Below, piece by piece: positions 1 through 62,545 of a DNA stretch of 62,545 bases; position 1 is the stretch's first letter, and the number at the start of each line of letters is the position of its first letter. Source of the DNA: Coriobacteriales bacterium (GTDB lineage: Bacteria; Actinomycetota; Coriobacteriia; Coriobacteriales; UMGS124). The stretch is from assembly GCA_017515595.1 (NCBI GenBank), contig JAFWFL010000025.1, forward strand, positions 1-62,545, written 5' to 3'. The notes under the pieces are model-generated. The model did not search any database and had not been told where the DNA came from. It was given only the letters and a program-made list of their open reading frames with translations. The position numbers were made by a program, and so were the translations under genes.

Positions 1-191
1 AAATAACGGGAGTCGGTATGAAACCAAAGGTTGTCTTTGGTAATAAGCGCGGTATGTGCTGTCTCGTTATCAAAGACGCGCACGGCGCCCGTAAGCCAGC
101 GCAGGCTTGCGACGTCGCGAAGCAAGCAGGCATCGTAGTTACGCTCATCCATAAGCCCACGTAAACGGTTAATACGGTTAATAACGCTCAT
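1..191 (-). CDS. Xaa-Pro aminopeptidase (M24 family), N-terminal part; runs off the window edge
   Basis: Hand translation from ATG at 191: MSVINRINRLRGLMDERNYDACLL...LRWLTG...HTDSRY, typical of the creatinase/prolidase N-domain. AAGGTGG SD upstream. Follows aroK, as in the usual aroK...pepP-efp order. Not in the ORF track. Confidence 0.75.
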   Translation of the reverse strand, partial: MSVINRINRLRGLMDERNYDACLLRDVASLRWLTGAVRVFDNETAHTALITKDNLWFHTDSRY

Positions 192-244
192 GCTCAACCA
201 CCTTGTTTTATCTCAAATTCTTATAACTTGTAAAGAAACAACCC

Positions 245-817
245 TTATAACAAACCCGCCTCATACAGCATGCCGCCAACCGTATAGGCAACTTCGCTAA
301 ACGACAACCCTCTGATATCAACGGTAAAATCAGCGGCATCCCGGTAAAGCGGCAGACGGTGATCATACAGAAGCTTTGCATGCTCATAATCGCCGAGATC
401 AGGACGAATCTCAGGGTGACAGATATGCGACAAAGCCTCATCAAGCCCAATGTCCAAGAACACTACTTTACCAAGCGTTTTCATATACTCGGTATTACTG
501 TGAGATTCAATGATGCCGCCGCCACATGACACCAGGCAGCTCTTCTCGAGCGAAAGCTGTTCCAAAGCCCTGCGCTCACATTCTCTGAATTTTTCTTCGC
601 CTATGGTAGAGAATAACTCAGCCACGCTTGCATGTTCGCGATACACCACCATGCGGTCAGTATCAAGATGCCTGCGATTAAACAAACGACCAAGATTACG
701 GGCAACCGTAGATTTACCCGCACCCAAAAATCCTATAAAAAAGATATGGTCGCACCCCATATGACGTGTATAACCGTCACCGGGGACAGCGTCGTTTACT
801 ACCGTAATGCCACTCAC
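245..817 (-). CDS. aroK: Shikimate kinase
   Basis: P-loop GFLGAGKST, DTD, GEEKFRECE, SCGGG and RP motifs. Confidence 0.92.
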   Translation of the reverse strand: MSGITVVNDAVPGDGYTRHMGCDHIFFIGFLGAGKSTVARNLGRLFNRRHLDTDRMVVYREHASVAELFSTIGEEKFRECERRALEQLSLEKSCLVSCGGGIIESHSNTEYMKTLGKVVFLDIGLDEALSHICHPEIRPDLGDYEHAKLLYDHRLPLYRDAADFTVDIRGLSFSEVAYTVGGMLYEAGLL

Positions 818-858
818 TCTACCAACCCGCGAACGTTAACTCTCTATTGCGTGGTATT

Positions 859-1386
859 CTACCACGTTACGGCTATCTGAATCATTGGCAAAACAAGAGC
901 TACACAAGCTCCCGCAACCAAATGTGGTCCAAACGCAAACGTGCGTACATGCTTTGCGAATGCATAAAACAAAGCAAACAGCGCTGCAATCAGTACCATG
1001 ATCAAGCTCATGGAACCAAGCCAAAGCGAGAAAGCGCCCATGAGCTTTATATCGCCAAATCCGAGTCCATGAGCCCCTTTATGGAGCGCCCGCCAAAGCA
1101 TTTCAAAAGACAAAAGAAACAAGGTAAACCCTGCTGCCCACGTAAGGCGCAAAAGCGGAGGCTCCAAGATAAAAGCCGGAGCCAGCACTCCACTCAGTGT
1201 TGCAAAGATTTCTGCAAAAGCACAGATTGCAATGATAGCCACAGAGGTATTGGGAAGCGTGCGCGTTTTTGCATCTGTAACGGCAGCTCGTATACCACAT
1301 ACAAGCGCAGCCAAAACCAGCGCAATACGTACGGCCGTAGAGACAGCAACTCCAGCCATATTATTGCTCTCTGTGTTTTGCGGCAA
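859..1386 (-). CDS. Prepilin peptidase (A24 family)
   Basis: Multi-TM protein with TDAKTRTLPN and GFGDIKL (GxGD) aspartates and a C-terminal FAFGPHL. Confidence 0.85.
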   Translation of the reverse strand: MPQNTESNNMAGVAVSTAVRIALVLAALVCGIRAAVTDAKTRTLPNTSVAIIAICAFAEIFATLSGVLAPAFILEPPLLRLTWAAGFTLFLLSFEMLWRALHKGAHGLGFGDIKLMGAFSLWLGSMSLIMVLIAALFALFYAFAKHVRTFAFGPHLVAGACVALVLPMIQIAVTW

Positions 1387-1864
1387 CTTTTTCTATAAGG
1401 GCACGCTCATACTTCCTGAGAAAAGCAGTATACGCGAGATCAACCGTAGTTTGCGGTTGTACAAGAATAGGCGTTATACCTGCGAGCTTAGCTCCGAGAA
1501 TATCAGTAAATACCTGATCTCCAATAAGCACGGCTTCTTCTCTTTTAATGCCAAGCTTATTCAGTGCATGCCAAAGAGAAAATGGGAGCGGTTTAGCTGC
1601 CCGGGAAACCAGGCTGCAGCCGAGCTTCTCGGCATCTTTAAGAACGTTCTTTTTCCAGTTGTTAGAGACAAGACAGATTTTGAAACCTTTTTCCTCAGCT
1701 GCTTTGATCCAATCTATCGCACTTTGCGGTATCTCTTTGGTATCACGAGGCACAACGGTATTATCTCTGTCTATCAAAAGACCACGCTTACCGGCATCCC
1801 ATAAAACATCAAGATCGATGCAAGAAACATCCTCTACCGGTTCATACCATGCATATGTCTTCAT
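1361..1864 (-). CDS. YqeG-family HAD IIIA phosphatase
   Basis: DRDNT, VSNN, AAKP and IGDQVFTD motifs. Confidence 0.9.
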   Translation of the reverse strand: MKTYAWYEPVEDVSCIDLDVLWDAGKRGLLIDRDNTVVPRDTKEIPQSAIDWIKAAEEKGFKICLVSNNWKKNVLKDAEKLGCSLVSRAAKPLPFSLWHALNKLGIKREEAVLIGDQVFTDILGAKLAGITPILVQPQTTVDLAYTAFLRKYERALIEKVAAKHREQ

Positions 1865-1866
1865 AT

Positions 1867-3138
1867 TTACGCGATACCAGCAGCCGCGTTATAAGCAGCC
1901 TTTGCATTTGCAAACTCTTCTTCTGTTTCACAGAACACGTGAGTACGCGACTCGAGATCCTCTGAACGTACATAGAAGATATAATCAGTATCTGCAGGAT
2001 AAACAGCGGCCATAATACTTTCTATTGAGGGAGAGCAAATGGGACCGGGGCACAGGCCTTCATACATATAGGTGTTATAAGGCGAGTCAACCCGCAGATC
2101 CTCAAGCGTAATAAGGCCGGTTTTATGAAGAGCATATGCAACGGTAGCGTCTATCTGGAGCAGCATTTGCGGATTATAATTCATACGGTTATACATCACC
2201 GAGGCCACCAGGGGGCGCTCATCTGCAATTGAAGTCTCGCGTTCAATGAGCGATGCCATGACAACGGCTTCATATGGTGTCAAAGAAACATCGAGCTGTG
2301 TGGCTTGCGTCCAGTCAATAGAAGCGGTTTCGAGAGCAAACTGATCAAGCAGTACACGAATAACGTCATCTGCGGTTGCATTCTTTGCAAGCGTATATGT
2401 TTTGGGGAACAAGAAACCTTCAAGCGAATCATTGTAAGCGCCCAAAAGGAAGGGATACAATCCCGCATAGTTAGATGCTTTTGCTTTGTCCATAAAGCTC
2501 TCGTAGGTAATACCCTCAAAAGCGTTTGCAATACGCTCGGCCGTCTGTTCAACGGTCAGACCTTCAGGGAGAGTAAAAGTGGTACCCGGGTCTACCTTAC
2601 CGTTTGCAAGATCGCGTACAATCTTGGTAACATCTTCTCCTCGTTTAAAGGTATAGGTTCCCGCTTTCATAATACCTTCTGCACCTTCAGAGCGTACCGC
2701 TTTAAAGAATGCACTCTTGTCAGCAATAATATTTGCTTCATAGAGAATATCTGCAATATTCTCGGTTCCGTAGCCTGAAGGGATGGTAATTGTTGCTTCG
2801 CCCTCAAACACACGCTCTTGCGACGCAAGGTTATTGAAATAATTAAAGCCTAAAATACCGCCCACAACCACGAGCAAAACGGCGGCAACAATCGCAATAA
2901 TTGCGAGAGGACTCATCTTCTTTTTGTTGGAATCATCAATATGAGCGGCATAGGTATTCATGCCATGAACACCTTTGGGTGCAACCGTGGCAGCTTTTTT
3001 GCCGCTAGCCTGCGCTCCGTAGCGGTTCATATTCAGCGCGTTATTCTCGAGCTGCGCCGAACCTTCAAGATCGTAATCATCCTCATAATAAGAATCGAGG
3101 TTTGTAAGATCTTTGGAATTAATGGGATTAAGGCTCAT
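1867..3138 (-). CDS. mltG: Endolytic transglycosylase MltG
   Basis: Single TM, LEGFLFPKTY, ASLIERE, LQIDAT, SPYNTY, PGPICSP. Confidence 0.93.
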   Translation of the reverse strand: MSLNPINSKDLTNLDSYYEDDYDLEGSAQLENNALNMNRYGAQASGKKAATVAPKGVHGMNTYAAHIDDSNKKKMSPLAIIAIVAAVLLVVVGGILGFNYFNNLASQERVFEGEATITIPSGYGTENIADILYEANIIADKSAFFKAVRSEGAEGIMKAGTYTFKRGEDVTKIVRDLANGKVDPGTTFTLPEGLTVEQTAERIANAFEGITYESFMDKAKASNYAGLYPFLLGAYNDSLEGFLFPKTYTLAKNATADDVIRVLLDQFALETASIDWTQATQLDVSLTPYEAVVMASLIERETSIADERPLVASVMYNRMNYNPQMLLQIDATVAYALHKTGLITLEDLRVDSPYNTYMYEGLCPGPICSPSIESIMAAVYPADTDYIFYVRSEDLESRTHVFCETEEEFANAKAAYNAAAGIA

Positions 3139-3565
3139 ATAGTTCCTCGGTTCCGGTTACCAGTGAATCAAACCATGCCTGCAAAAACAACGATGCGGCA
3201 ACACAATCTAGTTTACCTCGCATCTGCTTTTCTGAAAACCCCTGATCCCGCATAAATCGCTTTGCTTGGGCAGAAGAGAGGCGTTCATCTACAAAATAAA
3301 CAGGAATCCTAAGCTTTTGTCGGAGATTCTGTACGACCTTACGAATTCGTTGTGCCTGCATTCCCTCAGTCCCGTCGAGAGACTTGGGAAGCCCCACCAC
3401 AAACGCCTCGGGTTCATGATCTTCTACAAGCCGCTTGAATGTACCTGAATATGACTCAACCAATTGCGCATCTACCACTTGGAGAGGAAGCGCAACAAGC
3501 GTGCAGGTATCGCCGCATGCAACACCCACACGCTTTTCTCCGATATCTAATGCAAGCACTCTCAC
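3128..3565 (-). CDS. ruvX: YqgF/RuvX pre-16S rRNA nuclease
   Basis: LALDIGEKRVGVA, VVGLP and VDERLSS motifs; GTG at 3565 just after the alaS stop chosen as start. Confidence 0.9.
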   Translation of the reverse strand: MRVLALDIGEKRVGVACGDTCTLVALPLQVVDAQLVESYSGTFKRLVEDHEPEAFVVGLPKSLDGTEGMQAQRIRKVVQNLRQKLRIPVYFVDERLSSAQAKRFMRDQGFSEKQMRGKLDCVAASLFLQAWFDSLVTGTEELYEP

Positions 3566-3569
3566 GTTT

Positions 3570-6203
3570 TTAAGCGCCAATGCGCGAAAGTACGTCGCGG
3601 GCAGCAGCCAGGGCATTTTCTATACCCTGAGCGTCCTTACCGCCGGCCTGGGCCATGATGGGCTTACCGCCACCGCCGCCTTTTACGAGAGGAGCAACCT
3701 CTTTAATAAGAGCGCCGGCATTAAAGCCTGCATCTACCGCGCTCTGCGTACCGGCAGCAAGTATAAGTGCCTGGCCGTTTGGAGCGGCGCTTGCAAGAAC
3801 ACAGGCACAAGTTTCTCCCAAATGCCCGCGAATAATATCCCACTGAGAGCGGAGACCTTCAACGTCAACACCATCAAAACGAGCCACAACAGCGTTTACG
3901 CTGCCATAGGTCTGTGCAGAGTCAAGGGCGTCTTTTGCAAGCTGGGCAGCGGCCTGGGCCTTAGATTTCTTTTGCTCGTCCTCATAGCTCTTAAGCGTAG
4001 AAAGCACATCATTAAGACGAGCCTCAACGTCTTTTTGCGAAGACTTGAGAGCCTCGGCCATATTCTGTACCTGATGCTGATACGCATTCATATAAGCAAG
4101 CGCATCATATGAAGTAACGGCTTCGATCCTTCTTGCGTTCGCAGAAACCGAGCCCTCCGAGACAATCTTTACAAAACCGATGCAGCCGGTAGAAGTTACA
4201 TGGGTACCTCCGCAAAGCTCGCGCGAGAAGCCCTCAACGTCTACTACGCGTACCACATCGCCGTACTTTTCGCCAAACAGCGCCATGGCGCCGGTTGCCC
4301 GGGCGTCATCAATACTCATAACGCGGGTTGTAACCGGGAGGTTTGCCATAATACGGTCATTGGCAATACGCTCAACTTCTTCTATCTCTTCGCGGGTCAT
4401 TGCCTGGAAGTGAGTAAAGTCAAAGCGCAGACGGTTGGGTTCAACCAAAGAACCTGCCTGGTTTACATGGGTACCCAAAACCTGACGCAAGGCGGCATGG
4501 AGAATGTGCGTTGCGGTATGGTTACGTGCAATACGCTCCCTGCGCATACCGTCAACCAAAGCCGAGCATGAGCTGCCTACCTTAACCTCACCCTGAAGCA
4601 CCATGCAGTGATGCACGGTCAGGGTCTTCTCGGCACAGGTGGTATTCAGAACCTGAAGCTTAAAGCCGTCTCCCTCAATAAAACCGGCATCTCCGGTTTG
4701 TCCGCCCTTCTCGGCATAAAACGGTGTCTTGTCAAGAAGAACATCAACCTTTGAACCGGCGCTTGCGCTTTCAACGCTTGCTTCATCAGCAACAAGAGCG
4801 GTAATAAGAGAATCACTCTCGAGCGTGTCATAGCCAACAAAGGTCTCGTGCTTAAGCGAATCTGCAAGAGCCACCCAGACGGTATCAAACTTGGTCCAAG
4901 CCACATCTTTAACCTGGGACCTTGCACGGTTGCGCTGCTCTTCCATTGCAGCCTTAAACCCGGCTTCATCCACTGCGTGGCCTGACTGCTTGGCAATCTC
5001 TACGGTAAGGTCATAGGGGAAACCAAAGGTATCATGGAGCTTGAAGGCGATGTCGCCGGGAAGAGTTGCGCCCTCTTGGAGTGCCAAAAGCTCGGCCTCA
5101 AGATAAGAAGACCCCGTCTTAAGCGTTGCCGAGAAGCGCTCTTCCTCTGACTTAACAATTCTGTGAATGAGCTCGGAATTCTCAACGATCTCGGGATAGG
5201 CATCGCCCATAAGGCGAATGACCTCGTCAAGATAGGTGCCCATAAACGCACCCTCAACACCCAACAGACGTGCATGATAAATTGCACGGCGCAAAAGGCG
5301 GCGCAATACGTAGCCGCGGCCCTCGTTAGAAGGCAGAATGCCGTCACCAATCATAAAGGTTACAGCCCTTGCATGGTCAGCAAGAATCCTCAGTGATACG
5401 TCTTTGCGGGTGTCAGTTTGATAGGTAACACCGGTGAGATTCTCACCTACTGTGATGAGGCTGCGCATAAGGTCGCCGTCATAGTTGGCAGACTTGCCCT
5501 GCATAATGGCTGTAATACGCTCAAGGCCCATACCGGTGTCAATGTTGCGGTGCGGAAGCTCCGGCAGCGAGCCGTCTTCCTGGCGGTCATACTGGGTAAA
5601 TACGAGGTTCCAGAACTCAAGATAGCGGTCGCAATCGCAACCGGGAGCGCAATCAGGACGTCCGCAACCAATTTCGGGACCCTGGTCATAATAAATCTCA
5701 GAACAAGGACCGCAAGGGCCGGTGGGGCCGGCTGCCCAGAAGTTGTCGTCTGCGCCAAGACGCGAAATGTGGTCTTCTGCCACACCAATCTCACGCCAAA
5801 TGTCATGGGCGTCGTCGTCATCGGTAAAAATGGTAAAGTAGAGCTTCTCGAGCGGGAGATTCAGATACTTCTTGCTTGTTATAAACTCAAAAGCCCACTC
5901 GCATGCCTGCTTTTTGGTATAACCGCCAAAGCCAAAGTTACCAAGCATTTCAAAGAACGAGAGGTGCCTGCCGTCGAGACCAATATCATCAATATCGCCG
6001 GTGCGTACGCACTTTTGGCATGAACAGGCGCCAATCTCACGCATGGTCTTTTTGCCCAGATAGTATTGCTTAAACTGGTTCATGCCTGCGTTTGACAAAA
6101 GCAGTGAAGGGTCATCGGGAATAAGTGATGACGAGGCTGCTCTGCGGCAACCCTTTTCTTCAAAAAAGCGCAAAAACATTTCGCGAATCTCAGCAGATTT
6201 CAC
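3570..6203 (-). CDS. alaS: Alanine--tRNA ligase
   Basis: NAGMNQFK, FFEMLGNF, GPCGPCSE, IDTGMGLER, editing HTATH...ELCGGTH, C-terminal GGGGGK; GTG at 6203 with GAGGAG SD. Confidence 0.97.
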   Translation of the reverse strand: MKSAEIREMFLRFFEEKGCRRAASSSLIPDDPSLLLSNAGMNQFKQYYLGKKTMREIGACSCQKCVRTGDIDDIGLDGRHLSFFEMLGNFGFGGYTKKQACEWAFEFITSKKYLNLPLEKLYFTIFTDDDDAHDIWREIGVAEDHISRLGADDNFWAAGPTGPCGPCSEIYYDQGPEIGCGRPDCAPGCDCDRYLEFWNLVFTQYDRQEDGSLPELPHRNIDTGMGLERITAIMQGKSANYDGDLMRSLITVGENLTGVTYQTDTRKDVSLRILADHARAVTFMIGDGILPSNEGRGYVLRRLLRRAIYHARLLGVEGAFMGTYLDEVIRLMGDAYPEIVENSELIHRIVKSEEERFSATLKTGSSYLEAELLALQEGATLPGDIAFKLHDTFGFPYDLTVEIAKQSGHAVDEAGFKAAMEEQRNRARSQVKDVAWTKFDTVWVALADSLKHETFVGYDTLESDSLITALVADEASVESASAGSKVDVLLDKTPFYAEKGGQTGDAGFIEGDGFKLQVLNTTCAEKTLTVHHCMVLQGEVKVGSSCSALVDGMRRERIARNHTATHILHAALRQVLGTHVNQAGSLVEPNRLRFDFTHFQAMTREEIEEVERIANDRIMANLPVTTRVMSIDDARATGAMALFGEKYGDVVRVVDVEGFSRELCGGTHVTSTGCIGFVKIVSEGSVSANARRIEAVTSYDALAYMNAYQHQVQNMAEALKSSQKDVEARLNDVLSTLKSYEDEQKKSKAQAAAQLAKDALDSAQTYGSVNAVVARFDGVDVEGLRSQWDIIRGHLGETCACVLASAAPNGQALILAAGTQSAVDAGFNAGALIKEVAPLVKGGGGGKPIMAQAGGKDAQGIENALAAARDVLSRIGA

Positions 6204-6265
6204 CGTGAAACTCCTCAACTTCGAGTAAAACCGAATAAATTCCAAAGGGATATAATACCGCTTCA

Positions 6266-6309
6266 TAAAAAAACATGGCTTGATTTGTTGTAATCAGGCC
6301 ATGCTTTTT
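6266..6309 (-). terminator. Intrinsic terminator after the sigma-factor gene
   Basis: Minus strand CATGGCCTGATT...AATCAAGCCATG stem followed by a T-run. Confidence 0.7.
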
Positions 6310-6360
6310 ATAAGTGTCCACATATTCTCAACGGAGAACACACGGTTTCTATAAATCGAG

Positions 6361-7152
6361 CTATAGATCGATTTTGCCGGTAGCAGGTGCAATCTTTTCT
6401 TGCATACGCTTGAGCGTACGTTTGAGCAACCGAGAAACCTGAACCTGGCTAATCCCAATGCGCTCGGCAATTTCTCCCTGAGTCAGACCGTCAACAAAGC
6501 GCAGACGCACAACTTCCTGCTCTTTGGGGGTAAACTCGGCAAGCGCTTCTTCAACCAAAAGACGGTCGTCTGTTGCGGCAAGGTCAGTATCTACCAAACC
6601 ATACCTGTCAATAATACTTACTGAATCCTCGTCATCGCTGCTGCCGGCTTCGAGCGGCACACTCGAGTACGCTTCTCCCGATTCCATAGCTTCGAGCACT
6701 TCATCAACGCTCACGCCAAGATCCTGGGCAATCTCATCAACCGTAGGCGAACGCTTAAGTGTTTGCGTAAGCTTGTCAGTTGTCTGGTTGACTTTTGCAC
6801 TAAGTTCCTGCAAACGTCTTGGTACGCGCACTGACCAGCCTTTGTCGCGAAAATACCGCTTGATTTCGCCAAGAATGGTAGGCGTCGCATACGTGGTAAA
6901 TTCAAGCCCACGCTCAGGTTCAAACCGGTCAATGGCCTTAATAAGACCAATAGTACCTACCTGAATAAGGTCTTCAAGCGATTCTCCGCGGTTCACAAAC
7001 TTGTTTGCAAGAAAGCGCACAAGGTTCATATGGCTTATGATCAGCTGTTCGCGGGCATCAGCATCGCCTTGCGTCTGATACCGTTTAAACAGGTCTTTCG
7101 TACGTGTTTTATCCCAAGCAAGCTTAGGTTCACGGCGGTTATCCAAGGGCAT
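6361..7152 (-). CDS. SigB/SigF/SigG-family RNA polymerase sigma factor
   Basis: EDLIQVGTIGLIKAIDRF, FTTYATPTILGEIKRYFRDKGWSVRVPRRLQE, region-4 TQGEIAERIGISQVQVSRL. Confidence 0.93.
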   Translation of the reverse strand: MPLDNRREPKLAWDKTRTKDLFKRYQTQGDADAREQLIISHMNLVRFLANKFVNRGESLEDLIQVGTIGLIKAIDRFEPERGLEFTTYATPTILGEIKRYFRDKGWSVRVPRRLQELSAKVNQTTDKLTQTLKRSPTVDEIAQDLGVSVDEVLEAMESGEAYSSVPLEAGSSDDEDSVSIIDRYGLVDTDLAATDDRLLVEEALAEFTPKEQEVVRLRFVDGLTQGEIAERIGISQVQVSRLLKRTLKRMQEKIAPATGKIDL

Positions 7153-7534
7153 GTGGCTGCTCCAGTCGCTTAAACAGACGTAAAGTCTGGCCTTTTGTAC
7201 CGAGAATACATTCGTCGCACATAGACTTCATAATGAGCTCAGAGTAAAACCAAGGTGCGTCCTCTCCTGCATCCTGGGCATCCTGCATACCGAGATCAAT
7301 TTCAAACCACATGCCCTCGCCGGTCAGCTTGAGCTGTACCGTGTGCATGATTTCATTGTTAATCTCGGTCGCACTCGCATAAATAAAGGCTTCTTCTGCT
7401 GCCATACGAATATCATCGACATCTTCTACCGAGAAACCCGCGATAGAAGCCACGTTAGCCGCTGCCATTCTTACCACCCTGGCATAAGCCGGCTTAAGCG
7501 GTACACGTAAAACCACACACTCCTCTTGGTACAT
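7139..7534 (-). CDS. RsbW-like anti-sigma factor with a degenerate HATPase_c domain
   Basis: LRVP..P.YARVVR...GFSVEDVDDIRMAAEEA and ELIMKSMCDE pattern; overlaps the sigma gene; ATG at 7534 with AAGGAG SD. Confidence 0.75.
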   Translation of the reverse strand: MYQEECVVLRVPLKPAYARVVRMAAANVASIAGFSVEDVDDIRMAAEEAFIYASATEINNEIMHTVQLKLTGEGMWFEIDLGMQDAQDAGEDAPWFYSELIMKSMCDECILGTKGQTLRLFKRLEQPHALG

Positions 7535-7612
7535 AAGATTGCGCTCCTTGTTTGTAGCCTCAACAACAACAAACCGGTTATACCCGTTTATCATACATTT
7601 TAGAATACTTTT

Positions 7613-8215
7613 TTATGCCTTTTGAGAAGTTGTGTCCTCGGTATGCATCTCAAGAGGCGGCTCCGCAGGATAAGTAAAATAACCGGCGTCCTGTTCTACC
7701 ACCTCGGGAACAACCTGGCCTTGTACAGGCTCATCATTGGTAGTAATAACAACAAATCCCTTGTTGTTTCCTTTATACGTTGATTGTGGTGTGGTATTCC
7801 CTGCGGCAGGCATAGCTTTTGGCTTTGAGCCAGATTTGCCGCGGCTCAGGAAAGATTTTGCTTTAGAAGCGATCCCGCCCGCAGCCTCAGACACCGCTAC
7901 CGTAGCAACTCCGGCTTTACCCGAGATCATCGATATATCTGAGAGAATCGAATCCAGCTGCTGCAAACCATCATCAAGAGACCCAATTGCGCCAGTAGTC
8001 TCTTCAAGGAGCGGTGTTGCTTGTTGAATGGTAGACTGGAGTTCTGTTACGGTTTGATCGACGTTTGCGATGACCGGATCAAGATTTTTCACCGTAGTCT
8101 GTATTTGGTCAATAGCCGGCCTTAACTTACGCACAGTAAGAACGAGCTCAATCAGAAGCCAAATACCTGCTGCGCCCAATACTATGAGAACAATAGTAAG
8201 AATATCAATATCCAT
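7613..8215 (-). CDS. DUF948-like membrane-anchored coiled-coil protein
   Basis: N-terminal TM helix, heptad region, low-complexity tail; family assignment by resemblance only. Confidence 0.55.
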   Translation of the reverse strand: MDIDILTIVLIVLGAAGIWLLIELVLTVRKLRPAIDQIQTTVKNLDPVIANVDQTVTELQSTIQQATPLLEETTGAIGSLDDGLQQLDSILSDISMISGKAGVATVAVSEAAGGIASKAKSFLSRGKSGSKPKAMPAAGNTTPQSTYKGNNKGFVVITTNDEPVQGQVVPEVVEQDAGYFTYPAEPPLEMHTEDTTSQKA

Positions 8216-8263
8216 AACGTGCTCCCTCCATTACGAGCCCGGTAATCTCACGCTTTGTCTTTT

Positions 8264-8269
8264 ATTATA
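8264..8269 (-). promoter_or_regulatory. Putative housekeeping -10 box for the DUF948/anti-sigma/sigma genes
   Basis: Perfect TATAAT about 50 nt upstream of the ATG. Confidence 0.45.
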
Positions 8270-8326
8270 CAATTAGCGTTCATACTATACGTTAATCTAT
8301 TGTTATGCGTCTCGCAAAAAGCAACA

Positions 8327-9679
8327 TCACTCATTTTTTGCGTTTTTTGAGGCATCGGCTGCGTTGCCAAATCGCAGTATGCCGTTTTCTGTGCGTTTGG
8401 CATATTCGCTCCGGTACATTTCCCAGCCGCGGTCGCTCGGTGTATAGAAGCATCCGGGCTCCAGACCTTCAGGCAAGTAGCGCTGTTCAACCCAGGCTCC
8501 GGGGTAATCATGCGGGTAGAGATAAGCTCCATAGGTATTGCTACCGGGCCTATGCCTGTCTCGCAAATATGAAGGCACTTCTCGGTTATGCTGTGTTTTT
8601 ATATCCTCCTGCGCTTTGTTGAGGGCCATGTAACTTGCGTTGCTCTTAGGAGCAAGAGCCATATATATGCACGCTTGGGCAAGATTAATACGGCACTCAG
8701 GCAAACCTATAACTTCTGTGGCTTTAAAAGCAGCCTCGGCTACAAGCAATGCCTGAGGATCTGCGTTTCCTATATCTTCGCTTGCCAAAATAAAGATTCG
8801 GCGTGCTATAAACTTTGGGTCTTCTCCTCCGTCAAGCATGCGTGCAAGCCAATAAACCGCGGCATCAGGGTCGCTTCCCCGCATTGATTTAATAAATGCC
8901 GAGACAATATCGTAGTGGTTGTCGCCCTGTTTATCATAGTGCTGGATGCGCGAAGGGACTGCATCCTGAACATCTTGTTTGGTGATAATACCCGAGCCGG
9001 ACTCCTGGGCAAGTGAGGATGCGAGTTCAAGCGTTGTCAATGCTGCCCGGGCATCTCCGCCTGCTAAAAGGCAAATAAGGTCCCGGGCTTCATCCTCAAG
9101 TTGATAGTTATTGTTTAGACCGTCGCGCGATACCAATGCTCTGTCGAGTATTTTGCTTATATCACTGTCATCAAGAGCGGTAAGCTCTATGACTCTTGAC
9201 CTCGAGATGAGCGCCTGGTTCACTTCGAAATAGGGATTCTCGGTGGTAGCGCCAATCATAATGACGATTCTGTCTTCTACCGCATGAAGCAACGCATCTT
9301 GCTGGCCGCGGTTAAAACGGTGTATCTCGTCAATAAAGAGAATTGTTTTCCGGTCATGGATGAGGAGCCGTTGCTCAGCAGCCTCAATCTCACGGCGCAG
9401 GTCTTTGACCGTCCCGGTTACGGCAGATACTTCTACAAACTCGGCTCTTGTTGCATGGGCAATAATGCGGGCAAGCGTTGTTTTACCGGTTCCGGCCGGA
9501 CCGTACAGTATAAGCGAACTCAGCGTATCACGCTCAATAGCGCTACGCAGCCAGCTGCCCGGACCAACCGCTTGTTCCTGACCCACATATTCATCAAGAG
9601 TTACCGGACGCATGCGGACGGCCAGCGGCGCATTACTTTGCTTTTTTGCATCGTCAAGCATGGTAAAAAGTGTCTGCAT
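8327..9679 (-). CDS. rarA: Replication-associated recombination protein A (MgsA/RarA)
   Basis: PLAVRMRP, GPAGTGKT, IDEIHRF, GATTENP, SAFIKSMRGSDPDA, EDIGNADP, YLYPHD. Confidence 0.95.
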   Translation of the reverse strand: MQTLFTMLDDAKKQSNAPLAVRMRPVTLDEYVGQEQAVGPGSWLRSAIERDTLSSLILYGPAGTGKTTLARIIAHATRAEFVEVSAVTGTVKDLRREIEAAEQRLLIHDRKTILFIDEIHRFNRGQQDALLHAVEDRIVIMIGATTENPYFEVNQALISRSRVIELTALDDSDISKILDRALVSRDGLNNNYQLEDEARDLICLLAGGDARAALTTLELASSLAQESGSGIITKQDVQDAVPSRIQHYDKQGDNHYDIVSAFIKSMRGSDPDAAVYWLARMLDGGEDPKFIARRIFILASEDIGNADPQALLVAEAAFKATEVIGLPECRINLAQACIYMALAPKSNASYMALNKAQEDIKTQHNREVPSYLRDRHRPGSNTYGAYLYPHDYPGAWVEQRYLPEGLEPGCFYTPSDRGWEMYRSEYAKRTENGILRFGNAADASKNAKNE

Positions 9680-9688
9680 AGAATATCC

Positions 9689-10915
9689 TTAACCCTCAGC
9701 TGTAGCTTCATAGTAATCCCGCCAGGGGATCTTGCTGAGCTTTTTGGGAAACTCATGCTCATACAGAGCAATAAAGCAGTCGTCGGTAAGACTCGAAATA
9801 AAATCTGCCGTAGTCTGATGCAAATCCTCCTGCCAGGTATAAACACGGTCATAATAACCCGTTTGCCTGCTGAGCGGCTCTATGTGCTGCTTAAAGATAG
9901 GACTTGATTCATTGCCGGTAACAAGATCATCATACATCCGGTCATAGAGTTCCTCAAAAAGCGGGAATACGGATTCATCGCATATTCCTTCTACCTGTGG
10001 ATTCCGGTATATGAGCTCATAGTTCTCTCGCTTTGCACGGGCAAGCTCATCAAAAGCCTGCTCGCTCATCTCTATATGATCTTTACCGTAGCTATGCTCA
10101 ACAATATCGACCGTGAGCGTTTGAAGTACCCAGGAATTATAACCTCCTACAGCTCCGGTTTTAAACGGAGCATCATGAGGCAAGAGTCCTGCCGCAACGG
10201 CATCCTGACGGTCTTTGCCCACATAAGCAATAATATCGCTGATGCGCACCACGCAGCCTTCAAGCGTCATGGGCACAAGCGTATCTATAGCCGCATCGCC
10301 TTGCACGCGGCACTTCTCGATAAGCGCGTCAAATTCTTCAAATGATGCAAGATTTGAAGTTCTGAAAACCCGTTGCTCATATTCACCGTTGTGACAAAGC
10401 ACACCGTCCAAAACCTGGAGCGCGTTGTTGCGGCAATACATGCGGTCAAGAACCTGGACACTTTGAATATTATGCCTAAAATACCTGCCCGTTTGCTTAT
10501 GGTATACCGCATCCAAAGCACGCTCTCCCGTATGGCCAAACGGTGTGTGGCCAATATCGTGGCCCAGAGCTATTGCTTCTATGAGATCAAGATTGAGCCC
10601 CAGCGCCGCTCCAATATCACGCGCAACTCTTGCAACCAGCTGCACATGCAGGCCTCTGCGCGAAATATCGTCATTGCGCGTAAACGAGAAAACCTGCGTT
10701 TTGCCGGTATAGCGGTTATATGCCGGAGTGTTGATGATCTTCTGGGTATCTCTGACAAATGCCGGTCTCCAAAGCGTTGCTCTGTCATGAGGGGCATCGA
10801 ACCTTCTGATGATGTGTTCGTCTTCACAGCGGTACGGATTGGTAATGTGATGTTCGCGGTCAAATATGATGCGGGCTTGGAGTTCCTGCGATAAATCTGT
10901 AGGAGCATTATACAT
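9689..10915 (-). CDS. dGTP triphosphohydrolase-like HD-domain protein
   Basis: F.RD..KI, GKTQVF, GHDIGHTPFGHTGE, HN, SDIIAY, DFISSLTD; ATG at 10915 with GGAGGA SD. Confidence 0.87.
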   Translation of the reverse strand: MYNAPTDLSQELQARIIFDREHHITNPYRCEDEHIIRRFDAPHDRATLWRPAFVRDTQKIINTPAYNRYTGKTQVFSFTRNDDISRRGLHVQLVARVARDIGAALGLNLDLIEAIALGHDIGHTPFGHTGERALDAVYHKQTGRYFRHNIQSVQVLDRMYCRNNALQVLDGVLCHNGEYEQRVFRTSNLASFEEFDALIEKCRVQGDAAIDTLVPMTLEGCVVRISDIIAYVGKDRQDAVAAGLLPHDAPFKTGAVGGYNSWVLQTLTVDIVEHSYGKDHIEMSEQAFDELARAKRENYELIYRNPQVEGICDESVFPLFEELYDRMYDDLVTGNESSPIFKQHIEPLSRQTGYYDRVYTWQEDLHQTTADFISSLTDDCFIALYEHEFPKKLSKIPWRDYYEATAEG

Positions 10916-10925
10916 AACAGTCCTC

Positions 10926-11567
10926 CTATGCCCGTTCCAGCTTAATTTCGCATGCGGCGTCTCCCCATGCAAAGCGCGAGGTAGTGCTTGCTTTGCAACC
11001 GCATGCCGCAGCAAAGCTGCCTTCAAGTTTGCATAGATACTTTAATAAGTAATAGCGTTTGTTCGCAACGCACATATCTAAAAGACCGCAGTGCGACACC
11101 GCGCAAAGCAGGGCGTCAGACTGAGTAGAGCTGTCTCCCAATGCACTGAGCTCGCCCTCCCATGACCCTGATGAGCGGCTTTTATCATGGCTGAGATACT
11201 CGGCAAACTCATGGGTGTGCTGCTCTTCAAAGGGAGAATGTGCATCAAAATACATCCCTACAATGGGAGTCTTAAGCGCAACGTCTATAAAACTGTCAAA
11301 GTCTTCCTCGGTTACCGTTATCTCCTTGGGAGCCGCAACATGAAACGCAATCAAAAGAGCGGCAACATCAAATATTACCCGTGCATACGCACCGCATGGT
11401 TTTTCTTTGGAACGGTCAAGCGAAGCATCAAGAATCTTACGATATTCACGTTTGGCATCGCGTTGCCAGAGCGAAGCAGAAGCTTCAGGAAACCGTATTT
11501 TTATAAAGTTTGTAAGAGCCGGCACAATACCCAGCTGCAACATTCGGTCAGGATTAGGAAATTTCAT
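10926..11567 (-). CDS. Hypothetical protein resembling the L-2-amino-thiazoline-4-carboxylate hydrolase-like family
   Basis: C-terminal HCG...LC...GDAACE cysteine pattern; ATG at 11567 with AAGGAAGG SD. Confidence 0.5.
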   Translation of the reverse strand: MKFPNPDRMLQLGIVPALTNFIKIRFPEASASLWQRDAKREYRKILDASLDRSKEKPCGAYARVIFDVAALLIAFHVAAPKEITVTEEDFDSFIDVALKTPIVGMYFDAHSPFEEQHTHEFAEYLSHDKSRSSGSWEGELSALGDSSTQSDALLCAVSHCGLLDMCVANKRYYLLKYLCKLEGSFAAACGCKASTTSRFAWGDAACEIKLERA

Positions 11568-11806
11568 CTCTGTCAAACCTTCCTTACAGATCAGAATGGA
11601 ATCATTATTCATAAAGAGCACGGATTTTTAGTAGGTATTTATGCCCCATAGCCCATGCTTTACCTTAAACGTATCATGTATGGTCTATTATATACAAGAA
11701 CCAGTGCCGGGGTCAAAAAAGACTAGGGAGACAGTTTAACCTAGGAACCTTCATACCCCGTCATCACATAACAGACTTATCTTATCTTGTGGAACGGAGA
11801 TTAATT

Positions 11807-12856
11807 ATGCCCAATGTTGGCAGTTACGAAGCAAGTCTTGAGCGCAGCGAAGCCCTGAAGGAGCAGCTCGCCAAAAATCCCCAGCAGTTTAGAATGCTCA
11901 CGGGAGACCGTCCAACGGGCAGGCTCCATATGGGTCATTACTTTGGAACCATTCGCGAACGTGTGAACCTCCAAAACCTTGGAGTTCCTACAATGATTCT
12001 CATTGCTGACTATCAGGTTATCACAGACCGCGATACTACCGAGCATATTCAGGACAACGTCTATAACATGGTTATGGACTACCTTGCATGCGGAATCGAT
12101 CCGGCTAAGACCTCAATTTATACGCATTCGAGCGTACCCGCCTGCAACCAGCTTATGCTCCCCTTCCTTTCGCTCATGAGCGAATCTGAACTCCAGCGTA
12201 ACCCCACGGTTAAAGCCGAGATGGAGGCATCAGGCCATGCTCTTACCGGCCTTTTGCTCACCTATCCCGTACACCAGGCTTGCGACATTCTCTTTTGCAA
12301 AGGCAACATAGTGCCGGTTGGCAGAGACCAGCTTCCCCATATAGAAGCCACTCGTCTTATTGCGCGTCGCTTTAACGAGCGCTACGCTCCGGTCTTCCCC
12401 GAACCTGAAGCGCTTCTTAATGACGCCCCGGCTATTCCCGGCCTCGACGGACGCAAGATGTCCAAATCATACGGCAACGCCATCAGTCTCTCGTTTACGG
12501 CAGAAGAAACCGCTAAACGCATTAAAAAGTCGCCCACAGACTCCGAGCGTGTTATCACCTTTGATCCCGAAAACAGACCGGGTGTCTCGGCGCTTCTTAC
12601 CACTGCCGCTCTTTGCACCGGTAGAACAGAAGAAGAAATTGCTGCCGAGATTGGAGCAGCAGGTTCAGGCGCACTGAAGACTTATGTTACGACGAGCGTG
12701 AACGAGTTCTTTGCTCCCATTCGCGAGCGCAGGCATGCATACGAGAATGATCTCAACTATGTAAAAGATGTCCTTCACGAGGGCATTCGCAAAGCCACCG
12801 AGATTGCGGAAGCAACTCTTAACGAGGTTCGCGAAGCAATGGGCATGGTTTATTAA
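11807..12856 (+). CDS. trpS: Tryptophan--tRNA ligase
   Basis: TGDRPTGRLHMGH, YPVHQACDIL, VPVGRDQLPH, KMSKS. Confidence 0.95.
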   Translation: MPNVGSYEASLERSEALKEQLAKNPQQFRMLTGDRPTGRLHMGHYFGTIRERVNLQNLGVPTMILIADYQVITDRDTTEHIQDNVYNMVMDYLACGIDPAKTSIYTHSSVPACNQLMLPFLSLMSESELQRNPTVKAEMEASGHALTGLLLTYPVHQACDILFCKGNIVPVGRDQLPHIEATRLIARRFNERYAPVFPEPEALLNDAPAIPGLDGRKMSKSYGNAISLSFTAEETAKRIKKSPTDSERVITFDPENRPGVSALLTTAALCTGRTEEEIAAEIGAAGSGALKTYVTTSVNEFFAPIRERRHAYENDLNYVKDVLHEGIRKATEIAEATLNEVREAMGMVY

Positions 12857-12857
12857 G

Positions 12858-13712
12858 ATGCCTTCTCCTACGTTTGAGTGGCAAGGCAAAACATACTCAA
12901 GAGATATCCGCATTGTATTCTCTGATATAGACGGAACACTTTTGCGGCCTGATCACGAGCTAAGCGCTTATACCTGTGATATGTTGCGGCAACTGCCCGA
13001 GCATGGTATTGAGTTTGCGCTTGCCACCGGACGTATGCCTTTAGGCGTCTATCACCTCATAGACAAAATTGGTATTCCAACTCATTTGATTTGCCTGGGC
13101 GGTAGTCTGGTACGCACAAAAGACTCAAAAACCCTTGTCTCCGAGACGCTCTCTTATGAAGCAGCAAAAGCCGTCATTGATACAGCTCATGAATTATGGC
13201 CAGAAATTGTGCCGAGCTTTTTTGCGGGAGATGACTGGTTCACCTCAAAACTTGATGCACCGTGCGTCAAACGTGAAATTGATGTGGTAAAAGCCCGTTC
13301 GGCTGAGCACGACTTATATGATTTGCTCGAACGGGGTATCTTGCCCCATAAGCTCTATTTTAACTGCACGCAGGACAGGGAGCGCTGCATTGTTTTTGCG
13401 GATGCCTTGAGCCAGGCAAGCAACGAGATTGAGGTTATCAGGTCTTTGACCGGTACGCATGTTGAGGTTATGCCTCTGCATGTCTCCAAAGCCAAAGGAG
13501 CGCAAGTCTTACTTGAGCATCTTCATATGACATGGGATGACGCGTGTTCTTTTGGAGATGATAACAACGACCTCCCTATGCTTCAAAAGGCAAAGCTTGG
13601 CGTGGCTTTAGGTAACGCCGCTCAGCCGGTGAAAGAGAAAGCCTGCGCACAGACATTGTCTACTAAGGAAGACGGGCTTGCACTGTTTCTAGACGCTCTG
13701 CTTCATTCATAA
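12858..13712 (+). CDS. Cof-type HAD-IIB hydrolase
   Basis: DIDGTLL, LATGR, SKAKG, FGDDNNDLPM; ATG right after the trpS stop. Confidence 0.9.
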   Translation: MPSPTFEWQGKTYSRDIRIVFSDIDGTLLRPDHELSAYTCDMLRQLPEHGIEFALATGRMPLGVYHLIDKIGIPTHLICLGGSLVRTKDSKTLVSETLSYEAAKAVIDTAHELWPEIVPSFFAGDDWFTSKLDAPCVKREIDVVKARSAEHDLYDLLERGILPHKLYFNCTQDRERCIVFADALSQASNEIEVIRSLTGTHVEVMPLHVSKAKGAQVLLEHLHMTWDDACSFGDDNNDLPMLQKAKLGVALGNAAQPVKEKACAQTLSTKEDGLALFLDALLHS

Positions 13713-13724
13713 AAGAGGTGAACC

Positions 13725-14591
13725 ATGGAAAAACCGAATCCCAACAAACCAAACACACACGATACCAAACCCTCAGAACAATTGGTTACACGCAGACGCG
13801 CTATTGGCCTTTTAGGATGCAGTCTGGCTGCATCAGCCCTTGCCTGTGTTGCCGGTTCAGGATGTACCTTCAAACCCTATGAATCGCATACAGAACCGGT
13901 TGAGGTGTGGAAGAGCAAATATAATTGGAAAGCGCTCTTAGAAAACCCTGAAGGCAGACGCTTTTACTATCCAAACAACACCTTAAGCTCGCGCTTTGGC
14001 ATAGATGTCAGCGACTTTGAGGGCGAAATTGACTGGAAAACCGTTGCCCAGGAAGATATTGAGTTTGTTTTTGTACGCATTGGATACCGCGGTTATACCA
14101 AAGGCGGAATCTTTGACGATGCCCAGGCTCAGGCGAATCTCAAAGGTGCACGTGCCAACGAAATTCCTCTGGGAGCATATTTCTTCTCGAGCGCTATTAA
14201 CGCCGATGAGGCAAAAGAGGAAGCTCAATATGTGCTCGATAAGCTCAATGGCATGGTGCTTGATTACCCCATTGTTTATGACCAGGAACAGGTGCCAGAC
14301 TCCCAGGGACGTGCAAATAATTTAACGAGCGAACAATACACCGCCAACGCAAAAGTCTTTTGTGAAACGGTTGTTGAAGCCGGTTACCAGGCAATGATTT
14401 ATGGCAACCAAAAACATTTGGCGCTTCTCAAACTAAGTGAACTTTCAGATTATCCCATTTGGTACGCAGAATACGGCGTCAAAGAACCTACCGGCCATTT
14501 TGATTTCACCATTTGGCAGTATTCTTCAGGCGGAGTCATTAACGGAATCAACGCTACTACAGATTTTAACATTCACTTCCTCAACGCCTAA
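13725..14591 (+). CDS. GH25 muramidase, probable exported lipoprotein
   Basis: GIDVS, RIGYRGY, GAYFFS, DQE, WYAEY, WQYS; N-terminal TRRR, hydrophobic stretch and Cys. Confidence 0.85.
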   Translation: MEKPNPNKPNTHDTKPSEQLVTRRRAIGLLGCSLAASALACVAGSGCTFKPYESHTEPVEVWKSKYNWKALLENPEGRRFYYPNNTLSSRFGIDVSDFEGEIDWKTVAQEDIEFVFVRIGYRGYTKGGIFDDAQAQANLKGARANEIPLGAYFFSSAINADEAKEEAQYVLDKLNGMVLDYPIVYDQEQVPDSQGRANNLTSEQYTANAKVFCETVVEAGYQAMIYGNQKHLALLKLSELSDYPIWYAEYGVKEPTGHFDFTIWQYSSGGVINGINATTDFNIHFLNA

Positions 14592-14609
14592 ACACTTATG
14601 ACAAATCAA

Positions 14610-14659
14610 AAAACTGCCCCTCTGCTCCAATAAAATCTATCGAGCAGAGGGGCAGTTTT
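14610..14659. terminator. Bidirectional terminator-like hairpin
   Basis: Perfect 18-bp stem AAAACTGCCCCTCTGCTC/GAGCAGAGGGGCAGTTTT between convergent genes. Confidence 0.8.
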
Positions 14660-14694
14660 ATTGCTTACATTTAAAATGCCAGAGGCAGCTGGTA

Positions 14695-15795
14695 TTATTC
14701 CTCGGCTTCAGGCTGAGCTTCTGCTGCAGCGCTCTTTGTATTGGCGTCAATAATGCGCATGGGGTGCTGATCGTCTGTTACACCGGTTGGAAGCAAATCA
14801 ATCTCAACTTCCACATCATGTTCTGTAAGATCTATGACCTCGTTGTATGCCTTGCGGCTTGGAGCTGTTACCTTAAGTGTGTACTTACCCTTGGTAACAC
14901 CAATCTCGGCTGTGCCCTCAGCACCGGTACTTGCAAATTGCGATTTACTTGAGTCATCTACGAGCTTAAGCTCAACACGAGCGCTGCGTTGAGGTTTTTT
15001 GGTCTTGTCGTCAATAACGGTGATCTTGAAATTGCGCTCGGGACGAACACGCGCTACAAACGAGAACTTATGCTTTGCTTCTTCATGCGGCCTTTCGAGA
15101 CCCTCGGCAACAAAGCGGGCCTCCCATCTGTGCAGTTTCGCCTCGCTTGGAGCCACGGCATGCAACTCATCCCACCAAAGCGTCTTGCGGGGTTCTACCG
15201 GCTCATGAAGCGTACCCGAGCACATCAAAACGTTGTCCTCGGTATAAATCTCAACCTTTTGGCCCGCAAGTCTGCAACCGCTTGAGCAGCTTGCACCCAC
15301 GCAAATCTGAATGGGCTCATTGGTATAAACGGGTGTTGTTACGCCCCAGGTAGAAATAGCAATATGATGCGGCTCAACAGTAAACTCAATCAAAAGATCA
15401 GTGGGCTCATGAGGGTTCTTAAATGCGGGACCGCCGTCATCAGGCTTAGGAAGTTCACGCGGTTCATAATGAATAATATATTGGATTTTACCGGGTTCCT
15501 GAGGCATTGCGATATTCATAGCGCCGCTAACCGCAAGCTCGCCTTCCTGTGTTTTAAAGGTTGTCTGGGCAATGATATTGTCAAAGAAGTCGAGAACCGT
15601 GATTGCGTCTCCCACCAACTCGCATCCGCTTTGGCAGGCTCCAAACAAAACGAGCGAAGCAGTATCGCCCACATAGAGTTTCTCGGGAATACCGTCGATA
15701 TCAAACGATACATCATGACCTTCACCGGTCAGTTTTGCAGGGATATGCTGCTCTTTAAGACCCTTAACGTCAATTCCTACTTGGGCATCTGCCAT
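14695..15795 (-). CDS. Hypothetical protein: two CxxxC-bearing beta-rich repeats plus a C-terminal carboxypeptidase-regulatory-like domain
   Basis: 366-aa ORF with AAGGAAGG SD; GACQSGC and GASCSSGC repeats; C-terminal ITVID...P...A.V.L...TG.EG...GKYTLKV. Confidence 0.7.
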   Translation of the reverse strand: MADAQVGIDVKGLKEQHIPAKLTGEGHDVSFDIDGIPEKLYVGDTASLVLFGACQSGCELVGDAITVLDFFDNIIAQTTFKTQEGELAVSGAMNIAMPQEPGKIQYIIHYEPRELPKPDDGGPAFKNPHEPTDLLIEFTVEPHHIAISTWGVTTPVYTNEPIQICVGASCSSGCRLAGQKVEIYTEDNVLMCSGTLHEPVEPRKTLWWDELHAVAPSEAKLHRWEARFVAEGLERPHEEAKHKFSFVARVRPERNFKITVIDDKTKKPQRSARVELKLVDDSSKSQFASTGAEGTAEIGVTKGKYTLKVTAPSRKAYNEVIDLTEHDVEVEIDLLPTGVTDDQHPMRIIDANTKSAAAEAQPEAEE

Positions 15796-15831
15796 AAGTG
15801 TTACCTTCCTTGCTCACAGCCTTTTTTTGTT

Positions 15832-15848
15832 TGTGGTACGGTACCACA
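15832..15848. promoter_or_regulatory. Perfect palindrome, putative operator
   Basis: TGTGGTAC-G-GTACCACA, 37-53 bp upstream of the 15795 start. Confidence 0.5.
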
Positions 15849-15899
15849 TATTTACACAGGTATTTAGCAAAACTTTATGTTACCCAAAAGATTCGTCTA

Positions 15900-16014
15900 C
15901 AATCAGTTCTCTACCATACCGTTCTCAAGAATCTTTGTAATACCTGACAAAAGGTGCGTCCTTTTGTCAGGCTCAATCAGTTCTCTACCATACCGGTCTC
16001 GAGAATCTTCGCAA
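15900..16014. repeat. 41-bp direct repeat of the ligA 3' end flanking a hairpin
   Basis: 15900-15940 vs 15974-16014, 37/41 identical, first 22 exact. Confidence 0.9.
15943..15971. terminator. Hairpin just downstream of ligA (terminator or stability stem)
   Basis: CCTGACAAAAGG-tgcgt-CCTTTTGTCAGG, perfect 12-bp stem; no strong U-tail. Confidence 0.5.
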
Positions 16015-18157
16015 GATCATCTTCGCTCAAAACGGGAACGCCAAGTTCACGAGCTTTTGTGAGTTTAGAACCCGCAGCCTCACCCGCTACAACAAAGCTC
16101 GTCTTTTTACTCACCGAGCCGCTTACTTTTGCACCAAATGACTTGAGGGCTTCTCCGGCTTCTTCACGGGTCCATCTCTCTAAAGCCCCCGTTAAGACAA
16201 ACGTATACCCGGCAAGCGTCTGCGGGTTTGTCTCGGCAGAGGTATCTTCCATAGAGAGGCCAACCTTACGCAGACGTTCTACAACATCGCGGTTCTGAGG
16301 AACCGCAAAAAAGTCGACAATACTCTGGGCAATCTCTGGACCTACTCCGTCAATAGAAGAAATTGCCTCGGCATTTGCGGTTATGAGAGCTTCCATGGAA
16401 CCAAAAGTTTTAACGAGCGCCTCGGCCACGGTTTTGCCCACATGACGGATTCCGAGTCCAAAAAGAACCCGGGCAAACGGTTTTTTGATTGATTCCGAGA
16501 TATTTAATATTACCTTTTGAGCTACGGTTTTGCCCACAAGGATGGGGTCGCCCTCATTATGGACTTTGTCAGTGGTTTGATAGTATCTGCCGGTAGGAAG
16601 GTTCGCGATATCCTCAAGCGTAAGATGATAGAAGTCTGCGACATCATGAACCAGACCGGCGTCGAGAAGGGCTTCTATCATTTTTTCGCCGCAGGACTCA
16701 ATATCCATAACAGGCCTGCTCACCCAGTGAATAAGACGCTCCTGAGCCTGAGCGGGGCATTCAATGCTCATACAGCGATATGCAACTTCGCTCCCCTCGC
16801 GAACAACCGGACTCCCGCAACTGGGGCAGACTTCAGGCATCTTAAAAATCTGACTGTCATCCGGACGCATTGAAAGTACAGGTCCCACAACTTCCGGAAT
16901 AACATCACCGGCTTTGTGAACAATAATGGTATCGCCCACACGAACATCCCTGCGGCGTATCTCGTCAATATTGTGTAATGTTGCGCGCGCTATGGTAGAG
17001 CCGGAGACAAAAACGGGGTCAAACTCTGCAACCGGTGTTAAAACACCGGTACGTCCTACCTGTATGGCAATATTGCGCAAAACAGTTTGCTTTTCTTCAG
17101 GCGGGAATTTATAGGCTACAAAAAAGCGCGGAGCACGCGCGGTAAAGCCAAGCGTGTGTTGCCAGGCAAATGAGTCTACCTTAACCACAACGCCGTCAAT
17201 ATCATAGGGCAGCTCTGATCTTCTCGAGAGAGCCTTCTCGCAAAACTCATGAACGCTCTTTGCACTGTCGCAACGAGACACATTGGGATTCACACTAAAG
17301 CCGGCTTCTGTGAGCCAGGTTAAAAAAGACATCTGATCAGAAACATCAATTGAATCCATATTTGCGAGCGCATACATAAAGGTTGCAAGATCGCGCGTTT
17401 GAGTAATGCGGGGGTCTTTTTGACGCAAAGAACCCGCAGCGGCATTACGTGGGTTTGCAAACGGGCTTTTACCGGCAGCGTCATTTGCTTCATTGAGTCG
17501 TAAAAACGACTCTTTTGGCATATATACTTCTCCGCGTACTTCTATTAGACCGTCAGAAGATGTTACATGCTTTAAGGCCTCAGGTTCAAGCGTATGGGGC
17601 ACGTCTTTTATGGTGCGCACATTAAGCGTCACATCTTCGCCCATAACACCGTCTCCACGTGTTGCGGCACGTACCAAAACACCGTTGCGATAAGTAAGCG
17701 CTATGCCAAGACCGTCTATCTTGAGCTCACATAAATAGCTGGGAGAGGTATCGAGCTCGCGCTCAACGCGGTCAAGCCAGGCGTCAAGCTCATCAAGGTT
17801 CATAACATCATCAATAGAATACATGCGTGCGGCATGTGCGACAGATTCAAATTGGTTTGAGAGCCCTCCGCCTACATGCTGTGTATATGATTCCGGTGTA
17901 ACGAGTTCGGGATACTGAGCCTCAAGAGCCTCAAGCTCATGAAAGAGTTCGTCAAACTGTGCGTCAGAAATCTCCGGGTCATCAAGTACATAGTAGCGGT
18001 ATGCATGATAATGAAGCCTGTCGTTGAGATATGCAGCCCGCTCTTTTGCCTTATCAGAAGCCTTGGCAGAAGTACGCTTCTTTGGTTCTTCTTCACTTGG
18101 CAAACCGTACTCGGTTACATCAAAAAGACTTGGCGTATACATTTCCTGAGTCGACAT
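15977..18157 (-). CDS. ligA: NAD-dependent DNA ligase
   Basis: ELKIDG, ATRGDG, EVRGE, NPRNAAAGSLRQ, DGVVVK, zinc finger and C-terminal BRCT; ATG at 18157 with GGAGG SD. Confidence 0.97.
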   Translation of the reverse strand: MSTQEMYTPSLFDVTEYGLPSEEEPKKRTSAKASDKAKERAAYLNDRLHYHAYRYYVLDDPEISDAQFDELFHELEALEAQYPELVTPESYTQHVGGGLSNQFESVAHAARMYSIDDVMNLDELDAWLDRVERELDTSPSYLCELKIDGLGIALTYRNGVLVRAATRGDGVMGEDVTLNVRTIKDVPHTLEPEALKHVTSSDGLIEVRGEVYMPKESFLRLNEANDAAGKSPFANPRNAAAGSLRQKDPRITQTRDLATFMYALANMDSIDVSDQMSFLTWLTEAGFSVNPNVSRCDSAKSVHEFCEKALSRRSELPYDIDGVVVKVDSFAWQHTLGFTARAPRFFVAYKFPPEEKQTVLRNIAIQVGRTGVLTPVAEFDPVFVSGSTIARATLHNIDEIRRRDVRVGDTIIVHKAGDVIPEVVGPVLSMRPDDSQIFKMPEVCPSCGSPVVREGSEVAYRCMSIECPAQAQERLIHWVSRPVMDIESCGEKMIEALLDAGLVHDVADFYHLTLEDIANLPTGRYYQTTDKVHNEGDPILVGKTVAQKVILNISESIKKPFARVLFGLGIRHVGKTVAEALVKTFGSMEALITANAEAISSIDGVGPEIAQSIVDFFAVPQNRDVVERLRKVGLSMEDTSAETNPQTLAGYTFVLTGALERWTREEAGEALKSFGAKVSGSVSKKTSFVVAGEAAGSKLTKARELGVPVLSEDDLAKILETGMVEN

Positions 18158-18176
18158 TGGCTTCCTCCCACATGCC

Positions 18177-20507
18177 TTAAGAATCGTTTTTGCCAAAACG
18201 GCGAAGTAAAAGCGAATTTGTTACAACCGAAACACTAGATAATGCCATACAGGCGCTCGAAAGCTCCGGAGCCAATATACCGCAAAAAGCAAGCGGTATC
18301 ATAATGCAGTTGTAGCCCAAAGCCCACCCAAAATTTTGATGAATCTTGCGCATGGTAGCACGTGACAAGTCAATCGCACGAGAAACAAGCCTCACATCGC
18401 CGTTCATAAGGACAATCGATCCGGCTTCGAGCGCAGCTCCGGTACCGTTTCCCATGGCAATTCCCACATCTGCCGTTACAAGAGCCGGAGCATCATTTAT
18501 GCCGTCTCCAACCATAGCGACCGCATGACCGTTCTCTTTAAGTTTTTTTATCTCATCTGACTTCTGAGCAGGCAAAACCTGAGCTATCACATGATCGTAC
18601 TCAATATGCGCTTGTTCTGCCAAAGCCGCAGCCGCAGTCAATGTGTCGCCCGTAAGCATAAAGGGCTCAATCTGTTTTTCTTTGAGAAGATCTATACCCT
18701 GAGGTGAGGTTTCTTTAAGAACATCAGCAACATAAAAGACCGCAAGTATACCGCGCTTTTGAGAACCAATCGCCAAAGTGGTTGCATATACATGGTTGTT
18801 TCGCTCGTCTCCGTCAAAGAAGCTGTCTGGATCTGGTACGCCAGTCTTTTGCATGAGCTTTTTGTTGCCCACAAAAAACTGCTCATCTTCTATCACGCCG
18901 CTTATGCCGTAGCCCGCTTCTTCAATACTTTCTTTTACCTGAGGGAGCTCGATTCTTTTCTCACCGGATTCAAGACGCTGTGCATCAATATCTGCAACTT
19001 TGGCCATAATGGCCTGAGCCAAAGGATGACTGCTCTGTTGCTCGAGCGCAGCTGCATATATCAGAGCTTCAGATGCAGTAATACCTTCTCTGACCTTCAT
19101 ATCTATTATTTGAGGACGTCCTATGGTAAGCGTTCCGGTTTTATCGAATACTGTCACATCAATTTTACCTGCAGTTTCGAGAACTGAAGGATCTTTTATG
19201 AGAATACCGAGTTCAGCGCCTTTACCGGTACCTACCATTATAGCCGTAGGCGTGGCAAGTCCCAATGCACACGGACACGCCACAACCACAACCGAGATAG
19301 CTACCAAAAGCGCTTTCTCAAAAACAGAATGGCCTTCATAAGGAGCAGTTATGCCTAATGCCGGTAAAACAAAATACCAGACAAGAAATGCCAATAAAGC
19401 TATGCTTAAAACAACCGGAACAAAAATGCTTGCGATACGGTCTGCCAAAAGCTGAACCGGCGGTTTTGTGCCCTGAGCTTCTTCAACCAAACGGATAATC
19501 TGTGCGAGCATGGTGTCAGAACCAACTTTTTGCGCACGAACCTTAAGAACACCTGATGAATTAAGAGTACCTCCCGTAACCTCGTCTCCGGCGTTTTTAA
19601 GCACAGGCATTGGTTCTCCGGTAATCATTGATTCATCAATGCTTGATGATCCTTCGAGTATGACACCGTCAACAGGTACCCGCTCGCCTGCTTTTATAAT
19701 AACTACGTCTCCCGCAATCACATCTTCGAGGTCAATCTCAAGTGTCACTCCTCCACGAACCACGTTTGCCTTTTGCGGAGCCAAATCCATAAGCTCTTCG
19801 AGTGCGTCTCCTGCTTTACCCTTTGCATGGGCTTCGAGCGTCTTGCCCAAAAGAACAAACGTAATAAGCATGGCAGAGGTCTCATACGGAGCCATCATGC
19901 CTCTCATGGTTGGCGAAAACGTTACATAGAGTGCATATAAAAATGCACAGCCCGTGCCTACGGCAACAAGTGTATCCATGCTTCCGGCCTTATTTTTAAG
20001 CGCACCAAGTGCGCCTTTAAAAAAACGGGCTCCGCACCAGAACTCAACTGGGATACATAAAACCAGTAAAATACAGTTCATTACAAACATTGTATCTTCA
20101 TGGGAAGGCGACCCTTGGCCAAAGCCCAGTAAGCGAGCGATCTCATGAGAAATACTATGCCCCGCGCCGGTCATCCCAATTATCATCATGAGAGCAGTCA
20201 AACAAACCGCAACAACAAGCTGGATGAGATTATGCTTTTTAGTCTTTTCTTCCTTCAATCGCCTTTCGGCATCAAAAACTGACCGCTTTTCCTGAGGTAT
20301 AACCGAACCGCTAAAACCCAGCTCTGATATTTTCGTAAGAATTGCGTCTATAGTTACGGTATTGGGATCAAATACAACCGTTCCGTTTTCTGCCGCAAGA
20401 TTAACGTTGCACTGCTGTACACCGTTCATGCGCGAAACCATGCGCTCAATCAAGGCAGAGCAGCTTGCGCAATGCATCCCGTCAATTGCAAGTCGAATCT
20501 GAGTCAT
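18177..20507 (-). CDS. copA: Cu(I)-type P1B heavy-metal-translocating ATPase
   Basis: N-terminal GMHCASC, TGE, CPCALGLA, DKTGT, HP, GDGINDAP, YN and MALSS motifs. Confidence 0.9.
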   Translation of the reverse strand: MTQIRLAIDGMHCASCSALIERMVSRMNGVQQCNVNLAAENGTVVFDPNTVTIDAILTKISELGFSGSVIPQEKRSVFDAERRLKEEKTKKHNLIQLVVAVCLTALMMIIGMTGAGHSISHEIARLLGFGQGSPSHEDTMFVMNCILLVLCIPVEFWCGARFFKGALGALKNKAGSMDTLVAVGTGCAFLYALYVTFSPTMRGMMAPYETSAMLITFVLLGKTLEAHAKGKAGDALEELMDLAPQKANVVRGGVTLEIDLEDVIAGDVVIIKAGERVPVDGVILEGSSSIDESMITGEPMPVLKNAGDEVTGGTLNSSGVLKVRAQKVGSDTMLAQIIRLVEEAQGTKPPVQLLADRIASIFVPVVLSIALLAFLVWYFVLPALGITAPYEGHSVFEKALLVAISVVVVACPCALGLATPTAIMVGTGKGAELGILIKDPSVLETAGKIDVTVFDKTGTLTIGRPQIIDMKVREGITASEALIYAAALEQQSSHPLAQAIMAKVADIDAQRLESGEKRIELPQVKESIEEAGYGISGVIEDEQFFVGNKKLMQKTGVPDPDSFFDGDERNNHVYATTLAIGSQKRGILAVFYVADVLKETSPQGIDLLKEKQIEPFMLTGDTLTAAAALAEQAHIEYDHVIAQVLPAQKSDEIKKLKENGHAVAMVGDGINDAPALVTADVGIAMGNGTGAALEAGSIVLMNGDVRLVSRAIDLSRATMRKIHQNFGWALGYNCIMIPLAFCGILAPELSSACMALSSVSVVTNSLLLRRFGKNDS

Positions 20508-20526
20508 AAACACTCCCTATATACAA

Positions 20527-20555
20527 AAAGGCCGGAAGCATAGCCTCCGGCCTTT
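20527..20555 (-). terminator. Intrinsic terminator after tRNA-Ala
   Basis: AAAGGCCGGA...TCCGGCCTTT stem with a T-run on the minus strand. Confidence 0.75.
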
Positions 20556-20565
20556 GTAATAATCA

Positions 20566-20641
20566 TGGTGGAGATAAGGGGGCTCGAACCCCTGACCTCT
20601 TGACTGCCAGTCAAGCGCTCTCCCAGCTGAGCTATACCCCC
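20566..20641 (-). tRNA. tRNA-Ala (GGC)
   Basis: 76-nt cloverleaf GGGGGTATAGCTCAGCTGGGAGAGCG...GGC...GGTTCGAG...CCACCA; G3:U70 alanine identity pair; CCA encoded. Confidence 0.97.
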
Positions 20642-20662
20642 AAAGAAGAACAAGCGAACTCT

Positions 20663-20671
20663 ATCATAACA
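20663..20671 (-). promoter_or_regulatory. Extended -10 promoter for tRNA-Ala
   Basis: TGtTATGAT about 22 nt upstream of the mature tRNA. Confidence 0.5.
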
Positions 20672-21037
20672 TCCCGGGTTTCTGAGGAACTTTCTCAAAG
20701 ACTCTCATTCCTCCACGAATTGTACGTAACAATTCTTGGTACCTTCTATCAGGAGCACGGGCACCATGAACATTGGGTATCGAATTCATTGTGTCCACAA
20801 ATTTTGAATGTGTGGCCATCTCAACCTTTGCGCAAAAAATGAACCCCAGTTTGAGATTCGTGTTGCAAATTGCAAAGGATAAATACAGAAGTAGTAAGGG
20901 AGGGGGCGTAGTATCTGTTTAGTTAAAAGCCGATGAACTTACTGCGTTTCTATACAAAAGTATCTTTTGTGTGCAATATCATGGTATTGATTAGGGTACA
21001 ATTCAATTGTTCGTTTGATGAAAGGAGTTTTAGCGTT

Positions 21038-21919
21038 ATGAGTTTTGCCATTTTGACCGATACAAGCTGCAATCTCCCCCAGCATCTTGTTGATGAATTT
21101 GAAATCGCAATGCTTCCGTTGCATTATTATATAGATGGTATTGAGCATGCAAGTTATACTGACGGTAAACAGGCTGACTTTGCCAAATTTTATGAGCAAA
21201 TGCGTGCCGGTAAGGTAGTTACCACCTCATGCGCAAGCCAGGCAGATGCCGAGGAAGCAGCAACAAAGCTTGCAGAAGCCGGCAAAGATGTTCTGTGCAT
21301 CAGTTTTTCTTCCGGTATCTCGGCTACGTATTCTGCTTGCTTTAATGCAATAACCGAGGTTGCCAAAAGATTCCCCGAGCGCAAGATTTATTGCGTGGAC
21401 TCTCTTGCCGCAAGCGCAGGCCAGGGTCTTTTGATTGCCTATGTAGCGAAGCTGCGCGGCGAGGGCAAGACCATCGATGAATGCCGTGACTGGGTTCTTG
21501 AACACAGGCTCAACATTGCCCACTGGTTCACGGTAGATGACCTTATGTTCTTAAAGCGTGGCGGCCGCGTTTCTGCAGTTTCGGCTATTTTTGGCACTGC
21601 TTTACGTATTAAGCCCGTTTTGCATGTTGCGCCTGACGGAACACTTAAAGTTGTCGACAAGCTCCGTGGCCGCGGAAAGTCTATAGAAGCATTGGCAGCA
21701 CATTTTGGCAATTCTCTGAGCACCATGCCTCCGCAAGATCAAATGGTTTATATTTCGCATGCAGATTGTTATGAAGAAGCCAAAACACTTGCAGACATGC
21801 TCGTGCAAAAATACGGAATCTCTGAGCCCCTTATTACCTATATTGACCCGGTTGTAGGCGCTCATGCAGGTCCCGGTACCATTGCATTGTTCTATTACGA
21901 CAGTATTGAGCATCGTTAA
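21038..21919 (+). CDS. DegV-family fatty-acid-binding protein (FakB-like)
   Basis: ILTDTSCNLP, TTS, SSGISATY, VDS, LKRGGR, IKP, VGAHAGPG; AAAGGAG SD before ATG 21038. Confidence 0.93.
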   Translation: MSFAILTDTSCNLPQHLVDEFEIAMLPLHYYIDGIEHASYTDGKQADFAKFYEQMRAGKVVTTSCASQADAEEAATKLAEAGKDVLCISFSSGISATYSACFNAITEVAKRFPERKIYCVDSLAASAGQGLLIAYVAKLRGEGKTIDECRDWVLEHRLNIAHWFTVDDLMFLKRGGRVSAVSAIFGTALRIKPVLHVAPDGTLKVVDKLRGRGKSIEALAAHFGNSLSTMPPQDQMVYISHADCYEEAKTLADMLVQKYGISEPLITYIDPVVGAHAGPGTIALFYYDSIEHR

Positions 21920-21943
21920 AGACATTTAAAACAACGTTATCAT

Positions 21944-21984
21944 AAAAAGCGATCTCTTAAATTTTCTTTAAGAGATCGCTTTTT
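21944..21984. terminator. Bidirectional terminator
   Basis: Perfect 18-bp stem AAAAAGCGATCTCTTAAA/TTTAAGAGATCGCTTTTT between convergent genes. Confidence 0.8.
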
Positions 21985-22013
21985 TAAAGAAAAAGGTTTG
22001 TTCGAGTTTTTAT

Positions 22014-23342
22014 CTACTTTGCATCGATATCGTCGAGTGACGCCGAGATAGTATGCTTTGTGGGAACCCAGTCTACACGCTTGACAGCCGCAACAAGCGC
22101 AATTGGTATATAGCTCAGCATAAAAATGGGAAAGGTAAACAGGTTGGTAAACTTGTGCCAGGCGGTTGCGTGTATATTGCGGCGCTCGGTTATAGTCACA
22201 AGAAGAGCAAGCAGGAAAAACGTAAAGTAGAACCCGCCGAATATCATCGCAAACGAGCTCAGGCACATATAGACTTCAGACATGCTCACAAGGTTTGGTA
22301 CAAACAATCCGGCTAAAAGATAAATGCCGTTTACGGTAATCGAAAGCAAGGTAAGTATCATAGCCGGAGCTATAGTCATAAACATGTCATAGGCCGCAAA
22401 GTTCTTAATAAACAATCTTCTTGGCTGATGATATTCATTTGGAAGCTCGCTGTTTTCTTTGTTATTGTTCATACCGTTTACCAGAGATGATGCATATTTA
22501 ACAAATACCTGGTAAAACCCTTTTGTCCAACGCATGCGCTGGTTCCATGATGCCGAGAAGGTCACGGGTTGCTCGTCATAGAACATTGCTTTACGGGCAA
22601 AGCCTATACGGTAACCTTTGTGCGCACAAAACGTAGAAAACTGGATATCCTCCGTTAATAGATGGAAATCCCAGCCTCCCATTTTTTTAATAATGTCTGC
22701 CGAGATAAGATATCCTGTCCCTGAAATTGCGCAAGAAGTCTTGAGAATCATACGCGCATTGTTGAGATAGGTTGCCTCACGCAAAAACCAGGTTCCGTAA
22801 CCACGGCTTACCCAGCTTGAATCAAAATTCTTTGAATTACGGTAGCTCGTGATAGCTGCGAAATTACCGGTATCAAAAACCTCGTTCATATAGGTGACAT
22901 AGGTAGGTTCAAGAATATTGTCAGCATCGAATACAATAAATGCTTCATGTTTATTGGGATAATCGCGCATGACGCATCGTAAACCATAATCCATGACCCA
23001 GCTTTTTCCTACCTGACCGCCACCGGGCCTCTCATACACAATCGCTCCGGCTTCACGCGCAAGCTGAGCAGTGTCATCAGTACAATTGTCGCAAAAAACA
23101 AAGACATCCAGAAGCTCTTCAGGATAATCTTGGTTCTTCATTGATTTGATAAGCTCGGTAATTACAATGCCCTCATTATGAGCACACACCACAAAACCGT
23201 ACCGATGCTGCTTTTGTGCCGGAAACTCAGGCGCATGTTTAAATATAAAAACAATAACAACATATATAAGCTGGTAAAAGAATGCAATAGCAAAGAACAC
23301 CGCTATAACTGCATTAAATATGAGTATAGGTGACCACTCCAT
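22014..23342 (-). CDS. Membrane GT2 processive glycosyltransferase
   Basis: AHNE, DNCTD, FDAD, TED and QRMRW motifs; N- and C-terminal TM helices. Confidence 0.88.
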   Translation of the reverse strand: MEWSPILIFNAVIAVFFAIAFFYQLIYVVIVFIFKHAPEFPAQKQHRYGFVVCAHNEGIVITELIKSMKNQDYPEELLDVFVFCDNCTDDTAQLAREAGAIVYERPGGGQVGKSWVMDYGLRCVMRDYPNKHEAFIVFDADNILEPTYVTYMNEVFDTGNFAAITSYRNSKNFDSSWVSRGYGTWFLREATYLNNARMILKTSCAISGTGYLISADIIKKMGGWDFHLLTEDIQFSTFCAHKGYRIGFARKAMFYDEQPVTFSASWNQRMRWTKGFYQVFVKYASSLVNGMNNNKENSELPNEYHQPRRLFIKNFAAYDMFMTIAPAMILTLLSITVNGIYLLAGLFVPNLVSMSEVYMCLSSFAMIFGGFYFTFFLLALLVTITERRNIHATAWHKFTNLFTFPIFMLSYIPIALVAAVKRVDWVPTKHTISASLDDIDAK

Positions 23343-23428
23343 GAAGCGAGTCCTTTACGCCATACGGGTTTATATGCACAAATATTTATGATACTTCAAT
23401 CGCAATTAAAATAAAATAGTAAAACCCG

Positions 23429-24466
23429 TTACCAGCCTGATTCGCGCATTAACCGGGCGCTGCCCAGCTCTTTAAACACTTCTTCTCCACGTTTTGTGCA
23501 GCCGGTTGACTTATCCTCAATTAAAAAGAGCGCCTCCTGGAGTTCCCAGGTAAGTTCATCTATAAAAGTAAACGGCTGTTTTGTTACCGGATGTTCAAAA
23601 GTCAAACGCCATGAGTGCAAAAATTGCCTGTCCAGGTGAAGGTTTACATCATCATCGCCCCTGCCATACATGGGGTCTCCAACTACATGATGGCCAATAG
23701 AAGCCATATGAACGCGTATTTGGTGGGTACGGCCGGTAAACAGTTTACATTCAAGCAGGGTGTACCCATCATCACGCTTGCCGGCTTCAAAACGCTCAAG
23801 CGTATTAAACGTTGTAACCGAGGCACGTGCGTTATCTCCGCTGCTTACCATCATTTTTAAGCGATCTCTCGTAGAGCGCGAAATAGGTGCGTCAATAAGA
23901 CCGGTATCGGGAGCAATAACACCATGAACCAAAGTCACATAGCGCCTGTCAACTTTTCGCACCCTGATAGCTTCCTGCAAAGCTGCCTGTGTGGTATCGT
24001 CCTTTGCGGCAAGCATCAGCCCGGTAGTATCCATATCCAATCGATGAACAATTCCGGGACGGTCATCTCCCTGCATTCTTCCCAGATGATCGGGCCCGCA
24101 ATGTGCCACTAAAGCATGGGCAAGCGTATGATACTCATGACCTGCAGACGGGTGGCACACGAGTCCCCGTTGCTTAGATATTACGAGGAGATACTCATCT
24201 TCATAACGAATATCAAGCGGTATTGCCTCAGGCTCAAGTGTGGGCGGAGTCTCTATGACAGGAGGAAGCTCAACCTCAATCTTATTCCCCGTATGAACTA
24301 CTGTGGATTTAGACAGTGTCGCAACACCGTTTATTAAAACAGAACCCGCTTCTACGAGCTTAGCTGCGGCACTACGGCTTGGTATTCCCGAGAGGCCCGC
24401 GAGAAATGCATCAATGCGTACACCGTCAGAGCTTTGCGCAACAGATGTTATAACGCTCGATGTCAT
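23429..24466 (-). CDS. rluD: RluA/RluD-family pseudouridine synthase
   Basis: S4 domain, VHRLDMDTTG, TGRTHQIRVH, GDPMYG; follows lspA. Confidence 0.9.
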   Translation of the reverse strand: MTSSVITSVAQSSDGVRIDAFLAGLSGIPSRSAAAKLVEAGSVLINGVATLSKSTVVHTGNKIEVELPPVIETPPTLEPEAIPLDIRYEDEYLLVISKQRGLVCHPSAGHEYHTLAHALVAHCGPDHLGRMQGDDRPGIVHRLDMDTTGLMLAAKDDTTQAALQEAIRVRKVDRRYVTLVHGVIAPDTGLIDAPISRSTRDRLKMMVSSGDNARASVTTFNTLERFEAGKRDDGYTLLECKLFTGRTHQIRVHMASIGHHVVGDPMYGRGDDDVNLHLDRQFLHSWRLTFEHPVTKQPFTFIDELTWELQEALFLIEDKSTGCTKRGEEVFKELGSARLMRESGW

Positions 24467-24999
24467 ATCCTCACTTCCTCATTATCGCGAACCGTCTGCT
24501 CCAGAGAAGACTCGGGGTCAGAGTTATCGCGGCTTCCGGTACCGGCAAACATTCCAATTATAAAGATTATAGTACCACACACTACGCAAATATCGGCAAA
24601 ATTAAAAACCGGAAACGTAATAAACGTGGTTTTGAGATAATCGGTAACCGCGCCAAAGACAACACGGTCATAAAGATTTCCCAATGCACCGCCTGCAATA
24701 AGTCCTAAAACAAGCGAAGTGGCAATGCCGGTCTTTTGCTTGTAGATATAAACAAAACCGGCTATAACCATACCCGCAGCAAAAACAGCAAACAGCCACT
24801 GCATTCCTTGTCCCATGCCAAAAGCTGCCCCTTTATTAAAAACCAGGGTCAGATCCAAAACACCGGGAATTAAAGTCTGCTGGCTGTTTTCTGCCAAATA
24901 TGATCTCATAAATGCCTTAAGGGCAAGGTCTGCTATGGCCATGCATAACGCCAAAGCACCATAGCAGACCAAACCCGTATATTTAGAACGTGGTTTCAC
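24463..24999 (-). CDS. lspA: Lipoprotein signal peptidase
   Basis: NKGAAFG, GGALGNLYDR, VTDY, FPVFNFAD. Confidence 0.95.
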   Translation of the reverse strand: MKPRSKYTGLVCYGALALCMAIADLALKAFMRSYLAENSQQTLIPGVLDLTLVFNKGAAFGMGQGMQWLFAVFAAGMVIAGFVYIYKQKTGIATSLVLGLIAGGALGNLYDRVVFGAVTDYLKTTFITFPVFNFADICVVCGTIIFIIGMFAGTGSRDNSDPESSLEQTVRDNEEVRI

Positions 25000-25002
25000 G
25001 CC

Positions 25003-27762
25003 TTACCCTCGGCGAACCAGTTTCACGGCCTCACTGCAGCGGCAGCAAAGACCGTCAGACTGCAACGTCCTGATGTTACGGCAGCGGGGGCACTTTTCGC
25101 CCGTTGCCGGATAAACACTGCACTCAAAATCTTGAGCTTCATGATAGGTCAGCGAAGATACAATGCAAAGCTCTGCGGTATCCACGCCGGATTCCTTAAG
25201 AATGCTCAGTATCTCTTGCGGAGCGCCTAGGTCTACAGAGGCTTCCATGCTCGATGAAATCTCGCCGTCTTCGAGCGTTTTCTTAACAGCATCGCGCATC
25301 TCAAGAATTGTCTCATATGTCTTAAGATAACCCTGGGCCTCTTTAAGATCCATGGGCGCCTTGTACCAATCAAGCAAAGCTGCAAACTCAACACCGCACT
25401 TAAGGCTCTCAGGCATGTACTCGAGAACTTCATCACAGGTATAAGCAAGAATCGGTTGAAGGTCGCGTACAAGCATGCTAAGAATCTCGGCAGCCACTGT
25501 CTGAGAACTTCTCCGCAAATGAGAATCGCTTGCGTCACAGTACATGCGGTCTTTGATGCAATCGAGATAGATGTTTGAGAGTTCTTTGGTGAACTCAAAT
25601 ATTGAGCGGTATACGCTATTAAATCTGTACTGAGCGTAAGCTTCTTCTACCTTAGCGTGAACGTCGCATGCACGGGCCAAAACCAGCTTATCAATAGCAT
25701 CGAGTTCTTCTACCGGTATAGCGTTCTTTTGGGCATCATAATCATTCAAAACCGAAAGCAAGAAACGCATGGTATTGCGCAGGTGACGGTAAGCCTCGCC
25801 TACACGCTTGAGAATCTCGTCATCAATTGAGACGTCGGCGGAAGTGTCTGTTGAGCTGACCCACAAACGAATAACGTCTGCACCAAGGGTATCACACACC
25901 TTGTTTGGATCAATTACGTTGCCGAGAGACTTGCTCATCTTGCGGCCCTGGCCGTCAAGGGTAAAGCCCTGGCTTACGACGCTCTTAAACGGCGGAACAT
26001 CGTATGCACCAATGCTTGTTAAGAGCGAACTTTGGAACCAGCCGCGATGCTGGTCTGAACCCTCAAGATACATATCTGCAGGGAACCGCAGGTAATCTCT
26101 TGTGCCAAGGACAGCGGTGTGAGATACGCCTGAATCCCACCATACATCAAGGATGTCGCGGTCTGCTACCAGATCATGGCCATGGCATGCCGGGCACTCA
26201 CAGGCATCACCCAGATACTCCTTGGGATCGCAGGTAAACCAGGCGTCAGAGCCCTTCTCTTTAAACAGGGCGATAACAGCGCTGAGGGTATCGTCATTCA
26301 TAACCTTTTCGCCACAGGTTGCGCAGGTAAAGCTTGGAATCGGAACTCCCCATGCCCTCTGTCTCGAGATGCACCAGTCAGGACGGTTCTCGACCATGGA
26401 ACCAATACGTTTTGCTGCATGGGCCGGATACCAGGTAACTTCTTCGTTGATCGCATGAAGAGCTTCTTCACGCAAACCGGTATTGTCCATTGAGACAAAC
26501 CATTGATCTGTTGCTCTGAAGATGACCGGATTCTTGCAGCGCCAGCAGTGCGGATAACTGTGTGTGAGCGGTTTCTTGAGAATCAGGCTTTTGCGCTGCT
26601 CAAGGAACTCGATGATTGGCTTATTGGCTTCATCAGTATCAAGACCCGAGAAGGGACCGCCCTTCCCAAGACCTTCACCAACATAGAAGCGGCCATTATC
26701 ATCAACAGGCATAACAATGGGGATACCAAAACGCATGCCCACATTGTAGTCATCAACACCGTGCCCGGGCGCACAGTGAACTGCGCCGGTACCGTCATCA
26801 AGGGTAACGTAATCGCCGTAGATGATCTTGCAGATCTCTCCGTCAAAAATGGGGTGCTTATAGGTACAGCCGCAAAGATCTTTGCCGCAAACAGTCCAAC
26901 CCTCAACAAGCTCATAATCCCAGTCAAATGACTCGCAAAGTTTTTGAGCAAGTACTTTTGCGACAATTTCTGCACGTCCCTCGTGTGCAATAGCTACATA
27001 TTCTGCATCAGGATTCAAAATAACGGCTTGGTTTGCAGGGAGTGTCCAAGGGGTTGTTGTCCAAATGATTACATCTGCAGGAAGCGTGAGGCCTTGCGGA
27101 GCACAGGTGAGTTCAAAGCGGACAAAAATCGAAGGTGATTCCTCGTCACCATATTCAATTTCTGCTTCTGCAAGTGCTGTATGACAGTTTTTGCACCAGT
27201 GCACGGGTTTGCGTCCGCGGTAAATAGCGCCTTTATCAAAAATCTTCTTAAAGATCTCAATATCTGCGGCATCATACTCATGGACAAACGTAAGATACGG
27301 GTCATTCCACATACCCATAACGCCCAGACGCTTAAAACCTTTACGCTGGACATCAATATTTGCAACAGCGTATTCCTGGCAAAGCTTACGAATCTCTGCC
27401 GTAGGGGTTTCGCGGAACTTCTTGGTGCCGAGAGCGGTTTCTACCTTGTGCTCAATCGGCTGGCCATGGCAGTCCCAACCCGGAACATACGGCGTTTGAA
27501 AACCTTGCATGGTCCAGTAGCGGTTGATAATATCTTTTGAAATTTTATTCATTGCATGCCCAATATGAATAGGGCCGTTTGCATACGGAGGACCGTCATG
27601 TAAAATAAATTGCTCGTGACCCTCGTTTTTCTTGAGCATGAGATTATATACATCTGATTCTTCCCAATGCGCCAAACGCTGCGGCTCTCTCGCCGCCAAA
27701 TTTGCACGCATGGGGAAATCTGTTTGAGGCAAGTTTAATGAATCACGAAAATCATTTGCCAT
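25003..27762 (-). CDS. ileS: Isoleucine--tRNA ligase (bacterial type 1)
   Basis: GPPYANGPIHIGH, GWDCHG, WTTTPWTLP, WCISRQR, KMSKS, C-terminal zinc finger. Confidence 0.97.
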   Translation of the reverse strand: MANDFRDSLNLPQTDFPMRANLAAREPQRLAHWEESDVYNLMLKKNEGHEQFILHDGPPYANGPIHIGHAMNKISKDIINRYWTMQGFQTPYVPGWDCHGQPIEHKVETALGTKKFRETPTAEIRKLCQEYAVANIDVQRKGFKRLGVMGMWNDPYLTFVHEYDAADIEIFKKIFDKGAIYRGRKPVHWCKNCHTALAEAEIEYGDEESPSIFVRFELTCAPQGLTLPADVIIWTTTPWTLPANQAVILNPDAEYVAIAHEGRAEIVAKVLAQKLCESFDWDYELVEGWTVCGKDLCGCTYKHPIFDGEICKIIYGDYVTLDDGTGAVHCAPGHGVDDYNVGMRFGIPIVMPVDDNGRFYVGEGLGKGGPFSGLDTDEANKPIIEFLEQRKSLILKKPLTHSYPHCWRCKNPVIFRATDQWFVSMDNTGLREEALHAINEEVTWYPAHAAKRIGSMVENRPDWCISRQRAWGVPIPSFTCATCGEKVMNDDTLSAVIALFKEKGSDAWFTCDPKEYLGDACECPACHGHDLVADRDILDVWWDSGVSHTAVLGTRDYLRFPADMYLEGSDQHRGWFQSSLLTSIGAYDVPPFKSVVSQGFTLDGQGRKMSKSLGNVIDPNKVCDTLGADVIRLWVSSTDTSADVSIDDEILKRVGEAYRHLRNTMRFLLSVLNDYDAQKNAIPVEELDAIDKLVLARACDVHAKVEEAYAQYRFNSVYRSIFEFTKELSNIYLDCIKDRMYCDASDSHLRRSSQTVAAEILSMLVRDLQPILAYTCDEVLEYMPESLKCGVEFAALLDWYKAPMDLKEAQGYLKTYETILEMRDAVKKTLEDGEISSSMEASVDLGAPQEILSILKESGVDTAELCIVSSLTYHEAQDFECSVYPATGEKCPRCRNIRTLQSDGLCCRCSEAVKLVRRG

Positions 27763-27843
27763 ACGGACACCCCTCTTCTCTGTTTATTTACCCGCTAAGG
27801 TTTCAATTTTATAAGCATATCATTATGTGACGTACACTATGCT

Positions 27844-29292
27844 TTAGTAATGGGTAATTACCACATCGCCTACATATACCATGCTATAAAGACTTTGTGC
27901 AGCATCAAACGGGAGGTTCACGCAACCATGGCTGCCATAACCAATTTGGTTACGGCCGTAACCAAAGGCCGGCTGCCAAGTTGCGTCATGCAAACCAACC
28001 ATATTGCCAATAAACGGCATCCAATACTCAACATAACTCTCATACTCGGGCAAACCCGTTGAAGGAACAATCTGCCCGCGTAACGTTACGGCACGGTCTT
28101 TCATATTGACCATATAAACACCGGTAGGCGTCTCATGGCCGCCTATTGCGCCGGAAACACAAGGACTTTCCCAAATAACGTAACCCGAGCTGTCATAGAA
28201 GCGCACATATTGCTCGGACAAATCGACATCAATATAGCGGGCGCCCCAATCCTGACCACCGGGGTTAATAACAACAGCATTCTGGTAGGTGGGAATCTCA
28301 ACGCTGCCCACGCGCGCGTTTACAATCGCATCGCTTACCACAGCAGCGAACTCAACGCTATCTACTCCCCAACCGTATGTTCCGCCACTTACGGTAATGT
28401 TCTTTCCATCAGGACGGGTATAGTTTCGTGTTGTACCTACGGAGTTTATTCTGTTTGCAATTTCTTTTGACCACTCGTCTACCTGATTCATATCCAAAAT
28501 AACATTACCGGCTGCAGTAAAAGAAACCCAGTCCTTAATAACCTGAGAATCCAGAACGGCAAAGGTTTCTCCTGCTATGGTGAAGGAGGTATTACAGCCA
28601 ATATACGTGTTGGCCTGTTCTTGTTTTCTTAAAAGCTGCGGGGAATCTGCTGCTACAGATTGCTGTACCAGATCATCGCTTGTGAGCTTTGCTATGGGAA
28701 TGTCTTTACCAAAAGCTCTTATAACGGCTTCTATTACCTTTGTGACATCGAGTTTTGTTCCAACGGTACCGGGGTCTATCATATACGTACCTGATGCTTC
28801 GTCATAATATACATAGGCATCTTTTGGATCAATTCCGCCCTCATTAAATGATTCAACCTCTTTTGTTACGGCAGAAGTTAGTTTTTCTGTATCAAAAGAA
28901 GACTTTAAAGCCTCGCCGGTATCATGATTGGCAAATATCTCAACAGGCCACATCCATATCTTATTCTTAGAGAGCGCTCGGTCTACCGCTCCGTCAATAT
29001 TGGAATACCGGCCCGCCTGTTCAGAGCTAATGGTAAATTTGACACCCTGTCCCGATACCAAAACAGCTGAGTCATCAACTGCTCCGGCCAGTTTCATTTT
29101 TGCTTCTGCCGCAGTTAAAAAAGAAACATCCTGGGTACCTATAGCGGTATTTGGCCAAAATCTGTTATAAAAATACAAACATCCTGCACCATATATCAGT
29201 GCCAAAGAACCCAAGACAGAAAGAATGACAATGAGCACTTTGCGCACATTGCCACTCTTCTTTTTTTGCATCATATGTTGGGGGGCAGCCAC
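27844..29292 (-). CDS. L,D-transpeptidase with peptidoglycan-binding region
   Basis: N-terminal TM; YkuD domain YIDVDLSEQ...TPTG...GLHD...GSHGCVN. Confidence 0.9.
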   Translation of the reverse strand: MAAPQHMMQKKKSGNVRKVLIVILSVLGSLALIYGAGCLYFYNRFWPNTAIGTQDVSFLTAAEAKMKLAGAVDDSAVLVSGQGVKFTISSEQAGRYSNIDGAVDRALSKNKIWMWPVEIFANHDTGEALKSSFDTEKLTSAVTKEVESFNEGGIDPKDAYVYYDEASGTYMIDPGTVGTKLDVTKVIEAVIRAFGKDIPIAKLTSDDLVQQSVAADSPQLLRKQEQANTYIGCNTSFTIAGETFAVLDSQVIKDWVSFTAAGNVILDMNQVDEWSKEIANRINSVGTTRNYTRPDGKNITVSGGTYGWGVDSVEFAAVVSDAIVNARVGSVEIPTYQNAVVINPGGQDWGARYIDVDLSEQYVRFYDSSGYVIWESPCVSGAIGGHETPTGVYMVNMKDRAVTLRGQIVPSTGLPEYESYVEYWMPFIGNMVGLHDATWQPAFGYGRNQIGYGSHGCVNLPFDAAQSLYSMVYVGDVVITHY

Positions 29293-29428
29293 GTTCTGCT
29301 TCCTCTCCGTGAATCGAACAAAACGGCTTCTTTTGCCGAAAAATATTTAATAAACACTATAGCGGCATCACTCAAATGTTTGTGAACTATATGTGGTTAC
29401 AGCCTATAAAACATCTTGTGTGCATGTT

Positions 29429-31324
29429 TTATTCTGACAGTTCCTGAGAAACGTCTCCCTGTTGCTGAGTATCGTTGAGCATGGCCATGAATTCATCGCC
29501 GGTAATGCTCTCTTTACGCATGAGATAGCCTGCAAGTTCATGGAGCTTAAAGCGGTTTTCTTTGAGGATTTGGCTTGCGCGTTCATATGCTTCGCCCACA
29601 AGTTTAACCACTTCTTCGTCAACCTTTTGGGCGGTTCCTTCGCTACAGGTAAGAGATGTATCGCTGTTGAGGTACGGGTTGTTTACCGTACCAAGCGCAA
29701 CCATACCAAACTGTTTGCTCATGCCAAAACGAGTAATCATATTACGTGCGAGCTTTGTAGCCTGTTCAATATCGTTTGCAGCGCCGGTGGTTGCAGAATT
29801 AAAGATAAGATCCTCTGCCGCGCGTCCTCCGCAAAGGGTCGAGAGTTTCTCGAGTGCTTCCTGCTCGCTCGTAAGGAAGTGTTCGTCTTCATCTACCTGC
29901 ATGGTATAGCCAAGCGCTCCTGAGGTCCTCGGTACAATGGTAATCTTGGTAACCGGGGCCGAATGCGATTGCTTGGCAGCGACAAGCGCGTGGCCAATCT
30001 CATGGTAGGCAACAATTTTCTTTTCTTTGTCGGAGAGCACGGCGTTTTTGCGCTGCTGGCCGGCAATGACTACTTCTACCGATTCATGGAGGTCTTCTTC
30101 TGTCACGCCTTTGCGGCCCATGCGTACGGCACGCAGAGCTGCTTCGTTTACAATGTTTGCAAGATCTGCGCCGCTTGCGCCTGATGTTGCGCGTGCCACC
30201 GAACCAAAGTCAACAGCTCCCGAGAACTTAACGTTTTTGGCATGCAGTTTTAAGATTGCCGTACGACCAGCCAAATCAGGGAGCTCAACATGCACACGGC
30301 GGTCAAAGCGTCCGGGACGCAACAATGCCGGGTCAAGTGTCTCAGGACGGTTGGTCGCACCCAAAACTACAATTCCTTTGTGGTTGTCAAAACCATCCAT
30401 CTCGGTGAGAAGCTGGTTTAAGGTTTGTTCGCGCTCATCATTGGAGGTAAACCCTGCGGTATCGCGACGCTTACCAATGGTATCAATCTCGTCAATAAAA
30501 ACAATGCAGGGAGCTTTGTCTTTTGCCTGCTTAAACAGGTCGCGCACCTTTGCGGCGCCACGGCCTACAAACATCTCGACAAACTCTGAACCCGATATCG
30601 AGAAGAACGGAACCTTTGCCTCGCCTGCCACAGCCTTTGCGAGCAGTGTTTTGCCGGTACCGGGAGGTCCTACCAAAAGAGCGCCGCGCGGAAGCTTTGC
30701 GCCAATCTCTTCATAGCGCTCGGGCTTGTCGAGAAAATCAACAATCTCGGTAAGAGCCTCTTTTGCCTCGTCCTGACCTGCAACATCGGCAAATGTCACA
30801 CCGGTTTCTTTTTGGGCAACAATCTTTGCACCTGAAGCACCAAGACCCTGGCCAAAGCCGCCAAAGCTCATAGAAGGTCCGTCTTCGCCGAGTTCCTTTT
30901 TAAGACGCTTGTTTATGCGCCAGCCAAACCAAACAAAAATGAGAATGGGCAGGAAGAACGTGAGCAAATAGATGAGCATGGTGTTCATGCCCGTATTCTC
31001 TATGTGTGTTGTCGCGGTTGCTCCGCAGGCCTCAAGCCTCGGCAAAAGCGAAGTGTCATCAGGCCAATAGGTAGTTGAGTAATAGAGCGTATTACCGGCT
31101 TCGTCTTTACTGGTAAAGGTAATATCACCGCTTGACAGATTATACTCTACCTGGTCAACCTGATTGGCATCCGCCATTTGCAAAAGCTGGGTATAGGGCA
31201 CCTTTGTTATGGGACTGCGTCCGAGTTGCGGAGCCAATAAGGTATTTAAAAGAACAAGCACTACCACGCCTATAAGAATATAGGCGATCATAGTGCGTCG
31301 TTTTTTGCTTTCGTTTACATCCAT
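29429..31324 (-). CDS. ftsH: ATP-dependent zinc metalloprotease FtsH
   Basis: Two TMs, GPPGTGKT, IDEID, SRH ALLRPGRFDR, HEIGH. Confidence 0.95.
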   Translation of the reverse strand: MDVNESKKRRTMIAYILIGVVVLVLLNTLLAPQLGRSPITKVPYTQLLQMADANQVDQVEYNLSSGDITFTSKDEAGNTLYYSTTYWPDDTSLLPRLEACGATATTHIENTGMNTMLIYLLTFFLPILIFVWFGWRINKRLKKELGEDGPSMSFGGFGQGLGASGAKIVAQKETGVTFADVAGQDEAKEALTEIVDFLDKPERYEEIGAKLPRGALLVGPPGTGKTLLAKAVAGEAKVPFFSISGSEFVEMFVGRGAAKVRDLFKQAKDKAPCIVFIDEIDTIGKRRDTAGFTSNDEREQTLNQLLTEMDGFDNHKGIVVLGATNRPETLDPALLRPGRFDRRVHVELPDLAGRTAILKLHAKNVKFSGAVDFGSVARATSGASGADLANIVNEAALRAVRMGRKGVTEEDLHESVEVVIAGQQRKNAVLSDKEKKIVAYHEIGHALVAAKQSHSAPVTKITIVPRTSGALGYTMQVDEDEHFLTSEQEALEKLSTLCGGRAAEDLIFNSATTGAANDIEQATKLARNMITRFGMSKQFGMVALGTVNNPYLNSDTSLTCSEGTAQKVDEEVVKLVGEAYERASQILKENRFKLHELAGYLMRKESITGDEFMAMLNDTQQQGDVSQELSE

Positions 31325-31411
31325 CTGATTCCTTCTTCTGCCTGCTCACGTAAGATAATCACTTGTTACCGTAGAGCAAGTATTATATCCATCAATGAGT
31401 AAACCTATGCA

Positions 31412-32836
31412 CTACTTCATCATCTCGCGCATCATCTGCTGCAAATCACCCATATCCTGAAGACCGCCCATACCGCCCATCATGCTGCGCATGGCGGCAC
31501 GCTGGCTTTTGCGGCCTTTCTTTTTGCCGTTGCCGTCAGACATGGCAGAGCGCATTTTGCCCATCATCTTATTCATCTGATCAAACTGCTTCATAAGGTT
31601 GTTAACTTCAAAAACATCAACGCCGGCGCCGCGGGCAATGCGTGCTCTGCGGCTGCCATTGATAACCTTGGGCTTTTGACGTTCTTCCTTTGTCATTGAC
31701 ATAATAATGGCCTCGGTCTTGGTCATAATGGAGTCATCCAACTGACCTCCGGCCTGCTTCATGATTTTATCGCCACCGGGCAGAGCGCTCAAAAGACCTG
31801 CTACGCCACCAAGCTTTTTAATTGATTTCATCTGGGCGAGAAAGTCGTCAAATGTCATTCCCTGGTTGAGCATGCGCTCTGCAGCCAAAGCCTGTTCCTC
31901 GTCAACCTCGGCTTGAGCTTTTTCGATAATCGACACCATGTCGCCCATGCCAAGGATACGCCGGGCCATGCGGTCGGGATGGAAGACTTCAAACGCTGCG
32001 GGCTTCTCGCCTGTCGAAATAAACTTAATGGGTTTGCCGGTAACGCTGCGCACGGACAGAGCGCCGCCGCCGCGCGAGTCGCCGTCAAGCTTGGTCATAA
32101 TGACGCCGTCAAAGTCAACACGTTCGGCAAATGTCTGAACTACATTGACAATGTCCTGACCGGTCATGGAGTCTACCACCATGAGAATTTGGTCAGGTTT
32201 CACGGCATTCTTAATATCAACCGCTTCCTGCATCATGACTTCATCTATTTGCAGGCGGCCGGCAGTGTCGATGATGACCACGTCACGCAAGTTATCAATT
32301 GCTTCACGTACCGCTTCTTTTGCAATTTCTACGGGTTTCTTGCCGTCTCCGCGGTAAACCTTAACTCCTATTTCTCCGCCGAGAGTCTCAAGCTGATCTG
32401 CTGCAGCGGGACGGTACACGTCGCAAGCTGCCAAAAGCGGCGTGCGGCCTTGTGTTTTTAAGAGATATGCAAGCTTGGCTGCAGCCGTTGTTTTACCCGA
32501 ACCCTGAAGACCCACAAGCATAATGATATTGGGAATTCGGTTTGAGAGCACAAGACGCGACTCTGATGAACCCAAAAGCGTGGTGAGCTCGTCGAGAACA
32601 ACGCGTACAACGTTTTGTGCAGGCGTAAGCGATTCGAGTACCTCGGCCGACATGCAGCGTTCTTTACATGCGGCAACAAATGTTTTTACAACTTTAAAGT
32701 TAACGTCAGCCTCAAGCAATGCCATACGGACTTCACGCATTGCCACATTAATATCTTCTTCTGAGAGTCTGCCTTTACCGCGGAGGTTATCAAAGGTGTC
32801 TTGTAATCGCGATGAAAGACTTTCGAATACCGGCAT
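31412..32836 (-). CDS. ffh: Signal recognition particle protein
   Basis: ALLEADV, GLQGSGKTT, DTAGR, TKLD, Met-rich M domain. Confidence 0.97.
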   Translation of the reverse strand: MPVFESLSSRLQDTFDNLRGKGRLSEEDINVAMREVRMALLEADVNFKVVKTFVAACKERCMSAEVLESLTPAQNVVRVVLDELTTLLGSSESRLVLSNRIPNIIMLVGLQGSGKTTAAAKLAYLLKTQGRTPLLAACDVYRPAAADQLETLGGEIGVKVYRGDGKKPVEIAKEAVREAIDNLRDVVIIDTAGRLQIDEVMMQEAVDIKNAVKPDQILMVVDSMTGQDIVNVVQTFAERVDFDGVIMTKLDGDSRGGGALSVRSVTGKPIKFISTGEKPAAFEVFHPDRMARRILGMGDMVSIIEKAQAEVDEEQALAAERMLNQGMTFDDFLAQMKSIKKLGGVAGLLSALPGGDKIMKQAGGQLDDSIMTKTEAIIMSMTKEERQKPKVINGSRRARIARGAGVDVFEVNNLMKQFDQMNKMMGKMRSAMSDGNGKKKGRKSQRAAMRSMMGGMGGLQDMGDLQQMMREMMK

Positions 32837-32838
32837 GT

Positions 32839-33753
32839 TTACTCCTCTTCACCTTTGATTAATGCCCGGGAAAACTCATGGGCTTCAAACTTTTTAAGAT
32901 CATCAATGGTCTCCCCCACTCCCACGCGGAATATGGGAAGATTCAGGTCATGGCTGACCGCAAGCGCGATGCCGCCTTTGGCAGTCCCGTCAAGCTTAGT
33001 AATAATAACACCGTCGACACCGAGAGCATCTTTGAACTCACGTGCCTGGTTCAAACCGTTTTGGCCGGTAGTTGCATCAAGCACCAAGACCACGTGAACC
33101 GGCATCTGTGCCCTCTTGCGCGTTACGGCAACAACTTTGCCAAGCTCACGCATGAGGTCGGTTGAGGTGTGGAGTCTTCCGGCTGTGTCAATCAGAACAA
33201 GGTCAGAGCCGAGTTTCTCGGCAGCGTCAAGCGTGTCGTAGCAAACGCTTGCCGGGTCGCTGCCGCGCTCGCGTTTAATAACTTCTACGTTTGCACGCTC
33301 GCCCCAAACCTCAAGCTGTTCTATTGCAGCTGCTCTGAAGGTATCGGCGCTTCCAATGATGGGCTTGCGTCCCAAAGACTTTGCCTCTGAAGCGAGTTTG
33401 CCCACGGTTGTTGTTTTGCCGGCGCCGTTCACGCCCACAAAAAGTACGCATGACGGATTTTTCTCAAAAGGATCGTTATCATTGGGAGCAAAGGCGTCTG
33501 CCATTAAGTCGACGAGCGCGTCTTCTACTTCTTTCACGCCGGTAAGCTCTTCGCGCTGCGACCGCTCACGGAGTCTTGTTACAATCTGATCTGTCGCACC
33601 TGCTCCGATATCAGCCATAATGAGGGTTGATTCGAGATCTTCCCAAAACTCGTCGCCTACTTTGGGTCCGATTTCGAACAATACGTTGAGTTCTCCCGTA
33701 ATCTTTTTACGGGTATTCTTAAGACCCTCGGAGAGTCTTTGAAACCAACCCAT
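32839..33753 (-). CDS. ftsY: SRP receptor FtsY
   Basis: GVNGAGKTTT, DTFRAAA, DTAGRL, TKLDGTAKGG. Confidence 0.97.
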   Translation of the reverse strand: MGWFQRLSEGLKNTRKKITGELNVLFEIGPKVGDEFWEDLESTLIMADIGAGATDQIVTRLRERSQREELTGVKEVEDALVDLMADAFAPNDNDPFEKNPSCVLFVGVNGAGKTTTVGKLASEAKSLGRKPIIGSADTFRAAAIEQLEVWGERANVEVIKRERGSDPASVCYDTLDAAEKLGSDLVLIDTAGRLHTSTDLMRELGKVVAVTRKRAQMPVHVVLVLDATTGQNGLNQAREFKDALGVDGVIITKLDGTAKGGIALAVSHDLNLPIFRVGVGETIDDLKKFEAHEFSRALIKGEEE

Positions 33754-33766
33754 AACCCATCACTCC

Positions 33767-36700
33767 TTATATATCAACCACATTGCCGTGTCTGTCAAGA
33801 CGTTGTGAAACAACTCTGCTTACGCCGTCTGCCTGCATTGATACTCCGTAGAGTACATCTGCACGCTCCATTGTTCTGCGCTGGTGGCTAATAACAATAA
33901 GCTGCGTTTTTTCTCGCAGAATGTCAATTGCCGCAAGCAAACGGTCAAGGTTTGAGTCATCAAGCGCGGCTTCAACCTCATCGAGCACATAAAAAGGCAC
34001 GGTACGCGTGCGGTAAACCGCAAACAGCAAACCGAGCGCCGTCAAAGAACGTTCACCGCCTGAAAGCAAACTCATTTTTGTAACACGTTTGCCCTGAGGC
34101 TGCGCTATAACTTCTATACCACAGGTATCGGGGTCTTCGCCGTCAATAAGCTCAAGATGTCCGTTACCCCCGGGAAAGAGCATAGAAAATACATCAATGA
34201 AGTTCTTGTTCACCTGGTCAAATGTTTCGTAAAAACTTGCGCGCATACGCTTATCTATAGCGGCAATAATCTTATTGAGATCAGTGCGCGCATGTTTGAG
34301 ATCTGCTACCTGCTCATCAATATAGGCCGAGCGCTCTTTAAGCTCGGTATACTCTTCCATAGCTACCTGGTTCACAGGACCTATGGTCTCAAGCTGTTCC
34401 TCAAGTTCAGAAAGCTCAGCCTCATCCTGTGCACGATCCTCAAGCTCGGGCAGCATAAGGGCTTCTTCGAGAATAACTCCTCGCTGAGAAGTAATTTGCC
34501 GCACTGTCTCCTGAATGCGCTCGTCAAGCCTGCCCTTTTTGACTTTTATATCTGTGTTGAGAGTTAATGCTTCTGTATATGCCTGCGATGCTTGGTTTGC
34601 CGAGAGCTTTGCGGCTTCAATAGCCTGCTTAAGAGCGGCAGAGTCTGCCTCTGCAAGACGCGTTTTATCTTTTAGCTGTGCCAAGTACTCTTTAGCCAAA
34701 TCCTCAAGCTCATTGAGGCGCTGTTCAAGAGGGGCAATTCGGCAGCATTTGGCAGTGAGTTCATCAAAAGCTTTTTTATTCTTTGTGTCTTCTTCTACAC
34801 AGGAAGCTTCGTCTTTTTGGAGCCGCTCAAAACGGTTTCGCAACGACTTTGTGCGCTCCTGTACGCGGGCAAGGGCTACCTGGCACTCATTATGGCGGCC
34901 ATGCGCGATACCGTCTTCGCGGCGGGCATTCTCAAATGCTTCCTGAGCTTCTGCAGCGGCATCGTTTGATGCGTCAAGACGCTCCTTTGCGGCATCCAGC
35001 TCGGTTTGTGCTTGCTCGGCTTTGGCTGCGTAATCCTCGGTATGCTGTAACAAAGCATCATACTGCGCCTGAATTTGATCGTGTTCACGCTCAAGACGCG
35101 TCACGAGGGCACAATTACGCTCATATTCTGCGACAGCAGCTTTAAACTCACCTTGCACAAGGGCATTTTGTTTTGACGCATCCTCATAAGCTTCTCTTGC
35201 GGCTTCAAGTTCTGCCTGAACCTTGTCAAGCTCCTGCTTAAGGTCTTCTTCGCTTTTTGCTTCTTTCTCTAATTCTGAGTTTAATTCTTTTATAGTACGT
35301 TCGCGCTCCAAAACGCCCGTATGGACACCTTGCGCAATTCCCACGTCGGCAGTGGCGCCTTCCATAACCACAAGCCCGTCACGAGTAATAAAACGAGTAC
35401 CGGAATTGTTTTGAGCTTGAGAAAGTGCACTTTCCCAAGAGTCTGCAACAACCACATTGCCCAAAATCCCCTCAAAGACTTCTTCATATCCTTCTTCTAT
35501 GTGGAGCAGGTCAATTAGTCTGTCTTGCTGACCTTTGTTATCACGGGAAAGAGCATTGTCGCTATAGCCTGAAATACATACTTTGCCGGAGCCTGTTTTA
35601 TAGGTTGAGACAATCTGTTGCAATACCTGTTCAAAGGTTTGACCCTGCTCAACCGCAAACCCGTTGAGCGCCTCGCCCAGCAATACTTCTGTAACGGCTT
35701 CGAGCTCGGGAGGCGCACTTATTACCTGTGAAAGACGTTTATAAGGGATTTGTTCGTTGTTGAGATATTTCTCAGTCTTTTGAACAGCAGATGCCGTACC
35801 GGTTTCTGCGCCTCGCATACTTATAAGACCGTCAAGCCGGGCTTTGGTCTTAAGACAAAGCGTGCGGGCATCATCATAAGCGCGTTGTTTTTCCTCATAA
35901 AGAGAACGCGCCTGAGAAACACCGGTTGAAGCTTCTGCAAGGGTTTTCTCGGCAGCTTCTTTGGCATGCGTACTGTCGTTTTGCTTTGTAAGAGCTTTTT
36001 CACGGTCAAGCTTGGCTTGTGCCAGCGAATCGCGGGCGTTTTCTATGCGTGTTTTATAAAGCTCACGCTGAACCCGGGCATTATCTGCCTCCGCACGGGC
36101 TTTTGTGAGAGCAACCGTATTTGCATTAAATATCCGCTGCGCTTCTTTTGCATTGGCATTTGCCTCGCGCAGAGCATCCTCGGCAGACTTTCTCTTGGTG
36201 CGTGCTTCCTGAAGCTGCTGCGAAGCTTCCTGCATTTGAGAAGTCAATGCGAGAATCTCGCCTTCGCCTTCATCGAGCTTTGCCTGTGAATCTATGCGCT
36301 CTTCGCGAATATCTTTAAGCCTGCGCTGAGACGAATCTATAGATGTTTGGAGCGTAGTGCGTCTTGCGTTCATGCTCCGCTGTTTTTCTTCGAGCACACG
36401 CTTGGCTGCATCAAAGCGCTCTGCAAGGCTCTGGGCACGGCGCCTTTGTTCGAGAAGATCTCCCACATAGATACCGCGCTCCTCAAGCATAACCTGGAGA
36501 TTATCGAGCTCTTTGGAGCGTTCTTTGCTTTGATACTCGGCGAGCTCAAGCTGGGCGCGGGCTTCTTTTTCTTGTGCTTCAGCGGCATTCCATTGTACCT
36601 GCAGCTGACGTAAATCATCTACCGCAAGCGCAACCCTGAGCTCGGTTATCCTTTGCGATATGTTGTTATAACGCTGCGTTCTGTCTACCTGACGCTCGAG

Positions 36701-37312
36701 AGGCCTGAGCCGGCGCGTAAGTTCACGGTGCAAATCCAGAGCGCGGTTGAGATTCTCATCCATAGATGCAAGGCGTTTAACTGCTTTTTCGCGCCTGCGC
36801 TTATGTTTTGATATGCCGGCGGCTTCTTCTATGAGCGACCTGCGTTCCTGAGGCCTGCTCATGAGAATCTGATCAAGCTTGCCCTGGCTAATGATTGAAT
36901 GGGTGTCTTTGCCAAGACCGGTATCATGAAGAATGTCGGTGATGTCAAGCAGACGCGCGGGTGCGCCGTTAATAAGATACTCGCTCTCGCCTGAACGGTA
37001 CATTCTTCTTGTAATGGCAACTTCTTCAAAATCAACGGGAAGCACATGGTCAGAGTTGTCGAGAACCAAATCGACTTCTGCGACGTTCACCGGATTTCGC
37101 GATGAAGAGCCGGCAAATACAACATCTTCCATGGCAGCTCCGCGAAGCTGCTTTGCGCTTTGTTCACCCAAAACCCAGAGGATTGCATCGCTTACATTTG
37201 ACTTACCCGAGCCGTTTGGCCCCACAATAACCGTAAGGCCACGCTCGAGCTCAAGCTGAACTCTGTCGGCAAACGACTTAAATCCTTTGAGTTTGAGCGA
37301 TTTTAGGTACAC
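33767..37312 (-). CDS. smc: Chromosome segregation protein SMC
   Basis: GFKSF, GPNGSGKSN, coiled coils with hinge, LSGGE, LDEVEAALD. Confidence 0.97.
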   Translation of the reverse strand: MYLKSLKLKGFKSFADRVQLELERGLTVIVGPNGSGKSNVSDAILWVLGEQSAKQLRGAAMEDVVFAGSSSRNPVNVAEVDLVLDNSDHVLPVDFEEVAITRRMYRSGESEYLINGAPARLLDITDILHDTGLGKDTHSIISQGKLDQILMSRPQERRSLIEEAAGISKHKRRREKAVKRLASMDENLNRALDLHRELTRRLRPLERQVDRTQRYNNISQRITELRVALAVDDLRQLQVQWNAAEAQEKEARAQLELAEYQSKERSKELDNLQVMLEERGIYVGDLLEQRRRAQSLAERFDAAKRVLEEKQRSMNARRTTLQTSIDSSQRRLKDIREERIDSQAKLDEGEGEILALTSQMQEASQQLQEARTKRKSAEDALREANANAKEAQRIFNANTVALTKARAEADNARVQRELYKTRIENARDSLAQAKLDREKALTKQNDSTHAKEAAEKTLAEASTGVSQARSLYEEKQRAYDDARTLCLKTKARLDGLISMRGAETGTASAVQKTEKYLNNEQIPYKRLSQVISAPPELEAVTEVLLGEALNGFAVEQGQTFEQVLQQIVSTYKTGSGKVCISGYSDNALSRDNKGQQDRLIDLLHIEEGYEEVFEGILGNVVVADSWESALSQAQNNSGTRFITRDGLVVMEGATADVGIAQGVHTGVLERERTIKELNSELEKEAKSEEDLKQELDKVQAELEAAREAYEDASKQNALVQGEFKAAVAEYERNCALVTRLEREHDQIQAQYDALLQHTEDYAAKAEQAQTELDAAKERLDASNDAAAEAQEAFENARREDGIAHGRHNECQVALARVQERTKSLRNRFERLQKDEASCVEEDTKNKKAFDELTAKCCRIAPLEQRLNELEDLAKEYLAQLKDKTRLAEADSAALKQAIEAAKLSANQASQAYTEALTLNTDIKVKKGRLDERIQETVRQITSQRGVILEEALMLPELEDRAQDEAELSELEEQLETIGPVNQVAMEEYTELKERSAYIDEQVADLKHARTDLNKIIAAIDKRMRASFYETFDQVNKNFIDVFSMLFPGGNGHLELIDGEDPDTCGIEVIAQPQGKRVTKMSLLSGGERSLTALGLLFAVYRTRTVPFYVLDEVEAALDDSNLDRLLAAIDILREKTQLIVISHQRRTMERADVLYGVSMQADGVSRVVSQRLDRHGNVVDI

Positions 37313-37313
37313 G

Positions 37314-38102
37314 TTAGTCCTTTCGGGCTGCAGTCGCAGAAGGTTCTGCCGTTAATGCTGCTTCAGAGTCTGCTTCTTGCTTATTATCTGAGTCAAACTG
37401 TTCCTGAGTCAAATAGCCCATATTTACCAATGCATTGGCAGCAGCTGCTGCCTCCGCATGTTTTTTAGAAGAGCCCCTGCCTGTGCCCGCAACCTTACCG
37501 CCAACCAAACATTCGCTTTCGAACATGGGAGCATGAGCGGGACCACGCTTTGCGGTTATACGGTAAGCAGGGGCATTATAACCGTCTGCCTGAACTTTTT
37601 CCTGAAGAATCGATTTTGGATTTGTGGGAGAAACAAGCTCGATTCCGGCCTGCGCCGGTTTAAGGCTTGAGACAACCCACTTGCGGGCCGCGTCAAGTCC
37701 TCCATCCAGATAAAGCGCGCCTGTTATGGACTCATATACGTTTTCAAGAGCCGAGTGGATTCCTCGCGCACCAACGCCACGTTCGCTCCTGCCAAAGTTA
37801 ATGCAGTCTTTAATCCCGTATTCAAGCGCCACACGCGACAAAGAATCGCCCGAAATGAGAGCAACCTTCATCTGAGTTAATTGTCCCTCGTCAAGATCAG
37901 GATATGCCTGATACAGCTCCTCGGTAACAATGAGACCCACAACCGCATCGCCCAAAAATTCGAGACGCTCATATCCCTCGCTTACCGGTTTACCCTCGGT
38001 AAGCGATGGGTGTGTGAGCGCGTTTTTAGCAAGCTCGGGGTTATGAAAACGATATCCCAGAATCTCCTGCAAATGCTCTATTTTCCAAAGAATGGTTGCC
38101 AC
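37314..38102 (-). CDS. rnc: Ribonuclease III
   Basis: ALTHPS, ERLEFLGDAV, C-terminal dsRBD. Confidence 0.95.
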   Translation of the reverse strand: MATILWKIEHLQEILGYRFHNPELAKNALTHPSLTEGKPVSEGYERLEFLGDAVVGLIVTEELYQAYPDLDEGQLTQMKVALISGDSLSRVALEYGIKDCINFGRSERGVGARGIHSALENVYESITGALYLDGGLDAARKWVVSSLKPAQAGIELVSPTNPKSILQEKVQADGYNAPAYRITAKRGPAHAPMFESECLVGGKVAGTGRGSSKKHAEAAAAANALVNMGYLTQEQFDSDNKQEADSEAALTAEPSATAARKD

Positions 38103-38107
38103 AATGC

Positions 38108-38344
38108 TTACACCGTTTCCTGAATAATATCAAGGGCATCAGACACGGTATAAATCTTTGCAAGCTTTTCGTCGGGTATAGTTGCATCAAACTCTTCTTC
38201 CAAACCCACAACAAGCTGAAGCATGTCAAGAGAATCAAAATCCAGATCTGTAAATTTTACTTCCTCTGAAATCCTGCTTTCATCTATGCCGGTATTCTCG
38301 TTCATAACTTTTGCCAGTCTTTTTAATGCTTCTGCGCGTTCCAT
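38108..38344 (-). CDS. acpP: Acyl carrier protein
   Basis: Acidic 78-aa protein with DSLD attachment motif, between plsX and rnc. Confidence 0.93.
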   Translation of the reverse strand: MERAEALKRLAKVMNENTGIDESRISEEVKFTDLDFDSLDMLQLVVGLEEEFDATIPDEKLAKIYTVSDALDIIQETV

Positions 38345-38360
38345 GATTATCCTTCCGTTT

Positions 38361-39368
38361 TTAGACGTTCGCCTTAAGGCGTGCTTCTATTAGTGCTACC
38401 AAATTACCGCGTATAGCGCCCGCCACTGCGAGTGTTCCGTTTTTGACAGCCTCGGGAGAAGTTGCACCGTGACCTATAACAACCGCGCCCTTCAGTCCCA
38501 AAAGAATTGCGCCGCCATAAGCATCTCCGCTCAGCTGGTCTCTGATATCGGAGAAAGCAGGCTTTAAAATTCCTGCTGCAATCTTTTTAACAATCGAGTC
38601 CTCGATTGCTCCTTTAATGCTCCCGAGCATAAACTTTGCTGTTGCTTCTACGGCTTTAACCGCAACGTTACCGGTAAAACCGTCTGATACCAATACATCA
38701 AAAGAGTCCGAGAAGAGATCTGTGCTTTCGCCGTTACCAACAAAATTGGGAACATTCTGCTCGAGAAGCGCGCAGGCTTCTTGTGCAAAAGACGAGCCTT
38801 TTGCACGCTCGGTTCCTATGTTGAGCAATCCTACTTTTGGCTCCTTAACGCCAAGCATAACGTTTGCATAAGCGCTTCCCATATGAGCAAACTGCGCAAG
38901 ATACTCGGGCTTGCAGTCTGCATTTGCGCCAAGGTCAAGTACAACGGTTGGGGTCTTACCGGGGAACACTACCGTCAAAGCGGGCCTCTCGACACCGGAG
39001 ATTCTTCCTATACCCAAAGTAGCTGCCGCAAGGATTGCTCCTGTTGACCCGGCCGAGAAAAACCCGCCGGCTTCACCTGATTTTACAAGTTTGCATCCCT
39101 GCACAATGCTCGAATCACGTTTTGACCTGACCGCTTCTGCCGGATGCTCCCCCATCTCAATAACCTGCGAGCATGCATGTGCGCTTACACGTCCCTCGTG
39201 CTTTTGTGCAAACGGTTCTACAATCTCGGGAAGACCCGTTACAACAACATTAAGGTCGTTGTCTTCTGCAAGTGCAGCTTCTATTCCTTCAAGAACAACA
39301 GACGCAGGTTTGTCGCCTCCGCAGGCATCAACGCAAACCGACACCTTTTTGTCTTCAGTTTCACTCAT
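38361..39368 (-). CDS. plsX: Phosphate acyltransferase PlsX
   Basis: DACGGD, SAGSTGA, RPAL, DLGANAD, LLNIGTE, DGFTGN, HG. Confidence 0.95.
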   Translation of the reverse strand: MSETEDKKVSVCVDACGGDKPASVVLEGIEAALAEDNDLNVVVTGLPEIVEPFAQKHEGRVSAHACSQVIEMGEHPAEAVRSKRDSSIVQGCKLVKSGEAGGFFSAGSTGAILAAATLGIGRISGVERPALTVVFPGKTPTVVLDLGANADCKPEYLAQFAHMGSAYANVMLGVKEPKVGLLNIGTERAKGSSFAQEACALLEQNVPNFVGNGESTDLFSDSFDVLVSDGFTGNVAVKAVEATAKFMLGSIKGAIEDSIVKKIAAGILKPAFSDIRDQLSGDAYGGAILLGLKGAVVIGHGATSPEAVKNGTLAVAGAIRGNLVALIEARLKANV

Positions 39369-39413
39369 ATACATCCCGCTTTCGCCGTGATCTTGTGGTC
39401 ACATTATACCAAT

Positions 39414-39444
39414 AAAGCCGACACCCCAACAGGTTGCCGGCTTT
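39414..39444 (-). terminator. Probable terminator after rpmF
   Basis: AAAGCCG...CGGCTTT hairpin. Confidence 0.5.
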
Positions 39445-39469
39445 AACAGTCTTGCTATTGCCCAAAAAA

Positions 39470-39649
39470 CTAGTCGACAATAATAACCTGACGACCCTTA
39501 TAGTAACCGCAATTTGGGCATACATGGTGATCAAGACGAGGAGCACCACACTGAGGGCATGGTGTTGTCTGTACAGGCTTAATCCTGTTATTAGCCGCAC
39601 GACGGTTGTGAGTCCTAATACGGCCCATTTTTCGCTTAGGTACTGCCAT
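39470..39649 (-). CDS. rpmF: 50S ribosomal protein L32 (zinc-ribbon form)
   Basis: MAVPKRK...CPQC...HHVCPNCGYY. Confidence 0.96.
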   Translation of the reverse strand: MAVPKRKMGRIRTHNRRAANNRIKPVQTTPCPQCGAPRLDHHVCPNCGYYKGRQVIIVD

Positions 39650-39806
39650 GGTAAACCTTTCAAATTCTCGATACGCCTGTCTTGCACAGGGATACTCTAC
39701 ATGCAATATTTAATTGTACTCAAAAGAATCCTCTTTTGCATGTACAAAATACATTCACAGTGCTGCTTCACAGGTTATGCATTAAATTGTGAAGCAACAC
39801 CATAAT

Positions 39807-40370
39807 TTATAGTTTGAGCGAGTTCAAAACCGCAAACGGACTCGCTTCTTTTTTAGCTTCCTCAGCCTTTTGTGAACAAGAACACGTTTCTTCATTGAGA
39901 TTACAGCCGCATACCGGGCAAAGGCCTTTGCAGTCTTCATCACAAAGAACAATGTACGGGAGCTCCATATATACGGCGCCAACAACCGCTTCTGAGAGAT
40001 CGATTCTGCCGTTGACTTCATCTATGAGACCAAAGTCCTGGTCATCATCCATCTCGTCTTCGCTTGGGAGCTCGTGCACATAGTAACAGGTGACTTCTGC
40101 AGCAAGATCAAACTGAGCATCGCCCAAACACCTGTCGCATGTGGTATTAACGTGACCCCTCACAGTGCCGGCTGCCAAAATACCTTCGCCTGCATGAGTC
40201 AGCGCAATATCATAATGGAGTCCGTCTTCAAAGAGAAACTCCCGGCCACCCAAAACGAGCCCATCTATATTGAGCGTCCCCTGCGTATCAAAGGTATCGC
40301 CGGGACTTACAAGATGGGTTGCAAGCGCAACATAAATTGGAGGTACATCCGCAGCATTACATACGGTCAT
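39807..40370 (-). CDS. DUF177/YceD-family protein
   Basis: CDRC and LCDEDCKGLCPVCG motifs; upstream of rpmF; start uncertain (40370 or 40415). Confidence 0.88.
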   Translation of the reverse strand: MTVCNAADVPPIYVALATHLVSPGDTFDTQGTLNIDGLVLGGREFLFEDGLHYDIALTHAGEGILAAGTVRGHVNTTCDRCLGDAQFDLAAEVTCYYVHELPSEDEMDDDQDFGLIDEVNGRIDLSEAVVGAVYMELPYIVLCDEDCKGLCPVCGCNLNEETCSCSQKAEEAKKEASPFAVLNSLKL

Positions 40371-40893
40371 AACCACGCTCGTCTTGGTTATCCGGCATGG
40401 CTCCGTCATTCTCAAAAGAGCCGCTCAGAAGACTACGACAATAATTGACCTGCTCAAGCATGCTGTTGATGCGGTCAATCATTTGCTGCATCTCGGTAGC
40501 CAGTTTGCCAAAGGTGTCCTCTGCCGAATTCTCTGCCCAGTAACGAATATCGCGGGCGTCCTTCTCGGCCTCACGGCGTACTTCTTCTGCCTCGTTATGA
40601 GCCATACGTACAACTTCCTGCTCGCTCGCAAGCATAAGAGCATGGCTCTTGGCATCCTGAACAATATGCTGAGCTTCAGTCTCAGCCGAGTTCAGAATCT
40701 CATCGCGCTCATGGATAATACGACGAGCCTTTTGGAATTCATCAGGCAGAGAATTCTTGATGTCGTCGAGAATCTCATAAGCAGCTGTAGAATCAATGAT
40801 CTTTTTGGAGCCACCGCCGGAGATAGGGGACTTGGCTTCATTAATGAGGTCTTCAAGTTCCTCTATAAACGCTTCGATCTCGCTGCCGGGCAT
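40357..40893 (-). CDS. Coiled-coil DivIVA/SepIVA-like protein
   Basis: LEDLINEA...LPDE..KA..I..ERDEIL..AE.EA pattern; usual position between coaD and yceD. Confidence 0.65.
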   Translation of the reverse strand: MPGSEIEAFIEELEDLINEAKSPISGGGSKKIIDSTAAYEILDDIKNSLPDEFQKARRIIHERDEILNSAETEAQHIVQDAKSHALMLASEQEVVRMAHNEAEEVRREAEKDARDIRYWAENSAEDTFGKLATEMQQMIDRINSMLEQVNYCRSLLSGSFENDGAMPDNQDERGYDRM

Positions 40894-41031
40894 AAACAAT
40901 CCTTTCTCATCTCGTCTTTTGATCTTTGACGATTCACTTGCATCTTGTTAAACAATGAATGATACCAGAAAATGAGCACATATCAACATTATTTGTGCAT
41001 ATTTTAGAATGAGCATAACATCACACGTTCA

Positions 41032-41556
41032 CTACTTCCGGGCGCCAAAGCGTTTGCGGAGGGCGGCTTCTACGTTGGGGGTTACCAAAAACGAGACGTC
41101 GCCGCCAAAGCTTGCGATTTCGCGAACGGCTGAGCTTGATACATAGCCGTACTCAACGGCGCTCATAACAAAAATTGCTTCAATCTCGGGAGCAAGCATG
41201 TAGTTGAGCTGGGCTTGCTGGAATTCGTATTCAAAGTCGGTAATGGCGCGGAGGCCTTTTACCACAGCGCTTATATCGCCGAGTTCGCGGGCAAAGTCAA
41301 CGAGAAGCCCTTCAAAAGGCATGACAACCACGTTCTCGAGCCCTTCAAGAGCGCAGCGGGCCATTTCCACACGCTGATCGAGCGTGAACGCAGGACCTCC
41401 GCGTTTCTCCTGAGAGGCGGCAACGGCAACAATAACTTCGTCGGCAAGATGGGTCGAGCGTTCTATGACATCTATATGCCCCCTCGTAATGGGGTCATAA
41501 GTACCCGGCACCAAAAGCCTTCTGTACTGTCCCTTTTTGCTTTTTTTGTCACTCAT
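41032..41556 (-). CDS. coaD: Pantetheine-phosphate adenylyltransferase
   Basis: PGTYDPITRGH, KGLR, DFEYE, VSSS. Confidence 0.95.
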   Translation of the reverse strand: MSDKKSKKGQYRRLLVPGTYDPITRGHIDVIERSTHLADEVIVAVAASQEKRGGPAFTLDQRVEMARCALEGLENVVVMPFEGLLVDFARELGDISAVVKGLRAITDFEYEFQQAQLNYMLAPEIEAIFVMSAVEYGYVSSSAVREIASFGGDVSFLVTPNVEAALRKRFGARK

Positions 41557-42199
41557 TGGTGATGTCCTCCTGTTGTGACTCGTCTTCTTGCTGAGGCTCC
41601 GGAACAGCCGTCCAGCGGAAGGTGTCTATAAGCGTTTTGCCGTATACATGCTGCGCTAAGTGGCGATAATGCTGGCTCTCAAGGCCTGATAAGGCTTTTT
41701 GCTGAACCTTTTTTCGCCGAATACCTTCATGTTCATATACAATTAAAGCGCCGTCCTCAAGAAGCTGCGAAGCTTCAAGATCGCACAAAAGACGGCACAC
41801 GTCTTCTTCGCTTGTGGCATACGGCGGGTCCAAAAGAACAACATCAAAAGGTGAACCGGCCACATTTGAACGCTTGGCAACGGTAAATGCATCTGCTTTG
41901 AGCACAACAATACGCTGCTGGCTTACGCCGAGTGTCCTTATGTTTTCTTTTATACAATTAATCGCAACCTGGTTATTATCGAGAAGCGTTGCATGTGCGG
42001 CATCTCTCGATAAGAGCTCAAAAGAAAGCGCGCCCGAGCCGGCAAATGCATCGAGAATACTCATGTCTTCATACGTGCCCCGGTCCGAGAAAATAATGGA
42101 AGATACAGCCTCGCGAACCCGGTCATAGGTTGGACGGGTTGCATCGCCTTCAGGTGTTTTGACAGTGCGGCCGCGCCAGGTGCCCGAGATTATTCTCAT
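41549..42199 (-). CDS. rsmD: 16S rRNA m2G966 methyltransferase
   Basis: MRIISG, TRPT.DRVRE, DAFAGSG, DPPY; ATG overlaps the recG stop. Confidence 0.93.
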   Translation of the reverse strand: MRIISGTWRGRTVKTPEGDATRPTYDRVREAVSSIIFSDRGTYEDMSILDAFAGSGALSFELLSRDAAHATLLDNNQVAINCIKENIRTLGVSQQRIVVLKADAFTVAKRSNVAGSPFDVVLLDPPYATSEEDVCRLLCDLEASQLLEDGALIVYEHEGIRRKKVQQKALSGLESQHYRHLAQHVYGKTLIDTFRWTAVPEPQQEDESQQEDITNE

Positions 42200-44415
42200 C
42201 CGCCACCAACCTCTCTGAATACATCGCCGTACAGGGCGATAATACGATCTTTTATAGGAGCATAACACGCAGAATCAAGATGCGGGTCAATTTTGAGCAT
42301 TTCGCGCACATCTTCGCGTGCAGCAATAATAATAGCCTCGTCCTCAGACACATCAAGGAATTTGAGAGTTGTCTCGCCTGATTGGCGTAATCCCAGAATT
42401 GTTCCTTCCCGCCTGAGCTTTAAGTCTTCTTCTGCGAGTTTAAAACCGTCAGAAGTTTTTTCGAGCGCTTGAAGACGTTCCTTGGCCACCTCGTTAGAGG
42501 TGTTGGCCGCAATGTATACACTACCGCGTGCCGAGCCTCTGCCAACACGTCCACGCAGCTGGTGAAGCTGGGCCAAACCAAACCGTTCGCCGTCTTCTAT
42601 GAGCATAATGGTTGCGTTTGGCACATCAACACCAACTTCAACCACGGTTGTGGATACCAAAACATCAATTTCTCCGGCCTTGAAACTCGACATAATAGAC
42701 GTTTTTTCTTCTGCTTTCATGCGACCGGTTAAAAGCCCCACCCGCGCATCTCTGAACACGGTACGCGAGAGAATCTCGGCCTCCTGCTGAGCGGCTTTTG
42801 CATCAGAGGGGTCTTCGCCTGAAGCAAGTTTTTGCGAAGCAACATCGTTTTGTTCTTCTTGGGAATCGTCTGGTTTGGTTCCTACCAAAGGACAAATAAT
42901 GTAAGCCTGATGCCCGAGAGCAAGCTGTTCTTTTATAGCGTCATAGGCTTGTCCACGGTCATCCTTCTCGATGACATACGTATCTATACCTGCTCCTTGA
43001 ACCGGACGTTCACGCAGGTAGCTGAGATCAAGATCACCATAAAGGGCCAAAGCGAGCGTGCGCGGTATGGGTGTTGCAGTCATGACGAGAAGATCTGCCC
43101 CACGGCCTTTCTCGCGCAAAAGGTGGCGCTGGTTTACGCCAAACCGCTGCTGCTCGTCAATAACCACGAGTGTTAAGCGTTTAAACAAAACATTATCCGA
43201 GAGAAGCGCATGCGTTCCAAACAAAACAGTGATTTTGCCCTCGGCAAGTTTGGGAAGCAAAAGTTTGCGCTGCGAAGCAGGCGTTGCGCCTGTGAGCAAT
43301 GCCCATGAGATACCGCACGCATCAAGAATGGGTCCTATTTTTTGCGCGTATTGTGTTGCCAAAACCGAGGTAGGCGCCATAACGGCAGCTTGCGTTCCGG
43401 TATTTGCAACCGCTGCAAGCGCAAACGTAGCGACCGCAGTTTTACCGGTACCTACATCTCCCAAGACCAAACGGTTCATGGGAACAGGCTTTTTCATATC
43501 ATCAAAGATTTCTGCCACGGCCTGCGCCTGATCCCCCGTCAGTTTAAAAGGCATGGCGTCATAAAGAGCGTCAACATAATTGCCCTCTACCGCATGTGCC
43601 TGAGGGTTCAGTTTGGCAAGTTCTACGTCTTTGCGCACAAAAAGAGCCGTTTGCAAAAGAGCGGTTTCATCATATGCCAAACGTTTGCGCGCCTGCTCAA
43701 GCTCATCTAAGCTTTGCGGAAAATGCAGGTATCTGAACGCGCTCCGTAAGGGCATAAGCCTGCGTTTTGCTCGTAAGCGTGCCGGCCAGATATCGCAAAC
43801 GTCTGCATAATCCTCAATTGCACAAGAAGCAACACGGCGCGCCCACTGAGCCGAGAGACCCTCGGTGGTATGATGTACCGGTAAATACGGCAAACGAATC
43901 TCGGGAGTTGTTTTCTCGGCCAGATTGATCTGGTCTGCGTCATCAAGAACATCGTGAAAAGCGCCGTTCATGCGCTTATAACCATAAGAAAAACTGATTT
44001 TCCCCGAGAAGGCCACGCGCTGCCCCACGGTGAACTGCTTTGTGAGCCACGGCTGGCCAAAATATGATATGACAAGCGTCTCGGTTTGATCCCAAACATA
44101 TACTTCAACAATTGACATTTTGGGACGGGGACGCTTGAGGTTGACTTTACCTACATAAGCAATAACCGTGACTTCTTCGCCCACTTGGGCCTGTGCTATG
44201 CTCGTAACATTTGTAAGATCAATATAGCGGTACGGCATATTGAGCAACTCATCGATTACCTTGTTAACGCCAAGTCTCGCAAACTGGGTAACGCGCTCCC
44301 CTCTTACAAAGCGCAAACGAGAGGCATCTGCCATAAGAGATGCGCTCGACAACAGACGTTTAGCCTGTCTGTCAAACAAAACCTCATTATGGTCAGATGC
44401 CTGCATAGTTGTCAC
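42196..44415 (-). CDS. recG: ATP-dependent DNA helicase RecG
   Basis: Wedge OB fold, GDVGTGKT, TATPIPRT, QLHQLRGRVGR, DGFKLAEEDL. Confidence 0.95.
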   Translation of the reverse strand: MTTMQASDHNEVLFDRQAKRLLSSASLMADASRLRFVRGERVTQFARLGVNKVIDELLNMPYRYIDLTNVTSIAQAQVGEEVTVIAYVGKVNLKRPRPKMSIVEVYVWDQTETLVISYFGQPWLTKQFTVGQRVAFSGKISFSYGYKRMNGAFHDVLDDADQINLAEKTTPEIRLPYLPVHHTTEGLSAQWARRVASCAIEDYADVCDIWPARLRAKRRLMPLRSAFRYLHFPQSLDELEQARKRLAYDETALLQTALFVRKDVELAKLNPQAHAVEGNYVDALYDAMPFKLTGDQAQAVAEIFDDMKKPVPMNRLVLGDVGTGKTAVATFALAAVANTGTQAAVMAPTSVLATQYAQKIGPILDACGISWALLTGATPASQRKLLLPKLAEGKITVLFGTHALLSDNVLFKRLTLVVIDEQQRFGVNQRHLLREKGRGADLLVMTATPIPRTLALALYGDLDLSYLRERPVQGAGIDTYVIEKDDRGQAYDAIKEQLALGHQAYIICPLVGTKPDDSQEEQNDVASQKLASGEDPSDAKAAQQEAEILSRTVFRDARVGLLTGRMKAEEKTSIMSSFKAGEIDVLVSTTVVEVGVDVPNATIMLIEDGERFGLAQLHQLRGRVGRGSARGSVYIAANTSNEVAKERLQALEKTSDGFKLAEEDLKLRREGTILGLRQSGETTLKFLDVSEDEAIIIAAREDVREMLKIDPHLDSACYAPIKDRIIALYGDVFREVGGG

Positions 44416-44422
44416 AATATCG

Positions 44423-46057
44423 CTATTCTATTGAGAAAATAACCGGGTAGAGGGGCTGTTCTCCGCGATGCGGATCAACTTCGATATCAATGTTGTCTTC
44501 TATTTGCTCAACAAGGTTCTCGAGCTCTTCATCGCTAAAATCGCATCCGGCAAGAAGCGTTAACGTATCGCCCTCAACCTCTTTTTGCATGCGCTTTGCA
44601 ACCTCAAGAGCAACCTGGCTTACATCAGAACCAACCACAATAATTGAGTCGTCAGCAATGCCAATAACATCGCCCGCATGAATAGGGGTTCCGTCAGCAG
44701 CTTGCGAATCGCGTACAGCCGTTGTTATTTCGCCGTCATGAACTGCGGTTATCGCACATGACATTGCCTCAATGTTCTGCTCAAGCGTTCCTTCCGGATC
44801 ATAGCTGAACATTGCCGAGAAACCCTGCAAAACACTGCGTGTAAGCACAACGCCAATGGGGAAGTTGGCTGCCGCCGCCGCCGATTGTGCTGCCATAACA
44901 ATGTTTCCGTTGTTGGGAAGCACAATGACCGACTCTGCATGAGCGGCTTGAGCTGCTTCGAGAATATCGGCCGTTGAGGGGTTCATGGTTTGACCGCCCT
45001 CAACTACAACATCCACGCCGAGAGAACGCAGTATCTCAGCGGTACCGCTGCCGGCTGCAACGGCTATGACGCCAAGCGGTTTGCGCGGCTCTTCCATCTT
45101 GTCCTGAGCGATCTTCTCGGTACGCTCTTTAGCTTCCATGTCCATGTTATGAATAAACACGTTATAGATTTGGCCGAGCTCCAGCATGTGTGCAAGCACG
45201 TTGTTGGGAGTATCTGTGTGAACATGAATCTTGTAATCAGGATGATTGCCTACCAAAAGTTCGCAGTCACCCTGCGTAGAAAGGAAGGCGCGTGTTCCGT
45301 CTTCATCAATGGGAGCGTCTGCCCTGAACAAAAACTCCGTGCAATAGCGGTACTCCGAACCCTCCCAGTCATCGTTCAGCTCAATGGCTACGCGGGCATT
45401 CGCGTTGGCACGTGCCATAGCGGCATCTGCGGCGCTAGCGGTAGAAGTACGTCCCTGAATTGCATCAAAGAACGCCTCAAGGAATACCGCAAAACCAAAA
45501 GCGCCGGAGTCAACAACACCGTTTTCTTTAAGCACCGGTAAAAGATCAGGAGTGCGAGCAACCGAGTTATATGCCTCGGCAACCAAAGAATCGAGCGTCT
45601 CAGGAACTTCGAGCTTGCGCTTCTCGGCAGCGTCGGCGCACTTGCTGACATCGCGCAAAACGGTAAGAATAGTACCTTCTACCGGCTTTCGCACCGCCTG
45701 GAAGGCAACCTTGACTGCGCGCCTGAATGCAGCGGCAATCTGAGGGGTTCCGAGGGGCAGGCCGGCTTCTGCGACGCCCTCGGAGAGGCCGCGCAAAATC
45801 TGGCTGGTAATAACACCTGAGTTACCGCGGGCACCCATGAGAGAGCCGTGGGTAATGGCTTTTGCGATAGCCTGGATATCAGCACTTCCGGGAAGCTGCT
45901 CAAGCTCTTTGACCACGGTTGCAAGAGTCAAAGCCATGTTTGTGCCCGTGTCGCCGTCAGGCACCGGGAAAACATTGAGTTTGTTGATTTCTTCGCTTCT
46001 TTGCTTAACCGCTTCTGCGGCAAGTGCAAAACTAGATCGGAGTCGTTTTTCGATCAT
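44423..46057 (-). CDS. DAK2-domain fatty acid kinase subunit (FakA/YloV-like)
   Basis: NVFPVPDGDTGTNM, GARGNSG, YCTE, HVHT, GGQTMNPS. Confidence 0.93.
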   Translation of the reverse strand: MIEKRLRSSFALAAEAVKQRSEEINKLNVFPVPDGDTGTNMALTLATVVKELEQLPGSADIQAIAKAITHGSLMGARGNSGVITSQILRGLSEGVAEAGLPLGTPQIAAAFRRAVKVAFQAVRKPVEGTILTVLRDVSKCADAAEKRKLEVPETLDSLVAEAYNSVARTPDLLPVLKENGVVDSGAFGFAVFLEAFFDAIQGRTSTASAADAAMARANANARVAIELNDDWEGSEYRYCTEFLFRADAPIDEDGTRAFLSTQGDCELLVGNHPDYKIHVHTDTPNNVLAHMLELGQIYNVFIHNMDMEAKERTEKIAQDKMEEPRKPLGVIAVAAGSGTAEILRSLGVDVVVEGGQTMNPSTADILEAAQAAHAESVIVLPNNGNIVMAAQSAAAAANFPIGVVLTRSVLQGFSAMFSYDPEGTLEQNIEAMSCAITAVHDGEITTAVRDSQAADGTPIHAGDVIGIADDSIIVVGSDVSQVALEVAKRMQKEVEGDTLTLLAGCDFSDEELENLVEQIEDNIDIEVDPHRGEQPLYPVIFSIE

Positions 46058-46084
46058 GAGATTCTCCAAAATGGTTCACGGACA

Positions 46085-46447
46085 CTACTTGGTTTCGCGA
46101 ACCTTCATTTGTTCGACATGGACGGTTACCTGGGCGCCTTCTATTTGCGCAATACCTTTAAGCACAAACTGAACGGCATCAACAAGATTGCGTGACACCG
46201 CATTGATGTTCACGCCATACTCTAAAACAACATGCAAGATAACCTCAAGAGACCCGGACTCCAAATGTCTGACTTCGACGCCTTTGCGTAAACGCTGTGC
46301 GGGGAGCAAACCTTGCAAACCCTCCTGAACCGTTGAGGATGTTGAAAGCATGCCCACAACACCATAACACTCTTTGGCAGCATAACCGGCCAAGTCTGCA
46401 ATAACATCGTCAGAGACAACAAGTATGCCTTCATAATTATTTGTCAT
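46085..46447 (-). CDS. Asp23/Gls24-family protein (YloU-like)
   Basis: AGYAAKECYGVVGM, EYGVNI; AAGGAG SD before ATG 46447. Confidence 0.9.
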   Translation of the reverse strand: MTNNYEGILVVSDDVIADLAGYAAKECYGVVGMLSTSSTVQEGLQGLLPAQRLRKGVEVRHLESGSLEVILHVVLEYGVNINAVSRNLVDAVQFVLKGIAQIEGAQVTVHVEQMKVRETK

Positions 46448-46493
46448 GTGCAGCTCCTTCCTTTTTTGAGGTACCTCATTACATAGTAACGTA

Positions 46494-48404
46494 CTAGTAT
46501 ACACCAAGCGCATCATCTATTGTTGAAAATTGTTTGCGATACAGTTGCGCATATAAACCATTCGCATGAACAAGTTCATCATGCGTACCAGATTCAACGA
46601 CATCACCGGCCTGCATAACAATGATCTTATTTGCGTTTCTAATTGTGGAGAGGCGGTGTGCAATCACAAAACTTGTACGTCCCTCCATAAGCGCATCCAT
46701 TGCAAACTGTATGCGCTTCTCGGTACGGGTATCTACGTTTGAGGTAGCCTCGTCCAAAATAAGAAGCGGTCTGTTCGCCAAAACGGCACGCGCTATGGTT
46801 AAAAGCTGGCGTTGTCCCTGTGAAATATTTGAACCGCCCTCGGCAAGCTCGGTGTCATAGCCCTGGGGCAATGCTTTAATAAAAGCGTCGGCCAAGGCTG
46901 CCTGAGCCGCAGCTTCTACTTCTTCATCTGTTGCCCCGAGATTGCCGTAGCGAATATTTTCACGCACCGTACCCGAGAAGAGCCAGGTTTCCTGCAAAAC
47001 CATGCCAAAACAGGTTCTCAGGTCATGTCGGTCATACTCGCGAATATCTACATGATCGAGCATAATATCGCCTTGCTGAGGGTCATAAAACCTCATAAGG
47101 AGCTTGACCAAGGTTGTTTTTCCCGCGCCGGTGGGTCCTACTACAGCTACCGTCTCGCCCGGTTCTACTTCGCAAGTAAAACCGTTAATCACGGGATTTG
47201 CGGCATCATAACCAAACACGACGTCATGGAAATCAACCGCTCCTTCAATTTTTTCCGGGAGCTCCTTTTGTCCGAGGTGCCCTTCAACAACAGTGGGTTC
47301 TTGAGGCGCATCCAAAAGCTCAAAGATACGCTCAGCTGCAGCGGCCATGCTCTGGAACATGTTACCCACCTGGGCAAGCTGGCCCAGCGGCTGGGTGAAG
47401 TTGCGCACATACTGTATGAAAGCCTGAATATCACCCACAGCTATCGAGCCGCCGGCAGCTAGCATAGCGCCGCCTACCGCAACAACCACATATCCAATAT
47501 TGCCGAGCAAACCCATGGCCGGCTGCATAAGACCTGAGATAAACTGGCTCTTCCAGGCAGATTCGTAGAGTTTGCCGTTAATATCGCGGAATTCCTCAAG
47601 CGCCTGCCCCTCGCGTCCGTACGCCCGCACAACGGTATGACCGGCGAATGTCTCCTCTATATGACCGTCTATATGGCCAAGTTCTTGTTGCTGCTGGATA
47701 AAGTACTTTTGAGAACGCGACATAATAAACGCCATGAGGACGCCGCTTATGGGCAAAAGCAACAAGACAACAAGCGTAAGCGGGACAGAAATAGTAAACA
47801 TCATGACAGCAATACCCACAACCGAAACAACCGAGGTAATTAGCTGTGTGGCTGATTGTGTTAGACCCTGACCGAGCGTATCCACATCATTGGTGATGCG
47901 CGAAAGCGTATCGCCAACCTGCGTACCCTCAAAATGTGAGAGCGGAAGGGTATGAATCTTGGCCTCAATGCGTTTGCGAAGGTTGTAACTCACGCGCTGC
48001 GTAATGGTAGCCATCACCCAGCCCTGGACCCACGTTAAAAGTGCGCTGCCAACATATATGATTCCGGCAATCACGAGAATTGTGGCGATTGCCTCAAAGT
48101 TAATACCACCCGTTCCGTCAACCGTTTGTACCAAACCGTTATAAAGCTCTGTTGTGGCAAGACCCAAAACTTTGGGTCCGGCAACAGCAGCAACGGTCGA
48201 TAAAAGCGCGCAAACAATTACAAGGATTAACCTGCTCTTGAATGAGGCGATTTCTGTAATAAGCCTCTTGATAGTACCTTTGAAATCACGTGCTTTTTCG
48301 CCGGGAGCAAAATTACCGTGACCGCGAGGTCTCGAGCGCATGCGTTCACGTTCCTGGCGGCTGCGTTCCAACTCCTGAAGTTCCTTCTCGTCTGCCTGAC
48401 TCAT
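46494..48404 (-). CDS. Heterodimeric ABC exporter subunit (canonical Walker B)
   Basis: TMD plus NBD with GPTGAGKT, ISQGQRQ, LILDE, AHR. Confidence 0.92.
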   Translation of the reverse strand: MSQADEKELQELERSRQERERMRSRPRGHGNFAPGEKARDFKGTIKRLITEIASFKSRLILVIVCALLSTVAAVAGPKVLGLATTELYNGLVQTVDGTGGINFEAIATILVIAGIIYVGSALLTWVQGWVMATITQRVSYNLRKRIEAKIHTLPLSHFEGTQVGDTLSRITNDVDTLGQGLTQSATQLITSVVSVVGIAVMMFTISVPLTLVVLLLLPISGVLMAFIMSRSQKYFIQQQQELGHIDGHIEETFAGHTVVRAYGREGQALEEFRDINGKLYESAWKSQFISGLMQPAMGLLGNIGYVVVAVGGAMLAAGGSIAVGDIQAFIQYVRNFTQPLGQLAQVGNMFQSMAAAAERIFELLDAPQEPTVVEGHLGQKELPEKIEGAVDFHDVVFGYDAANPVINGFTCEVEPGETVAVVGPTGAGKTTLVKLLMRFYDPQQGDIMLDHVDIREYDRHDLRTCFGMVLQETWLFSGTVRENIRYGNLGATDEEVEAAAQAALADAFIKALPQGYDTELAEGGSNISQGQRQLLTIARAVLANRPLLILDEATSNVDTRTEKRIQFAMDALMEGRTSFVIAHRLSTIRNANKIIVMQAGDVVESGTHDELVHANGLYAQLYRKQFSTIDDALGVY

Positions 48405-50512
48405 GACGCATCACCTCCCCTCAGGGTTTGTTCAATGCTTTTGAGTTCCTCAGCGCTCAACTGGCTCTGAGCAATTTCACGGTACGTTTCGCAAGAATTC
48501 ATAAGCTCGCTGTGCGTACCGCAGCCCACCAGTTTTCCTTCATCCAAAACAAGTATCTGGTCTGCATCAAGAGCGCTCGCAATACGCTGAGTAACCATAA
48601 AGATAGTTGCCCCTTGCGTTTCCTTACGCAAAGCGCTTCTCACTGCGGCGTCTGTTGCTCCGTCCAAAGCGCTCATGGCATCATCAAGCAAGTAAATAAC
48701 CGGCTGGGATGCAACGGCTCGCGCGATTGCAAGCCGCTGGCGCTGCCCGCCTGAAACATTGAGACCGCCCTGTGATATCTCGGCATCAAAGCCATTGGGC
48801 TTTTGTTCAATGAACTCGAGCGCTTGTGCAACCTGAGCGGCATGCTTTACCTGTTCATCAGGCATATTTGGATCACTATACGCAATATTCGAGCGAATTG
48901 TGCCGCTAAAAAGAACCGATGTTTGCGGCACATACCCAATATGCTTATGCAAATCGCTCTGGGCATATTCTTTGATGGAATGACCGTCAATATAAACGGT
49001 ACCCTGCGTTGCATCATAAATGCGGCCAATCATGCGTAAAAGCGTTGATTTACCTGAACCGGTAGAACCCACAATCGCCGTGACCTGACCGGGATATGCG
49101 CTAAAACTGATATCATGAAGCACATCGCCCTCTGCAGCAGGGAACCTTAGGCTTACATCAGTGAATTGAACACTCCCCTGCCATCCCAGCTCAGGAGCTG
49201 TACGTGCATTTTCTGCATCTTGTATGTCGCTCTTTGTGGCGAGAACTTCTTCTATACGTTCTGATGAAACCTGTGCGCGCGGGAGCATAATCGCAATCAT
49301 GGTAAGCATCATAAACGACATACAAAACAGCATTGCATAGTTCATAAACGCCATTAAGTCGCCTACACGTACTATACCTGCGGTAATCTCAAATGCACCA
49401 AACCAAATAATGGCCATACCCGTGCCGTTCATAATAAGCATAATCGCCGGCGCCATAGAAGCCATAGCATGGTTAACAAAGAGCATGTTTGCGGTAAGAT
49501 CCTCATTGGCCTTGTCAAAACGGGCTTGTTCATGAGATTCCCGGCCAAATGCGCGAATCACATTGACTCCGGTCAGCTCTTCCCGGGCAACAAGATTAAC
49601 CCTGTCAATAAGCTGCTGCATCAGCTTAAAGCGTGGCATGGTTAAGCACAAAAGCGAAATAACCACCAAAAGAATCGCCGCTACCGCCACACCTACAATC
49701 CAAAACATATTGGGGGCAGTCATAGCAACCATAATCCCTGCACCTATTGCCATAATAGGCGCAAGAACCACCACACGCATGAGCATAACTATAACGCTCT
49801 GAATCTGAGTGATGTCATTCGTACACCGCGTAATGAGCGAAGCAGTACTGAATTCCTGGATGTTTCTGCGTGAGAATCCCAGAACGCTCTCGAACACCCG
49901 CTCGCGGACATCGCGCGCGATTTTTGCCGCAGTGCGCGAAGCTATAGCGGCAATTGCCACAGCCAGACCCAAGCTTAAAAGTGTAAGACCCAGCATAACG
50001 CCGCCGCGCTGGAGCAGATACGTAATCTGAATTTGAGAAACATCCATTCCGAGCTTCTCATATTCTTCGCGAATAAAACTTGCCACACGGGCATCGCGTA
50101 ATCCTGTATCTTCTGCAGAAGAAGCCTCAAGACCATATTTTTGTTCATAAAGCTGAGCTTCATAGGCAAGAATCATTTCCTTCACGCGCACCATGGTGTC
50201 TGATTGCTCAGCTTCAGGCAAAATCGCCGATCTGCTGTAATACGGTGTGCTTTCACCTTCACACAACTCATAAAATTCACCAAAGATTACCTGATCCTGG
50301 CTATCTTCGAACTTTTGATATATCGCTCGGTAGGTTTCCTCCGTCAGAACAGGAGAAACGCCGCTCTCAATGCCGTATTGCTGAATACCTACATTTACAA
50401 TATCGCTTGTACACCGCGGTATATTAAGATCAGCAACTACCTGTATACACATAAGGCATATAACAGCAATAACAGCTCCTAAATGCCCTTTAAAATACTT
50501 GAACACTCCCAT
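48401..50512 (-). CDS. Heterodimeric ABC exporter subunit (degenerate Walker B) with large loop after TM1
   Basis: TMD plus NBD with GSTGSGKS, VSGGQRQ, YLLDD, and TQR in place of the H-loop. Confidence 0.92.
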   Translation of the reverse strand: MGVFKYFKGHLGAVIAVICLMCIQVVADLNIPRCTSDIVNVGIQQYGIESGVSPVLTEETYRAIYQKFEDSQDQVIFGEFYELCEGESTPYYSRSAILPEAEQSDTMVRVKEMILAYEAQLYEQKYGLEASSAEDTGLRDARVASFIREEYEKLGMDVSQIQITYLLQRGGVMLGLTLLSLGLAVAIAAIASRTAAKIARDVRERVFESVLGFSRRNIQEFSTASLITRCTNDITQIQSVIVMLMRVVVLAPIMAIGAGIMVAMTAPNMFWIVGVAVAAILLVVISLLCLTMPRFKLMQQLIDRVNLVAREELTGVNVIRAFGRESHEQARFDKANEDLTANMLFVNHAMASMAPAIMLIMNGTGMAIIWFGAFEITAGIVRVGDLMAFMNYAMLFCMSFMMLTMIAIMLPRAQVSSERIEEVLATKSDIQDAENARTAPELGWQGSVQFTDVSLRFPAAEGDVLHDISFSAYPGQVTAIVGSTGSGKSTLLRMIGRIYDATQGTVYIDGHSIKEYAQSDLHKHIGYVPQTSVLFSGTIRSNIAYSDPNMPDEQVKHAAQVAQALEFIEQKPNGFDAEISQGGLNVSGGQRQRLAIARAVASQPVIYLLDDAMSALDGATDAAVRSALRKETQGATIFMVTQRIASALDADQILVLDEGKLVGCGTHSELMNSCETYREIAQSQLSAEELKSIEQTLRGGDAS

Positions 50513-50651
50513 GAATCTTTGAATAACCTCCTTACATAGATTCGTCGTGTTTATATAATCTTATTTTACGCCTAATTCCTGAATGTACTGAACGGTGATC
50601 TGTAGTGATTCCGTGGGTGTGTTATGGATTTTTAAATAAAAGCGCAAGCTG

Positions 50652-50660
50652 TGCTATAGT
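50652..50660 (+). promoter_or_regulatory. Extended -10 promoter for rpmB
   Basis: TGcTATAGT about 60 nt upstream of the ATG; AGAAGGAG SD downstream. Confidence 0.5.
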
Positions 50661-50719
50661 TTGCAAATTGCAAATAGCGTTATGGTTTAAAACCTGTTCC
50701 ACTAGAAGGAGTTCTTCAC

Positions 50720-50908
50720 ATGTCCCGAGTATGCGAGATCTGCGGTAAGCATCCTGTAGCAAGCCGTACCGTTAGCCACTCACATCGCGTTGTAAACCGT
50801 CAGCATATCCCCAACATCCAAGACGTGTATGTTGTTGTTGATGGCGAGCGTCGCAAGATGAAGGTCTGCACCAAGTGCATGAAATCCGGCAGGGTTGTAC
50901 GCGGCTAA
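50720..50908 (+). CDS. rpmB: 50S ribosomal protein L28 (zinc-binding form)
   Basis: MSRVCEICGK...VSHSH...PNIQ...VCTKC. Confidence 0.95.
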   Translation: MSRVCEICGKHPVASRTVSHSHRVVNRQHIPNIQDVYVVVDGERRKMKVCTKCMKSGRVVRG

Positions 50909-50929
50909 TTGGTGTTTCTGAGCAAGGTT

Positions 50930-50959
50930 AAAAAGGGCTGCCCTCGGGCAGCCCTTTTT
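50930..50959. terminator. Intrinsic terminator after rpmB (bidirectional shape)
   Basis: AAAAAGGGCTGCCC-tc-GGGCAGCCCTTTTT. Confidence 0.88.
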
Positions 50960-51033
50960 TGTTTGACTTGAACCAGATCATAAGCCAGAGAGTCAGGTGG
51001 ACAGTTCTTATTGACTCATCCCCTGGCTCATTA

Positions 51034-51777
51034 TCAATAATTCCTCAGCTTGTGCAGCTGCTTTTTTATGGCTTCTCTTAGAACAGTCACAAGAGCTATA
51101 CCGCTTGAGACTTCAACATATGCGCCGGATTGGTTCACTATGTTTGAAACTCCCAAATCGCTCAACAATTCAACATGCCGGTTTTGCAGATTCCACTCCA
51201 TACCGTTCTCGCTCACAACGGTATTCTCGGCAAGCGCGATTACACTGAGCGTACGTCCAATATCACGCGATGTTGCAACAAAACGGCTCCTTGCATCCTC
51301 ATGGAGTATATAAGCCGTCATGCTGTCTTCTTCTATACATGGCTCAAGCATATACTCATGCGCTATGCTCCCAAGCGCTGCCAGTTCATGATCAAGGCGT
51401 CCGCCGAGAATACCCGTGCATACCAAATAGGGCTTCTCTCCCCGGGCTTTTGCGACATCCTTAACATGGCGCAAGGCGAGTTCGAGGTCCGTCTCGTCTT
51501 TATGTTCATCATACTTTAAAATAAGAGCGCCGCAGGACTTTGCATACTCCAATGCTTCTGTGCTTACAGAATCAAGATCGCCCACAAGCGCATCTATTCT
51601 GACTTTAGATTCATAGCATGCTTTTGCACCGGCGTCTGCGGCAACAATATAATGTGATTGCATAGCAAGCGCCTGAACAAGCTCAACTGAGGGCTTCTTT
51701 GGCGAGCCGCCTACTATGAGCGCCCTCATCTGAGGAACGCCTGACTGTTGCGTATTATGTTGACCGAACATTTGCAT
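51034..51777 (-). CDS. thiN: Thiamine diphosphokinase
   Basis: AADAG, GDLDS, KDETD, GGRLDH, GVSN; start uncertain. Confidence 0.92.
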   Translation of the reverse strand: MQMFGQHNTQQSGVPQMRALIVGGSPKKPSVELVQALAMQSHYIVAADAGAKACYESKVRIDALVGDLDSVSTEALEYAKSCGALILKYDEHKDETDLELALRHVKDVAKARGEKPYLVCTGILGGRLDHELAALGSIAHEYMLEPCIEEDSMTAYILHEDARSRFVATSRDIGRTLSVIALAENTVVSENGMEWNLQNRHVELLSDLGVSNIVNQSGAYVEVSSGIALVTVLREAIKKQLHKLRNY

Positions 51778-51888
51778 TCTCCGACTCTCGTGTGAAGGCT
51801 GTGCATGTTATGAATTTTACCATAGATTCATATTTTACGGGTACTATGCAACATTGCAAAATTTCGACATCAACCCGAGAGAGTTTTT

Positions 51889-52263
51889 ATGCCCCGTTAT
51901 GACTATCGCTGTACCGAATGTAATCATGTGTTTGAGGTTACACACGGAATGAAAGAACACCCAGACATTCTTTGCCCCGAGTGCGGTGCCGCCGCAACGC
52001 GCGTATTTGATGTCAGCGGTATTATTCTTAAAGGCAGCGGCTTTTATAATACTGACCAGCGCGGCAAAAAGGGAGCTACCCCTGCCACCGCCGCACCTGA
52101 AGAAAAGAATTCTTCAAACGAGGATTCGATTAAAACTGATTCCGCTCAAAAGGACAGCTCATCTTCTCAGAAGAAGAATGAAGGCTCTAAACCCACTTCT
52201 CAAGATACCGGTTCATCTTCTAAAACTTCAGAAAAGACATCGACCACAAAAAAGGAAGCATAA
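51889..52263 (+). CDS. FmdB-family zinc-ribbon protein with Ser/Thr/Lys-rich tail
   Basis: MPRYDYRCTEC...CPECG...KGSGFYNTD. Confidence 0.9.
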   Translation: MPRYDYRCTECNHVFEVTHGMKEHPDILCPECGAAATRVFDVSGIILKGSGFYNTDQRGKKGATPATAAPEEKNSSNEDSIKTDSAQKDSSSSQKKNEGSKPTSQDTGSSSKTSEKTSTTKKEA

Positions 52264-53108
52264 TGGACGCCGGGCCCGGTCAACCCCCTGTTGCATCTGA
52301 ATCTGTACAAAGCGACCTCGAACGCTTGCAAACAGAGATTTCTCAATACCCGAGTCTTCTGGTGGCTTTCTCCGGCGGAGTCGATTCTTCGCTCTTGCTT
52401 AAGGTCGCCCATGATGTACTGGGCGATCACGTTGTTGCCGCAACCGTAGAGGGCGTCACTCTCCCCTCGGGCGAGGCTGACCTTGCCCGGCTATTCTGCG
52501 AAGACTACAATATTCGCCATATAGAGCTCAGCATTGATGAACTCTCTTTTGAGGGCTTTGCTCAGAACCCGCCAAACCGGTGCTACCTTTGCAAGCGTGA
52601 GATATTTAGCGCGCTCAAAGAAGCTGCTTGTAAGCTTGGTATACAAACGGTAGCAGAAGGCTCGAATCTTGATGACATGGGCGATTACCGTCCCGGGATG
52701 AAAGCTGTCACCGAACTTGGCATTGTAAGCCCGCTCCGCAACGCCGGCCTTACCAAAAAACGTATTCGCGCATGCGCAAAGGCTCTTGGCCTCAAAGTAT
52801 GGAATAAACCATCTCTTGCTTGCTTAGCCTCTCGCTTTGCTTACGGAGAAACCCTTACCAAGCAAAAATTCGAACAAGTCGATGCTGCCGAGAAATGCTT
52901 ACGGGGACTTGGTCTCAGCCAAGTCCGAGTACGGGTTACCGGCTCAGATGCGCGTATAGAAGCTTTGCCTTCTGAGTTTGATCTTCTCATTCACAACGAT
53001 ATGCCTCATATCATAGGCCAAACACTTAAAGAGCTTGGGTTTACTCATGTATCGCTTGATTTGTTAGGGTATCGCACTGGGAGCATGAACGAGGGTCTCA
53101 CGCGGTAA
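52263..53108 (+). CDS. larE: ATP-dependent sulfur transferase LarE family
   Basis: AFSGGVDS PP-loop, RCYLCK, DYRPG, KPSLACLASR, RVR, GYRTGSMN. Confidence 0.88.
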   Translation: MDAGPGQPPVASESVQSDLERLQTEISQYPSLLVAFSGGVDSSLLLKVAHDVLGDHVVAATVEGVTLPSGEADLARLFCEDYNIRHIELSIDELSFEGFAQNPPNRCYLCKREIFSALKEAACKLGIQTVAEGSNLDDMGDYRPGMKAVTELGIVSPLRNAGLTKKRIRACAKALGLKVWNKPSLACLASRFAYGETLTKQKFEQVDAAEKCLRGLGLSQVRVRVTGSDARIEALPSEFDLLIHNDMPHIIGQTLKELGFTHVSLDLLGYRTGSMNEGLTR

Positions 53109-53325
53109 TTATGTTTTTAAGAATTGAAGAAAGACTTCTGAAAGAGGATACCTATCTTCTCCTCGCTAGCCTGCCGCGGGTTGCGTGTACGACGCGGTTC
53201 CCATACTACTAGTGAGTCTTTTCTACTCGTGCCGTGTCTATGCAACCGCGCGTACAGAGACGCTCGGATAAGATAGGTATCCTCTTTCAGAAGTCTTTCT
53301 TCAATTCTTAAAAACATAATTACCG
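53103..53325. repeat. Perfect 56-bp inverted repeat enclosing a structured 111-bp core (possible MITE/REP-like or invertible element)
   Basis: 53103-53158 is the exact reverse complement of 53270-53325. Confidence 0.95.
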
Positions 53326-53332
53326 GGACGTT

Positions 53333-54703
53333 TTACTGAGGCTGCTTTGTAAGAACAGCGCAGAAATGGCCGTCACAGGATGTTTTTGAGGGATAAGTGC
53401 GCATGTAGCCTTCAGGTGTTGAAACTGATTGGAGCTCTTGTCTAAGGGGTTCTGAAGAAGCTCGTTCGGATATGGGATCAATTACAAAACCTTTTCCCTC
53501 TTCAGAATTCAAAAACGCATCAATAACATCTTCATTTTCTTGACGGAGGATCGAGCAGGTAGAGTAAATAAGGCTTCCGCTGCTGTTCAAATGCTTGGCA
53601 ACACTTTTTAACATCTTTACTTGTAAAGCTGCACATGAGTCAACATCGTTTGGGGTAAGAGACCAAACTATTTCAGGGTGACGGCGCAGCGTACCGGTGC
53701 CTGTACAGGGAGCGTCAACAAGTATGCGATCGAATGCATCAGGGAGTTCTTGCCAAACTTCTTCTTGGCAGATATCACCGGTATACCATGAGACACCGGT
53801 CATGCCGTTTAATTCAAAGCGCTCTGAGGCAATGTTTGCTTTGTGATCGTGGATATCAACGGCGCAAATATGCGCTTCTGACGCAAATCTATTGGCATGA
53901 GACATCATGAGAAGGCTTTTTGTGCCTCTGCCGCTGCCTACTTCTAGCATTTGCTCGCTGTGTTTTGGCGCTGCTATATATGCTACTGTCTGAGCTGCAT
54001 AGTCGCTTACAACTGCGTAATTGTCTTTGAAAAGTTTGCAGGTACTAATACGCTCAGGATTTTGTATAAGAAATGCTCCGGGTATTTCACCGCAGGGGAC
54101 AGTATGTAAACCTTCAGCTTCAAACTGAGCTTGTGCTGAGACGGCAGGAATGCATGGTTCCAAGGCTGCTACATAAATGGGAGGTTCATTGAGAAGCGAT
54201 TCGCTTAAAGCTTTTGCTCGTTCTTCTGTGCAATCTTCGATAATCCTCTTAAAAATCCAACTGGGAAGGCCGTATTTTGCTTCCGGGTTTGATTCAAAAA
54301 AGGTTTCACGGTTTTGGGCTATTTTGCGCAGTACGGCATTTGCCAGACCGGCAGCGCTTTTTGTATGCAATCTCACAAGTTCAACGCCTTGACTTACGGC
54401 AACATGTGCAGGCTTCTCGAGATACAGCAGTTCATAGGCAGAAATGCGCAGGGCTTCTCGTACTGATGTATCTAGTTTTGATGGTTTGGCAACATAGTTG
54501 TCAATTATCTCATCAAGGGTTCCTTTGGCGGCTTCGCAACCGAGAGCTAGTTTGCGTGCGAAAGCAGCGTCTGACTCTTGTAAGCCTTGAAGCTGTTGCG
54601 TGCCAAAAGGAGAATTTAATACCTCACGCACATAGGCATTGCGCTCGTGGGCATGGCATAAAACATTGTATGCACTTTTACGGGCGCTCGAAAGTTGGGC
54701 CAT
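53333..54703 (-). CDS. rsmB: 16S rRNA m5C967 methyltransferase RsmB/Sun (NusB-like plus MTase domains)
   Basis: NusB-like N-terminus (NAVLR), DAPCTGTG, YSTCS, DGHF; follows fmt. Confidence 0.88.
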   Translation of the reverse strand: MAQLSSARKSAYNVLCHAHERNAYVREVLNSPFGTQQLQGLQESDAAFARKLALGCEAAKGTLDEIIDNYVAKPSKLDTSVREALRISAYELLYLEKPAHVAVSQGVELVRLHTKSAAGLANAVLRKIAQNRETFFESNPEAKYGLPSWIFKRIIEDCTEERAKALSESLLNEPPIYVAALEPCIPAVSAQAQFEAEGLHTVPCGEIPGAFLIQNPERISTCKLFKDNYAVVSDYAAQTVAYIAAPKHSEQMLEVGSGRGTKSLLMMSHANRFASEAHICAVDIHDHKANIASERFELNGMTGVSWYTGDICQEEVWQELPDAFDRILVDAPCTGTGTLRRHPEIVWSLTPNDVDSCAALQVKMLKSVAKHLNSSGSLIYSTCSILRQENEDVIDAFLNSEEGKGFVIDPISERASSEPLRQELQSVSTPEGYMRTYPSKTSCDGHFCAVLTKQPQ

Positions 54704-55696
54704 TTAACAGGCCTTCCAAATTAATTCTTGCGATTTTAGACCCGGAATAAATTCCTTGCTATGCATTGAGCGTTTTCCGTCGGGTTTGAGTTCCAGGACT
54801 TCGAGGACACTCCCGCTTTCGCAACCTAGCAAGAGCTTCTTCTGTTCGATCGACACAGCGCCAGCTTTGGGCATCGCAAAGGGCATCTCGTTCTTTTCGG
54901 ATTCGCTTATTACATGAGCTTTCATCACACGGAGGCTCTTATCGCAAATTATGCATCTGGCCGGTGCGGCGTCGCTTGAGGCTTGGATACGACACATATT
55001 GTGGTTTGCGTCAAGACTTGGGTCCAAGAGGACATCGGACTTTGCTAGTTTTGGGGCAAACGTAGCTTGGGAATCATCCTGCGCTATCCACTCGGGAGTT
55101 TTGCCCTGAGCATATATGTTAAGTACCTCGAGCATGCCCTTGCTTGCTGCTTTAGAAACCTCTAAAGAGACCTCTTCATACGTGCGCTCTCCAACCTCAA
55201 CACTCCCCTGCAGACAGTATGGGCCTGAATCGAGGCCTTCTTCTATGCGCATAATTGAATAACCAAGCTTTGGCTCTCCGTGCAAAAGGGACTGTTGCAT
55301 GGGAGCTGCACCTCTGCCTTTGGGCAAAAGGCTGGCATGGAGGTTAATGATGTCATAACGCGGGAGTTCGATAACACGAACAGGAACAATGGCTCCGTAT
55401 GCGGCAACAACCATCACATCACAGGGAATCTCGCTCAAATATGAATAAATCTCATCTGATTTAAGCGACGCTGTTTCTAAAATGGGCAAACCATAAGATT
55501 GCGCAACCTGTTTAACCGGGCTCGGCAGCAACGTTTTGCCGCGGCCTGAGGCCGCGTCAGGGCGGGTTACCACAAGATTGACCTCAATACCGTCTGCCTC
55601 GGCAAGGGCTTTGAGAGGTTCACAGGCGAACTCAGGCGTTCCCATAAAAATAATGCGGAGAGGCCCGCTTTGAGCCAACGTGCTGCTTTGCGTCAT
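54704..55696 (-). CDS. fmt: Methionyl-tRNA formyltransferase
   Basis: FMGTPEFA, VVTRPD, AYG, NLHASLLP..RGAAP, LDSG. Confidence 0.95.
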   Translation of the reverse strand: MTQSSTLAQSGPLRIIFMGTPEFACEPLKALAEADGIEVNLVVTRPDAASGRGKTLLPSPVKQVAQSYGLPILETASLKSDEIYSYLSEIPCDVMVVAAYGAIVPVRVIELPRYDIINLHASLLPKGRGAAPMQQSLLHGEPKLGYSIMRIEEGLDSGPYCLQGSVEVGERTYEEVSLEVSKAASKGMLEVLNIYAQGKTPEWIAQDDSQATFAPKLAKSDVLLDPSLDANHNMCRIQASSDAAPARCIICDKSLRVMKAHVISESEKNEMPFAMPKAGAVSIEQKKLLLGCESGSVLEVLELKPDGKRSMHSKEFIPGLKSQELIWKAC

Positions 55697-55699
55697 AGT

Positions 55700-56236
55700 T
55701 TAAACCTCGGTATCTCCCGGCATTGCACCGTTATCAAGCGCCTCATGGTATGCCCTGACCGCTGACAAGCGATCCTGGGGCTTCAGCCGCTCAAACATGG
55801 TAATTCCGTGCAGATGATCTATCTCATGCTGGAGGCATCTGCAAAACAGACCGTCCTTCGCATCATATTGCATAAGTCTGCCTTCGAGATCGCGTGCATG
55901 CACAACTACGTGGCGCGACCTCTCGATCTCAAACGACACACCGGGAATGCTCAGGCAACCCTCGCACTCGGTAATAATATCATCGGATTTTTCTACAATC
56001 TCAGGGTTAATAAGGAATATGGGGTTCTTTTTGCCCGTGTCGCCCCAGTCGCAGTCTATGACAATGAGCTGCTTTAAAACGCCTACCTGAGGAGCCGCGA
56101 TGCCGCAGCCTTCATATTTATACATTGTCTTGGCCATTTGCTGAGCCAGTTTTTTTATGTCATCATCAATCTGATCAATGGGTTCGCACTCTTCGCGAAG
56201 TCTCTCATCCGGTGATAATACAATCTGTAACGCCAC
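55700..56236 (-). CDS. def: Peptide deformylase
   Basis: GCGIAAPQVG, EGCLS, QHEIDHLHG. Confidence 0.97.
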   Translation of the reverse strand: MALQIVLSPDERLREECEPIDQIDDDIKKLAQQMAKTMYKYEGCGIAAPQVGVLKQLIVIDCDWGDTGKKNPIFLINPEIVEKSDDIITECEGCLSIPGVSFEIERSRHVVVHARDLEGRLMQYDAKDGLFCRCLQHEIDHLHGITMFERLKPQDRLSAVRAYHEALDNGAMPGDTEV

Positions 56237-56366
56237 AATTACCCTCCTTGGGATGTCAAAAATGAACGCGGTAAGTGTACCCTAAAAACACTAAAGACGA
56301 AATGTATATCAGCCTGCTCTCTCAAATACCACCTAAAGTTGTCCCTAGGGTTCCTAAAACGTATTT

Positions 56367-58661
56367 TTACATGAGATCTATAGCATCAATATCACAGGTT
56401 ACATTGATGCCTTGTTTGGATGGTACTTGGTTCAGAGCTTCTTGCAATAAAGCGCCCGGGCTTGATGTGGCATCAGTCTTGATCATAATATGCCAGCGAT
56501 ATTTGCCTTTTATGCGTGATACTACGCACTCGGTAGGTCCCAAAATCTCGTAATAACCATGATACAACTCGAATCTTGTTCTCAGGGCCTGTGCTGCTTC
56601 GCATGCTGTAGTTATGACGGTGTTCTCGGCATCACCCCATACAACAACATTTGATACACGTATGTATGGAGGATATTTTGCTTCCTGCCGTAAAAGCATC
56701 TCTGAATCAATAAACAAAGAGCGCTCATGAGAAGCTGCAGCTTGGATCGCCGGATGATCAGGGTCGTATGTTTGGATAATTACTCTGCCCGGGAGGTCAC
56801 CGCGCCCGGCACGGCCGCTCACTTGTTCGAGAAGATCGTAGGTTCTCTCGGCGCTTCTGAAATCGCAGAGCTTGAGAATGGTATCTGCATTTATGACGCC
56901 TACGAGGGTCACCTGGGGGAAGTCTAGCCCCTTGGCAATCATTTGGGTTCCCAAAAGAACGGCTGACTCTGCGGCATCAAAGCGCTCAAGGCAGCGCTCG
57001 TGACCGCCCTTCTCTCGTGTGGTATCCATGTCCATGCGCACAATTTCTGTCTCGGGCGGGAGCATTGCACGCAGCTGAGCTTCTACCTGCTGGGTTCCTA
57101 CGCCTTTCTTGCCTAAAAAATGAGAGCCGCATACGGGGCAAATACCTGGTACATAAAACTCGCGGCCGCAGGTATGGCACATCATGATGTTCCGGTCAAT
57201 ATGGTAGGTTAAAGACGTTGAACACTGGTTGCAGGTGGGCACATGCCCGCAGTCAGCGCACAAAATAAAGCGTGCAAAACCCCGCTGATTCAATAGCAGA
57301 ACTGCTTTTTGCTGCTTCTCAACAACCTCATGAAGAGCCTCTGTGAGTGGCCGGGAAAACATGGTTCGCACGCCTGCCGCAAATTCACGGCGCATGTCAA
57401 CAATCTCAACCTTGGGAAGCACACGTGTTCCGGGGCGCTGTGACATCTCGATACGGGTCCACGGCATCCCGCCATACTCACCTGTCTGAGCTCTTCTCAG
57501 CGACTCTAGAGATGGAGTTGCGCTGCCGAGAATGAGCAAGGCGCCATGAAGCTCGGCAAATTTTGCCGCTACCTCTCTAGCGTGATAGCGCGGTGCTTGC
57601 GCTTGTTTATAGCTTGATTCATGCTCTTCATCAATAATATAAATACCAGGATTCTTTAACGGTGCAAAAAGAGCAGAGCGCGCTCCAACAACTATATGGG
57701 CATCGCCGGAGCGTATACGTTCCCATTGGTCCGCACGTTCTGATATCGAGAGCTTAGAGTGCAGCACCGCAATGTCATCGCCAAAGCGCGAACGGAATCT
57801 GCCCACTGTTTGGGGAGTCAAAGCAATCTCAGGCACCAGGACACATGCATCCCTGTTCAGTGCGCGCGCTGCCTCTATAGCCTGTAAATAAACTTCTGTT
57901 TTACCCGAGCCCGTCACACCGTCGAGAACCAAAACCGAGCCCTCGCCTTTTTGAAGTGCGCGATGGGCAAAAGAAAGCGCCTTCTTTTGCCCATCTGTAA
58001 GCTCGTGTATTTCGCGCTTGGGTGCTGCGGCACTTGAAAGCGATGTTTCTTGGTTACCGCGATACTTACGCCTGTGCTCAAGAGAGATAATGCCTTTCTT
58101 TACAAGGCGGTTTACTATAGAAGTAACACTACCGAGTTCGAGCGCAATTTCTACCTGGCGTGCCGGGCCCTTCTCGAGGATTTCGAGAAGCCTTCGCTCG
58201 GTAGAGGCGTTCTTTCTCGGCGTATAACCACAAGCTTCTTCTGCAAGCTCAAGCCAGCGGTCATCTGCGGGGCGTATCTCGGAGGTTTTTAAAGACCATT
58301 CACCGGTTTGCTCATTGCGTACAGTTTTTGCGGCAAAACCGGGAGGGCAAAACAAACGTGCAACCGTACCGGGAGGCGCTGCGTATTCCTGAGAAATCCA
58401 TTGAATGGCACACGCTGCCTTCTCGTCAAAAAACGGATCTGAGATAACGCTTGTAATGTTTGATATACGTGATTCATCAAGGTCCTGAGGCTTTTGTGCC
58501 TGCGCGTCAAGAACATACCCAACGCAGGCTCTGTGCCCAAATGACACCAATACACAGCACCCTACGCTCACCTTTTGCTCGAGTTCCTGCGGAATCCCGT
58601 ACACAAAGGGAGCGGTTAGGGTACGTACCGTAATATCTATTGCGACCAATGCATAGCGCAT
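56367..58661 (-). CDS. priA: Primosomal protein N'
   Basis: GVTGSGKTEVY, DEEH, SATPS, four CxxC, GTQMIAKGLDF, QVSGRAGR. Confidence 0.96.
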   Translation of the reverse strand: MRYALVAIDITVRTLTAPFVYGIPQELEQKVSVGCCVLVSFGHRACVGYVLDAQAQKPQDLDESRISNITSVISDPFFDEKAACAIQWISQEYAAPPGTVARLFCPPGFAAKTVRNEQTGEWSLKTSEIRPADDRWLELAEEACGYTPRKNASTERRLLEILEKGPARQVEIALELGSVTSIVNRLVKKGIISLEHRRKYRGNQETSLSSAAAPKREIHELTDGQKKALSFAHRALQKGEGSVLVLDGVTGSGKTEVYLQAIEAARALNRDACVLVPEIALTPQTVGRFRSRFGDDIAVLHSKLSISERADQWERIRSGDAHIVVGARSALFAPLKNPGIYIIDEEHESSYKQAQAPRYHAREVAAKFAELHGALLILGSATPSLESLRRAQTGEYGGMPWTRIEMSQRPGTRVLPKVEIVDMRREFAAGVRTMFSRPLTEALHEVVEKQQKAVLLLNQRGFARFILCADCGHVPTCNQCSTSLTYHIDRNIMMCHTCGREFYVPGICPVCGSHFLGKKGVGTQQVEAQLRAMLPPETEIVRMDMDTTREKGGHERCLERFDAAESAVLLGTQMIAKGLDFPQVTLVGVINADTILKLCDFRSAERTYDLLEQVSGRAGRGDLPGRVIIQTYDPDHPAIQAAASHERSLFIDSEMLLRQEAKYPPYIRVSNVVVWGDAENTVITTACEAAQALRTRFELYHGYYEILGPTECVVSRIKGKYRWHIMIKTDATSSPGALLQEALNQVPSKQGINVTCDIDAIDLM

Positions 58662-58664
58662 AAA

Positions 58665-59939
58665 CTAATGTGAGCTTTCTGCAGCTCTGATGAGCTCTTG
58701 CGTGCGATTTGTTTCTTCCCAGGCAAAGCCCTCGCCCTCGCGGCCAAAATGACCGTAAGCGCTTGTTTTCCTAAACTGCGGTTTGCGCAGGTTAAGCTGG
58801 TCAATAATCGCTCCGGGCCTTAGGTCAAAAACCTCATTGATTGCAGCTTCAATAGCCTTTACCGGAACATGGTTGGTATTATAGGTATCGACCATAAGCG
58901 ACAACGGCTTTGCAACGCCAATGGCATAAGCAAGCTGAATCTCGCATTGGTCAGCCAGACCGGCAGCCACTACGTTCTTGGCAACCCAGCGTGCCGCATA
59001 TGCCGCCGAGCGGTCAACCTTTGTGCAGTCTTTACCGCTAAACGCTCCGCCTCCGTGCCTGCCCATGCCTCCGTAGGTATCCACAATGATCTTACGGCCG
59101 GTAAGCCCGGTATCGCCCATAGGGCCGCCCACAACAAAACGTCCGGTAGGATTAACATAAATCTCAGCATCATGCCAAGCAATGCCTTGCTCGTCAAGAA
59201 CCGGTGCAATGACTTCGCGGGTAATATCGTCACGAATAAGCTTCATTGAGCTAATTGCGTCATCATGCTGTGTCGAAACTACAATCTTATCTATCGCAAC
59301 AGGAAGCCCGTTCTCATAACGCACGGTTACCTGAGTCTTCCCGTCAGGGCGCAGGTAGTTAATAATGTTTTCTTTTCTAACCTTGGCAAGTCTTGAAGAA
59401 AGCCTGTGCGCCAAATAAATAGGCATAGGCATAAGCGTGGGTGTCTCGCGTACTGCATAGCCAAACATCATGCCCTGATCACCGGCGCCAATGAGCTCAT
59501 ATTCATCTGTTGCCTTGGCTTCTCCTTGCTGGACTTCATAGCTCTTGTCAACACCTGCAGCAATGTCTGCACTCTGATCATGAATAGCAGTAAGAACGTT
59601 GCATGTCTCTGAATCAAAGCCAAACTTTGCACGTGTGTATCCAATATCGCGCAGGACTCCGCGAACTATGCGCTCAACATCCACATATGCCTGGGTACGG
59701 ATTTCTCCCGATACCAGAACGAGGCCTGTTGTAGTAAAGCACTCGCAGGCACAGCGCACATTCTTAACGTTTGCCGCTTCTCCTGTGGGCGAAATATAGC
59801 CTTTAGCTTGAAGCTCCGTCTCCTGTGCGAGCAAAGCGTCGAGCACCGCATCGCTAATTTGGTCGCATATTTTGTCGGGATGACCCTCGGTAACACTCTC
59901 TGAAGTAAAGAGGAAACTTCTGCCTTGATGTAAACCCAT
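58665..59939 (-). CDS. metK: S-adenosylmethionine synthetase
   Basis: [42 protein letters not shown]. Confidence 0.98.
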
Positions 59940-59991
59940 ACATCACTCCTTAAACAATTTGTCTTATGGTGTAAATACCATCTTATAACTC

Positions 59992-62545
59992 TTATAACTC
60001 AATCAATGGGTGCAATTGTGTCATGGTAACCGTGCGGCGGTGCCATGCAACGAGGCAGGTAATAATGAAGCAAACCACACCCACTGCCAAAAGAATTACT
60101 GCGGGTTCTATTGCCATGGAGAGATTCACTCCGCTAATAACCTGCTTGAGACCGCTTACTACATATGTCATTGGCATGTAGGGCGAAAGCGCTTGGAAGA
60201 ACTCGGGGCACGTCTCAATGGGGAATGTACCCGCCGCAGTGGTAAGCTGGAGCATGAGGAAGATAATGGCAATAAACTTGCCGGGGAATCCAAATGCTGC
60301 CATGCACAGTTGCAAAATACTTGCAAAGGTGAATGCTGTCAATATAGCAAACCCATAGAATGCAAGCGGGTGGTTAATCTCTATATGAAGCGCAAACTGT
60401 ACAACAAGGCAGAGCAAAACTGCCTGAATCAAACCAATAATAAGGGTTGGGATCAAACCGCTCAGTGCGGCTACCACAGGATGCGCACCGCTCGAAATAA
60501 GCCTGTTGTTGAGCGGTTTCACAAGGAAGGTGAGCATAAGAGCGCCAACCCAGAGACCGAGTGCGATAAAGTACGGTGCAAAACCGGTACCATAGTTCTT
60601 TACGTTGGTATAGTTGCTGTTTTCTATAACAACCGGCTCGCTCATCATAGCAGCATGAGCGTTAATTTGTTGTTGGTCCATATTGTTCATGGCCGCAACG
60701 CCGGTATTGAGACCTTCATAGAGATTCTGAGCGCCGTCTTTTGCAGAAGCAAGACCACCGGTAAGGCTTTGGCTTCCTTCATAAAGAAGCTTGTTGCCGT
60801 CAGCGAGTGTCTCGGTTCCTTCATGAAGCTTCTGCGCACCATCCTTAAGCTCAGCTGCACCGGTATAAATCTTGTCTGCACCGTCTTTTGCGGCTGTTGT
60901 ACCCTCAAGAAGCTGCGCGGCTCCTTCATCGAGAGCGGTTGCACCTTCGTCTGCGCTGACAATACCAAAGTAGAGATCTGTTGTTCCGTCAAAGAGGGAT
61001 TGTGCGCCTTCAACAAGCTGGCTCGAACCGTCCTTCGCAGAAGCAATACCCTCATCAAGCTCGGTTGCACCGTCTGCAAGCTGACGAGCGCCTTCGAGCA
61101 AGCCTGCATTGAGCTCAGTGCCGTTAATGCCCTCGGCTATTGCAGCTGCACCGTTTGCAACTTGGGCGGTTCCGTCCTTAGCTACAGCCAAACCTTCATC
61201 GAGCTGCTTGGCACCTTCATCTGCAGCAACAATTCCGTCATAGAGATCATTTGTACCGCTATAGAGCGTTTGAGCACCCTCACTCAGTTGAGTTGAACCC
61301 TCTTTAGCTGAGACAATTCCGTCATAGAGTGTCTGGGTTCCGGTTGCAAGTTGCTGAGCGCCTTCTACCAGACCCATTTGTTCCTGCGTACCGTTAATGC
61401 CGTTTGCAAGAGCCTGAGCCCCTTCGCTCAACGCAGCCGTGCCGGCTTTGACGGTTTCTAAGCCGGAGTTGATTTGAAGGGCACCGGTACTTGTGGAATT
61501 TATGCCACTGTTCAAAGCCGCTGTGCCTGCTACCAGGTCAGAAGCACCGGTTGCGAGCTCAGAAGAGCCTTCCTTAACGGATGCAATGCCTGCGTCAAGC
61601 TGAGTTGCGCCTTCGGTTGCAGATGTAATGCCGCTGTCGAGCGTTACGGTTCCGTCGTAAAGTGTCTGGGCACCGGTTGCAAGTTCTGCCGAGCCTTCCT
61701 TAACGGATGCAATGCCTGCGTCAAGCTGAGTTGCGCCTTCGGTTGCAGATGTAATGCCGCTGTCGAGCGTTACGGTGCCGTCGTAAAGTGTCTGGGCACC
61801 GGTGGCAAGTTCTGCCGAGCCTTCCTTAGCGGATGCAATGCCTGCGTCAAGCTGAGTTGCACCTTCGGTAGCAGAGGTAATGCCGCTATCGAGCGTTACG
61901 GTTCCGTCATAGAGCGTCTGGGCACCGGTTGCGAGCTCAGAAGAGCCTTCCTTCGCAGAAGCAATACCGGCATCAAGCTGAGTCGCGCCTTCGGTTGCTG
62001 AGGTGATACCGCTGTCGAGTGTTACCGCGCCATCGTAAAGTGTTTGGGCGCCGGTTGCGAGCTCAGAAGAACCTTCCTTCGCAGAAGCAATGCTAGCGTC
62101 AAGCTGAGTTGCACCTTCGGTAGCTGAGGTAATGCCGCTGTCGAGCGTTACGGTTCCGTCGTAAAGTGTCTGGGCACCGCTTGCAAGTTCTGCCGAGCCT
62201 TCCTTAACGGATGCAATGCCTGCGTCAAGCTGAGTTGCGCCTTCGGTTGCAGAGGTAATGCCGCTGTCGAGCGTTATGGTTCCGTCATAAAGTGTCTGGG
62301 CACCGGTTGCGAGCTCAGAAGAGCCTTCCTTCGCAGAAGCAATACCGGCATCAAGCTGAGTTGCGCCTTCGGTTGCTGAGGTAATGCCGCTGTCGAGCGT
62401 TATGGTTCCGTCATAAAGTGTCTGGGCACCGGTTGCGAGCTCAGAAGAGCCTTCCTTAACGGATGCAATGCCTGCGTCAAGCTGAGTTGCGCCTTCGGTT
62501 GCAGATGTAATGCCGCTGTCGAGCGTTACGGTTCCGTCGTAAAGT
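59992..62545 (-). CDS. YhgE/Pip-family membrane protein, C-terminal part; 5' end lies beyond the window
   Basis: xxxLxxG heptads followed by NYGTGFAPYF, QLTTAAGTFP, PMTY and TM helices. The frame stays open from 61515 to the window end, so the track's start is an artefact. Confidence 0.92.
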   Translation of the reverse strand, partial: LYDGTVTLDSGITSATEGATQLDAGIASVKEGSSELATGAQTLYDGTITLDSGITSATEGATQLDAGIASAKEGSSELATGAQTLYDGTITLDSGITSATEGATQLDAGIASVKEGSAELASGAQTLYDGTVTLDSGITSATEGATQLDASIASAKEGSSELATGAQTLYDGAVTLDSGITSATEGATQLDAGIASAKEGSSELATGAQTLYDGTVTLDSGITSATEGATQLDAGIASAKEGSAELATGAQTLYDGTVTLDSGITSATEGATQLDAGIASVKEGSAELATGAQTLYDGTVTLDSGITSATEGATQLDAGIASVKEGSSELATGASDLVAGTAALNSGINSTSTGALQINSGLETVKAGTAALSEGAQALANGINGTQEQMGLVEGAQQLATGTQTLYDGIVSAKEGSTQLSEGAQTLYSGTNDLYDGIVAADEGAKQLDEGLAVAKDGTAQVANGAAAIAEGINGTELNAGLLEGARQLADGATELDEGIASAKDGSSQLVEGAQSLFDGTTDLYFGIVSADEGATALDEGAAQLLEGTTAAKDGADKIYTGAAELKDGAQKLHEGTETLADGNKLLYEGSQSLTGGLASAKDGAQNLYEGLNTGVAAMNNMDQQQINAHAAMMSEPVVIENSNYTNVKNYGTGFAPYFIALGLWVGALMLTFLVKPLNNRLISSGAHPVVAALSGLIPTLIIGLIQAVLLCLVVQFALHIEINHPLAFYGFAILTAFTFASILQLCMAAFGFPGKFIAIIFLMLQLTTAAGTFPIETCPEFFQALSPYMPMTYVVSGLKQVISGVNLSMAIEPAVILLAVGVVCFIITCLVAWHRRTVTMTQLHPLIEL
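61544..62545. repeat. Coding tandem array of 126-bp (42-aa) units, at least 8 copies
   Basis: Units start at 61544, 61670, 61796, 61922, 62048, 62174, 62300 and 62426; consensus AQTLYDGTVTLDSGITSATEGATQLDAGIASVKEGSSELATG. Confidence 0.95.

Follow-up and report, generated by a model that had tools for sequence, protein, structure and literature searches.

A perfect fold-back between larE and rsmB resembling REP/REPIN-type repeats in a palindrome-rich gut bacterium

The long fold-back lying between the convergent genes larE and rsmB of a gut bacterium is a genuine chromosomal feature, and it looks like a lineage-restricted, non-coding repeat of the REP/REPIN/MITE kind, selfish in appearance. 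The explanation to which we give roughly an even chance is that it represents a non-autonomous REP/REPIN-like hairpin repeat in which fold-back template switching, a process proposed for this element from the patterns found in its sequence, keeps the arms perfect and probably lengthens them. In the literature searched, no description was found of a conserved core combined with copy-specific perfect arms.

Architecture of the element and its copies

The exact reverse complementarity of two 56-nt arms, the starting point of the original prediction, was confirmed with two approaches. An exact-match scan returned perfect arms at 53103-53158 and 53270-53325 with a spacer of 111 nt, and a repeat finder returned arms of 60 nt (53103-53162 and 53266-53325; 98% complementary, 103 nt between them), the pairing of the right arm running on to 53266 with a single C/T mismatch (53159 vs 53269). 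As had been claimed, this fold-back is far longer than any other inverted repeat of the window, that is, the whole 62.5-kb stretch of DNA that was analysed, in which the next perfect ones are two of 18 nt. Several further parts of that description also held: the arms are AT-rich and the core GC-rich (GC 0.30 and 0.59, with 0.487 for the window), the element (53103-53325) fills nearly all of the gap between two stop codons situated 224 nt apart, and there is no clear target-site duplication, no direct one being present at any of the three copies described below. When folded as RNA, the + strand reaches -136.6 kcal/mol (z -15.4; 0/200 shuffles fold as well) and the - strand -133.2 kcal/mol (z -16.8). 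The internal loop of the core consists of two invariant, non-complementary strands, CCTCGCTAGCCTGCCG on the 5' side and CGTACAGAGACGCTCGGA on the 3' side, and matches of the outer left arm elsewhere in the genome are only at chance level (at most 21 nt). The coordinates of the different parts are collected in Table 1.

Table 1. Parts of the fold-back element and the two genes that it separates
Feature	Position	Strand	Description
Upstream ORF ('larE', name taken from the original prediction)	52263..53108	+	281 aa, co-oriented with the element
Outer left arm	53103..53130	+	28 nt, locus-unique, perfect complement of 53298-53325
Inner left arm	53131..53158	+	28 nt, homologous among the three copies (alignments A1, A3)
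Conserved core	53159..53269	+	imperfect hairpin, GC 0.59, variable tip
Right arm	53270..53325	+	exact reverse complement of 53103-53158
Unpaired 3' tail	53326..53345	+	spacer GGAC, then GTTTTACTGAGG, then CTGC
rsmB, convergent	53333..54703	-	456 aa

Core and arms, searched separately as the original prediction had proposed, gave different results, the core being multi-copy and the outer arms locus-specific. The core family, named cl6, comprises three copies, C51 (larE–rsmB), C20 and C100, with perfect arms of 56, 76 and 40 nt, respectively; a decayed half-copy is present at C26:32884-32932. In each copy, a conserved core of 103-113 nt that folds as an imperfect hairpin is enclosed by an inner stem, homologous over about 28 nt, and then by a locus-unique outer stem. 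The C51 core is 91% identical to that of C20 (C20:32443-32563) and 75-76% identical to that of C100 (C100:27160-27328). Of the 58 predicted pairs, 13 change on both sides, and three compensatory pairs of the core are found at columns 47/122, 50/118 and 63/108. After the right arm, all three copies carry a tail formed by N3-5 and GTTTTACNGAGG, a motif that occurs five times in the 3.3-Mb genome vs about 1.6 expected by arithmetic; three of these occurrences are the ones at the elements and the other two fall within coding regions. All copies are contig-internal, far from contig ends, and each one is located at the stop codon of an upstream gene with the same orientation, its outer arm boundary lying 6 or 11 nt inside the end of that gene or 8 nt past the stop. 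The three gene contexts are unrelated housekeeping genes. A DNA copying error has no reason to stop at gene ends, as these arms do, and the small number of copies, only three, is a further point that does not sit easily with the preferred explanation.

The relationships between the arms do not follow those between the cores. The inner arms of C51 and C100 differ at 8 of 28 positions, every difference being mirrored in the right arm, whereas those of C51 and C20 are barely alignable (14 of 28 positions) although their cores are 91% identical. Thus, the more distant C100 core carries arms that are more similar to those of C51 than the C20 arms are. This discordance is not predicted by plain descent plus homogenisation, and it also counts against the preferred explanation. 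None of the three copies has a REP hairpin in its arms, and no other hairpin or repeat of the genome matches them; a GGGGACG-like stretch is kept only in the C20 arm and is degenerate in C51 and C100. The left-flank motif ATGNNCGAGGGT, common to C51 and C20, was discarded as a coincidence, as its C51 occurrence codes for ...MNEG, which is conserved in the protein family.

Other identities for the element were tried and set aside. A covariance-model search of 52900-53500 with Rfam 15 gave no match on the core itself, the best scores in that region reaching 8.6-15.4 bits vs cut-offs of 50-315, and twelve other hairpin loci yielded only sub-threshold matches to microRNA precursors. No ORF is common to the three copies, and a 66-aa minus-strand ORF (53117-53317) is not conserved, which argues against a coding role. 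Capture of phage DNA was rejected, given that the arms of C51 and C20 have no match in 50,697 phage records, and so was a mirroring of tRNA ends, since 0/50 tRNA/tmRNA genes overlap any arm. The outer stem is AT-rich (GC 0.30), unlike that of an intrinsic terminator, and the hairpin is followed by four U only, after a gap of 4-6 nt and on one strand, that of the upstream gene; a simple terminator scan, which counts loops of 3-8 nt, called nothing at the element, and no promoter-like site was called there. GTTTYTGTTT, seen at the outer arm ends of several families, was considered as a dispersed terminus and dropped, as its 51 matches (vs about 13 expected) are mostly unrelated. A resemblance between cl6 and cl5 loop strands was noticed by eye and received no support from any test.

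The element appears to be confined to this lineage. BLAST found homologues in 0/60 relatives, and covariance model R1 in 0/18 same-family genomes; with its filters off, R1 scores any long hairpin and therefore cannot test homology between families. The pattern GCTAGCCTGCC-N60-90-GTACAGAGACGCTC had 0 matches in genome_contigs and 0 in metagenome_contigs, and the 20-mer adjoining the element gave one chance match only, in an unrelated contig of 68% GC. Neither mobility nor an empty site nor strain polymorphism was seen. In the relatives, larE does not lie beside rsmB and RsmB is at most 51% identical, so that they are too distant for an empty-site comparison; only ordinary hairpins of 14-19 nt are found 3' of their rsmB genes.

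Palindromes, RAYT-like genes and SbcCD in the host genome

The larE–rsmB element belongs to a genome rich in palindromes. The whole assembly contains 190 non-overlapping perfect inverted repeats of at least 20 nt, 89 of them with at least 30 nt and the longest with 107 nt, and the density of those of at least 30 nt is 30.3 per Mb vs 0 in 800 kb sampled from five same-family genomes; next to none of these repeats occur in the relatives sampled. The palindrome loops cluster into families of 37, 29, 16, 11, 8, 6 and 3 members. In the largest one, cl0, there are 25 elements with arms of at least 36 nt, each of them perfect over 36-94 nt, and in all 25 the arms have only 31-88% of positions in common with those of the nearest relative. 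It had been proposed that perfect arm identity implies either recent origin or active homogenisation; this either/or was rightly posed, and the genome-wide cl0 data favor homogenisation. The perfect tracts have sharp limits, as an imperfect outward extension is absent in 83 of the 89 long arms and residual inverted homology outside the perfect tract is absent in 65 of 76 internal elements. Moreover, single mismatches are retained inside other long arms (e.g. C107:28280, C79, C66 and C62), which indicates that arm perfection is not simply the product of smoothing by the assembler. Other arrangements include 'empty' perfect hairpins with arms of 30-103 nt and loops of 2-21 nt, cl0 cores located between REPs of different types, and a locus (C119) where a complete REP faces a truncated inverted copy across the loop, as directional copying would produce. 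Contig ends are touched by 13 of the 89 long-armed elements. In at least one case, C61, the 107-nt 'arm' holds 72 nt of the 3' end of an ORF and stops at the contig end, which resembles a fold-back assembly path and means that some of the genome-wide palindrome counts are inflated.

The assembly also encodes six RAYT-like HUH-Y1 transposases (Y1_Tnp). For the three that were tested, the best NCBIfam fit is 'REP-associated tyrosine transposase', with 58-70 bits vs a cut-off of 80. Five of these genes are neighbored by REP-like hairpins built as stem-GGGGACGGTTCT-stem or a variation on that pattern, which lie on either side of four of them and only downstream of the fifth, and the remaining gene is flanked on either side by a different palindrome; the same stem-GGGGACGGTTCT-stem motif is found inside many palindrome arms. 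In the flanks of the six genes there are GGGGACGG-type and other REPs and not the cl6 core or arms. No cognate enzyme was found for cl6, no match to TnpB passed the cut-off, and no IS200-type or TnpB gene is associated with the element. The initial idea of a best candidate for an undescribed system is not supported as it was worded, since some 190 perfect palindromes, this element among them, share the genome with six RAYT-like transposases; these features, together with the REP-like hairpins, place it within the REP/REPIN/MITE world.

As for the enzymes that act on palindromes, SbcD (TIGR00619) has 0 matches in the assembly (best E 0.017; the draft is 97.7% complete, so that a gene missing from it is not proven lost) and is detected in 18 of 20 relatives. 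Nothing was found for SbcC beyond a 24.9-bit match on a 1194-aa frame. Genome G004 is also without an SbcD match, yet it contains 0 inverted repeats of at least 30 nt in 440 kb, indicating that SbcCD loss is not sufficient for long palindromes to accumulate.

Proposed mechanism, known repeats and competing explanations

According to the template-switching explanation, the repeat would be spread in trans as single-stranded DNA by means of a protein that recognises the bulged core. During replication, the nascent strand would snap back on the inner stem and copy the first arm into the second, an intramolecular process of the quasipalindrome type. As copying would proceed outward from the inner stem, the core would never be 'corrected', and mismatches in the arms would be erased by recopying. 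Overshooting would write an inverted copy of the flank, resulting in a longer stem with locus-specific sequence, and loss of SbcCD would allow such long palindromes to persist. Arms kept perfect in this manner would not be a sign of recent origin. A broader version, possible but doubtful in our estimation, considers 'self-zipping' palindromes in which a bulged core with a short stem at a gene end has its arms repeatedly recopied, overshooting into the flank, so that perfect, locus-specific stems stop where selection on the neighbor genes begins; the process would have run away in this genome, with its roughly 190 palindromes and stems of up to about 100 bp, after SbcCD loss. If true, this would be a way for repeats to evolve that is general, so far undescribed and separate from transposition.

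Bacterial MITEs (Correia/CREE, ERIC, RUP and the IS200/IS605-derived PATEs) resemble the element in their small size, intergenic location and hairpin folding and, presumably, in being non-autonomous and mobilized by a transposase in trans. Their terminal inverted repeats are the same from copy to copy, and direct target duplications usually accompany them. In contrast, the termini of the element differ between copies and no direct repeat flanks it. PATEs of the IS200/IS605 type have asymmetric ends and imperfect hairpins near both termini, duplicate no target sequence and insert beside a fixed tetra- or pentanucleotide. The element has a single bulged hairpin at its center instead of two subterminal ones and, in all three copies, an asymmetric conserved tail with TTAC, 3-5 nt outside the right arm. 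The likeness to REPs and REPINs is closer. Like them, the element is a short, non-coding, extragenic hairpin located near gene 3' ends, often touching both convergent ORFs, that supplies stop codons, displays compensatory changes preserving the hairpin, has asymmetric ends and resides in a genome holding RAYT-like genes flanked by REP hairpins. REPs are described as lying fewer than 20 bp away from the ends of two convergent ORFs and supplying stop codons to ORFs (PMC3733652), some REP dimers as sitting within long palindromes (Di Nocera et al. 2013, PMC3733652), and REPINs as having common compensatory changes and an asymmetric excised intermediate (Bertels & Rainey 2011, PMC3116915). The differences are nevertheless substantial. 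In REPINs the outer REPs are conserved and the spacer is variable, whereas in the element the center is conserved and the outer stem is specific to each copy. REPIN ends consist of two inverted palindromic REPs with a family-wide motif; the arms of the element are copy-unique and perfect over 40-76 nt, and the GGGGACG-like stretch of C20 lacks a REP stem. Furthermore, no RAYT gene is flanked by element sequence, and REPIN populations of tens to hundreds per genome contrast with three copies and one decayed half-copy. Regarding the origin of the perfect arms, quasipalindrome template switching (the Ripley model, studied by the Lovett laboratory; PMC7202029), in which a nascent strand copies itself and turns an imperfect inverted repeat into a perfect one, would account for the perfect arms, the sharp ends and the untouched center. 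The process is described as creating hotspots of point mutation at short E. coli repeats, and is not known as one that maintains and lengthens hundreds of 30-100-bp stems of a repeat family.

The rival that deserves most attention, albeit an unlikely one, is the main idea of the original prediction and makes flank copying an obligatory step of insertion. A short mobile unit formed by the core, a few stem nucleotides and the tail would integrate at a gene end, and the integration chemistry, e.g. a hairpin-primed fill-in, would write an inverted copy of the upstream flank between core and tail. Genome-unique outer arms of 40, 56 and 76 nt with sharp ends fit well with this idea, and so does the position of the tail, which is always found just beyond the right arm, where a copy entering between inner stem and tail would leave it. 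The C20 core being 91% like that of C51 with quite different arms, and the one-sided truncated REP copy at C119, point in the same direction. However, the gene sequence demonstrable in the arms is limited to 6 and 11 nt in variable C-terminal tails, the survey of tRNA/tmRNA genes mentioned above found none overlapped by an arm, and no fresh insertion was seen. The cl0 arms are homologous over at least 50 nt, yet no two copies are alike, and in cl6 the inner 28 nt are homologous between copies with mirrored changes, so that in-place homogenisation is needed even under flank copying. An improbable alternative is that the core is a mobile hairpin module entering the single-stranded tip of pre-existing palindromes (e.g. 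REPIN-like ones), the arms being the old palindrome. The existence of 'empty' perfect hairpins with tiny loops, the cl0 core between REPs of different types and the REP dimers reported inside long palindromes by Di Nocera et al. (PMC3733652) would agree with this possibility; on the other hand, nothing else among the hairpins and repeats of the genome matches the cl6 arms, C51 and C100 remain homologous for 28 nt past the core, the core and the tail outside the arm are conserved together, and the origin of the pre-existing unique perfect palindromes is left unexplained.

A role in RNA, which we hold to be rather improbable, would make the element a hairpin of the 3' UTR by which the upstream mRNA is ended or stabilised, or a long dsRNA, cleaved by RNase III and insulating the convergent transcripts from each other, perhaps with the conserved internal loop as a protein-binding site. 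Co-orientation with the upstream gene from its stop codon onwards in all three copies, the U4 stretch 4-6 nt after the hairpin on the strand of that gene only, and the compensatory and some G-U pairs of the core on the + strand are consistent with this role. A REP in a 3'UTR is reportedly the subject of a 2026 bioRxiv preprint. REPs active in 3' UTRs are also reported in PMC3733652. Nevertheless, no canonical terminator was called by a scan limited to loops of 3-8 nt, the core folds with similar energy on either strand, the housekeeping genes beside the three copies have no relation to one another, Rfam gave no match, and RNA selection cannot yield 0 mismatches and 0 wobbles over 40-76 bp. One RNA run had no contig over the element, an outcome that weighs neither way. 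An invertible switch, one of the options raised by the original prediction, seems highly implausible: although the geometry permits the 56-nt inverted arms to flip the 111-nt core and alter the read-out on either side, all three copies present the core in one orientation with respect to tail and upstream gene, three junction contigs from other samples keep the assembly orientation (contigs drop rare variants), no promoter-like site was called, and 0/6 Y1 transposase matches lie on the larE–rsmB contig. It is equally hard to sustain that the element is an assembly artefact, either a de Bruijn fold-back path or two imperfect arms smoothed into one sequence. In its favor, 13 of 89 long-armed elements touch contig ends, C61 is fold-back-like, and no independent contig among the Logan contigs (contigs, not raw reads) spans the entire larE–rsmB element. 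Against it, the cl6 copies are far from contig ends and display one architecture that includes the tail outside the arm, and the assembler keeps isolated mismatches in other long arms. Independent samples also provide the junctions: Logan contigs from an independent study cover 53033-53177 (gene end, left arm and start of the core) with 2 differences, the arm-core junctions of the other two copies are present in Logan contigs of two runs, and the contig of another sample begins at 53328, just past the arm. Altogether, Logan contigs of other samples contained junctions of all three copies, the independent study accounting for two of them.

Consequences and gene ends

If the template-switching explanation is true, the identity of bacterial palindrome arms is unusable as a clock for recent insertion. 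A palindrome-rich genome without detectable SbcCD, compared with SbcD-bearing, palindrome-poor relatives, offers a natural experiment on the limits of palindromes. At a practical level, such elements interrupt short-read assemblies and leave contigs with fold-back ends. The ends of housekeeping genes also receive from them very stable hairpins, stop codons and even sites for ribosome binding.

At larE–rsmB, any effect on the two genes, through a very stable 3' hairpin and stop or last codons supplied by the element, would probably be a by-product; effects of this kind are known for REPs. Pfam confirms the identity of rsmB (Methyltr_RsmB-F, 2.2e-37; NusB, 8.7e-21). Its neighbor shows only weak PP-loop matches in Pfam, so the name larE stays as originally given. 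CGG TAA, at the start of the left arm, closes the 281-aa ORF as its final codon and stop. Homologues at 11 relatives' loci have in common ...GYR[TS]GS[ML][ND]... followed by 0-14 variable residues, and consequently the arm begins within the variable tail of the upstream protein. The claim that the arms include host gene sequence, not supported as it was worded, comes down to these 6 nt, located in a variable C-terminal tail, and does not extend to the inner 28 nt of the arm, whose homology between copies makes them part of the element. On the opposite side, RsmB of the relatives aligns up to residues 448-454 of 456 (up to 414 at one locus cut at the contig start), and the tail of the element encodes the last residues of the protein, Q-P-Q-stop, with the stop codon read from TTA at 53333-53335 on the minus strand.

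Architecture of the fold-back element

The fold-back DNA that lies between two convergent genes was recovered by an exact-match scan as 56 nt of uninterrupted complementarity between 53103-53158 and 53270-53325, with a spacer of 111 nt, and by a repeat finder as arms of 60 nt (53103-53162 and 53266-53325) that are 98% complementary and separated by 103 nt. The position and the perfect 56-bp arms of the original prediction were thus borne out, as was the statement that these arms are far longer than any terminator of the window, where the two runners-up in the exact-match scan are perfect over 18 nt each. The AT-rich arms and GC-rich core had also been described correctly, with GC contents of 0.30 and 0.59, respectively, in a window of 0.487. 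In single-strand folding, the + strand reaches -136.6 kcal/mol (z = -15.4, with none of 200 shuffles equally stable) and the - strand -133.2 kcal/mol. In agreement with the predicted overlap with the upstream gene, the first six nucleotides of the left arm, CGG TAA, are the final codon and the stop codon of the ORF at 52263-53108. The name larE given to this ORF is the first reading's own, since Pfam returns only weak PP-loop matches for it. Convergent rsmB (53333-54703), in which Pfam recognises RsmB-F and NusB domains, has its end 7 nt past the right arm, and the distance from stop to stop is 224 nt.

A three-copy family with locus-specific outer arms

The assembly (G000; 3.30 Mb in 134 contigs, 48.9% GC) contains two further copies of the core, at C20:32443-32563 (91% identity) and C100:27160-27328 (75%), C numbers being contigs and C51 the one under study. 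The core and the arms had been proposed for separate searches, and these revealed a core present in three copies (family cl6) with outer arms specific to each locus. The outer arms (28, 48 and 12 nt in C51, C20 and C100, respectively) have no other match in the G000 genome, and the C51 and C20 arms have none among 50,697 phage records. C51 and C20 carry near-identical cores within unrelated outer arms, and the 28 arm positions nearest the core can be aligned across all three copies. In the three-copy alignment, CCTCGCTAGCCTGCCG and CGTACAGAGACGCTCGGA are invariant and mutually non-complementary, and the internal loop that they form lies at the foot of an imperfect inner helix. In this helix, three pairs are compensatory and the tip varies. 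Directly outside the right arm, all the copies carry a tail of the form N3-5 GTTTTACNGAGG, a motif with five occurrences in G000; three are at the elements, and the two within coding regions are about the number expected by chance. The tail may be an end of the element, a cleavage site or a target, and a protein may read the internal loop. In C51 and C100, the convergent gene takes its stop codon from the TTA of the tail and, therefore, the tail encodes the last residues Q-P-Q/L of that gene; in C20 the tail holds GGAGG 6 nt upstream of the next gene's start codon. The upstream gene and the element are co-oriented in the three cases, the left arm starting 6 or 11 nt within the end of that gene or 8 nt past its stop codon, and the outer arm boundary thus lies about 10 nt or less from the upstream stop in every copy. 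The neighbouring genes are housekeeping genes unrelated to one another. A decayed half-copy (C26:32884-32932, 78% identity), consisting of the inner left arm and the initial 30 nt of core sequence without a partner arm, lies directly after a GCCGAGAAGCCC hairpin.

An assembly artefact is unlikely at this element because of the junction contigs obtained from other samples, the orientation of these contigs, which is that of the assembly, and the architecture shared by three contig-internal copies. None of the Logan contigs covers the element end to end. One contig from an independent study extends over 53033-53177 (gene end, left arm and start of the core) with two differences, a second one from the same study joins the C100 arm to the core, one obtained from a second sample joins the core to the C20 arm, and another begins at 53328, just beyond the right arm. 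In none of these contigs was a flipped core seen, and no arm that mirrors a tRNA end was found in G000. Contig ends are reached by 13 of the 89 long-armed palindromes of G000; on C61, one 'arm' holds 72 nt of the 3' end of an ORF and runs to the contig end, as is typical of a fold-back path. Palindromes that run exactly to contig ends, the C61 one included, are probably fold-back assembly paths and not biology.

The element was found in none of 60 relatives by BLAST and in none of 18 same-family genomes by a covariance model, and a gapped 25-base pattern gave no match in genome and metagenome collections. The closest relatives are distant (RsmB at most 51% identical) and the larE-rsmB arrangement is missing there; therefore, no empty site is recoverable. 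A known structured RNA was rejected, no Rfam family coming close to its threshold, and so was a coding role, no reading frame being conserved between copies.

Coordinates of palindromes and transposase genes in G000
Feature	Location	Perfect arm length	Neighbouring genes
C20 copy, arms	32376-32451 / 32555-32630	76 nt	isocitrate dehydrogenase; AddB-like nuclease
C100 copy, arms	27148-27187 / 27301-27340	40 nt	acyltransferase; thioredoxin-reductase-like gene
Family cl5 copies	C9:4821-5142; C75:6655-6904; C126:23637-23884; C20:89315-89530; C88:8428-8681; C128:2072-2249		
Example palindromes	C56:29582-29806; C9:4821-5142; C107:26119-26434		
Palindromes exactly at contig ends	C61:4115-4388; C114:1; C56:1; C60:3; C33:3; C38:1; C57:1; C62:1		
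RAYT-like Y1 transposase genes	C105:19251-20051; C122:12176-13102; C42:20221-20985; C4:10604-11341; C4:23104-23859; C16:13368-14132		

Probable upkeep of arm identity

The perfection of the arms had been ascribed to recent origin or active homogenisation. Sequence comparisons favour homogenisation and speak against youth, and the identity of the arms is apparently upkept. In cl0, another loop family of G000, the 25 elements with arms of at least 36 nt (out of 37 members) have only 31-88% of positions in common with the nearest other arm, yet each element is perfect over 36-94 nt. For example, the aligned arms on C92 and C119 agree at 47 of 57 positions, while their 41-nt cores show one difference. 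In cl6 itself, 8 of the 28 inner-arm positions differ between C51 and C100, and all eight differences are mirrored in the opposite arm. Recent transposition would be expected to produce near-identical copies, and none was seen; if the arms were under selection to pair, wobble pairs and transitional mismatches should persist, none of which was seen either. Moreover, the perfect tracts are sharp-ended, 83 of 89 having no imperfect outward continuation, and 65 of 76 contig-internal palindromes show no residual inverted homology over the next 60 nt. The assembler kept isolated mismatches inside other long arms and, therefore, the perfection is not merely assembler smoothing.

Quasipalindrome-associated template switching, in which the nascent strand copies itself and the repeat turns perfect (PMC7202029), is the known process with exactly such an outcome. 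Snap-back would nucleate on the inner stem and proceed outward, so that the core would never be corrected and the arms would be held identical by outward copying. Overshoot would write an inverted copy of the flank, which, if snap-back runs outward, would explain the locus-specific outer stems. At one locus, C119, one side holds a complete REP (a short hairpin repeat) and the opposite side an inverted copy that is cut short, a single anecdote with the polarity expected from outward copying. Two other models, flank copying coupled to insertion and insertion of the core into the loop of a palindrome already present, stay alive as less probable rivals, since the arm boundary lies near the upstream stop in all three copies and C51 and C20 have like cores and unlike outer arms.

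SbcCD is the nuclease that cleaves DNA at palindromes in E. coli. SbcD (TIGR00619) is present in 18 of 20 relatives, and none was detected in the G000 assembly (97.7% complete; best E 0.017), where SbcC gave only a 24.9-bit match in a 1194-aa frame (window 36827-37300). As a background for palindromes, this loss would be permissive at most, because the relative G004 has no SbcD match, yet 0 long palindromes in 440 kb.

Relation to REP/REPIN elements and other palindromes

Most of the 'odd' features of the element are already on record for REP/REPIN. PMC3733652 describes REPs less than 20 bp from the ends of both convergent ORFs, stop codons supplied by REP termini and long palindromes enclosing some REP dimers, and PMC3116915 reports that REPIN hairpins commonly show compensatory changes and that the excised intermediate is asymmetric, its return to symmetry being left unexplained there. 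However, cl6 fails REPIN membership, since its arms are devoid of REP hairpins, no cognate RAYT (the HUH-Y1 transposase of REPs) was found for it in G000, and there are three copies only. In addition, cl6 has a conserved centre and variable ends, whereas the usual REPIN pattern is the reverse. On account of these three counts and the inverted pattern, cl6 is best filed within the REP/REPIN/MITE kind, outside any named family.

Counting non-overlapping perfect inverted repeats of at least 20 nt with partners within 700 nt, G000 contains 190 palindromes, 89 with arms of at least 30 nt and 55 of at least 40 nt (maximum 107 nt). Perfect repeats of at least 30 nt amount to 30.3 per Mb, versus none in 800 kb from five same-family genomes. 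The loop families have 37, 29, 16, 11, 8, 6 and 3 members, the present element belonging to the family of three. Many of the palindromes are simple REP doublets, in which a small hairpin with a conserved loop of the GGGGACGGTTCT type is present as two copies in inverted orientation. There are six Y1_Tnp proteins in G000 (about 240-265 aa where the start could be set); for the three scanned, the best NCBIfam fit is REP-associated tyrosine transposase, with scores of 58-70 bits where the cut-off is 80. REP hairpins lie on both sides of four of the six genes and only downstream of one, the sixth having a different palindrome, and the hairpin type flanking each gene is its own. No TnpB was found in G000. 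The six proteins share a C-terminal ...RQIxRLTG... stretch with no domain match, which from its sequence looks like a helix-turn-helix.

The GC content of G000, against 63-68% in the sampled same-family genomes G001, G004, G005, G012 and G013, marks a large lineage-specific composition shift. The 12-mers GCCGAGAAACCC and GCCGAGAAGCCC (153 and 146 occurrences in G000) make terminator-like hairpins and, in several palindrome families, the core as well. The boxes CTGCGGAAC and GCTCARACAGTCCTCGC of the 112-nt cl5 core are also found in GC-rich G004 (L065:15247-15328), in a hairpin with 19-nt arms and in swapped order, as though the closure of the same two-stranded loop had moved to its opposite end; G001 (L045) has only a partial look-alike. 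The GC-rich cl5-type element of C128 is entirely enclosed in an open frame of 1027 aa, and a cl0 element (C47:27747-27903) in one of 231 aa; the elements may have inserted in frame within genes, or the ORFs may be spurious. At C115:1945-2141 and C130:983-1169, two convergent ORFs share one palindrome, each extending 4-12 nt into an arm, and both C115 genes end in ATG TGA because the arms mirror each other.
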